From: an uncultured Actinomycetes bacterium | GTDB taxonomy: Bacteria; Actinomycetota; UBA4738; HRBIN12 | Assembly: GCA_964449755.1 (NCBI GenBank) | Contig: CAYVCH010000002.1 | Location: 1 to 36,328, forward strand | Length of the DNA stretch: 36,328 nucleotides | Direction: 5' to 3' | Part shown: piece after piece, positions 1 to 36,328 of the stretch | How the letters are laid out: each line of letters opens with the position of its first letter | Position numbering within the stretch: the stretch's first letter is position 1 | The notes under the pieces: generated by a model | Databases searched by the model: none | What the model saw: the letters and a program-made list of their open reading frames with translations, nothing else | What the model was told of the DNA's origin: nothing | Position numbers and translations under genes: made by a program

Positions 1-1320
1 CCGCAGCGAGCAGGGCTTCAGCTCGCAGATGGGCAGCGGCGAGAGGAAGCAGGCCCCCACCTCGGTGCCCCCCGAGAGGTTGATGATGGGGCAGCGGGAG
101 CCGCCCACCTCCCGGAACAGCCAGAGGTAGGGCTCCGGGTTCCAGGGCTCCCCGGTGGAGCCGATGATCCGGAGGCTGGACAGGTCGTGGGCCCGGACCG
201 GCTCCTCCCCGAAGGGGATGAGGGACCGGATGAGGGTGGGGGAGACCCCGAGGGTCGTCACCCGGTGCCGCTCGACGGTGGCCCACAGGCGGTCCGGGCC
301 CGGGTGGGTGGGGGCACCCTCCGTGAGGAGGACCGCCGAGCCGAGGGCTCCGGCCCCCACGATCTCCCAGGGGCCCATGATCCAGCCCAGGTCCGTCACC
401 CAGCAGAGCAGCTCGCCGGGGTGCAGATCCACCTGGTAGGCGACCTCCTCGGCGACCTTGACCAGGAACCCGCCGTGGACGTGGACGGCCCCCTTGGGTC
501 GCCCGGTCGTCCCGCTCGTGTACGCGATGAACAGCGGGTGCTCGCTGTCCAGCTCCTCGGTGTCGAAGCGACCCGGGTGGTCGGCGAGCAGGTCCTCCCA
601 GCGGACGTCCCTCCGGGCGTCCCAGGGGGCGTCCCGTCGCCCCAGCCTGCTCCAGACCACCAGCCGGTCCACGCATCCGGCCGCGTCGGCGGCCTGGTTG
701 GCCGTCTCCTTCATGGGGACGACCTGCCCCCGGCGGAGCGACCCGTCGGCGGTGAGCAGGACCCGGGCGCCGGCGTCGGCCAGGCGGGTGGCCACGGCGT
801 CGGCGGCGAAGCCCGAGAAGATCGGCACGTAGACCGCCCCCACCTTCGCGCAGGCCAGGGTGGCCGCCACGATCTCCGGCGCCATGGGCATGAAGATCCC
901 GACAGTGTCCCGGGGCCCCACGCCCAGGGCCCGCAGCCCGTGGGCCAGGCGGTCGGCCATCTCCCGCAGCTCCCGGTAGCTCACCCGGCGAACCTCGCCG
1001 TCCTCCCCCTCCCAGACCACCGCGGGGGCCTCGGGGGTCCGCTCCGCCCAGCGGTCGACGCAGTTGTGGGCCAGGTTCAGCCGGCCCCCCACGAACCACT
1101 GGGCCCACTCGACGCCCCCCGAGGTGTCCAGGACCCGCTCGTAGGGAGTGGAGAACTCCAGGCCCAGGTCGGCCACGACGGCGTCCCAGAACCATGCCAC
1201 GTCCGCCACCGACCGGGCCACCAGCTCCTCGTAGCTGCCGATCCCGTGGGCGCGCATGAAGCGGGTCACGTTCGCCCCCTCCACGTACTCGGGGCTGGGG
1301 CGCCACACCACCTCGTCCAT
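1..1320 (-). CDS. AMP-forming acyl-CoA synthetase (acetyl/propionyl-CoA synthetase-like). N-terminal 440 codons only; the 3' end runs off the window.
   Basis: Absent from the ORF track because it is open at the window edge. Manual reverse-complement translation from the ATG (cat at 1318-1320) gives MDEVVWRPSPEYVEGANVTRFMRAHGI... and stays open to position 1. It carries the AMP-binding signature HPLFIAYTSGTTGRPKGAVH (coded at 481-540), then GWIMGP and IGSTGEPWNPE. Confidence 0.85.
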   Translation of the reverse strand, partial: MDEVVWRPSPEYVEGANVTRFMRAHGIGSYEELVARSVADVAWFWDAVVADLGLEFSTPYERVLDTSGGVEWAQWFVGGRLNLAHNCVDRWAERTPEAPAVVWEGEDGEVRRVSYRELREMADRLAHGLRALGVGPRDTVGIFMPMAPEIVAATLACAKVGAVYVPIFSGFAADAVATRLADAGARVLLTADGSLRRGQVVPMKETANQAADAAGCVDRLVVWSRLGRRDAPWDARRDVRWEDLLADHPGRFDTEELDSEHPLFIAYTSGTTGRPKGAVHVHGGFLVKVAEEVAYQVDLHPGELLCWVTDLGWIMGPWEIVGAGALGSAVLLTEGAPTHPGPDRLWATVERHRVTTLGVSPTLIRSLIPFGEEPVRAHDLSSLRIIGSTGEPWNPEPYLWLFREVGGSRCPIINLSGGTEVGACFLSPLPICELKPCSLR

Positions 1321-1357
1321 GGCGGCTCGCGGCTCCTGGGCCTCGACCACGGCTGCG

Positions 1358-1363
1358 TATACT
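1358..1363 (+). promoter_or_regulatory. Possible -10 element (TATACT) in the 53-bp divergent gap. It sits 10 nt before the ATG at 1374, so the transcript would be near-leaderless.
   Basis: TATACT is the only AT-rich hexamer between the divergent starts at 1320 (-) and 1374 (+). No Shine-Dalgarno sequence precedes the ATG at 1374. Confidence 0.3.
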
Positions 1364-1373
1364 ACGCGGGCCC

Positions 1374-2540
1374 ATGGACCCCCACGCGGCCATCGTGGGC
1401 GTCGGCCACACCGGATGCGTCCCCGTGGCGGCCGGCGTCTCCTACAAGGAGCTCATGCACGAGGCGGCCCGGCGGGCCTATGCCGACGCCGGCCTGGACC
1501 CCCGCCGGGACGTGGACTCCTTCGTCTGCGTCTCGGAGGACCTGGAGGAGGGCACCTCCATCTTCGACGAGTACGTCCCCGACCAGCTCGGCGCCGCGCA
1601 GCGCCCGGTGCACACGCTGGCGGCAGACGGCCTGGCGGCGGTGGCCACCGCCGCCATGCTGATCCGCTCCGGGATCGCCCGGGTGGTCGCGGTGGAGGGC
1701 CACCGGAAGGCCTCGGACGCCCGCACCCCCGGACGGGTCGAGGCCTTCGCCCTGGACCCTGTCTTCGCCCGCCCCCTGGGGGTCTCGGCCCTGGCCGTGG
1801 CGGGCCTGGAGATGCACCGGTACCTGGAGACCACTGGGACCACCGAGGAGCAGTGCGCCGCGGTGGTGGCCCGCAACCGCCGGGCCGCCCTGGCCAACCC
1901 CCGGGCGGCCTACGGTGCCGACCTCACGCCCCGGGACGTGCTGGACTCGGGGCCCCTGTTCTGGCCCCTGAAGGAGCTGGAGCGGGCGCAGCCCGCCGAC
2001 GGATGCGTGGTGCTCGTGCTCGCCGCCGCCGACCGGGCCCGGGAGCTCACCGACCGGCCGGTGTGGGTGACGGGGGTGGGGTGGTCCTCGGGCAGCCCGA
2101 CCCTGGAGAGCCGGGCGTGGGACCGGGCCGACGCCACCGAGCGCGCCGCCGTCATGGCGTACCGGCAGGCCGGCATCGCCGACCCCGCCGCCGAGCTCGA
2201 GCTGGCCGAGGTGGACGACGCCTTCGCCTACAAGGAGCTGCAGCACCTGGAGGCCCTGGGTCTCGCCCCCGAGGGCGGGGCCGGGGCGGCCCTGGTGGCG
2301 GGCGGCTTCGAGCGGGAGGGGGCCCCCCGGGTCAACCCCTCCGGGGGCTCCCTGGGGGAGGGGCACCTGGGGGAGGGGGCGGGCCTCGCCCGCCTGGCCG
2401 CGTGCGTCCTGCAGCTCCGGGGCGAGGCGGGCCCGAGCCAGGTCCCGGGGGTCCGGCGGGCCGTGGCCCAGTCCTGGCGGGGGGTGCCCTCCAACTCGGC
2501 GGCCGTCGTCGTGGTGGCCTCCGAGGAGGGGCTGGGGTGA
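1374..2540 (+). CDS. Thiolase-fold protein of the SCP-x / lipid-transfer-protein type, with catalytic residues degenerate (no nucleophilic Cys).
   Basis: 388-aa ORF. It aligns along its length with SCP-x thiolases (VNPSGGSLGEGH, LQLRGEAG, PVWVTGVGW). The NNNCATGS nucleophile position reads LAADGLAA (Asp85, 1626-1628). Confidence 0.85.
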   Translation: MDPHAAIVGVGHTGCVPVAAGVSYKELMHEAARRAYADAGLDPRRDVDSFVCVSEDLEEGTSIFDEYVPDQLGAAQRPVHTLAADGLAAVATAAMLIRSGIARVVAVEGHRKASDARTPGRVEAFALDPVFARPLGVSALAVAGLEMHRYLETTGTTEEQCAAVVARNRRAALANPRAAYGADLTPRDVLDSGPLFWPLKELERAQPADGCVVLVLAAADRARELTDRPVWVTGVGWSSGSPTLESRAWDRADATERAAVMAYRQAGIADPAAELELAEVDDAFAYKELQHLEALGLAPEGGAGAALVAGGFEREGAPRVNPSGGSLGEGHLGEGAGLARLAACVLQLRGEAGPSQVPGVRRAVAQSWRGVPSNSAAVVVVASEEGLG

Positions 2541-4282
2541 GCCGCCGGGTGGCGGTGGTCGGGGCCGGCATGACCCGGTTCATGCGCCGGGCCCTGGAGA
2601 CCGGCCGCGAGCTGTCCTACGAGGCCGCCCGGGCGGCCCTGGACTCCTGCGGCCTCACCCTGGCCGACGTCGACGCGGTGTGCCTGGGCACGGCCCCCGA
2701 CGCCTTCGACGGCGTCCACCGCAAGGGGGAGTACCTGGCCGACGGCTGCGGGGCCTACGGCAAGCCCTTCATCCGGAGCTACGTGGGCGGCGGGACCGGG
2801 GTCTTCACCGCCATCCAGGGCTGGTACACGGTGGCCTCGGGCCTGGCCGACGTGGTCCTGGTGGTGGCCGAGGAGAAGATGTCCTCGTGCCAGCCCCACC
2901 CCCAGGGAGCCTTCCTCACGATCTTCGACAGCGTCCTGGAGCGGCCCCTGGGACCGAACCTCCTCTGGATCTTCGCCCTGGAGATGAACCGTTACCTCGC
3001 CGTCCACGGCCTGGACAAGCGGGACATCGCCCGGGTGGCGGTGAAGAACAAGCGGAACGCGGCGGACCACCCGGCGGCCCAGCTGGGCAGCCACGAGATC
3101 ACCGTGGAGGACGTGCTCGCCTCGGAGGTCCTGGCCTGGCCGGTACAGCGCCTGGACGTCTCGCCCGTCTCCGACGGGGCCGTGGCCGTGGTCGTCGCCT
3201 CCGAGGAGGCGGCCCGGCGCATCACCGACAGGCCGGTGTGGGTCCAGGGGGTGGGCTGGAACCTGGACACCGCCTACTGGACCAACCGGGACCTGGTCTA
3301 CCCCGAGTACGTCGAGCGGGCGGCCCGCATGGCCTACGGGATGGCCGGGGTGCGCGATCCCCGGCGGGAGATCGACCTGGCCGAGCCCTACGACCCCTTC
3401 GACTACAAGGAGCTGCACCACCTAGAGGGGCTCCTGCTGTTCGACCGGGGCAAGGCCCCCGAGGCCGCCCGGGACGGCGTCCTCGACCGCGACGGGGACC
3501 TCCCCTCCTGTCCCTCGGGGGGGCTCCTGGGGGTGGGCAACCCCATCGCCGCGGCGGGGCTCATGAAGGTGGCGGAGCTGTTCTGGCAGCTCCGGGGGGA
3601 GGCCGGGGCCCGGCAGGTCCCGGGGAGCCCCCGCCGGGGCGTCGCCCAGGCCTGGGGAGACCTCATGCAGGTGGGGACGGTGGTGGTCATGGGCGTGGAC
3701 CGGCCGCCGGTGGCTCCCGAGGCGAGGCCGCCCGCCACGGCGGGCCCGGGGTCGCTCCCCGTCGGCACGCCGCCCGTGGCTCCGGAGGGTCACTCCCTGT
3801 CCGACGGGGAGTTCGAGTCCGACCCCTTCGCCGTGAACGCCCGCCTGGACACGGCCTACGCCTGGGACGCGGGCGTGGCGGTCGGGGGGTTCCTGCGGGG
3901 CCTCGAGGAGGGACGGATCCTCGGCCGGGCCTGCCCCGAGTGCGGCCGGGTCCTCGTCCCGCCCCGGGTCTTCTGCGAGCGGTGCTTCCGCCCCACGACC
4001 CGTTGGGAGCCGGTGGCCGACACCGGGGTCGTGCAGACCTTCTCCCTGTGCCACGTGTCCTGGGACATGCGCCGCCTGGCGGAGCCGGAGATCCCCGCGG
4101 TCATCGCCGTGGACGGCTCCGACGGCGGCCTCCTCCACCTCCTGGGCGAGGTCCGGCCCGAGGACGTCCGGGTGGGGATGGCCGTGGAGGCGGTGTGGAA
4201 GCCGGAGGCCGAGCGGGAGGGCTCGATCCGGGACATCCGGTACTTCCGGCCCCGCGGCGACGGGGGCCGGGGGAGGGCCTGA
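2537..4282 (+). CDS. Thiolase-fold protein (Cys-less, Ltp2-like) fused through a Pro-rich linker to a C-terminal DUF35 zinc-ribbon/OB-fold domain.
   Basis: The GTG at 2537 overlaps the upstream TGA (GTGA). The N-terminal ~385 aa are SCP-x thiolase-like (VAVVGAGMTRF, VLVVAEEKMS, PSGGLLGVGNP, FWQLRGEAG). A linker DRPPVAPEARPPATAGPG... follows. The last ~150 aa (about 3821-4282) carry the DUF35 pattern CPECG-x13-CERC and an OB-like tail. The first 1.3 kb of track ORF 1256..4282 is shadow frame. Confidence 0.85.
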   Translation: MSRRVAVVGAGMTRFMRRALETGRELSYEAARAALDSCGLTLADVDAVCLGTAPDAFDGVHRKGEYLADGCGAYGKPFIRSYVGGGTGVFTAIQGWYTVASGLADVVLVVAEEKMSSCQPHPQGAFLTIFDSVLERPLGPNLLWIFALEMNRYLAVHGLDKRDIARVAVKNKRNAADHPAAQLGSHEITVEDVLASEVLAWPVQRLDVSPVSDGAVAVVVASEEAARRITDRPVWVQGVGWNLDTAYWTNRDLVYPEYVERAARMAYGMAGVRDPRREIDLAEPYDPFDYKELHHLEGLLLFDRGKAPEAARDGVLDRDGDLPSCPSGGLLGVGNPIAAAGLMKVAELFWQLRGEAGARQVPGSPRRGVAQAWGDLMQVGTVVVMGVDRPPVAPEARPPATAGPGSLPVGTPPVAPEGHSLSDGEFESDPFAVNARLDTAYAWDAGVAVGGFLRGLEEGRILGRACPECGRVLVPPRVFCERCFRPTTRWEPVADTGVVQTFSLCHVSWDMRRLAEPEIPAVIAVDGSDGGLLHLLGEVRPEDVRVGMAVEAVWKPEAEREGSIRDIRYFRPRGDGGRGRA

Positions 4283-4746
4283 TGCTCGAGGGAGTCCACC
4301 CCGACCAGGTCCGTCGCTGGCCCGGCGAGTTCCCCTTCCGCTACCGGTACACCGCGGGGGTGGCGGGGACCGTCTTCCTCCGGGCCCTCCGGGACCGGGG
4401 GGTCTTCCTGGGCTCCCGGTGCGGCCGCTGCGACTACACCTACGTCCCCGCGCGGCTCTACTGCGAGCGCTGCTTCGAGCGGCTCCGGGCCGACCTGGAG
4501 GTGGGCCCCGCAGGGACCCTGGAGTCCTTCGCCGTCGGCTACGTGGGGGTGGACGGGGAGCCCCTGGAGGAGCCGGTGACGGTGGGCCTCGTCCGTCTCG
4601 ACGGGGCCGATGCCGTGCTGTTCCACCGGGTGCTCGACGCCGACCGGCCCCTGGAGGTCGGGATGCGGGTGGCGGCGGTCCTCAAGCCCGAGGGCGAGCG
4701 GACCGGCTCCATCCTGGACGTCGAGGGCTTCCGGCCCGTCGAGTGA
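4282..4746 (+). CDS. Stand-alone DUF35 protein (zinc-ribbon plus OB-fold, acyl-CoA-associated).
   Basis: The ATG at 4282 overlaps the upstream TGA (ATGA-type coupling). The 154-aa product has CGRC-x13-CERC and is a paralog of the C-terminal domain of the preceding gene (LEVGMRVAAVLKPEGERTGSILDVEGFRP versus VRVGMAVEAVWKPEAEREGSIRDIRYFRP). Confidence 0.85.
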   Translation: MLEGVHPDQVRRWPGEFPFRYRYTAGVAGTVFLRALRDRGVFLGSRCGRCDYTYVPARLYCERCFERLRADLEVGPAGTLESFAVGYVGVDGEPLEEPVTVGLVRLDGADAVLFHRVLDADRPLEVGMRVAAVLKPEGERTGSILDVEGFRPVE

Positions 4747-5537
4747 GGCTCACCCCCCGGCGTTCCCCTCCCGGGTCCGGTGGGCAGGTGCTCCGGCCTC
4801 GCGTCTTCCGGTCCCTCTCCCCGTACCCAGACCACCACGCCGGTGACGCCCAGCGCGAACCCCCCGACCCCCATGACCACGCCGGCCAGCTGCTGGTCCA
4901 GAACCGGCGGGATCCCCGGGGGACCGGGGCGCTCCCCGTAGGGCGGGTACAGGGGAAGCCGGGAGAGCGAGAGGAACGACCCGAGGTACATAGGCAGGGC
5001 CGCCTGGACCAGCAGGTAGGTCAGGGTCCTCGCCGGCGAGAGGCGCGGCAGCTGGCGGCCGGGGCCGATGACGGGGCTCCACATGGTGGCCGCCGACCCG
5101 AGCAGGGCCGTGTGCAGCGCTGCGTGGGCGAGCTGGGAGCGAGCCATCAGTCCCACGACGGGGGGCCAGTGGATCAGCGCGAGCACGGCGTTGAACAGGA
5201 CGAGGGCCGGGACCGGCCGGGTGAGGGCGCGCACCGCCGCCGCCACGGTCCGCCCCTGGAGGAGCCGACGCACGAGCCGCGGAGGTACCCCGAGCAGCAG
5301 GAGCGGAGGGGCCGCGAGGGCCAGGAGGAGGTGCTGGACCATGTGGGCCCAGTACAGCCGCTCCGCCAGGTCGTGCAGGGGCCAGTCCAGGGTCAGCCAG
5401 AGCCCGAGGACGCCCAGCGTGAACGGCAGGGCCCCGGCGCCCTCGGCGGGGGAGGCCTCACCCAGGGCGAGGAGGTAGGTCCCCGCGAGGGCGAGAACGG
5501 CCACCCATGCCTCGGGGTGGGGATGCCATGCGGGCAT
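4539..5537 (-). CDS. ctaG: Cytochrome oxidase assembly factor, CtaG-like (Caa3_CtaG family polytopic membrane protein).
   Basis: 332-aa ORF with multiple hydrophobic helices and family-like segments (LDWPLHDLAERLYWAHMVQHLLLALAAPPLLLLG, LIHWPPV). The last ~69 codons (4539-4746) are R/S/T/P-rich and lie antisense to the DUF35 gene, so the functional C-terminus is uncertain. Confidence 0.7.
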   Translation of the reverse strand: MPAWHPHPEAWVAVLALAGTYLLALGEASPAEGAGALPFTLGVLGLWLTLDWPLHDLAERLYWAHMVQHLLLALAAPPLLLLGVPPRLVRRLLQGRTVAAAVRALTRPVPALVLFNAVLALIHWPPVVGLMARSQLAHAALHTALLGSAATMWSPVIGPGRQLPRLSPARTLTYLLVQAALPMYLGSFLSLSRLPLYPPYGERPGPPGIPPVLDQQLAGVVMGVGGFALGVTGVVVWVRGEGPEDARPEHLPTGPGRGTPGGEPHSTGRKPSTSRMEPVRSPSGLRTAATRIPTSRGRSASSTRWNSTASAPSRRTRPTVTGSSRGSPSTPT

Positions 5538-5592
5538 CCAGGCCGCGAGGGGGACGGTCGGGGTCGTGGCGGTCCTTTCCCTTCAGGGGCGC

Positions 5593-5621
5593 TTGACAGG
5601 AGACGCGGGAAGGAGTATAGA
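5593..5621 (+). promoter_or_regulatory. Sigma-70/SigA-type promoter: TTGACA, 17-nt spacer, TATAGA.
   Basis: TTGACA at 5593-5598, an exact 17-nt spacer, and TATAGA at 5616-5621. It lies in an AT-enriched gap upstream of the oxidase operon. Confidence 0.6.
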
Positions 5622-5624
5622 CGC

Positions 5625-5645
5625 AAAGGACCTAAAAGGTCTTTT
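5625..5645. promoter_or_regulatory. AT-rich imperfect palindrome AAAGGACCT-AAA-AGGTCTTTT just downstream of the -10. Candidate operator.
   Basis: The two 9-nt arms are inverted repeats with one mismatch. The element stands out in ~70% GC DNA and sits where a repressor would block initiation. Confidence 0.45.
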
Positions 5646-5677
5646 GAATCCTCCAGCTGGCACGGGAGGTGGTCGCG

Positions 5678-5845
5678 GTGGGCACCGAGGCTCGGGAGGT
5701 GCCGGAGGAACAGGTCCCCTTCGGGCAGATCGTCTTCGACAACATCTGGCTCCTCTTCGTGCTCGGCATCGGGATCCCGTTCCTCTCCTACATCGTCTGG
5801 GGGCTGATCGACATCGGGAGCACGCCCCTGGCGCCGCCGCGGTGA
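5678..5845 (+). CDS. Small single-pass membrane protein (55 aa). Possible accessory subunit of the downstream oxidase, analogous in position to subunit IIa.
   Basis: Not in the ORF track. A GTG at 5678 is preceded by GGGAGG (5664-5669, 8-nt spacer). Translation is VGTEAREVPEEQVPFGQIVFDNIWLLFVLGIGIPFLSYIVWGLIDIGSTPLAPPR, with one clear TM helix. GC3 is high in this frame. It occupies the slot of cbaD in Thermus cbaDBA, but I see no sequence similarity to it. Confidence 0.4.
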   Translation: MGTEAREVPEEQVPFGQIVFDNIWLLFVLGIGIPFLSYIVWGLIDIGSTPLAPPR

Positions 5846-5893
5846 CGGGCCGACGGCGGGCGGCGGGGGCCTGAGGTACGAGGGGGAAAGGGG

Positions 5894-6412
5894 ATGGCGC
5901 TCACCGCACCCGAGCGGGTCTGGTGGAGGCCGGTCGGCCGCCAGGAGCGCGTCTGGGTCGGCCTCAGTGTCGGCTTCACGCTCCTGCTGTTCTTCTCGAT
6001 GCCGGCGTGGCACCTCTTCGCGAAACAGAACACCCCGAACGAGTACTACCGGATCGCGCCCGCTCAGTTCCTGGAGCGGGCGAACGCATTCATCGACCAG
6101 TACCAGGTGGGGACCGAGGCGGGCCTCCCGGTGGTGCGGCCCCCGGAGGGGGACGTGTACCTCATCGCCCGGCAGTGGCAGTGGAGCCCCATCCTGGTGC
6201 TGACGGCGGGCAAGACGTATCGGCTGCACCTGTCCTCCGTCGACGTCCAGCACAGCCTCTCGCTGCAGCCGACGAACATGAACTTCCAGGTCGTTCCCGG
6301 GTACGACTACGTGCTCACGATCACGCCGACCCCCGGCTCGTACACCATCATCTGCAACCAGTTCTGCGGCCTGGGCCACTACCAGATGAGCGGCAAGATC
6401 GTCGTGGAATGA
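5894..6412 (+). CDS. cbaB: Heme-copper oxidase subunit II, ba3 (B-family) type, with an intact CuA site.
   Basis: 172 aa with an N-terminal TM helix and a cupredoxin domain. The C-terminus YTIICNQFCGLGHYQMSGKIVVE matches Thermus CbaB (RIICNQYCGLGHQNMFGTIVVKE). The upstream CuA His lies in SSVDVQHSL. Confidence 0.9.
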   Translation: MALTAPERVWWRPVGRQERVWVGLSVGFTLLLFFSMPAWHLFAKQNTPNEYYRIAPAQFLERANAFIDQYQVGTEAGLPVVRPPEGDVYLIARQWQWSPILVLTAGKTYRLHLSSVDVQHSLSLQPTNMNFQVVPGYDYVLTITPTPGSYTIICNQFCGLGHYQMSGKIVVE

Positions 6413-6441
6413 GCAGCAGGATCGTCGTGGAGGAGTGAGCC

Positions 6442-8154
6442 ATGGCCATCGCGATCCCCCGTCCCGTGCGGAGGCCGGTCGAGTTCTCGTCCCGCACCTG
6501 CGAGCTCACGGGGCTCCGTGTCGACCTGGTCGCCCAGCGCCTCATCGTGACGAACGCCGTGACCGCCATCGTCTTCCTGTTGATCGGCGGGGTGATGGCG
6601 CTCCTGGTGGGGCTCACCCGGTGGCCGGCCATCGGCCTGCTCTCGTCCCAGCCCGACCTCTACTTTCGAGCCGTCACCCTGCACGGCCAGAACATGCTGC
6701 TGTTCTGGATCATCTTCTTCGAGGTCGCTGGGCTGTACTTCGGGAGCGCCGTGGCGCTGAACGCCAGGTTGGTGAAACCGGGCCTGGCGTGGCTGGCCTA
6801 CGGGCTCATGCTGGGCGGGGCGGTCCTCACCGACGTCGTGGTGTTCACGGGGAGGGGCACCGTGATGTGGGATGCCTACATCCCCCTCCGGGCGCACCCG
6901 CTGTTCTACGTGGGGTACGACCTGTTCGCCGTGGGCGCCCTGCTGGCGGTGGGGCTGTTCTTCGCGACCATCGTGGTGGCCAGAGCCGAGGGGCGCTTCA
7001 CGGGGTCCCTGCCGCTGTTCACCTACGGGCTCGTCGCCGCCGGCATCATCGCCACCTTCACCTTGCTGGGCGGGGTCATCACGTTCGTGCCGGCCCTCTT
7101 CTGGGCCCTCGGCATCATGGACTTCGATCCCGAGGTCTACCGACTGAACCTGTGGGCCATGGGACACGGCAGCCAGCAGATCAACCTGGCGGCCATGGTG
7201 GCCATCTGGTACCTGCTCGCGCACCTCACGACCGGGGCCCGCGTGCTCAACCAGAAGCTCAGCCGGTTCGCCTTCATCCTGTACATCCTGTTCATCAACC
7301 TGGGGTCCAACCACCACCTGCTGACCGATCCCGGCCTCACCATCGGCTACAAGGTCTGGAACACCAGCTACGCGATGTACGGGGCCGTCCTCGGGAGCAT
7401 GATCCACGCCTTCTCGATCCCCTCCTCGGTGGAGGTGGCCCAGCGGGCCAGGGGGTACGGCCGGGGGCTCTTCGAGTGGCTCCGGAAGGGACCCTGGCGG
7501 AACCCCGGCTTCTCGGCCCTGGTGCTCTCGATGGTGGGGTTCGGCTTCCTCGCGGGCACCACCGGCGTGGTCTGGGGCCACGAGCAGATCAACATCATCC
7601 ACCACAACACGCTGTCGGTGCCCGGCCACTTCCACGCGACCGTGGTGCTGGGGACCACCCTCGCGTTCATGGGACTGACCTACTACGTGATCCCGCTCAT
7701 CGCCCGCCGGGAGCTGGTGGGCAGGCGCTGGGCGGCGGTGCAACCCTACGTCTACGGGGCCGGCGTCGCCCTCCTGGCGGTGGGGATGGTGACCTCGGGT
7801 GGCCTCGGGGTCCCCAGGAGGGTCCCGACCCTCGACTACCCGGGGGCCCCCGTGCCCGTCGCGTTCAGCGGGGGCGCCTACACGGCCCTCACCGTCATGG
7901 GCATCGGGGCGGTGCTGGCGCTGGTGGGCGGCGCCCTGTTCATCGGGATCGCCGTCGGCTCGGTGCTGTGGGGCCGGCGGATCCCCGTGGGGCAGGCGCC
8001 GCAAAGCGTCGCCATTGCGCCCGCCGTCGACCTGGATGCCGTGGAGCACCGGGCCCCGGGGACCCTGGTCATGGCCCTGGTCTTCCTCGGCTGGTTCGCC
8101 GTCGTGGTCCTGGGCAACCTCTGGCGTCTGGGGAGCCTGTGGCCCTTGAGCTAG
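6442..8154 (+). CDS. cbaA: Heme-copper oxidase superfamily catalytic subunit I, B-family (ba3-like), with a non-canonical active-site helix VI (no cross-link Tyr).
   Basis: 570 aa and polytopic. Matches to Thermus CbaA include VTLHGQN (heme b His), NHHLLTDPGL (His-His), RGLFEWLRKGPWRNPGF, HHNTLSVPGHFHATV and GVPRR. The GHPIVYFW segment is replaced by GHGSQQIN (7162-7185). Confidence 0.9.
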   Translation: MAIAIPRPVRRPVEFSSRTCELTGLRVDLVAQRLIVTNAVTAIVFLLIGGVMALLVGLTRWPAIGLLSSQPDLYFRAVTLHGQNMLLFWIIFFEVAGLYFGSAVALNARLVKPGLAWLAYGLMLGGAVLTDVVVFTGRGTVMWDAYIPLRAHPLFYVGYDLFAVGALLAVGLFFATIVVARAEGRFTGSLPLFTYGLVAAGIIATFTLLGGVITFVPALFWALGIMDFDPEVYRLNLWAMGHGSQQINLAAMVAIWYLLAHLTTGARVLNQKLSRFAFILYILFINLGSNHHLLTDPGLTIGYKVWNTSYAMYGAVLGSMIHAFSIPSSVEVAQRARGYGRGLFEWLRKGPWRNPGFSALVLSMVGFGFLAGTTGVVWGHEQINIIHHNTLSVPGHFHATVVLGTTLAFMGLTYYVIPLIARRELVGRRWAAVQPYVYGAGVALLAVGMVTSGGLGVPRRVPTLDYPGAPVPVAFSGGAYTALTVMGIGAVLALVGGALFIGIAVGSVLWGRRIPVGQAPQSVAIAPAVDLDAVEHRAPGTLVMALVFLGWFAVVVLGNLWRLGSLWPLS

Positions 8155-8171
8155 CGGGCGTGGAGTAGCGC

Positions 8172-8666
8172 ATGAAGCTCTCGCGGGAGAGCGAGTACGG
8201 GCTGAAGGCCCTCGTGTACCTCGCGACCCAGCCGCCGGGCAGCATCATCCAGGCGGGACGGCTGGCCGAGGCCGCCGGGCTGCCGCCCATGTTCCTGGCC
8301 AAGACCCTGCGGAAGCTGACGCGCCACGGGATCCTCCGCTCCCACCAGGGAAGGAACCGCGGTTACGGCCTGGGCCGGCCCCCGGGGGAGATCTGCGTGC
8401 GGGAGGTGCTGGAGACCATCGAGGGCCCCGACCTGTTCGAGCGCTGCGTGTTCTGGAGCGACCTGTGCTCCGAGCGCAACCCGTGCCTGCTGCACGAGAC
8501 CTGGCGGACGGTGCGGCCGGTCATGCGGGAGCTCATGGAGCACATCTCGCTGGATGAGGTGGCGGAGGGCCACCCGCTGCCGGGGGTGGCCGGGGCGAGG
8601 TTCGTGCGGGGGACAGCATCATCAGGACCCGGTGGGAGGTCGAGGCCGTCCAGGGTGGGGCCGTGA
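8172..8666 (+). CDS. Rrf2-family transcriptional regulator (IscR/NsrR-like) with putative Fe-S ligands.
   Basis: 164 aa. The N-terminal wHTH MKLSRESEYGLKALVYLA is typical of Rrf2 proteins. The ligand pattern is C92-x6-C99-x5-C105-x2-H108 (8445-8495). It starts 17 nt after subunit I, and its stop overlaps the ctaB start. Confidence 0.85.
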   Translation: MKLSRESEYGLKALVYLATQPPGSIIQAGRLAEAAGLPPMFLAKTLRKLTRHGILRSHQGRNRGYGLGRPPGEICVREVLETIEGPDLFERCVFWSDLCSERNPCLLHETWRTVRPVMRELMEHISLDEVAEGHPLPGVAGARFVRGTASSGPGGRSRPSRVGP

Positions 8667-9595
8667 GGGCGCGGTCGGGGGCGGCCCTGGTGGCCGGGAC
8701 GGAGGGCGCGGTTGCCGAGCGCGCCCCTTGGCTGGCCCCCTACGTGGCCCTCACGAAGCCTCGGGTCGTCTCCCTGCTCGTCCTGACCGGTGCCTGCGCG
8801 GCGGTGGTGGGCGCCGGCGGCCGTGCCGACGCCACGGTCCTGGCGGCCGTCGTGGGGGGCGGGGGGCTTGCCGCCGGAGGGGCCAACGCCCTGAACTGCG
8901 CCCTGGACCGGGACCTGGACGCGCTGATGGCCCGCACGCGGGATCGCCCCCTGCCCCGGGGCAGGGTTCCGACGGCGCACGCCGTGGCCCTCGGTCTCGC
9001 GCTCAACGCCCTGGCGGCCCTCTGGCTGGTTGGAGCCGCCAACGTCCTGGCGGCGGTCCTGGCCCTGGCCGGCTCCGCCTGGTACGTGGTCGTGTACACC
9101 TGGTGGCTGAAGCGACGGTCCCCGCAGAACATCGTCATCGGGGGCGCCGCGGGTTGCTTTCCGCCGCTCGTGGGGTGGGCGGCCGCCACGGGTACGGTGG
9201 ATGGCACGGCCCTGGCTCTGGCGGCCGTCGTCTTCTTGTGGACCCCCGTTCACTTCTGGGCCCTGGCCACCCTGCTCCGCGAGGACTACCGCCGGGCGGG
9301 GGTGCCTATGCTTCCCGTCGTGGCGCCGCCGACCAGGGTGGCCCGTCTGATGCTCGGCTACGCGGTGGCGACGGCCCTGGCCAGCCTCTCGCCGGTGGCC
9401 TGGGGCGGACTCGGTCTCCCCTACCTGGTGGTGGCGCTGGCCGGCGGGGTCGGGCTGGTGCGGCGGGCGTGGGCGCACCGGCGGCGACCCGGCGCCAGCC
9501 CGACCCGCGGCCTGTACCGGTACTCGCTCGCGTACGTGGCCGGGTTGTTCGTGACCGCCGCGCTGGAGCGGATGGCGTTCCTCGTCGGAGGCTAG
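8663..9595 (+). CDS. ctaB: Protoheme IX farnesyltransferase (heme O synthase).
   Basis: 310 aa, starting at a GTG in a GTGA overlap. UbiA-family motifs are present: YVALTKPRVVSLLV, NALNCALDRDLDALMARTRDRPLPRG, WTPVHFWALA. Confidence 0.9.
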   Translation: MRARSGAALVAGTEGAVAERAPWLAPYVALTKPRVVSLLVLTGACAAVVGAGGRADATVLAAVVGGGGLAAGGANALNCALDRDLDALMARTRDRPLPRGRVPTAHAVALGLALNALAALWLVGAANVLAAVLALAGSAWYVVVYTWWLKRRSPQNIVIGGAAGCFPPLVGWAAATGTVDGTALALAAVVFLWTPVHFWALATLLREDYRRAGVPMLPVVAPPTRVARLMLGYAVATALASLSPVAWGGLGLPYLVVALAGGVGLVRRAWAHRRRPGASPTRGLYRYSLAYVAGLFVTAALERMAFLVGG

Positions 9596-9617
9596 GAGCT
9601 CGGGAAGGAGGATCGGG

Positions 9618-10037
9618 ATGGCGCGACGGCTCTTGCTGGCCCTGGCAGTCGTGGCCCTGGCCGTCCCCGCTTGCGGCGGCGGAGGGGGCGGAGGGGGCGG
9701 CGGTGGCATCGCCGTGAAGCTCGCCGAGTGGTCCGTGACCGTGGACCCGGCCAGCGCCCCGGCCGGGACTGTTACGTTCAACGTCGAGAACGGCGGCGCC
9801 AACGTCCACGAGCTCGTGGTGTTCAAGACCGAGCTGGCGGAGGATGCCCTGCCCGTCGTCGGGGACGCGGTGGACGAGACGGCGCCCGACCTGACCCTCG
9901 TCGACGAGGTGGAGGACATCGCGCCGGGGGGCACCGCCACGCTGACCGTTGACCTGGAGCCCGGGAACTACGTGTTGATCTGCAACATCAGCGGGCACTA
10001 CTCGCGGGGGATGCACGCCGCCTTCGCCGTGAGCTGA
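9618..10037 (+). CDS. Lipoprotein cupredoxin (type-1 blue copper protein).
   Basis: 139 aa with RBS GGAAGGAGG. The signal peptide ends in ...LAVPAC, followed by an 11-Gly tether (9675-9707). Copper ligand pattern: His in NVHELVV, then CNISGHYSRGM (C-x4-H-x4-M). Confidence 0.75.
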   Translation: MARRLLLALAVVALAVPACGGGGGGGGGGGIAVKLAEWSVTVDPASAPAGTVTFNVENGGANVHELVVFKTELAEDALPVVGDAVDETAPDLTLVDEVEDIAPGGTATLTVDLEPGNYVLICNISGHYSRGMHAAFAVS

Positions 10038-10252
10038 CCCCGGCAGGGTGGTGGCCCCGGCCAGGGCTCGAGCGGGTGCGGCGGGCCCGGGCATGGGTCT
10101 AGCTGGAGGGGCGCGAGCTCGGCGGCCACCCCAGCCGGCGGCCACCTCGGGGGAGTCGGCCCCGGGAGCAGCACCCGGCTGACGCCGCCGGGCTGCCGGG
10201 CGACAGATCGTGGCCACTGCGCGGCCCGGGCTGCAGCCGGTAGCCTGAGCCC

Positions 10253-11413
10253 GTGGACTTCGACCTCAGCCCCGAGCAGGAGGAGTTCCGGCGGACGGTC
10301 CGGGAGTTCGCCGAGGAGGTGGTCCGCCCCCGGGCCGACGAGGCCGACCGGGCCGAGGCGCTGCCCATGGACGTGGTCCGGAAGATGGGGGAGCTCGGCC
10401 TCTTCGGCCTCCCCTTCCCCGAAGCCTACGGGGGCCAGGGCGCCGACTTCCTCACGTTCTGCCTGGCCGTGGAGGAGCTCGGCCGGGTGGACCAGTCCAT
10501 CGGCATCACCCTGGCGGCCGCCGTGGGTCTCGGGGCCGCCCCCATCCACCGCTTCGGCACCGAGGAGCAGCGACGACGGTGGCTCGTGCCCATGTGCCGG
10601 GGGGAGGCCCTGGGGGCCTTCGCCCTCACCGAGCCGGGGGCTGGCTCCGACGCTGCCGGGATCCGGACCCGGGCGCGCCTGGAGGGCGGGGAGTGGGTCA
10701 TCGAGGGGTCCAAGGCCTTCATCACGAACTCCGGCACGCCCCTCACCTCGGTGATCGTGGTGGCCGCCGTCACCGACGCCGAGGACGGGCGGCGGCTGTC
10801 GCAGATCCTCGTGCCCGCCGGAACCCCGGGGCTCACCGTCGCCCCCGCCTACCGCAAGCTCGGCTGGCGGGCCAGCGACACCCACGAGCTCGCCTTCTCG
10901 GGCTGTCGGGTCCCCGAGGACCACCTCCTGGGGGAGCGGGGCCGGGGCCTCGCCCAGTGCCTGGAGATCCTCGACGCCGGCCGGATCTCCACGGCGGCCC
11001 TGGCCGTGGGCCTGGCCCAGGCCTGTCTGGAGGCGAGCGTCGCCTACGCGAAGGAGCGGCGGGCCTTCGGGCGGCCCATCGGGGAGTTCGAGGGGATCCA
11101 GTTCAAGGTGGCCGACATGCGGGTGGCGGTGGAGACGGCCCGCCTGGCCACCTACCGGGCGGCCTGGCTCAAGGACCAGGGGAGGCCCCACAAGGCCGAG
11201 GCGGCCCTGGCCAAGCTCCACGCGAGCGAGGCGGCGGTGGCCTGCGCGCGGGCGGCGGTCCAGGTCTTCGGCGGCTACGGGTTCATCGAGGAGTCGCCGG
11301 TGGCCCGGTACTACCGGGACGCCAAGATCCTGGAGATCGGGGAGGGTACCAGCGAGATGCAGCGGCTCCTCCTCGCCCGGGACCTGGGGCTCCCCGACGT
11401 CCTGGGGACGTGA
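10253..11413 (+). CDS. Acyl-CoA dehydrogenase (FAD-dependent).
   Basis: 386 aa with full-length ACAD architecture: GAFALTEPGAGSDAAG, GSKAFITNSG, QVFGGYGFIEESPVARYYRDAKILEIGEGTSEMQ. Confidence 0.92.
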   Translation: MDFDLSPEQEEFRRTVREFAEEVVRPRADEADRAEALPMDVVRKMGELGLFGLPFPEAYGGQGADFLTFCLAVEELGRVDQSIGITLAAAVGLGAAPIHRFGTEEQRRRWLVPMCRGEALGAFALTEPGAGSDAAGIRTRARLEGGEWVIEGSKAFITNSGTPLTSVIVVAAVTDAEDGRRLSQILVPAGTPGLTVAPAYRKLGWRASDTHELAFSGCRVPEDHLLGERGRGLAQCLEILDAGRISTAALAVGLAQACLEASVAYAKERRAFGRPIGEFEGIQFKVADMRVAVETARLATYRAAWLKDQGRPHKAEAALAKLHASEAAVACARAAVQVFGGYGFIEESPVARYYRDAKILEIGEGTSEMQRLLLARDLGLPDVLGT

Positions 11414-11506
11414 TCCGGCCGCGGGGGGCGTCCGTCTCCGGCGTTGCGCCGCGCCCCCGATAAGCTCTTAGGCCGTCCCCGGTGCCGAGGAGGGAAGGAG
11501 GGAGCG

Positions 11507-11815
11507 ATGGCGGACTTCGTGACCGTGGGGCAGGCCGACGAGGTGGCCGAGGGGGAGGTCGCGGCCTTCGTCCTCGACGACCGCACCATCGCGGTGGCCA
11601 ACGTGGACGGCGCGCTCTACGCCTTCGACGACGTGTGCCCCCACGCGGCCTGCTCCCTCTCCGAGGGGGAGCTCGAGGGCAGCGTCATCGAGTGCCCCTG
11701 CCACGGGAGCCGCTTCGACGTCACGAACGGCGAGGTCCTGGCCGGCCCGGCCACGGGGCCCGTGGAGACCTTCACCGTTCGCGAGCAGGGCGGCGACCTG
11801 CAAGTGGCCGTGTAG
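11507..11815 (+). CDS. Rieske-type [2Fe-2S] ferredoxin.
   Basis: The ATG at 11507 follows GGAGGGAAGGAGGGAG. The 102-aa product has CPH-x16-CPCHG Rieske ligands. The track ORF starting at 11444 is probably an upstream over-extension. Confidence 0.85.
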   Translation: MADFVTVGQADEVAEGEVAAFVLDDRTIAVANVDGALYAFDDVCPHAACSLSEGELEGSVIECPCHGSRFDVTNGEVLAGPATGPVETFTVREQGGDLQVAV

Positions 11816-11821
11816 CCGAGC

Positions 11822-13048
11822 GTGGGCGGGCCCACCTTCGTCGTCGTCGGGGCCGGCCTGTGCGGGGCGACGGTCGCCGCGGCCCTGCGGGCCGGGGGCT
11901 TCGACGGCCGGCTGGTGGTGGTCGGCGAGGAGCCGCTCCCGCCCTACGAGCGGCCCCCGCTGTCCAAGGAGTACCTGCGCGGGGAGCAGCCCCTGGACCG
12001 GGCCTACGTCCGGGAGCCCGCCTGGTACGAGGAGAACGGGGTGGAGCTCCGCCTGGGGACCCGGGCCGAGCGCGTGGACCCGACGGCGAGGGAGGTCCAC
12101 CTGGCGGGAGGGGAGCGCCTGGTCTACGACGCCCTGTGCCTGGCGACGGGCTCGAGGAACCGCCGGCTGCCGGTGCCCGGGGCCGACCTGCCCGGGGTCT
12201 TCGACCTGCGGACGGCCGGTGACTGCGACCGCATCCGCGAGGCCGCCTCCCGCGCCTCCCGGGCGGTCGTCGTGGGGATGGGCTTCATCGGGGCGGAGGT
12301 GGCGGCCTCCCTCCGGGGGGTGGGTCTGGAGGTGGTGGCCGTGGAGATGTTCGGGACCGTCCTCGAGCGGGTCCTGGGACCGGAGCTGGGCCGGGTCCTG
12401 GAGGGCCTGCACCGGGACCACGGCGTCCAGATGGTGTTCGGGGAGGCCGTGGAGCGGCTGGAGGGGGCGGGCCGCTTCGAGGCCGCCGTGACGCGCTCCG
12501 GCCGGCGGCTCGAGGGGGACCTGTGCGTCGTCGGGGTCGGGACGGTGCCGGCCACGGAGGTCCTCCAGGGAAGCGCCGTCCCCACCGACGGCGGGGTGCA
12601 CGTGGACGCCGCCCTGAGGGCGGCGGCCCCCGGGCTCTTCGCCGCCGGCGACGTGGCCCTCCACGACCACCCGGTCTTCGGGCCCGTCCGGGTCGAGCAC
12701 TACGACAACGCCATCAAGATGGGGGAGGCCGTGGCCCGTTCCATGCTGGGGCGGACGGAGGCCTTCGACGACCCCCACTGGTTCTGGTCGGACCAGTACG
12801 ACACCCGCATCGAGGTGGCCGGCGTGGCGACGGCCTGGGACGGGATGGTGGTCCGGGGGAGCCTGGAGGAGCGGCGCTTTGCCGCCTTCCTCCTGGAAGA
12901 CGGCGTGCTTCGCTCGACGGTGACGGTGAACTGGCCCCGGGACGCCCGCCGGTCCATGCCCCTCATCCGCGCCGCGGCCCGTCCCGACCCCGGGGCCCTC
13001 GGGGACCCCGAACTGGATCTGCGCGCCCTGGCCCCGAGGGCGGATTGA
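11822..13048 (+). CDS. Ferredoxin-NAD(P)+ reductase (FAD-dependent pyridine nucleotide-disulfide oxidoreductase).
   Basis: 408 aa with VVVGAGLCGATVAAALR (FAD GxGxxG), VVVGMGFIGAEVAASL (NAD fold) and AAGDVA. It lies 6 nt downstream of the Rieske ferredoxin. Confidence 0.88.
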   Translation: MGGPTFVVVGAGLCGATVAAALRAGGFDGRLVVVGEEPLPPYERPPLSKEYLRGEQPLDRAYVREPAWYEENGVELRLGTRAERVDPTAREVHLAGGERLVYDALCLATGSRNRRLPVPGADLPGVFDLRTAGDCDRIREAASRASRAVVVGMGFIGAEVAASLRGVGLEVVAVEMFGTVLERVLGPELGRVLEGLHRDHGVQMVFGEAVERLEGAGRFEAAVTRSGRRLEGDLCVVGVGTVPATEVLQGSAVPTDGGVHVDAALRAAAPGLFAAGDVALHDHPVFGPVRVEHYDNAIKMGEAVARSMLGRTEAFDDPHWFWSDQYDTRIEVAGVATAWDGMVVRGSLEERRFAAFLLEDGVLRSTVTVNWPRDARRSMPLIRAAARPDPGALGDPELDLRALAPRAD

Positions 13049-13236
13049 TGCTGCCCCCCGGGGTGACCCACGTGCCCTGCGACCTGGACCGGCAGCAGCG
13101 CCTGGCCCGAGCCGCCCGGGAGCGGGCGGGGCGCGGCCTGCGCCCCTCGGGCCGGCGGGGCCTCCGGCGGGAACCCGGCCCCGGGCACGACCTGCGGCCG
13201 CGGGGCGAGGACGTCTGGCGCGCCCTGCGCTGGTAG
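13048..13236 (+). CDS. Possible small Arg-rich ORF (62 aa), translationally coupled to the reductase.
   Basis: ATGA overlap with the reductase stop, and about 60 of 62 codons end in G or C. There is no recognisable domain. The composition is also what shadow frames look like. Confidence 0.2.
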   Translation: MLPPGVTHVPCDLDRQQRLARAARERAGRGLRPSGRRGLRREPGPGHDLRPRGEDVWRALRW

Positions 13237-13303
13237 CCGCGGTGGCCCACGGCGGGGCCGTGCTAGGCTGCGGGACGCGCCCCGCCCGCGACAGGAGACC
13301 GAC

Positions 13304-14470
13304 GTGGACAGGCCCGAGATCATCCTGGCCCCCGGCCCCACGCCGATCCCGCCCCAGGTGTTGCTCGCCCAGGGCAGCCCCCTCGTGTACCACCGGGGCC
13401 CCGGGTTCGGCCGGCTCCTCCGGGAGGTGACCGAGGGCCTGAAGCGGCTGTTCCGCACCGAGGGGGACGTCCTCGTCCTCACCGCCTCGGGGACCGGCGG
13501 CCTGGAGTCGGCCGTCGCCAACTGCTTCTCGCCGGGGGACGCCGTCCTGGTGCCCCTGGCCGGCTTCTTCGCCGAGCGGTGGGCCGCCCTGGCCAGGGCC
13601 TACGGCCTGGACGTGCGCACGGTGGACTACGAGTGGGGGCAGACGGTGAAGGCGGGGGACCTGGCGGCGGCCCTGGACCAGGCGCCGGCCAGGGCCGTCC
13701 TCCTCACCCAGAGCGAGACCTCCACCGGCGTGGTCCACGACGTGGAGGCCCTGGCCCGGGTGGCGAAGGACCGGGGGGCCCTGGTCGTCGTGGACGCCGT
13801 GTCCTCCCTCGGCGCCGTCCCCCTGGACGTGGACGGCTGGGGGATCGACGTGGCCGTCGGGGGGTCCCAGAAGGCCCTCTCGGCCTCGCCGGGGCTGGCC
13901 TTCGTGGCGGTCTCGGAGGCGGCCTGGGCGGCCCACGCGGAGGCCCGCAACCCCCGTTTCTACTTCGACTGGGGCGCCTACCGGCAGTTCTACGCCCTCC
14001 CCGAGCCGGAGAACCCCTGGACGCCGGCCATCTCGGTCCTCCAGGGGCTCCGCGCCGCCCTCCAGCTCTACTACGGGGACGGGCCGGAGGCGGCCTTCGC
14101 CCGCCACGAGCTGCTGTCGCGGGCGGTGAAGGAGGGGATCCGGGCCCTCGGCCTCGACCTGTTCGGCGAGGACCCGGAGCGGGCCTGGACGGTGACGGCG
14201 GTCCGGGCCCCCGAGGGCATCGACGCCGACCGGCTCTGCGCGCGGGTCCGGGCCGACTTCGGGGTGGTCCTGGCGCCCGGGCAGGGTCCCCTGCGGGGCA
14301 AGGTCTTCCGCATTGGCCACCTCGGCTTCCACGAGCCCCTGGACATGGTGCGGGGCCTCGCGGCCATCGAGATGTCGCTGGAGCGGCTGGGCTACCCGGT
14401 GAAGCGGGGAGCGGCGGTGGCGGCGGCCGAGGAGGTCTTGGCGGCGGGCGGGCGCGGGAACGGGGGGTAG
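13304..14470 (+). CDS. Class-V (AGXT-type) PLP aminotransferase. Likely phosphoserine aminotransferase, given its linkage to serA.
   Basis: 388 aa, with a GTG start 8 nt after AGGAG. Shows the aminotransferase class V pattern (ILAPGPTPIP, LTASGTGGLESA, VVDAVSSLG, GGSQKAL). It ends 4 nt before serA. Confidence 0.85.
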   Translation: MDRPEIILAPGPTPIPPQVLLAQGSPLVYHRGPGFGRLLREVTEGLKRLFRTEGDVLVLTASGTGGLESAVANCFSPGDAVLVPLAGFFAERWAALARAYGLDVRTVDYEWGQTVKAGDLAAALDQAPARAVLLTQSETSTGVVHDVEALARVAKDRGALVVVDAVSSLGAVPLDVDGWGIDVAVGGSQKALSASPGLAFVAVSEAAWAAHAEARNPRFYFDWGAYRQFYALPEPENPWTPAISVLQGLRAALQLYYGDGPEAAFARHELLSRAVKEGIRALGLDLFGEDPERAWTVTAVRAPEGIDADRLCARVRADFGVVLAPGQGPLRGKVFRIGHLGFHEPLDMVRGLAAIEMSLERLGYPVKRGAAVAAAEEVLAAGGRGNGG

Positions 14471-14474
14471 CGGC

Positions 14475-16058
14475 GTGCGGATCCTCGTGACCGAGGCCCT
14501 GTCCGAGCGGGGCCTGGAGTTGCTCCGGCGGGACTTCGACGTGGACGTGCGCCTGGACCTGGCCAGCGGGGACCTGGCGGGGGAGATCGAGCCCTACGAT
14601 GCCCTCGTCGTCCGATCCCAGACGAAGGTCACGGCCCGGGTCCTGCAGGCCGCCCGGAACCTCAAGGTGGTGGCCCGGGCCGGCATCGGCGTGGACAACG
14701 TGGACGTGGAGGCGGCCACCCGCCGGGGGATCATGGTCGTGAACGCGCCCCAGTCGAACGTGCTCTCGGCCGCCGAGCACGCCATGGCCCTCCTGCTCGC
14801 CCAGGCCCGCAACATCCCCGCCGCCCACGCGGCCCTGCGGGCGGGCCGCTGGGACCGGAGCCGGTTCCAGGGGGTGGAGCTGGCGGGCAAGACCCTGGGG
14901 ATCGTGGGTCTGGGCCGCGTCGGCGCCCTGGTGGCCCAGCGGGCGGCGGCCTTCGGGATGCGGATCATCGCCTACGACCCCTACGTCTCCCGCGACCGGG
15001 CCAAGGAGCTGGGGGCCGACCTCATGCCGACCCTGGAGGCCCTCCTCGTCCAGTCGGACTTCGTCAGCATCCACCTCCCCCGCACGCCGGAGACCGAGGG
15101 GCTCATCGGGGAGCACGAGCTGTCCCTGATGAAGCCCGGGGCCCGCCTGATCAACACCGCCCGAGGCGGCATCGTGGACGAGGCGGCCCTGGCCAGGGCC
15201 GTCGAGGCGGGGCACCTGGGGGGCGCGGCCCTGGACGTGTTCGCCGAGGAGCCGACCACCGAGAGCCCCCTGTTCGCCCTGGAGAGCGTGGTGGTCACCC
15301 CCCACCTGGGGGCCTCCACCGTGGAGGCCCAGGACAAGACCGGCGCCGCCATCGCCGAGATGGTGCGCCTCGCCCTGAAGGGGGAGTTCGTCCCCTACGC
15401 GGTGAACGTCTCGGCGGGGGCAGAGGTCTCCGAGGCGGTCCGGCCCTTCCTCACCCTGGCCGAGCGCCTGGGGCGGCTCCTCACGGGCCTGGCCGATCGG
15501 GCCCTCCGGTCCATCGAGTGCGCCTACCTGGGGCCCATCGCCGAGGCCGACACCCGGGTGCTCACGCTGGCCGCCCTCAAGGGATCCCTGGCCTTCTTCG
15601 TGGACGAGCCCGTGTCCCTCGTGAACGCCCCCGTCCTGGCCCGGGAGCGGGGGATCGCGGTGTCGGAGGTGCGCTCGTCGGCCTCCCGGGACTACGTGAA
15701 CCTGGTGGCCCTCCGGGCCGAGACCGAGGACGGCGAGGTGTCGGTGGCGGGCACCGTGGTCGGTGGGCGCCACGCCGAGCGCATCGTCCAGGTGCTGGGC
15801 TTCGACGTGGAGGTGGCCCCCGCCGCCCACATGGCCTTCCTCCGCTACCAGGACCGCCCCGGCGTCATCGGCCGCGTCGGGACCGTCCTCGGGGAGGCCG
15901 GCGTCAACGTGGGACTCATGCAGGTGGCCCGCGACGTGGCCGGCGGGGAGGCCCTCATGGTGCTCGCCCTGGACACCGCCGTCCCGCCGGAGGTGGAGGA
16001 GCGCGTCGTGGCGGTGGCCGGCGCCGCCTGGGCCCGCTTCCTCACCCTCCCCGCCTGA
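14475..16058 (+). CDS. serA: D-3-phosphoglycerate dehydrogenase, long form with ASB and ACT domains.
   Basis: 527 aa with GIVGLGRVGALVA (NAD fold), TARGGIVDE and HLGAST. The C-terminal ACT-like segment is FLRYQDRPGVIGRVGTVLGEAGVNV. Confidence 0.93.
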   Translation: MRILVTEALSERGLELLRRDFDVDVRLDLASGDLAGEIEPYDALVVRSQTKVTARVLQAARNLKVVARAGIGVDNVDVEAATRRGIMVVNAPQSNVLSAAEHAMALLLAQARNIPAAHAALRAGRWDRSRFQGVELAGKTLGIVGLGRVGALVAQRAAAFGMRIIAYDPYVSRDRAKELGADLMPTLEALLVQSDFVSIHLPRTPETEGLIGEHELSLMKPGARLINTARGGIVDEAALARAVEAGHLGGAALDVFAEEPTTESPLFALESVVVTPHLGASTVEAQDKTGAAIAEMVRLALKGEFVPYAVNVSAGAEVSEAVRPFLTLAERLGRLLTGLADRALRSIECAYLGPIAEADTRVLTLAALKGSLAFFVDEPVSLVNAPVLARERGIAVSEVRSSASRDYVNLVALRAETEDGEVSVAGTVVGGRHAERIVQVLGFDVEVAPAAHMAFLRYQDRPGVIGRVGTVLGEAGVNVGLMQVARDVAGGEALMVLALDTAVPPEVEERVVAVAGAAWARFLTLPA

Positions 16059-16066
16059 GGCAGCCC

Positions 16067-17314
16067 ATGGACCCGGTGCGCCTGCCCCCCGCCCCGCCCC
16101 CGAAGCCCGTCAGGCCGCCGGGGGGCTCCGCCCTCCGCCACGCCCGGTACGACCTGGGGTCGCGGCCCTTCCTCGTGATCTGGGAGGTGACCCGCGCCTG
16201 CGACCTCGCCTGCCGCCACTGCCGGGCCGAGGCGGTCCCCGAGCGCCACCCCGACGAGCTCTCCACCGACGAGGGGGTCCGGCTCATGGAGGAGGTGGCG
16301 GCCTTCGGGCCGCCGCCGCCGCTCTTCGTGCTCACCGGCGGCGACCCCTTCAAGCGGCCGGACCTGTTCGAGCTGGTCGCCCGGGGGGTGGCCCTGGGCC
16401 TGCCGGTGGCGGTCTCCCCGTCGGGGACCCCCACCCTCACCGAGGAGAACCTGGGGCGTCTCCGGGAGGCGGGGGCCGTCGCCCTGTCGCTGTCGGTGGA
16501 CGGCTCCACCCCCGAGCGCCACGACGGGTTCCGCGGCGTGCCGGGGGTCTTCGGCTGGACCCTCTCGGCCTGGCGGGCGGCCCGCCGGTTGGGGTTCAAG
16601 GTCCAGGTGAACACCACGGCCGGCCCCCACAACCTGGAGGACCTGCCGGGTGTGCTGCGCCTCGTCCACGACGAGGGCGCCATGACCTGGAGCGTGTTCT
16701 TCCTGGTCCCCACGGGACGGGGCGCAGCCCTGCCGCAGCTCTCCCCCCGGGAGTTCGAGGACGTCCTGCACTTCCTCTACGACGCGGACCGGGTCGTGTC
16801 GGTGAAGACCACCGAGGCGCCCCACTTCCGCCGGGTGGTGCTCCAGCGGCGGGTGCTCGAGGAGCGGGGGCTGGATCCCGAGGCCGTCCTCGGCCTGGGG
16901 CCCACCTACCGGGTCCTGCGGGGGCGGGCCCGGGAGCTGCTGCCCGACGCCCCCTGGGAGGAGGGACGGATCCGTCGGGTGCCCATGGACGTGAATGCCG
17001 CCCGGGGCTTCGTGTTCGTCTCCCACGTGGGGACCGTGCATCCGAGCGGCTTCCTGCCCCTGGCCGCCGGCAGCATCCGCGACCGGCCCCTGGCCGACAT
17101 CTACCGGTCCTCGCCCCTGTTCCTGGCCCTCCGCGACCCGAACCGGCTGGGAGGCCGCTGCGGGCGGTGCGAGTTCCGGGCCGTCTGCGGAGGCTCCCGC
17201 TCCCGGGCCTTCGGGGCCACCGGCGACCCCCTGGCGGAGGAGGCCTGGTGCGCCTACGAGCCCGGGACCTTCCCCTTCCCCGAGGAGGTGGCGGCCCTGC
17301 TGAGGGCCGGTTGA
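16067..17314 (+). CDS. Radical SAM protein with a C-terminal SPASM-type auxiliary cluster domain.
   Basis: ATG at 16067, 8 nt after serA. The 415-aa product has CDLACRHC (CxxxCxxC) preceded by FLVIWEVTRA. The C-terminal Cys cluster is GGRCGRCEFRAVCGGSRSRA...WCAY. The upstream part of track ORF 15518..17314 is serA shadow. Confidence 0.85.
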   Translation: MDPVRLPPAPPPKPVRPPGGSALRHARYDLGSRPFLVIWEVTRACDLACRHCRAEAVPERHPDELSTDEGVRLMEEVAAFGPPPPLFVLTGGDPFKRPDLFELVARGVALGLPVAVSPSGTPTLTEENLGRLREAGAVALSLSVDGSTPERHDGFRGVPGVFGWTLSAWRAARRLGFKVQVNTTAGPHNLEDLPGVLRLVHDEGAMTWSVFFLVPTGRGAALPQLSPREFEDVLHFLYDADRVVSVKTTEAPHFRRVVLQRRVLEERGLDPEAVLGLGPTYRVLRGRARELLPDAPWEEGRIRRVPMDVNAARGFVFVSHVGTVHPSGFLPLAAGSIRDRPLADIYRSSPLFLALRDPNRLGGRCGRCEFRAVCGGSRSRAFGATGDPLAEEAWCAYEPGTFPFPEEVAALLRAG

Positions 17315-17449
17315 GCCGGCCGCCGGGGGACCCGGCAGCCGGGAGCCCTCCCCTGCGCCGCCCCGGGTTCCGGCCCCGCGGCGAGTATCCTGTGCCCAGC
17401 CTGAGACCAGCCGAGACCGGCCGCCGCGCTGGCGGGAAGGGAGGCCGAG

Positions 17450-18376
17450 GTGCCCATCACGCCCGTGGAGAAGATCTGGATGGACGGCCACCTCGTGGAC
17501 TGGGCCGACGCCAAGCTCCACGTGCTCTCGCACGGGGTCCACTACGGGAGCGGGGTCTTCGAGGGGATCCGTGCCTACGAGACGGACCGCGGGCCGGCCG
17601 TCTGGCACCTGGACGAGCACCTGAAGCGGCTGTTCCGCTCGGCCCACCTGTACCACCTGGAGATCCCCTACCCGCTGCAGGCCCTGGTGGAGGCCGTGAA
17701 GGAGACGATCCGGGCCAACGGCCTCGCCTCCTGCTACATCCGCCCCCTCGTGCTCCGCGGCTACGGGGAGATGGGGGTGAACCCCCTGAACGCCCCGGTG
17801 AACGTGGTCATCGCGGTCTGGCCGTGGGGGGCCTACCTGGGCGAGGAGGCGCTGGAGCGGGGGGTCCGGGTGAAGATCTCGAGCTGGAAGCGGAACGACC
17901 AGAACTCGCTGCCGGCCACGGCCAAGGCCACCGGCCAGTACATCAACTCCGTCCTGGCCAAGGTGGAGTCCCTGAAGGCCGGGTACGACGAGGCCATCAT
18001 GCTGAACCAGCAGGGCTACGTCACCGACGGCACCGGCGAGAACGTGTTCGTGGTCCGGGGCGGCGTGCTGTTCACGCCCCCCACCTCCGCCGGCTGTCTG
18101 GACGGCATCACCCGGGCCTCGGTGATGGCCATGGCCCGGGACCTGGGGTACGAGGTGCGGGAGGAGAACCTGGTCCGCACCGACCTCTACCACGCCGACG
18201 AGGCCTTCTTCACCGGCACCGCCGCCGAGATCACCCCCATCCGGGAGGTGGACGACCGTCGGGTGGGGGAGGGCACCCGTGGCCCCGTCACGAAGGAGCT
18301 GCAGGGCGTCTTCTTCGCCGCCACCCGGGGCGAGGTCGAGCGCTACCGGCACTGGCTCACGTACGTGGCAGGGTAG
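17450..18376 (+). CDS. ilvE: Branched-chain amino acid aminotransferase (fold-type IV PLP enzyme).
   Basis: 308 aa with HYGSGVFEGIRAY, KATGQYINSVLAK and TGTAAEITPI. Confidence 0.92.
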   Translation: MPITPVEKIWMDGHLVDWADAKLHVLSHGVHYGSGVFEGIRAYETDRGPAVWHLDEHLKRLFRSAHLYHLEIPYPLQALVEAVKETIRANGLASCYIRPLVLRGYGEMGVNPLNAPVNVVIAVWPWGAYLGEEALERGVRVKISSWKRNDQNSLPATAKATGQYINSVLAKVESLKAGYDEAIMLNQQGYVTDGTGENVFVVRGGVLFTPPTSAGCLDGITRASVMAMARDLGYEVREENLVRTDLYHADEAFFTGTAAEITPIREVDDRRVGEGTRGPVTKELQGVFFAATRGEVERYRHWLTYVAG

Positions 18377-18471
18377 GCCGCGTCCGGCCGGCGGGGCCCT
18401 GCGGATTTGGCCGGGAGCCTCACGGGCCGGTCGGCGGAAGGTCCTGCGGGCGGGCACGGAAGGAGGAGGGC

Positions 18472-18852
18472 GTGGACGTGCGGAGGCTGGCCGCGCTGGT
18501 GGTGGTCGCGGCGCTGGTCGCCGCCTGCGGCGGAGGCGGCGGTGCGGCCACCGGGGGGGACGGTGGCGCGGCCCCCGGCGGGGGGGGCGGGCCCACCCTG
18601 ACCGTGTCGGGCAGGGAGTTCGCGCCGGCGGCCCTCAGGGCCCCGGCGAACACGACGGTCACCGTGGAGTTCACGAACGCCGGCACGCTGACGCACGACT
18701 TCCGCGTCGACGAGGCCGACCTGCGCATCGAGGTCCAGCCCGGGCAGACGGGGACGGGGCAGTTCACCCTCCCCCCCGGCACCTACGCCTTCTACTGCTC
18801 CCTCCCCGGCCACCGGGAGTCGGGGATGGAGGGCACGCTGACGGTGTCCTGA
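18472..18852 (+). CDS. Lipoprotein cupredoxin, paralog of 9618-10037.
   Basis: Start is a GTG at 18472 (or 18478) after GGAAGGAGGAGGG. The lipobox is LVAAC, followed by a Gly-rich tether. Ligands: His in LTHDFRV, then CSLPGHRESGM (C-x4-H-x4-M). It is hidden inside the long track ORF 15763..18852. Confidence 0.7.
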   Translation: MDVRRLAALVVVAALVAACGGGGGAATGGDGGAAPGGGGGPTLTVSGREFAPAALRAPANTTVTVEFTNAGTLTHDFRVDEADLRIEVQPGQTGTGQFTLPPGTYAFYCSLPGHRESGMEGTLTVS

Positions 18853-18903
18853 GCGAAGGGACCACCCGCCTCGTCGCGCTCCCGTCCGCCCGCGTGGCGC
18901 CGG

Positions 18904-18932
18904 TTGACAGGTGCCGCCGCCGGCCATACTTT
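18904..18932 (+). promoter_or_regulatory. Sigma-70/SigA-type promoter: TTGACA, 17-nt spacer, TACTTT.
   Basis: TTGACA at 18904-18909, an exact 17-nt spacer, and TACTTT at 18927-18932. It lies 59 nt upstream of the hpaE-like ATG. Confidence 0.6.
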
Positions 18933-18942
18933 CGGTAGCGAA
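18931..18942. promoter_or_regulatory. Operator-like near-palindrome TTCGGTAGCGAA overlapping the -10/+1 region.
   Basis: It differs by one base from the perfect palindrome TTCGGTACCGAA at 24666-24677. Confidence 0.5.
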
Positions 18943-18990
18943 CGATCGCCGAGGGCCATGCCGGCGGGATGGGCCGGCGGAGGGAGGGAG

Positions 18991-20466
18991 ATGGCCACCA
19001 CCGCGACCGTCGAGGGCGTCAAGGTCCCCACCGACCACTGGATCGGAGGCGAATGGGTGTCCTCGGCCGACGCCTTCGAGGACCGGTCCCCCATCGACGA
19101 GGCGGTCATCGCCGAGGTGGCCCGGGGCGGCGAGAAGGAGGCCGCCGCCGCCGTGGAGGCCGCCCGGCAGGCCTTCCCCGCCTGGGCCGCGACGCCGCCC
19201 GAGGAGCGGTCCCGGATCCTCCACGCCGTGGGCGAGGCCATCGAGCGGTCGGTCCCGAAGCTGGCGGCCGTGGAGACCCGGGACAACGGGTCCCTGCTCC
19301 GGTCGATGGAGCGGAGCGTGATGCCCCGGGCCGCCCACAACTTCCACTTCTTCGCCGACTTCCTCCTGCGCCTCTCCCGTGAGCCCTTCGAGACCCGGGG
19401 CCACGTGAACCACGTCCGGTGGGAGCCGGCGGGGGTCGCGGTCCTCATCACGCCCTGGAACGCCCCCTTCATGCTGGAGACGTGGAAGGTGGCACCGGCC
19501 CTGGCCGCGGGCGACACGGTGGTGCTGAAGCCGGCCGAGTGGGCCCCCCTCACCGCCTCCCTGCTGGCCGAGATCTGCCGGGAGGCGGGGGTGCCGGACG
19601 GCGTCCTCAACGTGATCCAGGGCATCGGGGAGGAGGCGGGGGCGGCCCTCGTCGCCCACCCCGATGTGGACCGCATCTCCTTCACCGGCTCCACGGCCAC
19701 CGCCCGCATCATCGGCCAGGCGGCGGCCCGCAACCTCACCCCCGTCTCCTTCGAGCTGGGCGGGAAGTCGCCCCTGCTGGTCTTCGCCGACGCCGACTTC
19801 GAGGCCGCCGTGCGGCAGGCCGTGAACCAGTACGACAACGCCGGCCAGGTGTGCCTGGCCGGCACCCGGCTCCTCGTCGAACGGCGCATCCACGACCGGT
19901 TCCTGGAGCGGTTCGTCGAGCTGGCCCTGGCCCTCCGCCAGGGCGACCCGCGCCGGCCCGAGACGGACGTCGGCCCCCAGATCACCCGAGAGCACCTGGA
20001 GCGGGTGGACGGGTTCGTCCGGCGGGCCGTGGCGGAGGGCGCCCGGGCCGTCATCGGCGGGGGCCCCAACGAGGAGCTGGGGGGCCTGTACTACCGGCCG
20101 ACCCTCTTCGTCGACGCCCCTCCCGGCTCGGAGATCCTGACCGAGGAGGTGTTCGGGCCCGTCCTCACCCTCCAGGCCTTCGACGACGAGGAGGAGGCCG
20201 TGGCCCTGGCCAACTCGACCCGCTACGGCCTGGCGGCCACCGTCTACACGGGGGACCGGGCTCGGGCGGAGCGGGTCGCCGCCGGCCTGGTGGCCGGGAC
20301 CGTCTGGGTGAACTGCTTCTACGTGCGGGACCTGCGGGCCCCCTTCGGCGGCGCCCGGGACTCCGGGATCGGCCGGGAGGGGGGCGAGTGGAGCTTCGAC
20401 TTCTACTGCGACGTGAAGGACGTCTGCTACGCCCCCGGCGGGTGGATCCGGAGGCGGGAGGGCTGA
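18991..20466 (+). CDS. hpaE: 5-carboxymethyl-2-hydroxymuconate semialdehyde dehydrogenase-like NAD+ aldehyde dehydrogenase.
   Basis: ATG at 18991 after GGAGGGAGGGAG. The 491-aa product resembles E. coli HpaE closely (RAAHNFHFFAD, ITPWNAPFM, FELGGKSP, VRDLRAPFGGARDSGIGREGGEWSFDFYCDVKDVC). The TTG start at 18904 in the track is the -35 box. Confidence 0.85.
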   Translation: MATTATVEGVKVPTDHWIGGEWVSSADAFEDRSPIDEAVIAEVARGGEKEAAAAVEAARQAFPAWAATPPEERSRILHAVGEAIERSVPKLAAVETRDNGSLLRSMERSVMPRAAHNFHFFADFLLRLSREPFETRGHVNHVRWEPAGVAVLITPWNAPFMLETWKVAPALAAGDTVVLKPAEWAPLTASLLAEICREAGVPDGVLNVIQGIGEEAGAALVAHPDVDRISFTGSTATARIIGQAAARNLTPVSFELGGKSPLLVFADADFEAAVRQAVNQYDNAGQVCLAGTRLLVERRIHDRFLERFVELALALRQGDPRRPETDVGPQITREHLERVDGFVRRAVAEGARAVIGGGPNEELGGLYYRPTLFVDAPPGSEILTEEVFGPVLTLQAFDDEEEAVALANSTRYGLAATVYTGDRARAERVAAGLVAGTVWVNCFYVRDLRAPFGGARDSGIGREGGEWSFDFYCDVKDVCYAPGGWIRRREG

Positions 20467-20510
20467 GGCCGGGGGCGCAGCGGGCCCCACGGGGAGGAGA
20501 GGAGGATCGC

Positions 20511-21401
20511 ATGGGGGAGATCGTCGGTGCGGGGGTGGTGTCTCACGTCCCCACCATCATGCTGCCGGAGGAGGTCCGGCTGGAGATCAACGAGGGCAAG
20601 GAGATCAGCCTCGTAACGGGCCTGCGGAGGCTGAAGGACGAGGTCCTCGACCGCCTCGCCCCCGACACCGTGGTGGTCTTCGACACCCACTGGTTCACCA
20701 CCTTCGAGACGGTGGTGACGGCCCACGAGCGCCGTGCCGGGCACTTCACCTCGAGCGAGCTCCCCCGGGGGATGCGGGCCATCCCCTACGACATCCCCGG
20801 TGACCCGGAGCTCGCCCGGGCCTTCGCCGCCCGGGCGGAGGGGCGGGACGACTGCTGGATCACCGCCGTCGACGACCCCTACCTGCCCATCTACTACGGC
20901 ACCGTGAACGTCTGGACCTATCTCCGGGACGGGTGGCGGTGGGTCACGGTGAGCGTGTGCCAGACGGCGGAGACCGAGGACTTCCTGCTGGTGGGGGAGC
21001 TGCTCGCCCGAGCCGTGGAGGCCCTGCCCCGGCGGGTGGTCCTGCTCGCGTCGGGGGGCATGACCCACCGGTTCTGGCCCCTCCGGCAGCTGCGCCAGCA
21101 CGAGCCGTCGGACCCCGCGCACGTCATCACCCCCGAGGCCAGGGCCGCCGACGAGCGGGTCCTGGAGCTGTGGGAGCGGGGCGACCACGGGGCCGTCATC
21201 GAGGGGATGCCGGCCTACCTGGAGCACACCCCCGAGGGCGACTTCGGCCACTACCTCATGATGGTGGGAGCCATCGGCGGGCGCGCCTGCCGCGCCCGGG
21301 GCGTGCGCTTTTCCGACTACGAGTCGTCGGTGGGGACCGGACAGGTGCACGTGTGGTTCGAACGACCCCCGGGGGGCTGGACGGCGGCGACCGCCGCGTA
21401 G
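20511..21401 (+). CDS. hpaD: Extradiol ring-cleavage dioxygenase, LigB/class III (3,4-dihydroxyphenylacetate 2,3-dioxygenase-like).
   Basis: 296 aa with RBS GGAGGAGAGGAGG. Collinear with E. coli HpaD (VSHVPTIML, VVVFDTHWF, FTSSELP, LLASGGMTHRF, SSVGTGQVHVWF). Confidence 0.85.
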   Translation: MGEIVGAGVVSHVPTIMLPEEVRLEINEGKEISLVTGLRRLKDEVLDRLAPDTVVVFDTHWFTTFETVVTAHERRAGHFTSSELPRGMRAIPYDIPGDPELARAFAARAEGRDDCWITAVDDPYLPIYYGTVNVWTYLRDGWRWVTVSVCQTAETEDFLLVGELLARAVEALPRRVVLLASGGMTHRFWPLRQLRQHEPSDPAHVITPEARAADERVLELWERGDHGAVIEGMPAYLEHTPEGDFGHYLMMVGAIGGRACRARGVRFSDYESSVGTGQVHVWFERPPGGWTAATAA

Positions 21402-21408
21402 GAGGCGC

Positions 21409-22863
21409 GTGGTGAGCCGCGGGCCGGGGTCAGGGCCGGAGGCGGGCCCGCCCCTGCGCCTGGACCGCCCGCGGGAGGAGGCCCTGGCCAGGGCCGCACA
21501 GCTGGTGGCCCAGGCCTGGCGGAGCTTCGACCGGTTCCGACCCGAGGAGCCGCCCCTGGATGAGCGGGTCCTCGCCCTCCTGAAGGAGGGGCTGCCGGAG
21601 GAGCCCTCCCCCGTCCTGGAGGTGCTGGACGACGCCGGTCGGATCCTGGACGAGAGCATCGCCCAGCCCCGCCCCCGCTACTTCGCCTTCATCGGGTCCT
21701 CGGGCCTGGAGGTCGGAGCCGTGGCCGACGCCCTGGCCTCCTGCTACGACATCAACCTGGCCGTCTACGCCGCCGCGGCCACCGAGATCGAGCGCCAGGC
21801 CGTGCGGTGGGCGGCGGAGTTCGTTGGCTACCCGGTGACGGCGGCGGGGGCCTTCACGAGCGGCGGGACGGTGAGCAACGTGAGCGCCCTGGCGGCGGCC
21901 CGGCAGCGGGCCCTGCCGGGGGTCCGGAGGGAGGGCATGGCCGGGGCCCGGGCGGCGGTGTACTGCTCCCGGGAGGTCCACTACTCGGTGACCCGGGCCG
22001 TGGAGCTCCTCGGCATCGGCTCGGCCCACCTGCGGGCCCTGCCCACCGACGGCCAGCGGCGGCTGGTGCCGGAGGCCGTGGCCGAGGCCATCGACGGGGA
22101 CCGGGCACGCGGCGTCACGCCGGTGGCCGTGGTGGCCACGGCCGGGACCACCCTCACCGGGGCCATCGACCCCATCGACGCCCTCGCCGACGTGTGCCAG
22201 GAGCGGGGGGTCTGGCTCCACGTGGACGGCGCCTACGGGCTCCCCGCCGCCGCCGTGCCCTCCCACGCCCACCTCTTCGCGGGGGTGGAGCGGGCCGACT
22301 CCGTGTCGGTGGACGCCCACAAGTGGCTCTACGTGCCGAAGGCCTGCGGGATCGTCCTCGTGCGCCGCCCCGAGGACCTGGTGGCCGCCTTCTCCCACGA
22401 GGAGGGCTACCTGCCCCACCAGCGGCACGAGCTCCACGCCGTGGACATCACCCTGGAGTACTCCCGGCCCTTCCGGGCCCTGAAGCTCTGGCTCGCCTTC
22501 CGGGCCCACGGCGCCCGGGCCTTCCGGGAGGCCATTGCCCGGAACCTCGCCGAGGCCCGTCTCCTCTACGACGAGGCGCGACGGCACCCCGACCTGGAGG
22601 CCCTGGGGCCGCCCCAGCTCTCCATCGTGCCCTTCCGCCACGTGCCTCCGGGGGTGGAGGACGTGAACGACCACAACTGGCGCCTGGCCCGGGCCCTCCA
22701 GGCCGACGGCCGGGTCTACCTGGCCTCGGCCCTCATCGACGGCCAGGTCTACCTCCGACCGTGCTTCGTCAACTTCCGGACCACCGAGGAGGACGTGCGG
22801 GCCCTGGTGGACATCGCCCGAGAGGTGGGGGGCCGGCTGGCGGCGGGAGGGGGCGGGGGGTGA
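21409..22863 (+). CDS. Group II PLP-dependent decarboxylase (aromatic-L-amino-acid/tyrosine decarboxylase-like).
   Basis: 484 aa, with a GTG start after GGAGG. Motifs: SGGTVSNVSALAAAR, HVDGAYG, SVDAHKWLYVPKACG (PLP Lys). Confidence 0.85.
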   Translation: MVSRGPGSGPEAGPPLRLDRPREEALARAAQLVAQAWRSFDRFRPEEPPLDERVLALLKEGLPEEPSPVLEVLDDAGRILDESIAQPRPRYFAFIGSSGLEVGAVADALASCYDINLAVYAAAATEIERQAVRWAAEFVGYPVTAAGAFTSGGTVSNVSALAAARQRALPGVRREGMAGARAAVYCSREVHYSVTRAVELLGIGSAHLRALPTDGQRRLVPEAVAEAIDGDRARGVTPVAVVATAGTTLTGAIDPIDALADVCQERGVWLHVDGAYGLPAAAVPSHAHLFAGVERADSVSVDAHKWLYVPKACGIVLVRRPEDLVAAFSHEEGYLPHQRHELHAVDITLEYSRPFRALKLWLAFRAHGARAFREAIARNLAEARLLYDEARRHPDLEALGPPQLSIVPFRHVPPGVEDVNDHNWRLARALQADGRVYLASALIDGQVYLRPCFVNFRTTEEDVRALVDIAREVGGRLAAGGGGG

Positions 22864-23360
22864 GCCCCCAGGACGACCTCCTGCCGGCCGAGCGGAGGGT
22901 CCTGGAGCGCCTCGGCCACCTGCCCCTGGACTTCCGGGCCATGGCGGTGACGTCAAACCTGTTCCGGGCCTCCATCGCCATCCGCCGGACCATGGAGCGG
23001 CAGGTCCTTGCCCCCGACCGGCTCTCCTGGACCTCCTTTTCCGTCCTCTGGGTCCTGTGGGTGTGGGGGGAGCTGGAGGCCCGGGACCTGGCCGCCGCCG
23101 TCGGCATCAGCCGGCCCACGAGCACGGGGGTGGTGACGACCCTGGAGCGACGGGGGCTGGTCCGGCGGCGGCGGAGCGAGGCCGACGGGCGCATGGTGCG
23201 GGTCTCCCTCACCGCGGCGGGCCTGGCAAAGATCGAGGACCTGTTCCCCCGGTTCAACGCCGCCGAGACGGCGCTCACGGCCGGCCTGAGCCCCCGACAG
23301 CAGGAGCGACTGGCCGGGCTGCTGCGGGCCCTCCTCCGGGCGGCGGAGGGGCGTCGGTAG
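22860..23360 (+). CDS. MarR-family transcriptional regulator (HpaR-like by context).
   Basis: GTG at 22860 in a GTGA overlap with the decarboxylase stop. The 166-aa product has a winged HTH (LEARDLAAAVGISRPTSTGVVTTLERRGLVRRRRSEADGRMVRVSLT). Confidence 0.8.
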   Translation: MSPQDDLLPAERRVLERLGHLPLDFRAMAVTSNLFRASIAIRRTMERQVLAPDRLSWTSFSVLWVLWVWGELEARDLAAAVGISRPTSTGVVTTLERRGLVRRRRSEADGRMVRVSLTAAGLAKIEDLFPRFNAAETALTAGLSPRQQERLAGLLRALLRAAEGRR

Positions 23361-23383
23361 CCGGCCGACTCGCCTCGGCTGCC

Positions 23384-24640
23384 TCAGGCCGGGGTCACGC
23401 GGACGGGCATGTGCTTGACGCCGTTGATGAAGTTCGAGCGCAGGCGCTCCACGGGCCCGGTGAGCTCGATGTCCGCCAGGCGCGGCAGCAGCTCCTCGAA
23501 CATGACCCTCACCTCCAGGCGGGCCAGGTGGGCACCGAGGCAGATGTGGGGCCCGCCGCTGCCGAAGGCCATCTGGGGGTTCGGGTCCCGGCCCACGTCG
23601 AACCGGAAGGGGTCGGCGAAGACCTCCTCGTCCCGGTTGCCGGAGACGAACCAGACAACCACCTTGTCGCCGCGGCGGATCCGTCTGCCTCCCAGCTCGA
23701 CGTCCCGGGTGGCGGTGCGGCGGAAGTGCATGGTCGGGGAGGACCACCGCAGGATCTCCTCGATGGCGAGGGGCATGAGGGAGGGGTCCCGGCGGAGCCG
23801 CTCCCACTGGTCCCGGTGCTCCATCAGGGCGAGCATCCCGTGGCTGATCGCGTGGCGGGTGGTCTCGTTGCCGGCCACCGCGACGAGGCAGAAGAAGTTG
23901 TCGAGCTCCTGCTCGGTGAGGCGCTGCCCCTCGACCTCGGCGTGGACGAGCTTGGTGACGAGGTCGTCCCGGGGCTCCCGGCGCCGCTCCGCGGCCATGG
24001 CGTGGGCGTAGGCCATCATGTCGAGGGCGGCGGGGCTCCGGAAGGGGAGCAGGCGGTAGTCGCTCGTGTCCTCCTTGTCGATCACCGCCCGGGAGTACTC
24101 CGGGTCGGCCTGGGCGATCATGGCGTCGCCCCACTCGATGATCTGGGGGGTGTCCTCCTCGGGAACGCCCATGATCCGGGCGAGGATGCGGATGGGCAGC
24201 TCCCGGGAGACCTCCTCGACGAAGTCGAACTCCTCCTTGGGCAGGGCGTGGTCGAGGACCCGGCGGGCCAGCTCCCGGCAGAACCCCTCGTAGCGGGCGA
24301 CGGCGGAGCGGGTGAACAGGGGGCTCACGATCTTCCGGAGCCTGGTGTGCCTGGGGGGGTCCATGTCGATCATGGACCGGCGGGCCTCCACCTCCTCGGG
24401 GGTCTGCTCCTCCAGGGTGATGCCCTGCGCCGAGGAGAAGGTGGCGGTGTCCTTCAGGACCCCCTCGATGTCCCGGAACCGCGTGACGGCCCAGAAGCCG
24501 TGGTTAGGCGGGGGCTCCTCCTGCCAGTGGACGGGGTCGTGTCGGCGCAGGAGGGTGAAGGCCCAGTGGGGAACCTCCTCCACGAAGAAGTCGTGGCTCC
24601 AGAGCTGGATGTCCTCGAGACGGCCGGCGGCGACGTGCAT
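23384..24640 (-). CDS. Cytochrome P450 monooxygenase.
   Basis: ATG at 24640 (cat 24638-24640) after GGGAGGGAG. The 418-aa product has the I-helix AGNETT, the ExxR motif EEILRW and the heme loop FGSGGPHICLGAHLA. The upstream part of track ORF 23384..25168 is an over-extension. Confidence 0.9.
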   Translation of the reverse strand: MHVAAGRLEDIQLWSHDFFVEEVPHWAFTLLRRHDPVHWQEEPPPNHGFWAVTRFRDIEGVLKDTATFSSAQGITLEEQTPEEVEARRSMIDMDPPRHTRLRKIVSPLFTRSAVARYEGFCRELARRVLDHALPKEEFDFVEEVSRELPIRILARIMGVPEEDTPQIIEWGDAMIAQADPEYSRAVIDKEDTSDYRLLPFRSPAALDMMAYAHAMAAERRREPRDDLVTKLVHAEVEGQRLTEQELDNFFCLVAVAGNETTRHAISHGMLALMEHRDQWERLRRDPSLMPLAIEEILRWSSPTMHFRRTATRDVELGGRRIRRGDKVVVWFVSGNRDEEVFADPFRFDVGRDPNPQMAFGSGGPHICLGAHLARLEVRVMFEELLPRLADIELTGPVERLRSNFINGVKHMPVRVTPA

Positions 24641-24665
24641 GGCGCTCCCTCCCGGACGAAGATCT

Positions 24666-24677
24666 TTCGGTACCGAA
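24666..24677. promoter_or_regulatory. Perfect 12-bp palindrome TTCGGTACCGAA in the P450 / AhpD-like divergent gap. Candidate operator.
   Basis: It is self-complementary by direct reading and lies in the AT-enriched 96-bp gap between divergent starts at 24640 and 24737. Confidence 0.5.
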
Positions 24678-24684
24678 GGATATC

Positions 24685-24696
24685 TTGCTACCGAAC
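24685..24696. promoter_or_regulatory. Second, degenerate copy of the operator motif (TTGCTACCGAAC; reverse complement GTTCGGTAGCAA).
   Basis: It shares the TTCGGTAGC core with 18931-18942 and lies 7 nt from the perfect palindrome. Confidence 0.4.
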
Positions 24697-24736
24697 GGTC
24701 GGTCGACGCAAGGTCCGGCCCGGCGCTGGGGAGGTG

Positions 24737-25336
24737 ATGGGAGTGGCCCGCGTGGAACCGCTGAACCGGGAGGACCACCCGGAGCTGGAGGGGCTCTTCC
24801 GGCTCTACGAGGAGACCCTGTCCTTCGTGCCCAACAGCCTGCTCACGATGGCCCGCCGGCCGGAGATCCTGCGGGCCCTCTCCGAGCTGATCACGGCCAT
24901 CTGGCGGACGGGCACGGTGCCGGTGACCCTGAAGCCGCTGGTCGCCCTGGTCGCCAGCTGGGCCGCGGGGTGTCGTTACTGCCAGGCCCACGAGGCGGTG
25001 GATGCGCGGATGCGGGGGGTCCCGGAGGAGAAGGTCGCCGCCGTCTGGGACTTCGAGCGGAGCCCCCTGTACTCGGAGGCCGAGCGGGCGGCCCTGCGCT
25101 TCGCCCGGGACGCCTCCGTGGTGCCGAACGCCGTGACCGAGGCCCACTTCCGGGCGCTCCGACGCCACTTCGACGAGGGAGAGATCGTCGAGATCCTGGC
25201 GGTGGTGGGGCTGTTTGGGTTCCTGAACCGCTGGAACGAGACGATGGCTACGGACCTGGAGGAGGTCCTCCGGGGCCTCGCCGGCCGGGTCCTGGGCTCA
25301 CGGTGGGAGCCCGGGAAGCACGGACCCGGCGGGTGA
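24737..25336 (+). CDS. AhpD-like / carboxymuconolactone decarboxylase family protein (peroxidase-related).
   Basis: ATG at 24737 after GGGGAGG. The 199-aa product has the CxxC motif AAGCRYCQAHE in the usual family context. Confidence 0.8.
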   Translation: MGVARVEPLNREDHPELEGLFRLYEETLSFVPNSLLTMARRPEILRALSELITAIWRTGTVPVTLKPLVALVASWAAGCRYCQAHEAVDARMRGVPEEKVAAVWDFERSPLYSEAERAALRFARDASVVPNAVTEAHFRALRRHFDEGEIVEILAVVGLFGFLNRWNETMATDLEEVLRGLAGRVLGSRWEPGKHGPGG

Positions 25337-25345
25337 GGCGGCCCC

Positions 25346-26647
25346 TCAGAAGAACGGGAGCAGGTAGCCGAGCTCCCAGGGGGTGACCTCGGTGGTGGCG
25401 GGGTCCTCCACGGCCTTCGCGTACTTCTCCCACTCGGCCCGCTTGATCATGGTGAAGGCGGTGACGAGCTCGCCCCCGAGGGCCGACCGGAGGGCCTGGT
25501 CCGCCTCCAGGGCCTCCAGGGCCTGCTCCAGGGTCGGCGGGACCCGACGGTCGGTGTTCGGGGCCTCGCCCACGGGCTGGGGGGGCGGGGGCTCCACCCC
25601 GCCCTCCACCCCCAGGCGGCAGGCGTGGAGGACGGCCGCCCCGACCAGATAGGGGTTGGACGCGGCGTCGGGGACCCGGTACTCCAGGCGGGAGGTGGCG
25701 CCCCGCTCCGGGGAGACCCGGACGGTGACGGTCCGGTCGTCGTGGCCCCAGTTGGCCCAGTAGCCGGCCAGCATGTCCGGCTGCAGCCGCTTGTAGGCGT
25801 TCACGTGGGGGGCGCAGACGGCGGCCAGGGCCTCGTGGTGGGCGAGGAGGCCGCCGATGCACTGCCGGGCCAGGTCCGAGAGCCCGTCGGGGGCGGTCGG
25901 GTCGTCCAGGGCGTTGGACCCGTCGCTCCCGCGGAAGCTCACGTTCAGGTGCAGGCCGCTGCCGCTGCGGTCCCCGAAGGGCTTGCCCAGGAAGGTGAGG
26001 TGGAAGCCCCGGCGGGCGGCCACCTCCCGGGCGAGGACCCGCCACAGGAAGGCGGCGTCGGCGGCGGGGAGGGTCTCGTCGTAGCGCAGGTTGATCTCGA
26101 ACTGGGGAGTGTCGTACTCGCTGCTCCAAGCCTCGATGTCGAAGCCGCTGGCCCGGGAGGTCTCCACCACGTCGTTCACCACGCCGTGGGGGTCGACGGC
26201 CATCCCGGTGCCGTAGACCCGGGCCCCGGGGGTCCGCAGCTCCCGCCAGCCCCCCTGGCCGTCGGGCTCCAGGAGGTAGAACTCGAACTCGTACCCCAGT
26301 TGGGGGGTGAGACCCATGGCCTCCCAGGGGGCCACGGCGCGGCGAAGGACCTCCCTGGGGTCCACGGCCACCGGCCGGCCCCGGAAGCGGGCGTCGGCGA
26401 TGCCGACGACGGTGTCCGGCTCCCACCCGGGTCGGAGGGTCGAGGGGTCCAGGTGGGCCTCCATGTCGGGCAGCCCGACGTCGAACTGCAGGCCCGGCAC
26501 GGGGATGATCTCCCGGTCCAGGGTGAGGGGGTACACGCCGATGCAGAAGTTGGCCCTGGTGGGCTCCTCGCCGTAGACGTACTTGCCCCGGTCGAGGCCG
26601 TGGAGGTCCGCGTAGAGCAGGCGGAGGCGCTCCCCCTTCACCTTCAT
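25346..26647 (-). CDS. Glutamine synthetase family protein (gamma-glutamyl-amine ligase type, PuuA/GlnA-like).
   Basis: 433 aa with GS catalytic-domain motifs (GYEFEFYL, SEYDTPQFEINL, GKPFGDRSGSGLHLNVSF, NAYKRL, VTVRV, RLEYRVPDAASNPYL). Confidence 0.85.
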   Translation of the reverse strand: MKVKGERLRLLYADLHGLDRGKYVYGEEPTRANFCIGVYPLTLDREIIPVPGLQFDVGLPDMEAHLDPSTLRPGWEPDTVVGIADARFRGRPVAVDPREVLRRAVAPWEAMGLTPQLGYEFEFYLLEPDGQGGWRELRTPGARVYGTGMAVDPHGVVNDVVETSRASGFDIEAWSSEYDTPQFEINLRYDETLPAADAAFLWRVLAREVAARRGFHLTFLGKPFGDRSGSGLHLNVSFRGSDGSNALDDPTAPDGLSDLARQCIGGLLAHHEALAAVCAPHVNAYKRLQPDMLAGYWANWGHDDRTVTVRVSPERGATSRLEYRVPDAASNPYLVGAAVLHACRLGVEGGVEPPPPQPVGEAPNTDRRVPPTLEQALEALEADQALRSALGGELVTAFTMIKRAEWEKYAKAVEDPATTEVTPWELGYLLPFF

Positions 26648-26758
26648 GGCTGGCTCCTTCGCTCCCGGACGGTCCTGGCGGCGAGCATAGCGGAGCGGCG
26701 CGGACCTTCGTGCCAGCCGGGCGCAGCCGGCCCGGCGCCGGCCCTGGCCTCCGGGGAC

Positions 26759-27535
26759 TCACGCTGGCTCGAAGCGGGCCTCGTAGCTCGAGACCAGGGA
26801 CTCGATGAACTCGTCCCAGCGCAGGGGGCTGCCCGGAGCGGGCAGATCGCCTACCGCCGCCCCCTCGTCGGGGTCGAACACCACGACGGCGATCCCCTCC
26901 AACAGGTGGGGTGGGTCGCCCTCGGTCTGGCGCCCGCCGGCGCGCTCCAGGCGGGAGATCAGCCTGCCGATCAAGGGCCTGGTGTCACGCCGCGCTTCAG
27001 CCTGCTGCTCGTAGGTCGGGAGCGCGATGACCCCTCCGATCACTGCGAACGGGAACTTCAGGTGCAGGTTTACAGCGAACGTCCGAAGGTCCCCGAACCG
27101 GTTCCAGATAGCCCGGCCCACCGCGAGCAGGACCGGCTTGAGCTCGACCGCGAGGCGGAGCCCGTCGAGGGGATGGACTTCCGACACATCCGCCTTGACC
27201 GTACGCAGGGCCCCTGAGACCGAGGTCTCACCGGCTCGACCGTGCCGAAGGTGGGGGAGCTTCGCCTGGAGCTCGCGCAGCACGACGCGGCCCAGGGCGT
27301 CAGACGTCCGGATCTGTCCGATCTTCTTCTGGCTGGCGGTGAGGGTGGGGGCCAGCCGGACGTATTCGGACACCGCGGTGACGTAGTCCTCGATGGTGGG
27401 CGCAGGGATCGTATCGAGGGCATCGACAGGGGAATGCCTGCTGGGGCGCCGGATGGCGTCATCGCCCGTCACGGGTCGCGGTGGCCGGCATGCCCTGCCC
27501 TGGACGGTGGACCTCGACGCGACCCAGGAGCCCAC
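26759..27535 (-). CDS. Putative type II restriction endonuclease (PD-(D/E)xK-like), partner of the adjacent methyltransferase.
   Basis: 258-aa ORF immediately downstream of the MTase and overlapping it. It has no metabolic-family resemblance. A candidate catalytic motif is HPLDGLRLAVELKPV (D...ExK). GC is lower than in the flanks. The start is uncertain: ATG at 27535 gives a 77-nt overlap, while an in-frame GTG at 27472 gives a 14-nt overlap. Confidence 0.5.
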   Translation of the reverse strand: MGSWVASRSTVQGRACRPPRPVTGDDAIRRPSRHSPVDALDTIPAPTIEDYVTAVSEYVRLAPTLTASQKKIGQIRTSDALGRVVLRELQAKLPHLRHGRAGETSVSGALRTVKADVSEVHPLDGLRLAVELKPVLLAVGRAIWNRFGDLRTFAVNLHLKFPFAVIGGVIALPTYEQQAEARRDTRPLIGRLISRLERAGGRQTEGDPPHLLEGIAVVVFDPDEGAAVGDLPAPGSPLRWDEFIESLVSSYEARFEPA

Positions 27536-28400
27536 CGTGGCTCTGGAGCCTCCGCTCGATGATGTCCACGTACCGCGGCTCCACCTCCACGGAAATCGAG
27601 TGACGGCCCGTCTCCAGGGCGGCCACCGCCGTGGTGCCGGTGCCGGCGAAGGGGTCGAGGACGGTGTCTCCGACGAAGCTGAACATGCGGATCAGCCGGC
27701 GGGGGACCTCCAGCGGGTAGGGCGCGGGATGGTCCCGGCGAAGCTGTCCCGTAATGTCCGTCCACACCGGCGAGAACCAGCGGACGTAGTCGTCGGTGGC
27801 AATGAACGAGCGACGCTCCTGCTCTGGGGAGGGCTTCCGGTAGCCGCCAGGCTTCCTGAGGAAGAGAATGTGCTCGACATCGTTCTTGACGACCCCGTTA
27901 GGGAGGTTCGGCTTTCCCAGGTATCGGCTGGACCGCGACGCCTCCATGCTGATGTTGGCCACCTTGAGCCACCGGATCGGCGTCAGGCAGTCGAACCCGA
28001 TCCGCCGGGCCCGGACCTGGATGTCCGCGGACAGGGGAAGGACGTGGTGCCGTCCTCCCCGCCGGCGCGAGACGCACACATCACCGACCACGCATGCCAC
28101 CCGACCACCGGGCACGAGGGCCCGGAAGCAGTACCTCCAGACCTTGTCGAGCTCGTCGAGGAACGCCTCGTAGGCCTCGATGTTGCCGAGCTGGCCCGGA
28201 TGCTCGGGGTAGCGCTTGAGGGAGCCATAGGGGGGGCTGGTGCACACGAGGTGCACCGACTCCGGCTCGAGCCAGGAGAGGTCGCGAGCGTCTCCCTCGC
28301 GGACGACGTGGGTCGTGATCCCGCCCAGGGCCTGCGTCATCCAGCGGCTCCGCGTCTTCCCTCCGACCTTCGGCCGGAGTCTATCCGGCCCCACCGACAT
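27459..28400 (-). CDS. DNA methyltransferase, beta-class N4/N6 family (SPPY motif, probably N4-cytosine).
   Basis: 313 aa. Motif IV is LVCTSPPYGSLK, and it lies upstream of motif I VLDPFAGTGTTAVAA (order IV then I, so beta class). An alternative start is the ATG at 28340, preceded by GGAG. Confidence 0.88.
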   Translation of the reverse strand: MSVGPDRLRPKVGGKTRSRWMTQALGGITTHVVREGDARDLSWLEPESVHLVCTSPPYGSLKRYPEHPGQLGNIEAYEAFLDELDKVWRYCFRALVPGGRVACVVGDVCVSRRRGGRHHVLPLSADIQVRARRIGFDCLTPIRWLKVANISMEASRSSRYLGKPNLPNGVVKNDVEHILFLRKPGGYRKPSPEQERRSFIATDDYVRWFSPVWTDITGQLRRDHPAPYPLEVPRRLIRMFSFVGDTVLDPFAGTGTTAVAALETGRHSISVEVEPRYVDIIERRLQSHGGLLGRVEVHRPGQGMPATATRDGR

Positions 28401-28421
28401 CCTGTGGGAGGGTTGCCGACC

Positions 28422-29267
28422 TCACCCCCGGCGGGGCGGGCGGATGCCGCGAAGCTCCCAGTCCCCGCCGAGGGCGGTCGAGACCACCTCCTCGGACTCG
28501 CTGGGCTGGGCGCCCACGTCCTCCCGGACCGGCGTCGGCCCCGCCACGATCCGGTTCGTGAGCGCGCCGAGCCCCTCGACCTCGACGGTCACGACGTCCC
28601 CGGGCTGGACGGGCCGGGAGTTCGCCGGGGTCCCGGAGAGGATCACGTCCCCGGGCAGCAGCGTGATGGTCCGGGCGATGTCGGCGACCAGGTAGCCCAC
28701 CTCCCAGACCATCTCGTTGGTGGACCCGTCCTGGCGGACCTCGCCGTTCACGTAGGTCCGGATCCGCTTGCCCCGGGGGTCCCAGTCGTCCACGATCCCC
28801 GGGCCCAGCGGGCAGAGGGTGTCCGACCCCTTCGCCCGGAGCATGGACCCGGCGTCGGTGTCGCGGAAGTCGTGGAGGCCGAAGTCGTTGGCGATGGTGT
28901 AGCCGGCGATGCGCTCGTAGGCCTCCTCGACCGAGACGTTCCGGGTCGGTGCCCCGATCACGACCGCGACCTCGCCCTCGTAGTTCAGGTAGCGGCACCG
29001 GTCGGGCCGCACCACCGTCCCCATGTGCGCGTTGAGCGACGAGACCGGCTTGTGGAAGTAGGTGGGGGCGGGCCCGAGCCTCGCGCCGAACTCCTCCACC
29101 CGGCTCCGGTAGTTCAGGTGGACGCAGATGATCTTCGTGGGCTCGCAGGGCGGGAGGTGGATCGCCTCCTCGGCCCGCACCCGGCGCCCGTCGCCCGCCA
29201 CGAGCCACTCGCCGTCCCGCACCACGGGGGTGACGGCCCCGTCCAGCAGGATCCTCCGCCGCTCCAT
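28422..29267 (-). CDS. Fumarylacetoacetate hydrolase (FAH) family protein, HpaG-like isomerase/decarboxylase.
   Basis: 281 aa with RBS GGGGAGGG. FAH-fold motifs: KIICVHLNY, LNYEGEVAVVIG, GYTIANDFGLHD, LLPGDVILSGTP. Confidence 0.88.
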   Translation of the reverse strand: MERRRILLDGAVTPVVRDGEWLVAGDGRRVRAEEAIHLPPCEPTKIICVHLNYRSRVEEFGARLGPAPTYFHKPVSSLNAHMGTVVRPDRCRYLNYEGEVAVVIGAPTRNVSVEEAYERIAGYTIANDFGLHDFRDTDAGSMLRAKGSDTLCPLGPGIVDDWDPRGKRIRTYVNGEVRQDGSTNEMVWEVGYLVADIARTITLLPGDVILSGTPANSRPVQPGDVVTVEVEGLGALTNRIVAGPTPVREDVGAQPSESEEVVSTALGGDWELRGIRPPRRG

Positions 29268-29302
29268 GTCCCTCCCCTGCGCCTTCTTCGCCCCCCGGTA
29301 GT

Positions 29303-30124
29303 ATGCGGGCCGTGGCGGAGCTCCGCGGCTTCATGATGCCCCGATCCCCGGAGGGGCGAGCCTCGATCGTGCCCGAGCCCCCCTGGCACTACTCCGGCGA
29401 CCTCCTCACCGTGGAGTACCGGACCGACCCGGCGCGGGTGGCGGAGCTGCTCCCGGATCCCCTCGAGCCCGCCGAGGAGGACCCGGGCGCCGTGGCGGTG
29501 GTCTTCGCCGACTGGCAGTCCTGCTCTGACAGCTTCGAGGAGCTGCTCGATCCCGTCCGGGCCCAGTACCGGGAGTGCTTCGTGGTCGTCCGTTGCCGCT
29601 ACCGGGGGGAGACCTACTCCCGCTGCGTGTACATCTGGGTGGACAAGGACTTCGCCCTGGCCCGGGGCTGGCACCAGGGCTACCCGAAGAAGCTGGGGTC
29701 CATCTGGATGACCCGTCCGGTGGCGGTGGGGAAGGCCGGGCCCCGCCTCGCCCCCGGGGGACGCTTCGGCGCCACCCTGGCCGCCGGGGACCGGCGGCTC
29801 ATCGAGGTCCGGTTCACCATCACCGGGCCGTCGGAGACGGCGGGCTTCGTGAACGCCCGACCCATGCTCCACCACCGGTTCTTCCCCTCCATCGAGACGG
29901 GGTCGCCGCCGGCCCTGCACGAGCTGGTGACCATGCGCAGCCACGACGTGGAGGTCTCGGAGGCCTGGACCGGGGAGGCGGAACTCCGGCTGTTCGAGTC
30001 GCCCACCGAGGAGCTCTCGCGCCTGGCTCCCCGGGAGATGATCGCCGGCTACTGGCGGAGCGTGGGCGCCACCTGGCGCACGGGCACCCTCCTCGCCGGC
30101 GGGCAGGAGGAGCCCGTGCGGTAG
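29303..30124 (+). CDS. Acetoacetate decarboxylase (ADC) family protein.
   Basis: 273 aa with the ADC-family N-terminus GFMMPRSPEGRASIVPEPPWHYSGDLLTVEY. The Lys-containing segment is ARGWHQGYPKKLG. The start could instead be the ATG at 29333. Confidence 0.8.
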   Translation: MRAVAELRGFMMPRSPEGRASIVPEPPWHYSGDLLTVEYRTDPARVAELLPDPLEPAEEDPGAVAVVFADWQSCSDSFEELLDPVRAQYRECFVVVRCRYRGETYSRCVYIWVDKDFALARGWHQGYPKKLGSIWMTRPVAVGKAGPRLAPGGRFGATLAAGDRRLIEVRFTITGPSETAGFVNARPMLHHRFFPSIETGSPPALHELVTMRSHDVEVSEAWTGEAELRLFESPTEELSRLAPREMIAGYWRSVGATWRTGTLLAGGQEEPVR

Positions 30125-30135
30125 CCTGGCCGCCG

Positions 30136-30903
30136 ATGAGGCTGGTCCGGTTCCGCCACGACGAGCGCATCGCCACGGGGGTGCTGGACGACGATCGCGT
30201 CCGGGTCCTCCGGGGCACCTTCTTCCAGGACCCCGTCCCCACGGGCGAGGAGGTGCCCCTCTCAACCGTCCGGCTCCTGGCCCCCGTCCTTCCCTCCAAG
30301 GTGGTGGCGGTGGGGAAGAACTACCCCCTGCACGCCGCCGAGTTCGGCAGCGAGGTCCCCGAGGAGCCGTTGGTGTTCCTCAAGCCCTCCACCTCGGTCA
30401 TCGGCCCGGGGGACCGGATCCCCCTTCCCTCCATCAGCCGGCGGGTGGACTACGAGGGCGAGCTGGCCGCCGTGGTGGGGCGGGTGGCCCGGGGCGTCCG
30501 GGCCGAGGACGCCTCCCGCTACCTCCTGGGCTACACCTGCGGCAACGACGTCACCCTCCGGGACCTGCAGGCCCGGGACGGGCAGTGGACTCGGGCCAAG
30601 GGCTTCGACGGGTCCTGTCCCCTGGGTCCCTGGATCGAGACGGACCTCGACCCCGGGGACCTCCTCCTCGAGACCCGGGTGAACGGGGAGGTCCGCCAGC
30701 AGGCCCGGACCTCGGAGATGGCCTTCGGGGTGGCCACCTTGCTGGAGTTCGTCACGGCCTTCATGACCATGCTCCCCGGGGACGTGATCCTCACCGGGAC
30801 CCCCGAGGGGGTGGGCAGGCTCGAGCCCGGCGACCTGGTGGAGGTCGAGGTGGAGGGCATCGGGGTCCTGGCCAACCCGGTGGGCGGGGAGTGGGCGTCG
30901 TGA
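30136..30903 (+). CDS. FAH family protein (2-keto-4-pentenoate hydratase / 2-hydroxyhepta-2,4-dienedioate isomerase-like).
   Basis: 255 aa with KVVAVGKNY, VDYEGELAAVVG, GYTCGNDVTLRD and MLPGDVILTGTPEG. Its stop overlaps the gltX start. An FAH-gltX pair is a conserved actinobacterial arrangement (for example Rv2993c-gltS in M. tuberculosis, from memory). Confidence 0.88.
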   Translation: MRLVRFRHDERIATGVLDDDRVRVLRGTFFQDPVPTGEEVPLSTVRLLAPVLPSKVVAVGKNYPLHAAEFGSEVPEEPLVFLKPSTSVIGPGDRIPLPSISRRVDYEGELAAVVGRVARGVRAEDASRYLLGYTCGNDVTLRDLQARDGQWTRAKGFDGSCPLGPWIETDLDPGDLLLETRVNGEVRQQARTSEMAFGVATLLEFVTAFMTMLPGDVILTGTPEGVGRLEPGDLVEVEVEGIGVLANPVGGEWAS

Positions 30904-32321
30904 CCGTCCGGACCCGCTTCGCCCCCGCCCCTTCCGGCTTCCTCCACGTCGGGGGGGCCAGGACGGCCCTGTTCAGCTGGCTCTTCGCCCGGCACCACGG
31001 GGGGGCCTTCGTCCTGCGCATCGAGGACACCGACCGAACCAGGGTCACCGACGAGTACGTGGGGGTCCTCATGGGCTCCCTCCGGTGGCTGGGCATCGAC
31101 TGGGACGAGGGCCCCGACGTGGGAGGCCCCCATGGCCCCTACCGGCAGACGGAGCGCCTGGACCGGTACCGGGACGTGACCGAGGAGCTGCTGGCCGCGG
31201 GGCGGGCGTACCGCTGCTACTGCACCCCCGAGGAGCTGGAGGAACGGCGGCGGGACGCCCTGGCCCGGGGGGAGGCCCCCGGCTACGACGGACGGTGCCG
31301 GGACCTCTCCCCGGAACGGCGGCGGGCCCTGGAGGCGGAGGGCCGTCCGGTGGCCGTCCGCTTCGCCATGCCCGGCCGTGGCGTCACCGTCCAGGACCTC
31401 GTCCGGGGGGAGGCCCACTTCCCCGCCTCGGACCTCCGGGACTTCGTGATCCTCCGCTCCGACGGCACCCCCACGTACCTTTTGGCCGCCGCCGTGGACG
31501 ACCTGGCGATGGGGATGACCCACGTCATCCGGGGGGAGGACCTGCTGCCCTCCACCCCGAGGCAGCTCGCCATCTTCGAGGCCCTGGGCGCCGAGCCGCC
31601 CCGCTACGCCCACCTGCCCCTCATCGTCGGCCCCGACCGCCAGCCCCTGTCGAAGCGCCATGGCGCGGTGGCGGTGGAGTGGTTCCGGGAGCAGGGGTTC
31701 CTCCCCGAGGCCATGGTGAACTACCTGGCCCTGTTGGGGTGGTCCTACGACGAGCAGACGACCTTCTTCGACCGGGACGAGCTCGTCCGCCGCTTCGATC
31801 TCGCTCGGGTGTCCCGCAACCCCGCCGCCTTCGACCTGCAGAAGCTGGAGTGGATGAACGGCCACTACATCCGGTCCCTGCCTCCCGAGGCCCTGGCCGG
31901 CCGGATCGCCCAGGTCCTGGCTGCCGCGGGGCTCCGGGCCGACCTCGAGACCGTGCGACGGGCGGTGCCCCTGGTGGCCGAGCGGATGCGACGCCTCACC
32001 GACGCCGTGGGCCTCCTGCGGTTCCTCTTCGAGGACGTGGCCCCCGACGAGAAGGCCGCGGCCACCATCGCCCGGGCCGGCGGGGACCACCTGCGGCTCG
32101 CCGCGGCCAAGCTGGCGGCGGTGGGGGAGTGGACGGCCGAGGGGGTGGCGCGGGCCCTGGACGCCCTGGCCGGGGAGGCCGGCCTGTCCCGGACCAGGGC
32201 CTGGCAGCCTGTCCGGGCCGCCGTCACCGGGCGCCTGGTCTCGCCGCCCCTCCCCGAGTCCCTGGAGCTGCTCGGCCGGGAGCGGACCCTGGCCCGGCTC
32301 CTGGCGGCGGGCTCGGCCTGA
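30900..32321 (+). CDS. gltX: Glutamyl-tRNA synthetase.
   Basis: GTG at 30900 (GTGA overlap). The 473-aa product has RFAPAPSGFLHVGGARTALF (HIGH region), VLRIEDTD and PLSKRHG (KMSKS-like). Confidence 0.93.
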   Translation: MTVRTRFAPAPSGFLHVGGARTALFSWLFARHHGGAFVLRIEDTDRTRVTDEYVGVLMGSLRWLGIDWDEGPDVGGPHGPYRQTERLDRYRDVTEELLAAGRAYRCYCTPEELEERRRDALARGEAPGYDGRCRDLSPERRRALEAEGRPVAVRFAMPGRGVTVQDLVRGEAHFPASDLRDFVILRSDGTPTYLLAAAVDDLAMGMTHVIRGEDLLPSTPRQLAIFEALGAEPPRYAHLPLIVGPDRQPLSKRHGAVAVEWFREQGFLPEAMVNYLALLGWSYDEQTTFFDRDELVRRFDLARVSRNPAAFDLQKLEWMNGHYIRSLPPEALAGRIAQVLAAAGLRADLETVRRAVPLVAERMRRLTDAVGLLRFLFEDVAPDEKAAATIARAGGDHLRLAAAKLAAVGEWTAEGVARALDALAGEAGLSRTRAWQPVRAAVTGRLVSPPLPESLELLGRERTLARLLAAGSA

Positions 32322-33486
32322 GGTCCTCGAAGGGCCCGGCCCTCCCCTTCCACGCCCCGCCCGCGCCGCGGTGGTGACGCCGGGCCGAGTCCACCGTCAT
32401 GGCGGCGAAGAGCAGGGCCACCGCCGGGAGCGCGAGGGCCCGGGCGGGCGAGAGCCCGTACAGGCGCAGGGTGGGGACGTAGCTCCCCGCCATCAGGGCC
32501 CAGGCCGCGAGGCCGGCACCGGCGGCCAGTGGGGCCGGGCCTCCGGACCCCAGGCCCGCCAGGCCCGCCAGCCCCACCGCCGGGGGCCCGGCGTAGACCA
32601 GGAGCAGCCCCGCCACGGTGGCCACGAGGAGGGGCGGCGAGTGGCGGAGCTCGGTGTAGGCGGTCCGGGCCACCATGGCCCAGAGGTCCGCGAGACGCGG
32701 GTGGGGCCGGACGCTCGCCACGCCCTGGCCGTGGCCGAGCCAGATCCCCCGGGCTCCGGGACGTCGCTTCAGGAGACGGGCCAGGGCCAGGTCGTCGATG
32801 AGGGCGCCCCGGATGGCCGGGAGCCCCCCGGCCGCCTCCAGGGCGTCACGGCGGACGAGCATGCAGCCGCCCGCGGCGGCGGCCGTGCGGGTGCCCGGCC
32901 GGTTCACCCGCCGGAAGGGGTAGAGCTGGGCGAAGAAGTACACGAAGGCGGGGACCACCGCCCGTTCCCAGAAGGTCTCCGCCCGGAGCCTGGCCATCTG
33001 GGAGACCAGGTCCAGCTCCCGGGCCTCGGCCAGCCGGACCAGGTGCGCCAGGGACTCCGGTGGGTGGACGATGTCGGCGTCGGTGAACAGCAGGTAGTCG
33101 GGGGCTCCCGCCTCCGCCATCCCCCGGGCCATGGCCCAGACCTTGCCGGCCCAGCCGGGGGGCGGGTCGACGCCCCGGACCACCCGCAGGCCGCCCCCCG
33201 GTCCCGCCAGGGACGACGCGACCCGGGCGGTGCCGTCGGAGCTCGCGTCGTCCACCAGGACGACCCCGAAGCTCCCGGGGTAGGCCTGGCCGAGCAGGGA
33301 GGGGAGGGTCCGGGGGAGCAGGTCGGCCTCGTCCCGGGCGGGGACCACGGCCACCACGGCGGGCCAGGCCGGCGGGTCCGGGGCGGGGGGCAGCCGCTGG
33401 TCGGTGCGCCAGAAGCTCCCGTGGCCGGCCAGGAGGTAGGCCCAGGCCAGGAGCACCGCGAGCCCGATCCCCGCCAGGAGGTCCAC
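32224..33486 (-). CDS. Membrane-bound family-2 glycosyltransferase (resembles hopanoid-associated HpnB-type GT2).
   Basis: 420 aa with an N-terminal TM helix. The GT-A core is VAVVPARDEADLL, VLVDDASSDGT, FTDADIVH. Four or more C-terminal TM helices end in ...RRHHRGAGGAWKGR. The last ~33 codons overlap the 3' end of gltX. Confidence 0.8.
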   Translation of the reverse strand: MDLLAGIGLAVLLAWAYLLAGHGSFWRTDQRLPPAPDPPAWPAVVAVVPARDEADLLPRTLPSLLGQAYPGSFGVVLVDDASSDGTARVASSLAGPGGGLRVVRGVDPPPGWAGKVWAMARGMAEAGAPDYLLFTDADIVHPPESLAHLVRLAEARELDLVSQMARLRAETFWERAVVPAFVYFFAQLYPFRRVNRPGTRTAAAAGGCMLVRRDALEAAGGLPAIRGALIDDLALARLLKRRPGARGIWLGHGQGVASVRPHPRLADLWAMVARTAYTELRHSPPLLVATVAGLLLVYAGPPAVGLAGLAGLGSGGPAPLAAGAGLAAWALMAGSYVPTLRLYGLSPARALALPAVALLFAAMTVDSARRHHRGAGGAWKGRAGPFEDLRPSPPPGAGPGSAPGRAAPGTRGGAARPGAR

Positions 33487-33510
33487 CGGCGACCGCTCGC
33501 CCCGCCCCGG

Positions 33511-34530
33511 CTACGGGCCGGAGGCCTGGAGCACGGCCAGGGCGCCCCGGAGCGCCAGGGCGGAGTCCTCGGGGCAGACGGTGTTGATGCTCATGGCCGA
33601 GCCCAGCTCGAACCCGGCCGGCGTGGCCAGGCGGGGCAGGATCCTGATGTGCCAGTGGAAGACCTCCTCGACGTGGCCGTTGGCCGGCCCCGAGGAGACC
33701 ACGAGGTTGAAGTCGGGGTCGCCGCAGGCGCGGCGGAGGGCCGCCAGGACCCGGGTGAGCAGGGATGCCAGGTCCGGCAGGTCCTCGTCGCTCAGCTCCT
33801 CGAAGGAGGCGGCGTGGAAGGTGGGGGCGACCCAGGTCTCGAAGGGGGTGGCCGAGGCGAAGGGCTCGAAGGCCGCGAACCCTCCGGCCTCGTCCACCAT
33901 GCGGGTCCCCACTTCCCGCTCGGCGGCGATGAGGTCGTCGTAGACGCAGTGGCCGTGCTCGTCGAAGTAGCGGGTGGCCACCTCCATCCGCCACAGGAGC
34001 CGGGGGAGGAAGACCGGGGTTGCGACCACCTGGGAGTGGGGGTGCTCCAGGGAGGTTCCGGCCATGGGCCCGAAGTTCTTGAACAGCATGACCGCCCGGG
34101 TGTGCGGCAAGGCCCGGAGCTCCCGGTACCGCTGGCGCCAGGTCGAGACGACCCGCACCGCCTCGTCCGCGGACATCGTGTCCAGCCGGGCGTCGTGGCG
34201 GGGGGACTCGATGATCACCTCGTGCGCGCCGACCCCCGCCATCTCCCGGAACAGGGGCGTGCCCCGGCGCTCGGTGCTGCCCTGGCCGTCCAGGGCCGCG
34301 TACTTGTTGGGCACGACCCGCACCTGCCACGGCCCCCCGGGGGGCTCGCGCAGGATCTCGGGCGGGGTCCGGTCCTCGTTGCCGGGGCAGAAGGGGCAGG
34401 CGGGGTCGTGGGCGGGGACCGGTGGCCGGGGGGCCGGGTCCTGGGCGTGCGGCCGGTCGCCCCGGACCGGGGCCACGATCACCCACTGGCGGGTCGTCGG
34501 GTCCTGACGCAGTGTGGACATGGGCCCCAT
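33511..34530 (-). CDS. galT: Galactose-1-phosphate uridylyltransferase family (HIT superfamily) nucleotidyltransferase.
   Basis: Has the zinc motif CPFCPGNE and the active-site HPHSQV (HxHxQ). The likely start is the ATG at 34530 or 34521 (MGPMSTLRQDPTTRQWVIVAP). The track start at 34593 adds an implausible leader. Confidence 0.8.
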   Translation of the reverse strand: MGPMSTLRQDPTTRQWVIVAPVRGDRPHAQDPAPRPPVPAHDPACPFCPGNEDRTPPEILREPPGGPWQVRVVPNKYAALDGQGSTERRGTPLFREMAGVGAHEVIIESPRHDARLDTMSADEAVRVVSTWRQRYRELRALPHTRAVMLFKNFGPMAGTSLEHPHSQVVATPVFLPRLLWRMEVATRYFDEHGHCVYDDLIAAEREVGTRMVDEAGGFAAFEPFASATPFETWVAPTFHAASFEELSDEDLPDLASLLTRVLAALRRACGDPDFNLVVSSGPANGHVEEVFHWHIRILPRLATPAGFELGSAMSINTVCPEDSALALRGALAVLQASGP

Positions 34531-34629
34531 GAGGGTATCGGCGGCCGGGGCCCGATGTGTGAGATTCGTGGCTCGATGCCGAGGCCGCGCCACCTAGACT
34601 GAGGACGGCACTGTCGCCGGGAGACGGGG

Positions 34630-35931
34630 ATGGCAAGGGCCGGGCGTGCGGTGGTGGTGGGGGGCCTCGCCCTCCTGGTCCTCATGGGCGGGGTCCTGCC
34701 CGGCCCGGCCCGGGCCCAGGGCCAGGCGGCCACCGTGCTCGTCACCCGGGTCGAGGGGATCATCACGCCCGTCCTCGCCGAGCACCTGGAGGAGGCCCTT
34801 GCCCGGGCGGTGCGCGACGGGGCCCTGGCCCTCCTCGTCGAGCTGGACACCCCGGGCGGCCTGGACGCCTCGATGCGCCGGATCGTCCAGGCCTTCCTGG
34901 GGGCCGAGGTGCCGGTCATCGTGTACGTGGCGCCCCCGGGGGCCCGGGCCGCCTCCGCCGGGGCCATCGTCACGATGGCCGCCCACGTGGCGGCCATGGC
35001 GCCGGGGACGGCCATCGGCGCCGCCACCCCCGTCGATCTCCAGGGGGGCGACGTCTCGGAGAAGGTCGTGAACGACGCCGCGGCCTACGCCGTCTCGGTG
35101 GCCGAGGAACGGGGACGCAACGCGGCCTTCGCGGAGGAGGCGGTGCGGGAGGGCCGCTCGGTTCCGGCCCGGGAGGCCGTCGCCCTGGGGGTGGTCGACC
35201 TCCTCGCCGGGAGCCGGGCGGAGCTCCTCCGCCAGATCGACGGGACGCGGGTGCGCCTCGGGTCGGGCAGGGAGACGGTCCTCCGGACCCGCGGGGCGGC
35301 GGTCGTCGAGTACGGCCTGAGCTTCCCCCGCCGGGTGCTGCAGTGGCTCGCCGACCCCAACCTGGCCTTCCTGTTCATCTCCCTCGGGACCCTGGCCATC
35401 CTCTACGAGCTGGCGAACCCGGGCATCGGCGGGGCCGGCATCGTGGGGGCCATCCTGCTCGTCCTGGCCTTCGCCTCGCTCTCGGTCCTGCCGGTGAACG
35501 TGGCCGGGGTCCTGCTGTTGCTGCTGGCAGCGGCGCTGTTCGTGGGGGAGCTGTTCGTCCCCGGGACCGGCGTGCTGGCCGCCGGGGGGGCCGTGTCCCT
35601 CGTGCTCGGCGGGCTCCTGTTGTTCCGCGGCGCCGTCGGGGTGGACCCGGCCGTGCTCCTGCCCTCAGCCGGACTGGCGGGGCTGGGCGCGGTGGCCATC
35701 GGCCGGGCCGCCTGGCGGACCCGGCGCCTGCCGGCGGCGGCCGGCGCCGAGGCCCTGGTGGGCCGCCGTGCCGAGGTGCGCTCGGCCGACGGGGGTGCGG
35801 GCCAGGTCTACCTGGAGGGTGAGTGGTGGAGCGCGCGGTCCCGGGGCGCGCCCCTCCAGGTCGGGAAGCAAGTGCGAGTGGTGGGCGTGGAGGGGCTGAA
35901 GCTGATCGTGGAGCCCGAGGAGGAGGCGTAG
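34630..35931 (+). CDS. nfeD: NfeD-family membrane-bound serine protease (ClpP-class), long form.
   Basis: 433 aa. Signal/TM, then a ClpP-like domain (LVELDTPGGLDASMRRIV, ARAASAGAIVTMAAH), a multi-TM block and a C-terminal OB-like domain (GQVYLEGEWWSARS). Confidence 0.85.
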   Translation: MARAGRAVVVGGLALLVLMGGVLPGPARAQGQAATVLVTRVEGIITPVLAEHLEEALARAVRDGALALLVELDTPGGLDASMRRIVQAFLGAEVPVIVYVAPPGARAASAGAIVTMAAHVAAMAPGTAIGAATPVDLQGGDVSEKVVNDAAAYAVSVAEERGRNAAFAEEAVREGRSVPAREAVALGVVDLLAGSRAELLRQIDGTRVRLGSGRETVLRTRGAAVVEYGLSFPRRVLQWLADPNLAFLFISLGTLAILYELANPGIGGAGIVGAILLVLAFASLSVLPVNVAGVLLLLLAAALFVGELFVPGTGVLAAGGAVSLVLGGLLLFRGAVGVDPAVLLPSAGLAGLGAVAIGRAAWRTRRLPAAAGAEALVGRRAEVRSADGGAGQVYLEGEWWSARSRGAPLQVGKQVRVVGVEGLKLIVEPEEEA

Positions 35932-35982
35932 GGAGCCGGGCTCCACGCGCGACCCATCGCGCACGGCGGGTCCCCCGAGCCG

Positions 35983-36055
35983 TAGCCCCAACGGGATTTG
36001 AACCCGTGTCTCCACCTTGAGAGGGTGGTGTCCTGGGCCGCTAGACGATGGGGCC
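35983..36055 (-). tRNA. tRNA-Glu (anticodon CUC).
   Basis: The reverse complement GGCCCCATCGTCTAGCGGCCCAGGACACCACCCTCTCAAGGTGGAGACACGGGTTCAAATCCCGTTGGGGCTA folds as a cloverleaf. It has a 7-bp acceptor stem, a 3-bp D stem as in E. coli tRNA-Glu, anticodon stem CCACC/GGTGG with loop CTCTCAA, and T arm ACGGG-TTCAAAT-CCCGT. CCA is not encoded. Confidence 0.9.
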
Positions 36056-36100
36056 CCGGCGCCCGGCCTTCCGGCCGGGGCCAGGCGTAGTGTACAAGCC

Positions 36101-36328
36101 GTGAGCGGCATCCGGGTCGGGACGTCCGCCGGGGTCGTTGACCTCCCCGCGCGCCCGGGGCGGGCCCTGGCCGGACGCGACGTCACCGCCCTGGCCGGCG
36201 GGGGCGAGGCGGGATGGGCCCTGGCCGACGGACGGGAGCTGTGGCGCTGGCAGGACGGCGACTGGGAGCGGGTGGCCGTGGTCGAGGGCCCGCCCGGCAC
36301 CTGCCTCCTTGCCGTCGGCCAGGACCTG
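36101..36328 (+). CDS. Hypothetical protein, N-terminal fragment that runs off the window.
   Basis: Open frame from the GTG at 36101 (VSGIRVGTSAGVVDLPARPG...ELWRWQDGDWERVAVVEGPPGTCLLAVGQDL) with high GC3. It has a beta-propeller-like feel, but no domain can be assigned from 76 residues. Confidence 0.3.
   Translation, partial: MSGIRVGTSAGVVDLPARPGRALAGRDVTALAGGGEAGWALADGRELWRWQDGDWERVAVVEGPPGTCLLAVGQDL

Follow-up and report, generated by a model that had tools for sequence, protein, structure and literature searches.

An Rrf2-family regulator encoded within an eNOR-type operon and its predicted palindromic operator in uncultured bacteria

Why should a regulator gene lie among the structural genes of a heme-copper oxidoreductase operon, where does its product bind and to which signal does it respond? 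These questions are raised by a 36,328-nucleotide stretch of DNA (the window; contig CAYVCH010000002.1) from an uncultured Actinomycetes bacterium with a genome of 2.54 Mb and 74% G+C. The original prediction placed an Rrf2 gene at 8172-8666 between subunit I and ctaB, separated from the former by 17 nt and overlapping the latter by GTGA, and these coordinates were found to be correct (Table 1). The gap follows the end of subunit I at 8154, a GGAG is located 6 nt before the ATG of the Rrf2 gene, and its TGA stop codon shares bases with the earliest in-frame GTG of ctaB (GTGA, 8663-8666).

Table 1. Features of the operon, its promoter region and the divergent gene, with the basis of each assignment.
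Feature	Position	Strand	Basis
ctaG-like assembly factor, divergent	4539..5537	-	Pfam Caa3_CtaG, E 1.7e-40
-35 hexamer TTGACA	5593..5598	+	Direct reading
-10-like hexamer TATAGA, 17 nt after -35	5616..5621	+	4/6 consensus matches, final T missing
Predicted 21-bp AT-rich operator AAAGGACCTAAAAGGTCTTTT	5625..5645	.	Matrix score 27.2 bits; conserved family motif
Single-pass membrane ORF, 55 aa, first gene of operon	5677..5846	+	No Pfam match
Subunit II, CuA site CNQFCGLGHYQM	5894..6412	+	Weak COX2/CoxB matches; C-x3-C-x3-H-x2-M from sequence
Subunit I, eNOR-type heme-copper oxidoreductase, GHGSQQ	6442..8154	+	Pfam COX1, E 8.2e-58
Rrf2-family regulator, C92-x6-C99-x5-C105-x2-H108	8172..8666	+	Pfam/NCBIfam profiles, alignment, structure model
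ctaB, heme O synthase	8663..9595	+	NCBIfam heme o synthase, 325 bits (cut-off 246)
Lipoprotein cupredoxin, last gene of operon	9618..10037	+	Cupredoxin_1 and sulfocyanin-like matches, all under curated cut-offs

The active site of subunit I was previously described as lacking its Tyr, and indeed reads W..GHGSQQ, with a Gln at His+4 in place of the cross-linked Tyr. The pattern W..GH[PG][SAT]QQ is common to all eight homologues linked to an Rrf2 gene and also occurs in G084, a genome with an eNOR-type operon but no embedded regulator. A Gln at the position of the cross-link Tyr is diagnostic of eNOR (PMC8756737, Table A4), and by this sequence criterion the oxidase homologue of the window is of the eNOR type. 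The 55-aa ORF is homologous to an N-terminal module (..PFGQ.VFDN..) which is fused to a cupredoxin domain both in locus L040 (6936-7643) and in a paralogous operon that this genome also has (contig C30, 201-830, minus strand). The lipoprotein cupredoxin is likely the electron donor. A distance of 98 nt separates the centre of the predicted operator from the start codon of the divergent ctaG-like gene.

The regulator was recognized by the profiles PF02082 (104.6 bits, E 5.9e-30, cut-off 30) and TIGR00738 (98 bits, cut-off 73.3). In its AlphaFold model (pLDDT 85) a winged-helix N-terminal domain leads into a long dimerisation helix, and the top 38 PDB fold matches of this model were all Rrf2 proteins or structural-genomics entries labelled as Rrf2-family or putative regulators, with RsrR, CymR, IscR and NsrR as the best structural matches. 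Cys92, Cys99, Cys105 and His108 are invariant in a 30-sequence subfamily alignment. The resemblance of this pattern to the ligands of IscR, as originally proposed, was borne out by a profile alignment which places the four residues and Trp111 on IscR residues 92, 98, 104, His107 and Trp110, the first spacer being one residue longer than that of IscR. The protein is, however, an orthologue of neither IscR nor NsrR, as it scored far below the cut-offs of their models (NsrR, NF008240, 47.7 bits vs. 182; IscR, TIGR02010, 46.4 vs. 207.55 and NF008110, 38.3 vs. 275). Membership of the RirA, CymR and SUF regulator families was likewise ruled out by curated cut-offs.

The regulator falls within a small clade, found in metagenome-assembled genomes only, which spans more than 10 phyla including Methylomirabilota, Actinomycetota, Armatimonadota and Vulcanimicrobiota. 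In the regulator tree context labels cluster, and this clade is set apart from two further Rrf2 paralogues encoded by the genome (support 95/84). The motif C-x6-C-x5-C-x2-H is intact in 64 of the 65 clade members; with the following Trp (C-x6-C-x5-C-x2-H-x2-W) it is not clade-specific, being found in 110 members of a wider Rrf2 group whose 150 best representatives were examined. Over the 65 genome loci the neighbours of the regulator are narGH-type (approximately 20), nosZ-nosD (approximately 17), nirK (approximately 11) or eNOR-type genes, and nar, nirK, nosZ or eNOR genes adjoin it in almost all loci with sufficient flanking sequence, in agreement with the nitrogen-oxide link suggested earlier. 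The gene order of the window (operator, small transmembrane ORF, subunit II, subunit I, Rrf2) is repeated in loci from Armatimonadota, Sysuimicrobiota, Dormiibacterota and Myxococcota and in the paralogous operon, which is split over contigs C30 and C4 and whose Rrf2 copy is 63% identical to that of the window. The order subunit II-subunit I-Rrf2 was found in six loci of other phyla (L010, L019, L028, L040, L042, and L047), and nirK and/or nosZ adjoin the operon in four of these (L019, L028, L040, and L042). This recurrence of operator, operon and Rrf2 gene supports the originally proposed autoregulated module. No description of the clade was found in the literature on Rrf2 with eNOR or Rrf2 with Methylomirabilis; it is an undescribed and distinct Rrf2 group which accompanies the genes of denitrification in numerous uncultured bacteria.

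The promoter of the operon had been called textbook, a description which suits the TTGACA hexamer and the ideal 17-nt spacer but not the TATAGA. A consensus promoter scanner reported no promoter between 5300 and 6000, because this -10-like hexamer lacks the conserved final T. Hexamers of the TTGACA/TTGACC type occupy the equivalent place before the operator in L010, L019, L028, L040, and L047, and the -10-like hexamers at homologous promoters are CATAGT, CAAAGT, TATCAT, and TACGAT. Since homologous loci share the layout of -35, spacer and operator, the promoter at 5593-5621 was retained as probable. Owing to the weak -10, the transcription start and the repressor geometry given here are predictions.

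Directly after this promoter, as originally noted, lies the inverted repeat AAAGGACCT-AAA-AGGTCTTTT, with one mismatch. It is no widespread repeat, being single-copy in the 2.54-Mb genome even when four mismatches are permitted. At clade promoters the family consensus is AAAGGACy-N5-rGTCCTTT, with G5, A6, and C17 invariant and T16 present in 34 of 35 sites. A matrix trained on 12 sites only, all taken from other genomes, where each lies 20-60 nt upstream of a clade gene, ranked the window palindrome first among all positions in the genome, and the second rank (18.4 bits) was upstream of the paralogous operon. Apart from these two eNOR-type promoters, no site of at least 8 bits was found in the genome save a few weak ones of about 10 bits or less, and the narGH locus on contig C11 is without an operator site. 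At loci which did not contribute to training, 44 matches of at least 12 bits were obtained against 1.55 in shuffles, and 13 against 0.1 at 18 bits, located at the expected promoters. High-scoring sites precede the eNOR-type operons of L010, L019, L028, L040, and L047, and sites were also found upstream of nosZ where the regulator gene closes the nos cluster (L053, L054, L061, L066, L067, L074, G008, and G014); none of 200 shuffles reached the observed score in the tested regions. Locus L042 has the embedded regulator and no strong operator site.

The initial search for sites elsewhere was seeded with the window palindrome, a bias which placement, shuffles and the reciprocal genome scan mitigate but do not remove. 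When 40 relatives were scanned for AAAGGAC-N7-GTCCTTT with up to two mismatches, the match rate was about equal to that of a reversed control pattern, and this stringency is therefore uninformative; the only single-mismatch site in the scan was that of the window. When the regions upstream of clade genes were searched without a seed for exact 4-mer palindromes, four of the seven top patterns (AAGA-N9, GACC-N5, GGAC-N7, and AAAG-N11) were registers of the operator motif, although the search was underpowered. On its match to the motif conserved at clade promoters, the palindrome at 5625-5645 is very probably the docking site of the regulator, as had been proposed. A second palindrome type, ATGA-N6-TCAT, was over-represented upstream of clade genes, suggesting that other factors act at these promoters.

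The reading we favour, and consider likely from the sequence comparisons, is that the operon is controlled by a dimeric Fe-S Rrf2 autorepressor which binds at this palindrome and is released by a signal acting on its cluster, most likely NO. The regulator would probably carry an Fe-S cluster on Cys92, Cys99, Cys105, and His108 and, if its DNA-binding form is the cluster-bound form as in IscR, would occupy the 21-bp operator in that state. Occupancy would block the whole operon, that is, the membrane ORF, subunits II and I, the regulator, ctaB and the cupredoxin; as the regulator is made from the very transcript it would repress, a negative autoregulatory loop is predicted. Damage to or alteration of the cluster by the signal, with NO as the most likely candidate and O2 or redox state as possible ones, would release the regulator and switch the operon on. 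Within this reading the gene order, the conservation of ligands and operator and the placement of the latter are observations, and the bound cluster, the repressing action and the nature of the signal are inferred. In other uncultured bacteria the same operator may wire the clade to nitrate reductase, nirK, nosZ or eNOR operons. A bolder proposal, which we advance tentatively and with more doubt than belief, is that the clade represents a third independently specialised Rrf2 gas sensor beside NsrR and RsrR, in which an IscR-type Cys3His cluster senses NO and a single 21-bp operator makes the regulator the local master switch of every denitrification step (nar, nirK, eNOR, and nosZ) in at least 10 mostly uncultured phyla.

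The same regulator and operator could instead answer to O2, cellular redox or Fe-S supply, as in IscR and RsrR, with oxygen tension gating the denitrification modules, although we consider this rather unlikely. The ligand set is the Cys3His of IscR and not the Cys3 plus Asp8 of NsrR, position 8 being variable in the clade (E, Q, R, K, and G), so that on ligands a redox or O2 sensor fits equally well. By sequence, the solved structure that best matches the regulator is that of the redox sensor RsrR. In RsrR one subunit contributes Glu8 and His12 to the [2Fe-2S] cluster and its partner contributes Cys90 and Cys110; these ligands are not kept here, and RsrR-type ligation was ruled out, as position 12 is Lys, position 8 varies and the alignment with RsrR ends at residue 92. 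The operator shares a GAC-N7-GTC core with the IscR type-1 motif (quoted in PMC6599224), and eNOR expression is reported to require micro-oxic conditions (PMC11214002). No nirK or nirS was found in the genome assembly (94% complete), so that the cell has no evident NO source of its own. Against an O2 or redox signal, the association of the clade is specifically with nitrogen-oxide enzymes and not with general redox or isc/suf genes, no isc or suf gene was found near the regulator, and hemerythrin/DUF2249 genes are among its neighbours.

IscR is an activator at some promoters, and it is conceivable, if very improbable, that the Rrf2 protein activates the operon from this operator, or both activates and represses it, the poor -10 being typical of activator-dependent promoters. 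The position of the site is, however, that of a repressor: in each of the seven eNOR-type promoters it follows or covers the -10 hexamer, starting 3-17 nt past the -10-like hexamer in six (3 nt in the window) and overlapping the -10 region in L040, and where a clade gene stands alone the site precedes its start codon by 16-60 nt. That the palindrome is not an Rrf2 site at all but an RNA hairpin of the 5'-UTR, a chance AT-rich element or the site of a co-occurring regulator is extremely improbable, for although a 10-bp hairpin could form as RNA and the second palindrome type leaves room for another protein, the hairpin was ruled out (fold z-score -1.45, 18 of 200 shuffles folding as well, half-sites conserved in sequence and not in pairing, with positions 7 and 15 pairing in only 19 of 35 sites), the motif tracks the regulator gene over four kinds of target operon in more than 10 phyla, an operon that lacks the regulator also lacks the motif (no site of at least 6 bits in 14 kb of G084, the negative control), and the recognition helix of the clade is almost invariant (P38, F41, L42, and K44).

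To our knowledge, almost all that is known of how denitrification is regulated comes from Proteobacteria (FNR/DNR/NNR, NorR, and NsrR). The autorepressor and operator proposed here form a pair which may be read from sequence in many uncultured lineages with nitrate reductase, nirK, eNOR or nosZ; regulons, and hence the conditions under which N2O is produced and consumed, would therefore become predictable from metagenomes. The pair may also lend regulatory support to the role of the eNOR family as NO reductases. If the reading as an NO-sensing master switch is true, the presence of the regulator inside eNOR operons would constitute evidence, from regulation, for the handling of NO by eNOR in vivo. 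In addition, Fe-S sensor chemistry would gain a useful contrast from ligands of the IscR type that occur in a nitrogen-oxide setting.

In common with known eNOR operons such as that of Rhodothermus marinus (PMC11214002), the window operon encodes a subunit I with Gln in place of the cross-link Tyr, a subunit II with CuA and an enzyme of heme O/A biosynthesis, but it differs from them in having ctaB without ctaA. Rrf2 is not mentioned in the eNOR descriptions (PMC11214002, its preprint, and PMC8756737), and a full-text search on Rrf2 with eNOR yielded nothing on the subject. Metagenome studies have reported Rrf2 genes adjacent to nosZ of clade II and to nod genes (PMC6264515; bioRxiv 10.1101/2023.11.21.568154). 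Our results agree with those reports at the level of the general observation that Rrf2 genes are common beside nitrogen-oxide enzymes outside model Proteobacteria; the reports concern Bacteroidota and Alphaproteobacteria and are without an operator, a ligand analysis or a link to eNOR.

The Cys3His ligand positions and the next Trp align one to one with those of IscR, and the operator has the GAC-N7-GTC core and AT-rich centre of the type-1 site (ATASYYGACTRwwwYAGTCRRSTAT), with different flanks. IscR is a [2Fe-2S] Rrf2 regulator of Fe-S cluster biogenesis, whereas the neighbours here are denitrification genes; position 43, which is Glu in IscR of Escherichia coli, is Ala in this regulator. 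NsrR, an Rrf2 protein with a [4Fe-4S] cluster, senses NO and represses hmp, nirK/aniA and norB in Proteobacteria, Bacillus and Streptomyces. The regulator and NsrR are of one family, have the same fold and carry three Cys in the corresponding loop; like NsrR, the regulator is encoded next to nitrogen-oxide reductase genes and is predicted to repress them. Autoregulation through a promoter-proximal AT-rich palindrome, as in NsrR (PMC1274295), is predicted here as well. The regulator differs from NsrR in the spacing of the first Cys (x6 here vs. x5 in the C-x5-C-x5-C of NsrR), in the invariant His108 as candidate fourth ligand in place of the cross-subunit Asp8, in its operator (AAAGGACy-N5-rGTCCTTT vs. 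gATGyAT-N5-ATrCATc) and in its predicted targets, among them eNOR, nosZ and nar-type operons of phyla that are uncultured.

The Rrf2 gene of the window was found to lie within a plus-strand operon of six genes, running from a small membrane ORF to a cupredoxin (see table). As the original prediction had it, the gene starts 17 nt past subunit I, and its stop shares GTGA with the first GTG of ctaB; a GGAG was also seen 6 nt before its start codon. The claim of a textbook promoter held in part: TTGACA (5593-5598), a 17-nt spacer and TATAGA (5616-5621) are present, the latter lacking the conserved final T, and a consensus promoter scanner reported no promoter for this region. The palindrome AAAGGACCT-AAA-AGGTCTTTT (5625-5645) does follow, 3 nt after TATAGA, and it is the single occurrence in the 2.54-Mb, 74% G+C genome assembly (G000) with four mismatches tolerated.

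Genes of the operon and its divergent neighbor in the window
Feature	Position	Strand
Small membrane ORF, 55 aa	5677-5846	+
CuA-type subunit II	5894-6412	+
Subunit I (oxidase homologue)	6442-8154	+
Rrf2 regulator gene	8172-8666	+
ctaB	8663-9595	+
Lipoprotein cupredoxin	9618-10037	+
ctaG-like gene, divergent from the operon	4539-5537	-

The 55-aa ORF shares homology with the N-terminal portion of a membrane-anchored, 235-aa cupredoxin from a Myxococcota locus (L040:6936-7643) and with the equivalent gene of a paralogous operon in the same genome. The window thus appears to carry a split version of a fused gene, its cupredoxin being encoded separately at the end of the operon.

When the window palindrome was used for a loose search, matches turned up 16-60 nt before genes of the clade (the regulator and its close relatives in other genomes) in many loci. 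A symmetrised 21-bp matrix was built from 12 upstream sites, all from other genomes and chosen against circularity, themselves drawn from this search seeded with the window palindrome. When the whole genome was scanned, the window site was the top position (27.2 bits), followed by a site of 18.4 bits at C30:817, just before the gene that heads the paralogous operon, with no other position above about 10 bits. The non-redundant loci, 818 kb in all, contain 59 positions of at least 12 bits, nearly all of them directly before the regulator gene, directly after it and before the next operon, before operons for eNOR-type enzymes (NO reductase-type heme-copper enzymes with Gln at the cross-linked Tyr site) or before nosZ. 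Sites before four eNOR-type operons (L010, L019, L028, and L047) and before nosZ in clusters where the regulator gene comes last (L053, L054, L061, L066, L067, and L074) scored above all 200 dinucleotide shuffles, and the site in L040 precedes the fused membrane-cupredoxin gene heading its operon. With the training loci left out, there were 44 sites of at least 12 bits vs. 1.55 in composition-preserving shuffles, and 13 at 18 bits vs. 0.1. As a negative control, 14 kb holding an eNOR-type operon which has no embedded regulator (genome G084) contained no site of at least 6 bits.

The consensus of the operator is AAAGGACy-N5-rGTCCTTT. G5, A6, and C17 never vary among the 35 sites collected, T16 occurs in 34 of them, and A1, A2, T20, and T21 are nearly invariant; pairing is often lost at positions 7/15 and 8/14. 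An RNA hairpin at the window palindrome was also considered, its stability being no greater than that of shuffled sequence (z-score -1.45). Conserved sequence, frequent loss of pairing and an unremarkable hairpin are characteristic of DNA bound by a protein rather than of an RNA structure, and the palindrome is predicted to be such a protein site. A second palindrome, ATGA-N6-TCAT, was observed in 6 of 45 upstream regions (120 nt before clade Rrf2 genes; shuffle mean 0.07) and may serve a further regulator at the same promoters.

The clade is associated with enzymes of nitrogen oxide metabolism. Four homologue look-ups gave four different neighbors, namely a nirK-like gene, a near-identical oxidase-type operon (Armatimonadota), a narGH-type nitrate reductase and a nosZ-nosDFY cluster. 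A scan using one genome per species yielded 65 clade loci from Methylomirabilota, Actinomycetota, Armatimonadota, Vulcanimicrobiota, Gemmatimonadota, Myxococcota, Binatota, Bipolaricaulota, and others. Judged by tblastn, for which the reference proteins came from the loci themselves, the neighbors were narGH-type in ~20 (a "NarG-type" call pools Nar- and Nxr-like enzymes), nosZ-nosD in ~17 and nirK in ~11, with the Tyr-less oxidase directly upstream of the Rrf2 gene in six; the other loci were mostly too short for a call. A maximum-likelihood tree placed the clade apart from two other Rrf2 paralogues of G000 (support 95/84), and context labels clustered on the regulator tree far above shuffled labels. 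The arrangement of regulator and enzyme is rare among relatives, the regulator being present in 3 of 41 relatives and the enzyme in 2 of 301 sampled genomes of the phylum (G000 included). G008 and G014, two genomes from the same family, have the orthologue at the end of a nos cluster.

G000 itself carries a second, paralogous module for subunits II and I and Rrf2, the two Rrf2 copies being 63% identical. This operon is split, with its 5' part on a separate contig, C30, which joins C4 (C30:1-840 and C4:25358-28025, both minus). The first gene (C30:201-830) is a small membrane module fused to a cupredoxin domain, C30:1-309 encodes the N-terminus of subunit II with the rest at the end of C4, and ctaB is absent after the Rrf2 gene. 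A narGH-type nitrate reductase is found on contig C11 with a hemerythrin/DUF2249-like gene nearby (C11:1582-6519; C11:9244-9750). No nirK (PF07732), nirS (PF02239) or nosZ was detected in the 94%-complete assembly, which thus has two NO-reductase-type operons and no recognisable nitrite reductase.

The Tyr-less active site that had been proposed was borne out beyond the window. The motif W..GH[PG][SAT]QQ[IV]NL is common to every Rrf2-linked subunit I and puts Gln, the residue by which eNOR is recognised (PMC8756737, Table A4), in place of the cross-linked Tyr. NO reductase activity with heme A-type cofactors has been demonstrated for the eNOR of Rhodothermus marinus (PMC11214002). Homologous operons adjoin nirK and/or nosZ in L019, L028, L040, and L042. 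Loci from Armatimonadota and Sysuimicrobiota carry a second COX1-like gene, more divergent, between subunit I of eNOR and Rrf2 (L010:6514-7986, L019:~8700-9990, L028:~8721-9990); its motif GHALQ[YF] gives an aromatic residue at the cross-link position, and the L010 copy is missing the usual HH pair. Some clade Rrf2 genes also occur near heme-copper enzymes keeping the Tyr (L034:12251-13552 and L056:2633-3976; GHPIVY and GHTLQY), apparently oxygen reductases of B-family type, so the heme-copper link is not confined to the Gln (eNOR) type.

At six of seven eNOR-type promoters a TTGACA-like -35 and a -10-like hexamer are followed by the operator 3-17 nt on, and the seventh, L040, has an operator that overlaps its -10 region; stand-alone clade genes have their site 16-60 nt before the start codon. 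With transcription starts inferred, these placements would suit a repressor. Since regulator and enzyme genes would share one transcript, negative autoregulation would result. Expression of the operon would be low while the repressor is bound, the signal would take the repressor off and turn the operon on, and as the signal fades newly made cluster-bound protein would shut it again. We infer that this signal is most likely NO and possibly O2/redox. NO is suggested by the near-exclusive association of the clade with nitrogen oxide enzymes and by neighbors such as hemerythrin/DUF2249 genes. An O2 or redox signal would fit the IscR-like ligand set, the reported micro-oxic expression of eNOR (PMC11214002) and the lack of nirK and nirS from the 94%-complete assembly.

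The window protein, of 164 aa, belongs to the Rrf2 superfamily (Pfam, NCBIfam). It scored far under the curated cut-off of each named equivalog: NsrR (47.7 bits vs. 182), IscR (46.4 vs. 207.55), RirA (45 vs. 193), CymR (44.5 vs. 195) and the SUF regulator (56.6 vs. 110.65). Relatives retrieved from the database fell into 81 clusters (45-75% identity), every one of metagenomic origin, whether from metagenomes or from genomes assembled out of them. When 30 of these were aligned, C92, C99, C105, H108, W111, E6, and Y9 proved invariant, as did P38, F41, L42, and K44 of the recognition helix. A profile search against solved structures aligned C92, C99, C105, H108, and W111 with 92, 98, 104, His107, and Trp110 of Escherichia coli IscR, and the AlphaFold model (pLDDT 85) matched RsrR, CymR, IscR, and NsrR structures. 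Conservation in the clade alignment was seen neither for Glu8 and His12, which are ligands in RsrR, nor for the NsrR Asp8 position.

Among 1.84 billion representative proteins, ~33,000 matched the profile, only 119 of them at E <= 1e-30. An R-C-[VIL]-F signature is restricted to the ~25-30 best representatives. The ligand motif C-x6-C-x5-C-x2-H-x2-W is found in 110 of the top 150 and is thus a property of a broader, uncharacterised group of Rrf2 proteins, the clade being one small part of it. It is also present in the C187 paralogue of G000 and in a distant Rrf2 (24% identity) at L098 (G084:C1, 1750-2166, minus), ~5 kb from the enzyme genes of the sole other eNOR-type locus in the phylum sample. 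This suggests that a wider Cys3His Rrf2 group exists beyond the clade.

Control of nirK, norB, and hmp by Rrf2/NsrR is already known, Rrf2 genes adjoining clade II nosZ and nod genes have been noticed before (PMC6264515; bioRxiv 10.1101/2023.11.21.568154), and the eNOR family has been described in papers which do not mention Rrf2 (PMC11214002, PMC8756737). No account of the clade, its operator or its place within eNOR operons was found in the literature searched. The NsrR motif gATGyAT-N5-ATrCATc (PMC1274295) differs from the clade consensus. The type-1 IscR core GAC-N7-GTC is contained in the clade operator. The window protein lacks defining features that were tested for each of NsrR, IscR, and RsrR and should not be filed under any of the three, although its most probable mode of action is that of NsrR, with the cluster ligated as in IscR.

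Follow-up and report, generated by a model that had tools for sequence, protein, structure and literature searches.

A probable eNOR-type nitric oxide reductase operon with Gln in place of the cross-linked Tyr of B-family oxidases

Among the nitric oxide reductases of the heme-copper superfamily is a family termed eNOR (Hemp and Gennis 2008). Its members include the eNOR of Rhodothermus marinus and the 'cytochrome a1-like' protein of Magnetospirillum magnetotacticum (Murali et al. 2024, PMC11214002), and the family is found in Rhodothermales, Rhodocyclaceae and Anaerolineae groups (PMC11214002, PMC8756737). The R. marinus enzyme, which has a CuA subunit and K-channel-like residues, reduced NO at 0.68 NO/s (25 C) after purification and did not reduce O2, and the low-spin heme has His/Lys ligation in 'some eNORs' (PMC11214002). 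Both heme sites of eNOR hold a modified heme a (heme As), and the operons often include CtaA. The family is diagnosed by a Gln that stands in for the cross-linked Tyr of the active site (PMC8756737, Table A4 and Methods); this site is occupied by Asn in sNOR and CuANOR, by Glu in cNOR and qNOR and by Asp in gNOR (PMC8756737 Table A4). In gNOR, moreover, an Asp replaces one active-site His and subunit II is without CuA ligands (PMC11214002). A 'K family' of O2 reductases clusters with eNOR (bioRxiv 10.1101/592808).

Here we describe a locus of this kind in a 36,328-nt stretch of DNA (that is, the window, taken at its full length), which we consider very probably to encode an eNOR-type nitric oxide reductase of the heme-copper superfamily that is derived from B-family (ba3-like) oxidases. 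The gene cluster is an intact eNOR-type operon whose gene set comprises a CtaG-like factor, a small membrane subunit, subunit II, subunit I, an Rrf2 regulator, heme O synthase and a blue-copper lipoprotein. A preliminary description of the DNA had suggested that one nitric oxide reductase family carries Gln at the Tyr site, and this family does exist, as eNOR (PMC8756737); by treating an already described family as an open possibility, that description overstated the novelty of the locus. As Gln-for-Tyr eNOR has already been published, the protein extends a known enzyme family by one member and is no new kind of enzyme; the window adds one more eNOR, probably in uncultured Actinomycetota, and leaves the view of the family unchanged.

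The gene for catalytic subunit I (6442–8154, + strand; third-position GC 0.97) encodes 570 amino acids that match PF00115 (E 8e-58), and its best match among PDB chains (HMMER) is subunit I of Thermus thermophilus ba3 (E 7e-43). Aligned with ba3, H81 (6682–6684) and H398 correspond to the low-spin heme ligands, H396 to the high-spin heme ligand (H396/H398, 7627–7635) and H242 (7165–7167), H291 and H292 (7312–7317) to the ligands of the active-site metal; all six are invariant in the 120 closest homologues, which bears out the earlier statement that the heme His and the His trio are kept, and a Lys occurs at the 398 position in a few more distant clade members. Helix VI (7162–7200, translating to GHGSQQINLAAMV) aligns with ba3 without a gap, placing H233 on H242 and Y237, the cross-linked Tyr, on Gln246 (codon CAG, 7177–7179, + strand). 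The substitution that first drew attention to the protein is thus confirmed, and a codon check found every coordinate and residue in the preliminary description to be correct. Q245 (7174–7176), Q246 and N248 are likewise invariant in the 120 closest homologues, as is the motif GHxxQQxN that contains both Gln residues, which is present in 87/87 loci. Since all 120 homologues carry Gln at residue 246 and the reading frame is intact, we reject a pseudogene or a sequencing error at this codon; an independent assembly carries an identical subunit I protein. The AlphaFold2 model of subunit I (mean pLDDT 89.3, pTM 0.91) has ba3 as its top PDB matches in a structural search (TM about 0.8), and cNOR and qNOR are not among the 50 structural matches listed.

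Whether such a protein might still respire O2, as an ordinary B-family O2 reductase whose His-Tyr cofactor is replaced by some other residue or an unconventional Tyr, deserves consideration, given that ba3 is its closest solved structure, that the CuA ligands, heme ligands and K-channel analogue are all kept, that the oxidase-type assembly genes CtaG and CtaB are neighbours and that several Tyr residues, including Y257 and Y281, are conserved in the family (120 closest homologues). However, the residue at His+4 in helix VI, a Tyr in ba3-type O2 reductases, is the invariant Gln246, and a sequence check found no Tyr in residues 234–256 or 282–300 of subunit I, in keeping with the earlier remark that none lies near the site. 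The only other known cross-link site is that of the C family, which we take from the P. stutzeri cbb3 structure to lie in helix VII at the sixth residue ahead of the HH pair. Here this position is occupied by Ile285 (invariant in 120/120 homologues), and subunit II is a CuA cupredoxin and not a cytochrome c, so that neither feature of a C-family (cbb3-type) enzyme is found. The helix VII Tyr that had been suggested as a possible substitute is therefore absent, and the other suggested candidate, Y257, falls on ba3 Y248, which belongs to the K-channel and is not the cross-linked Tyr. Counted along the chain, Y257 is 15 residues away from H242 and Y281 precedes H291 by 10, distances that, in the ba3 alignment, would place both deeper in the membrane. 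Together with a purified family member that does not reduce O2 (PMC11214002) and the clustering of family members with nirS, nirK-like and nosZ genes, these observations make an O2 reductase a highly improbable reading of the locus.

In a neighbour-joining tree, the GHxxQQxN clade, with the window protein inside it, separates from Tyr-bearing relatives in 100/100 bootstraps, as do the classical B-family sequences (likewise 100/100). The 87 GHxxQQxN loci include Rhodothermales, Rhodocyclaceae, Anaerolineae, Thermus and Thermomicrobium, and the clade members from Thermus, L070 and L071 carry GHFK, matching the His/Lys ligation described for some eNORs. The scan of genome contigs yielded 80 named loci, R. 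marinus not among them; the link to the characterised enzyme is accordingly indirect and runs through the diagnostic residue, the taxa and an identity of ~50% between the window subunit I and a Rhodothermales homologue. Within the clade, the window protein and those of loci L002 and L004–L007 form a small subclade (99/100 bootstrap), in which the Rrf2 gene directly follows subunit I in 5/6 members. Other nitric oxide reductase families were rejected in turn: cNOR, qNOR and nNOR, given Gln246 rather than Glu at His+4 and no significant NorB match in PDB sequences; sNOR/bNOR (CuANOR), given Gln246 where Asn is expected (PMC8756737 Table A4); and gNOR, given the presence of all three His and all CuA ligands. 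The earlier proposal, a B-family offshoot that has CuA but no active-site Tyr and acts on NO rather than O2, is thus supported by a clade with 100% bootstrap, by the R. marinus enzyme (PMC11214002) and by frequent nirS, nirK-like or nosZ neighbours.

Subunit II (5894–6412, + strand; 172 amino acids) consists of a single N-terminal membrane helix and a CuA cupredoxin domain, and its top PDB match is subunit II of ba3 (E 1.4e-14). H120, C154, C158, H162 and M165 are matched to the CuA ligands H114, C149, C153, H157 and M160 of ba3, and E18 aligns with ba3 E15, the Glu at the entry of the K-channel; all six residues are invariant in 83/83 related loci, and the earlier statement that every CuA ligand is kept is correct. 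Upstream, where the ba3 genes include that for subunit IIa, lies a gene for a conserved single-helix membrane protein of 58 amino acids (5669–5845, + strand), which is probably a third subunit. A counterpart likewise stands just ahead of subunit II in 57/87 loci (tblastn), the pattern Q..D...LL...P...Y.vWG is common to 56 aligned copies, and the copies on Thermus and T. roseum plasmids are annotated 'hypothetical protein'. The small-subunit segment overlaps a cytochrome c gene match in L005 and L006 and a SoxE-like cupredoxin match in L002 and L004, which suggests fusion to an electron-donor domain in some lineages.

The remaining genes are those of cofactor supply, electron donation and regulation. 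A CtaG-like (caa3-type) cytochrome oxidase assembly factor (4539–5537, − strand; PF09678 Caa3_CtaG, E 1.7e-40), divergent from the eNOR genes, is probably a copper-insertion factor, and a CtaG homologue is also present upstream of the eNOR-like genes of Thermomicrobium roseum. Heme O synthase CtaB (8663–9595, + strand; NCBIfam NF003349, 325 bits against a cut-off of 246), which catalyses the first step towards A-type hemes, has a match in 31/87 loci, mostly immediately 3' of subunit I. CtaA was found neither among the scanned ORFs of the window nor by tblastn of the whole window with the T. roseum CtaA domain; in T. roseum, a CtaA–CtaB fusion follows the eNOR-like homologue. The cluster ends with a lipoprotein cupredoxin (9618–10037, + strand) that has an AVPAC lipobox, a poly-Gly tether and the type-1 copper ligands H64, C122, H127 and M132. 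Its Pfam matches are weak and below the curated cut-offs (Cupredoxin_1, 26 versus 27 bits; SoxE, 20.3 versus 21), and it is a candidate electron donor to CuA; in close relatives, the downstream lipoprotein is replaced by an upstream gene for either a SoxE-like cupredoxin or a cytochrome c.

From homology, on which each of the following steps rests, we infer an activity, a metal site, an electron donor, a proton path and a mode of regulation. An extracytoplasmic one-electron donor, plausibly the adjacent blue-copper lipoprotein, would reduce the CuA centre of subunit II, from which electrons would pass to the low-spin heme and on to the binuclear site formed by the high-spin heme and the metal held by H242, H291 and H292. 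Given that Gln246 replaces the His-Tyr cofactor, the site would be unable to supply the fourth electron and the proton for O2 cleavage, yet a two-electron reaction would still be possible (2 NO + 2 e- + 2 H+ -> N2O + H2O). Protons would enter from the cytoplasm, probably through a K-channel analogue that begins at E18 of subunit II and continues through S325, H322, S319 and Y257 of subunit I; S319, H322, S325 and Y257 are matched to ba3 S309, T312, T315 and Y248 and are invariant or nearly so. Such cytoplasmic proton uptake would make NO reduction electrogenic. The heme precursor would come from CtaB and the copper from the CtaG-like protein.

Regulation may be encoded within the operon. The Rrf2-family transcription factor (8172–8666, + strand; PF02082, E 5.9e-30) carries a Cys92/Cys99/Cys105 triad and scores 98 bits against the Rrf2 superfamily model (cut-off 73.3) and 47.7 bits against the NsrR equivalog model (cut-off 182 bits); it is a probable Fe-S, NO-responsive regulator of the operon, and its gene is also found immediately 3' of subunit I in L002–L006 and on Thermus plasmids. 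Upstream of the small-subunit gene, a promoter-like element read by eye (5593–5621, + strand) comprises TTGACA (5593–5598), a 17-nt spacer and TATAGA (5616–5621). A scan for the strict sigma-70 consensus reported no promoter, missing this element because its −10 hexamer does not end in T; TTGACA is also present upstream of the operon in L002, L004, L005, L006 and a Thermus plasmid. The element is followed by an AT-rich palindrome, AAAGGACCTAAAAGGTCTTTT (5625–5645, + strand), whose arms match at 8/9 positions around a 3-nt loop in a genome of 74% GC, and related elements (AAAAG(A/G)GT...GGTCTTTT) follow TTGACA in L002, L004, L005 and L006. To judge from its sequence, the palindrome is a candidate operator for the co-encoded regulator, which would probably repress the operon there until NO appears. 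A fuzzy palindrome search in other loci gave loose matches only (5 mismatches), and we therefore treat the operator as a lead.

The physiological role of the predicted enzyme can be viewed in two ways, which differ in role and not in the identity of the enzyme. The 36 kb window holds no nir, nos or nar gene, and on this gene content NO detoxification is as possible as respiratory denitrification. NsrR-type regulators typically control NO-stress genes, and the ScdA/DUF542 family is linked to iron-centre repair. An eNOR that serves detoxification under NsrR-like control would agree with the missing nitrite reductase and N2O reductase genes, with a Cys-triad Rrf2 regulator inside the operon and with the ScdA/DUF542 gene that comes after the Thermus version. 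However, the window is only 36 kb of the genome, so that nir and nos may sit elsewhere, and the closest relatives with the same order of subunit II, subunit I and Rrf2 adjoin a nirK-like gene or a nos cluster: a nosZ-nosL-nosD-nosF-nosY cluster lies 3' of the operon in a 66%-identical relative and a nirK-like gene adjoins it in 67%- and 61%-identical relatives. More widely, nirS is encoded no more than 10 kb away in 13/80 genome loci and a nirK-like gene in 6/80 (19/80 together), and the eNOR-like genes of a Thermus thermophilus plasmid have nirS and a multicopper oxidase as neighbours. On balance, we find detoxification a possible but rather doubtful account of the role. The same neighbourhoods bear on whether NO is the substrate at all. 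With a single eNOR assayed to date, its turnover low (0.68 NO/s, 25 C; PMC11214002), and 'alternative substrates' left open in the literature (PMC8756737), one might entertain a substrate that is neither NO nor O2, or a heme protein that acts as a sensor or has no catalytic role; yet the redox-cofactor ligands and proton-path residues are all strictly conserved, and NO as the substrate agrees with the nitrite reductase genes that accompany family members, making this very unlikely.

As an eNOR, the enzyme suggests a host able to convert NO to N2O, a greenhouse gas, and possibly to conserve energy in doing so. Genes of this kind are labelled in databases as cytochrome c oxidase or 'cbb3-type oxidase subunit I', and label-based gene surveys would consequently count eNOR as oxygen respiration and not as denitrification. 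In the accessible eNOR literature we found no description of the small single-helix subunit or of the Rrf2–palindrome unit. We tentatively suggest, while holding it rather less than even in likelihood, that two features of eNOR operons are undescribed (that is, a conserved single-helix subunit of 40–60 amino acids upstream of subunit II, fused to a donor domain in some lineages, and, in the subclade, a self-contained NO-responsive unit with Rrf2 in the operon and an AT-rich palindromic operator at the promoter) and that, with the GHxxQY sister group, the family offers a natural switch between O2 and NO chemistry that turns on a single residue, Tyr or Gln.

Compared with known systems, the locus shares with cNOR and qNOR (for example, Pseudomonas aeruginosa NorBC) the superfamily, the proposed reaction and a Tyr-less binuclear site, whereas in those enzymes the Glu at His+4 serves as a fourth ligand to FeB, there is either a heme c subunit or a fused domain that lacks CuA, and a cytoplasmic proton channel is absent; neither appears among the significant sequence matches or the structural matches listed. 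The closest solved structure, ba3 (PDB 1EHK, 1XME, 3S8F), is alike in its heme and metal His ligands, its CuA site, its single K-type proton path and the small extra membrane-subunit gene upstream of subunit II, but differs in an identity of ~27% and in three replacements (Y237 by Gln246, Y244 by Val253 and T312 by His322), and the invariant Q245, N248 and E94 of the window protein are not found in ba3. A Tyr-bearing sister group with the motif GHxxQY[IV]N (P0140, P0141, P0142, P0155), which is 34–43% identical to the window protein and joins the eNOR clade in 68/100 bootstraps, shares with it the Gln at His+3, the Asn at His+6, the helix II Glu (FFEVA), Tyr281 and His322; since it keeps Tyr at His+4, this group is presumably an O2 reductase, and it is possibly the K family. 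The window has neither CtaA, which is frequent in eNOR operons, nor a nitrite or N2O reductase gene, and its protein belongs to a small subclade, mostly with an Rrf2 gene after subunit I. In other respects the locus resembles the eNOR family, with Gln for Tyr, three His metal ligands, a CuA subunit II, K-channel-like residues (among them the Ser that corresponds to S309 of ba3), and an operon with heme O synthase whose relatives adjoin nirS, nirK-like and nosZ genes.

Two adjacent plus-strand genes, backed by the ORF listing and by a third-position GC of 0.93–0.97 in a window of approximately 74% GC, encode a COX2-like cupredoxin subunit II (5894–6412; 172 amino acids) and a heme-copper oxidase subunit I (6442–8154; 570 amino acids; PF00115, E 8e-58). 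In a HMMER search of all PDB chains, the top match of subunit I was Thermus thermophilus ba3 subunit I (E 7e-43), and the alignment, which is gap-free around helix VI, places ba3 H72, H233, Y237, Y248, H282/H283 and H384/H386 on H81, H242, Q246, Y257, H291/H292 and H396/H398, respectively. An alignment of subunit II to its ba3 counterpart (E 1.4e-14) matches the CuA ligands with H120, C154, C158, H162 and M165, and puts E18 on ba3 E15, the entry to the K-type proton path. These equivalences, together with codon coordinates that proved exact, confirm the observation of the preliminary description that Gln occupies the position of the cross-linked Tyr in an enzyme that keeps all of its CuA ligands.

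A second, independent assembly holds the identical protein, and in the 120 closest database homologues (55–100% identity to subunit I) H81, E94, Y146, W238, G241, H242, Q245, Q246, N248, W256, Y257, Y281, I285, H291, H292, S319, H322, H396 and H398 are all invariant. Tyr is absent from subunit I residues 234–256 and 282–300. Y257, previously put forward as a possible substitute, is 15 positions away from H242 and aligns with ba3 Y248, which belongs to the K path. The helix VII cross-link Tyr of the C family, which in the Pseudomonas stutzeri cbb3 structure lies six residues before the HH pair, is replaced by the invariant Ile285. Given that Y281, 10 residues ahead of H291, is roughly as deep as ba3 Y244, itself Val253 in subunit I, it may represent a relocated K-path Tyr. 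The AlphaFold2 model of subunit I is confident (mean pLDDT 89.3, pTM 0.91) and most closely resembles ba3 (TM about 0.8), followed by Aquifex ba3 and then A-family oxidases, with neither cNOR nor qNOR among the 50 structural matches listed. As the search of all PDB chains found no sequence closer than ba3, the PDB apparently lacks an eNOR structure so far.

Gln at the Tyr site is diagnostic of eNOR, the residue being Tyr in O2 reductases, Glu in cNOR and qNOR, Asn in sNOR and CuANOR, Asp in gNOR and Gln in eNOR (PMC8756737, Methods, Table A4, after Hemp & Gennis 2008); eNOR is thus the Gln-bearing family to which the preliminary description alluded. Purified Rhodothermus marinus eNOR, which has heme As in both heme sites, a CuA-type subunit and retained K-channel-like residues, reduces NO (0.68 per second at 25 °C) but not O2 (PMC11214002), which supports the proposed NO-reductase-type reading. 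The window enzyme is most probably a new, uncharacterised member of eNOR.

When 185,579 species genomes were scanned, 80 loci (48–68% identity) were recovered, in Chloroflexota (many of them Anaerolineae), Nitrospirota, Rhodocyclaceae, Burkholderiales, a Rhodothermales MAG, Bacteroidota, Aquificaceae and others, and GHxxQQxN is present in 87/87 loci when further fetched loci are included. Across 1.84 billion cluster representatives, QQ is kept at 41–49% identity, a group at 34–43% identity carries GHxxQY[IV]N (and hence Tyr), and classical ba3-like sequences (24–28%) carry GHP[LV]VYFW. In a neighbour-joining tree (110 sequences, 535 columns), the QQ clade and the classical B family each received 100/100 bootstraps, the subclade of the window protein with related loci L002 and L004–L007 received 99/100, and QQ and QY sequences were joined in 68/100, with the QY group paraphyletic; set against the characterised R. 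marinus enzyme, the window protein is placed only indirectly. Four QY proteins (P0140, P0141, P0142 and P0155; 34–43% identity) keep Tyr at His+4 in GHxxQY[IV]N, yet resemble eNOR in Gln at His+3, Asn at His+6, the helix II Glu (FFEVA), Tyr281 and His322. They may represent the O2 reductases termed the ‘K family’, which according to bioRxiv 10.1101/592808 clusters with eNOR, and this Tyr-bearing sister group may be a new, if minor, point.

The origin of the genes in this genome hints at horizontal acquisition, given that the best named genome match of the window eNOR is a Chloroflexota MAG (68%), whereas SerA of the same contig shares 71–77% identity with the database homologues listed, all organism-named ones being Actinomycetota MAGs, and that GC falls to 0.68–0.70 over the eNOR genes (5001–8000) against 0.73–0.76 in the flanks. 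However, the GC dip could simply reflect membrane-protein composition.

Around the two genes lie a CtaG-like assembly factor (4539–5537, minus strand), a 58-amino-acid single-helix ORF (5669–5845) upstream of subunit II, an Rrf2 regulator (8172–8666; Cys92, Cys99 and Cys105), heme O synthase (8663–9595) and a lipoprotein cupredoxin with type-1 copper ligands (9618–10037). The last carries an unusual 11-Gly run directly behind the lipobox Cys (AVPAC-GGGGGGGGGGG), presumably a flexible tether. The window lacks nir, nos, nar and ctaA genes, and its remainder encodes general metabolism. There, two consecutive thiolase-like genes (1260–4746), each with a ChsH2-type zinc-ribbon/OB-fold (DUF35) domain either behind it or fused to it, adjoin an acetyl-CoA-synthetase-like gene; at 3856–4749 a high-GC3 minus-strand frame overlaps the plus-strand frame bearing the ChsH2 domains. 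In a 637-amino-acid minus-strand frame (23384–25297), the cytochrome P450 domain covers residues 271–605 only, and the N-terminal 270 residues, which have no Pfam match, could reflect a misassigned start or a fused domain of unknown type.

A small single-helix ORF of 40–60 amino acids 5′ of subunit II (motif Q..D...LL...P...Y.vWG), labelled only ‘hypothetical protein’ in public records, is kept in 57/87 loci (same position in L006-L086; L087, 8340–8465; L088, 8238–8393). The stretch that corresponds to it coincides in part with a cytochrome c gene in L005/L006 and with a SoxE-like cupredoxin gene in L002/L004; these overlaps point to a membrane anchor or subunit that in some cases forms a fusion with the electron donor. 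The Rrf2 protein stays below the cut-off of the NsrR equivalog model (47.7 against 182 bits), but may plausibly sense NO. TTGACA-17-TATAGA followed by an AT-rich palindrome, AAAGGACCTAAAAGGTCTTTT (5593–5645), stands out in a 74% GC genome as a candidate operator; similar AAAAG(A/G)GT...GGTCTTTT elements follow TTGACA in relatives that also have an in-operon Rrf2 gene (L002, 8649–8673; upstream of the first operon gene in L004, L005 and L006). Both the conserved small subunit and the pairing of Rrf2 gene and candidate operator may be new minor points.

The gene neighbourhoods of relatives say more: cupredoxin, II, I, Rrf2 and cytochrome c precede nosZ-nosL-nosD-nosF-nosY (66% identity); II, I and Rrf2 precede a nirK-like two-domain copper oxidase (67%); and a long nirK-like gene and cytochrome c lie upstream (61%). 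Thermus thermophilus TTHNAR1 plasmid 4 encodes nirS, a multicopper oxidase, small ORF, II, I, Rrf2 and ScdA-N (DUF542), and Thermomicrobium roseum encodes CtaG, small ORF, II, I and a CtaA–CtaB fusion. Of the 80 genome loci, whose median length is 15.8 kb, 13 have nirS within 10 kb, 6 a nirK-like gene and 1 nosZ, far above what would be expected of genes found roughly once in each genome. In Thermus plasmids L087/L089, the operon lies next to nirS and a multicopper oxidase and is followed by Rrf2, ScdA-N/DUF542 and a small gene for an AraC-type ligand-binding domain. Four loci from Nitrospirota, Chloroflexota and Rokubacteria (L030, L037, L062 and L077) carry a second heme-copper subunit I gene (29–32% identity) directly 3′ of that for eNOR subunit I, about 1.7–1.9 kb past the start of the latter, in which a motif search found no canonical helix VI motif.

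By homology, on which the entire proposed mechanism is based, a periplasmic donor (in this operon perhaps the neighbouring blue-copper lipoprotein; cytochrome c or a SoxE-like cupredoxin in relatives) would feed electrons through CuA and the low-spin heme to the high-spin heme and His3-bound metal, a site that, lacking the His-Tyr cofactor, would be limited to the two-electron reduction 2 NO -> N2O. The retained E18(II)/S325/H322/S319/Y257 path suggests that protons would come from the cytoplasm and that the reaction would be electrogenic, as already proposed for eNOR (PMC11214002). The family has already been described, with one member biochemically characterised. The T. thermophilus plasmid homologues (L087 and L089), L070 and L071 have GHFK rather than GHFH at the low-spin heme, a His/Lys pair consistent with the ligation mentioned for some eNORs (PMC11214002).
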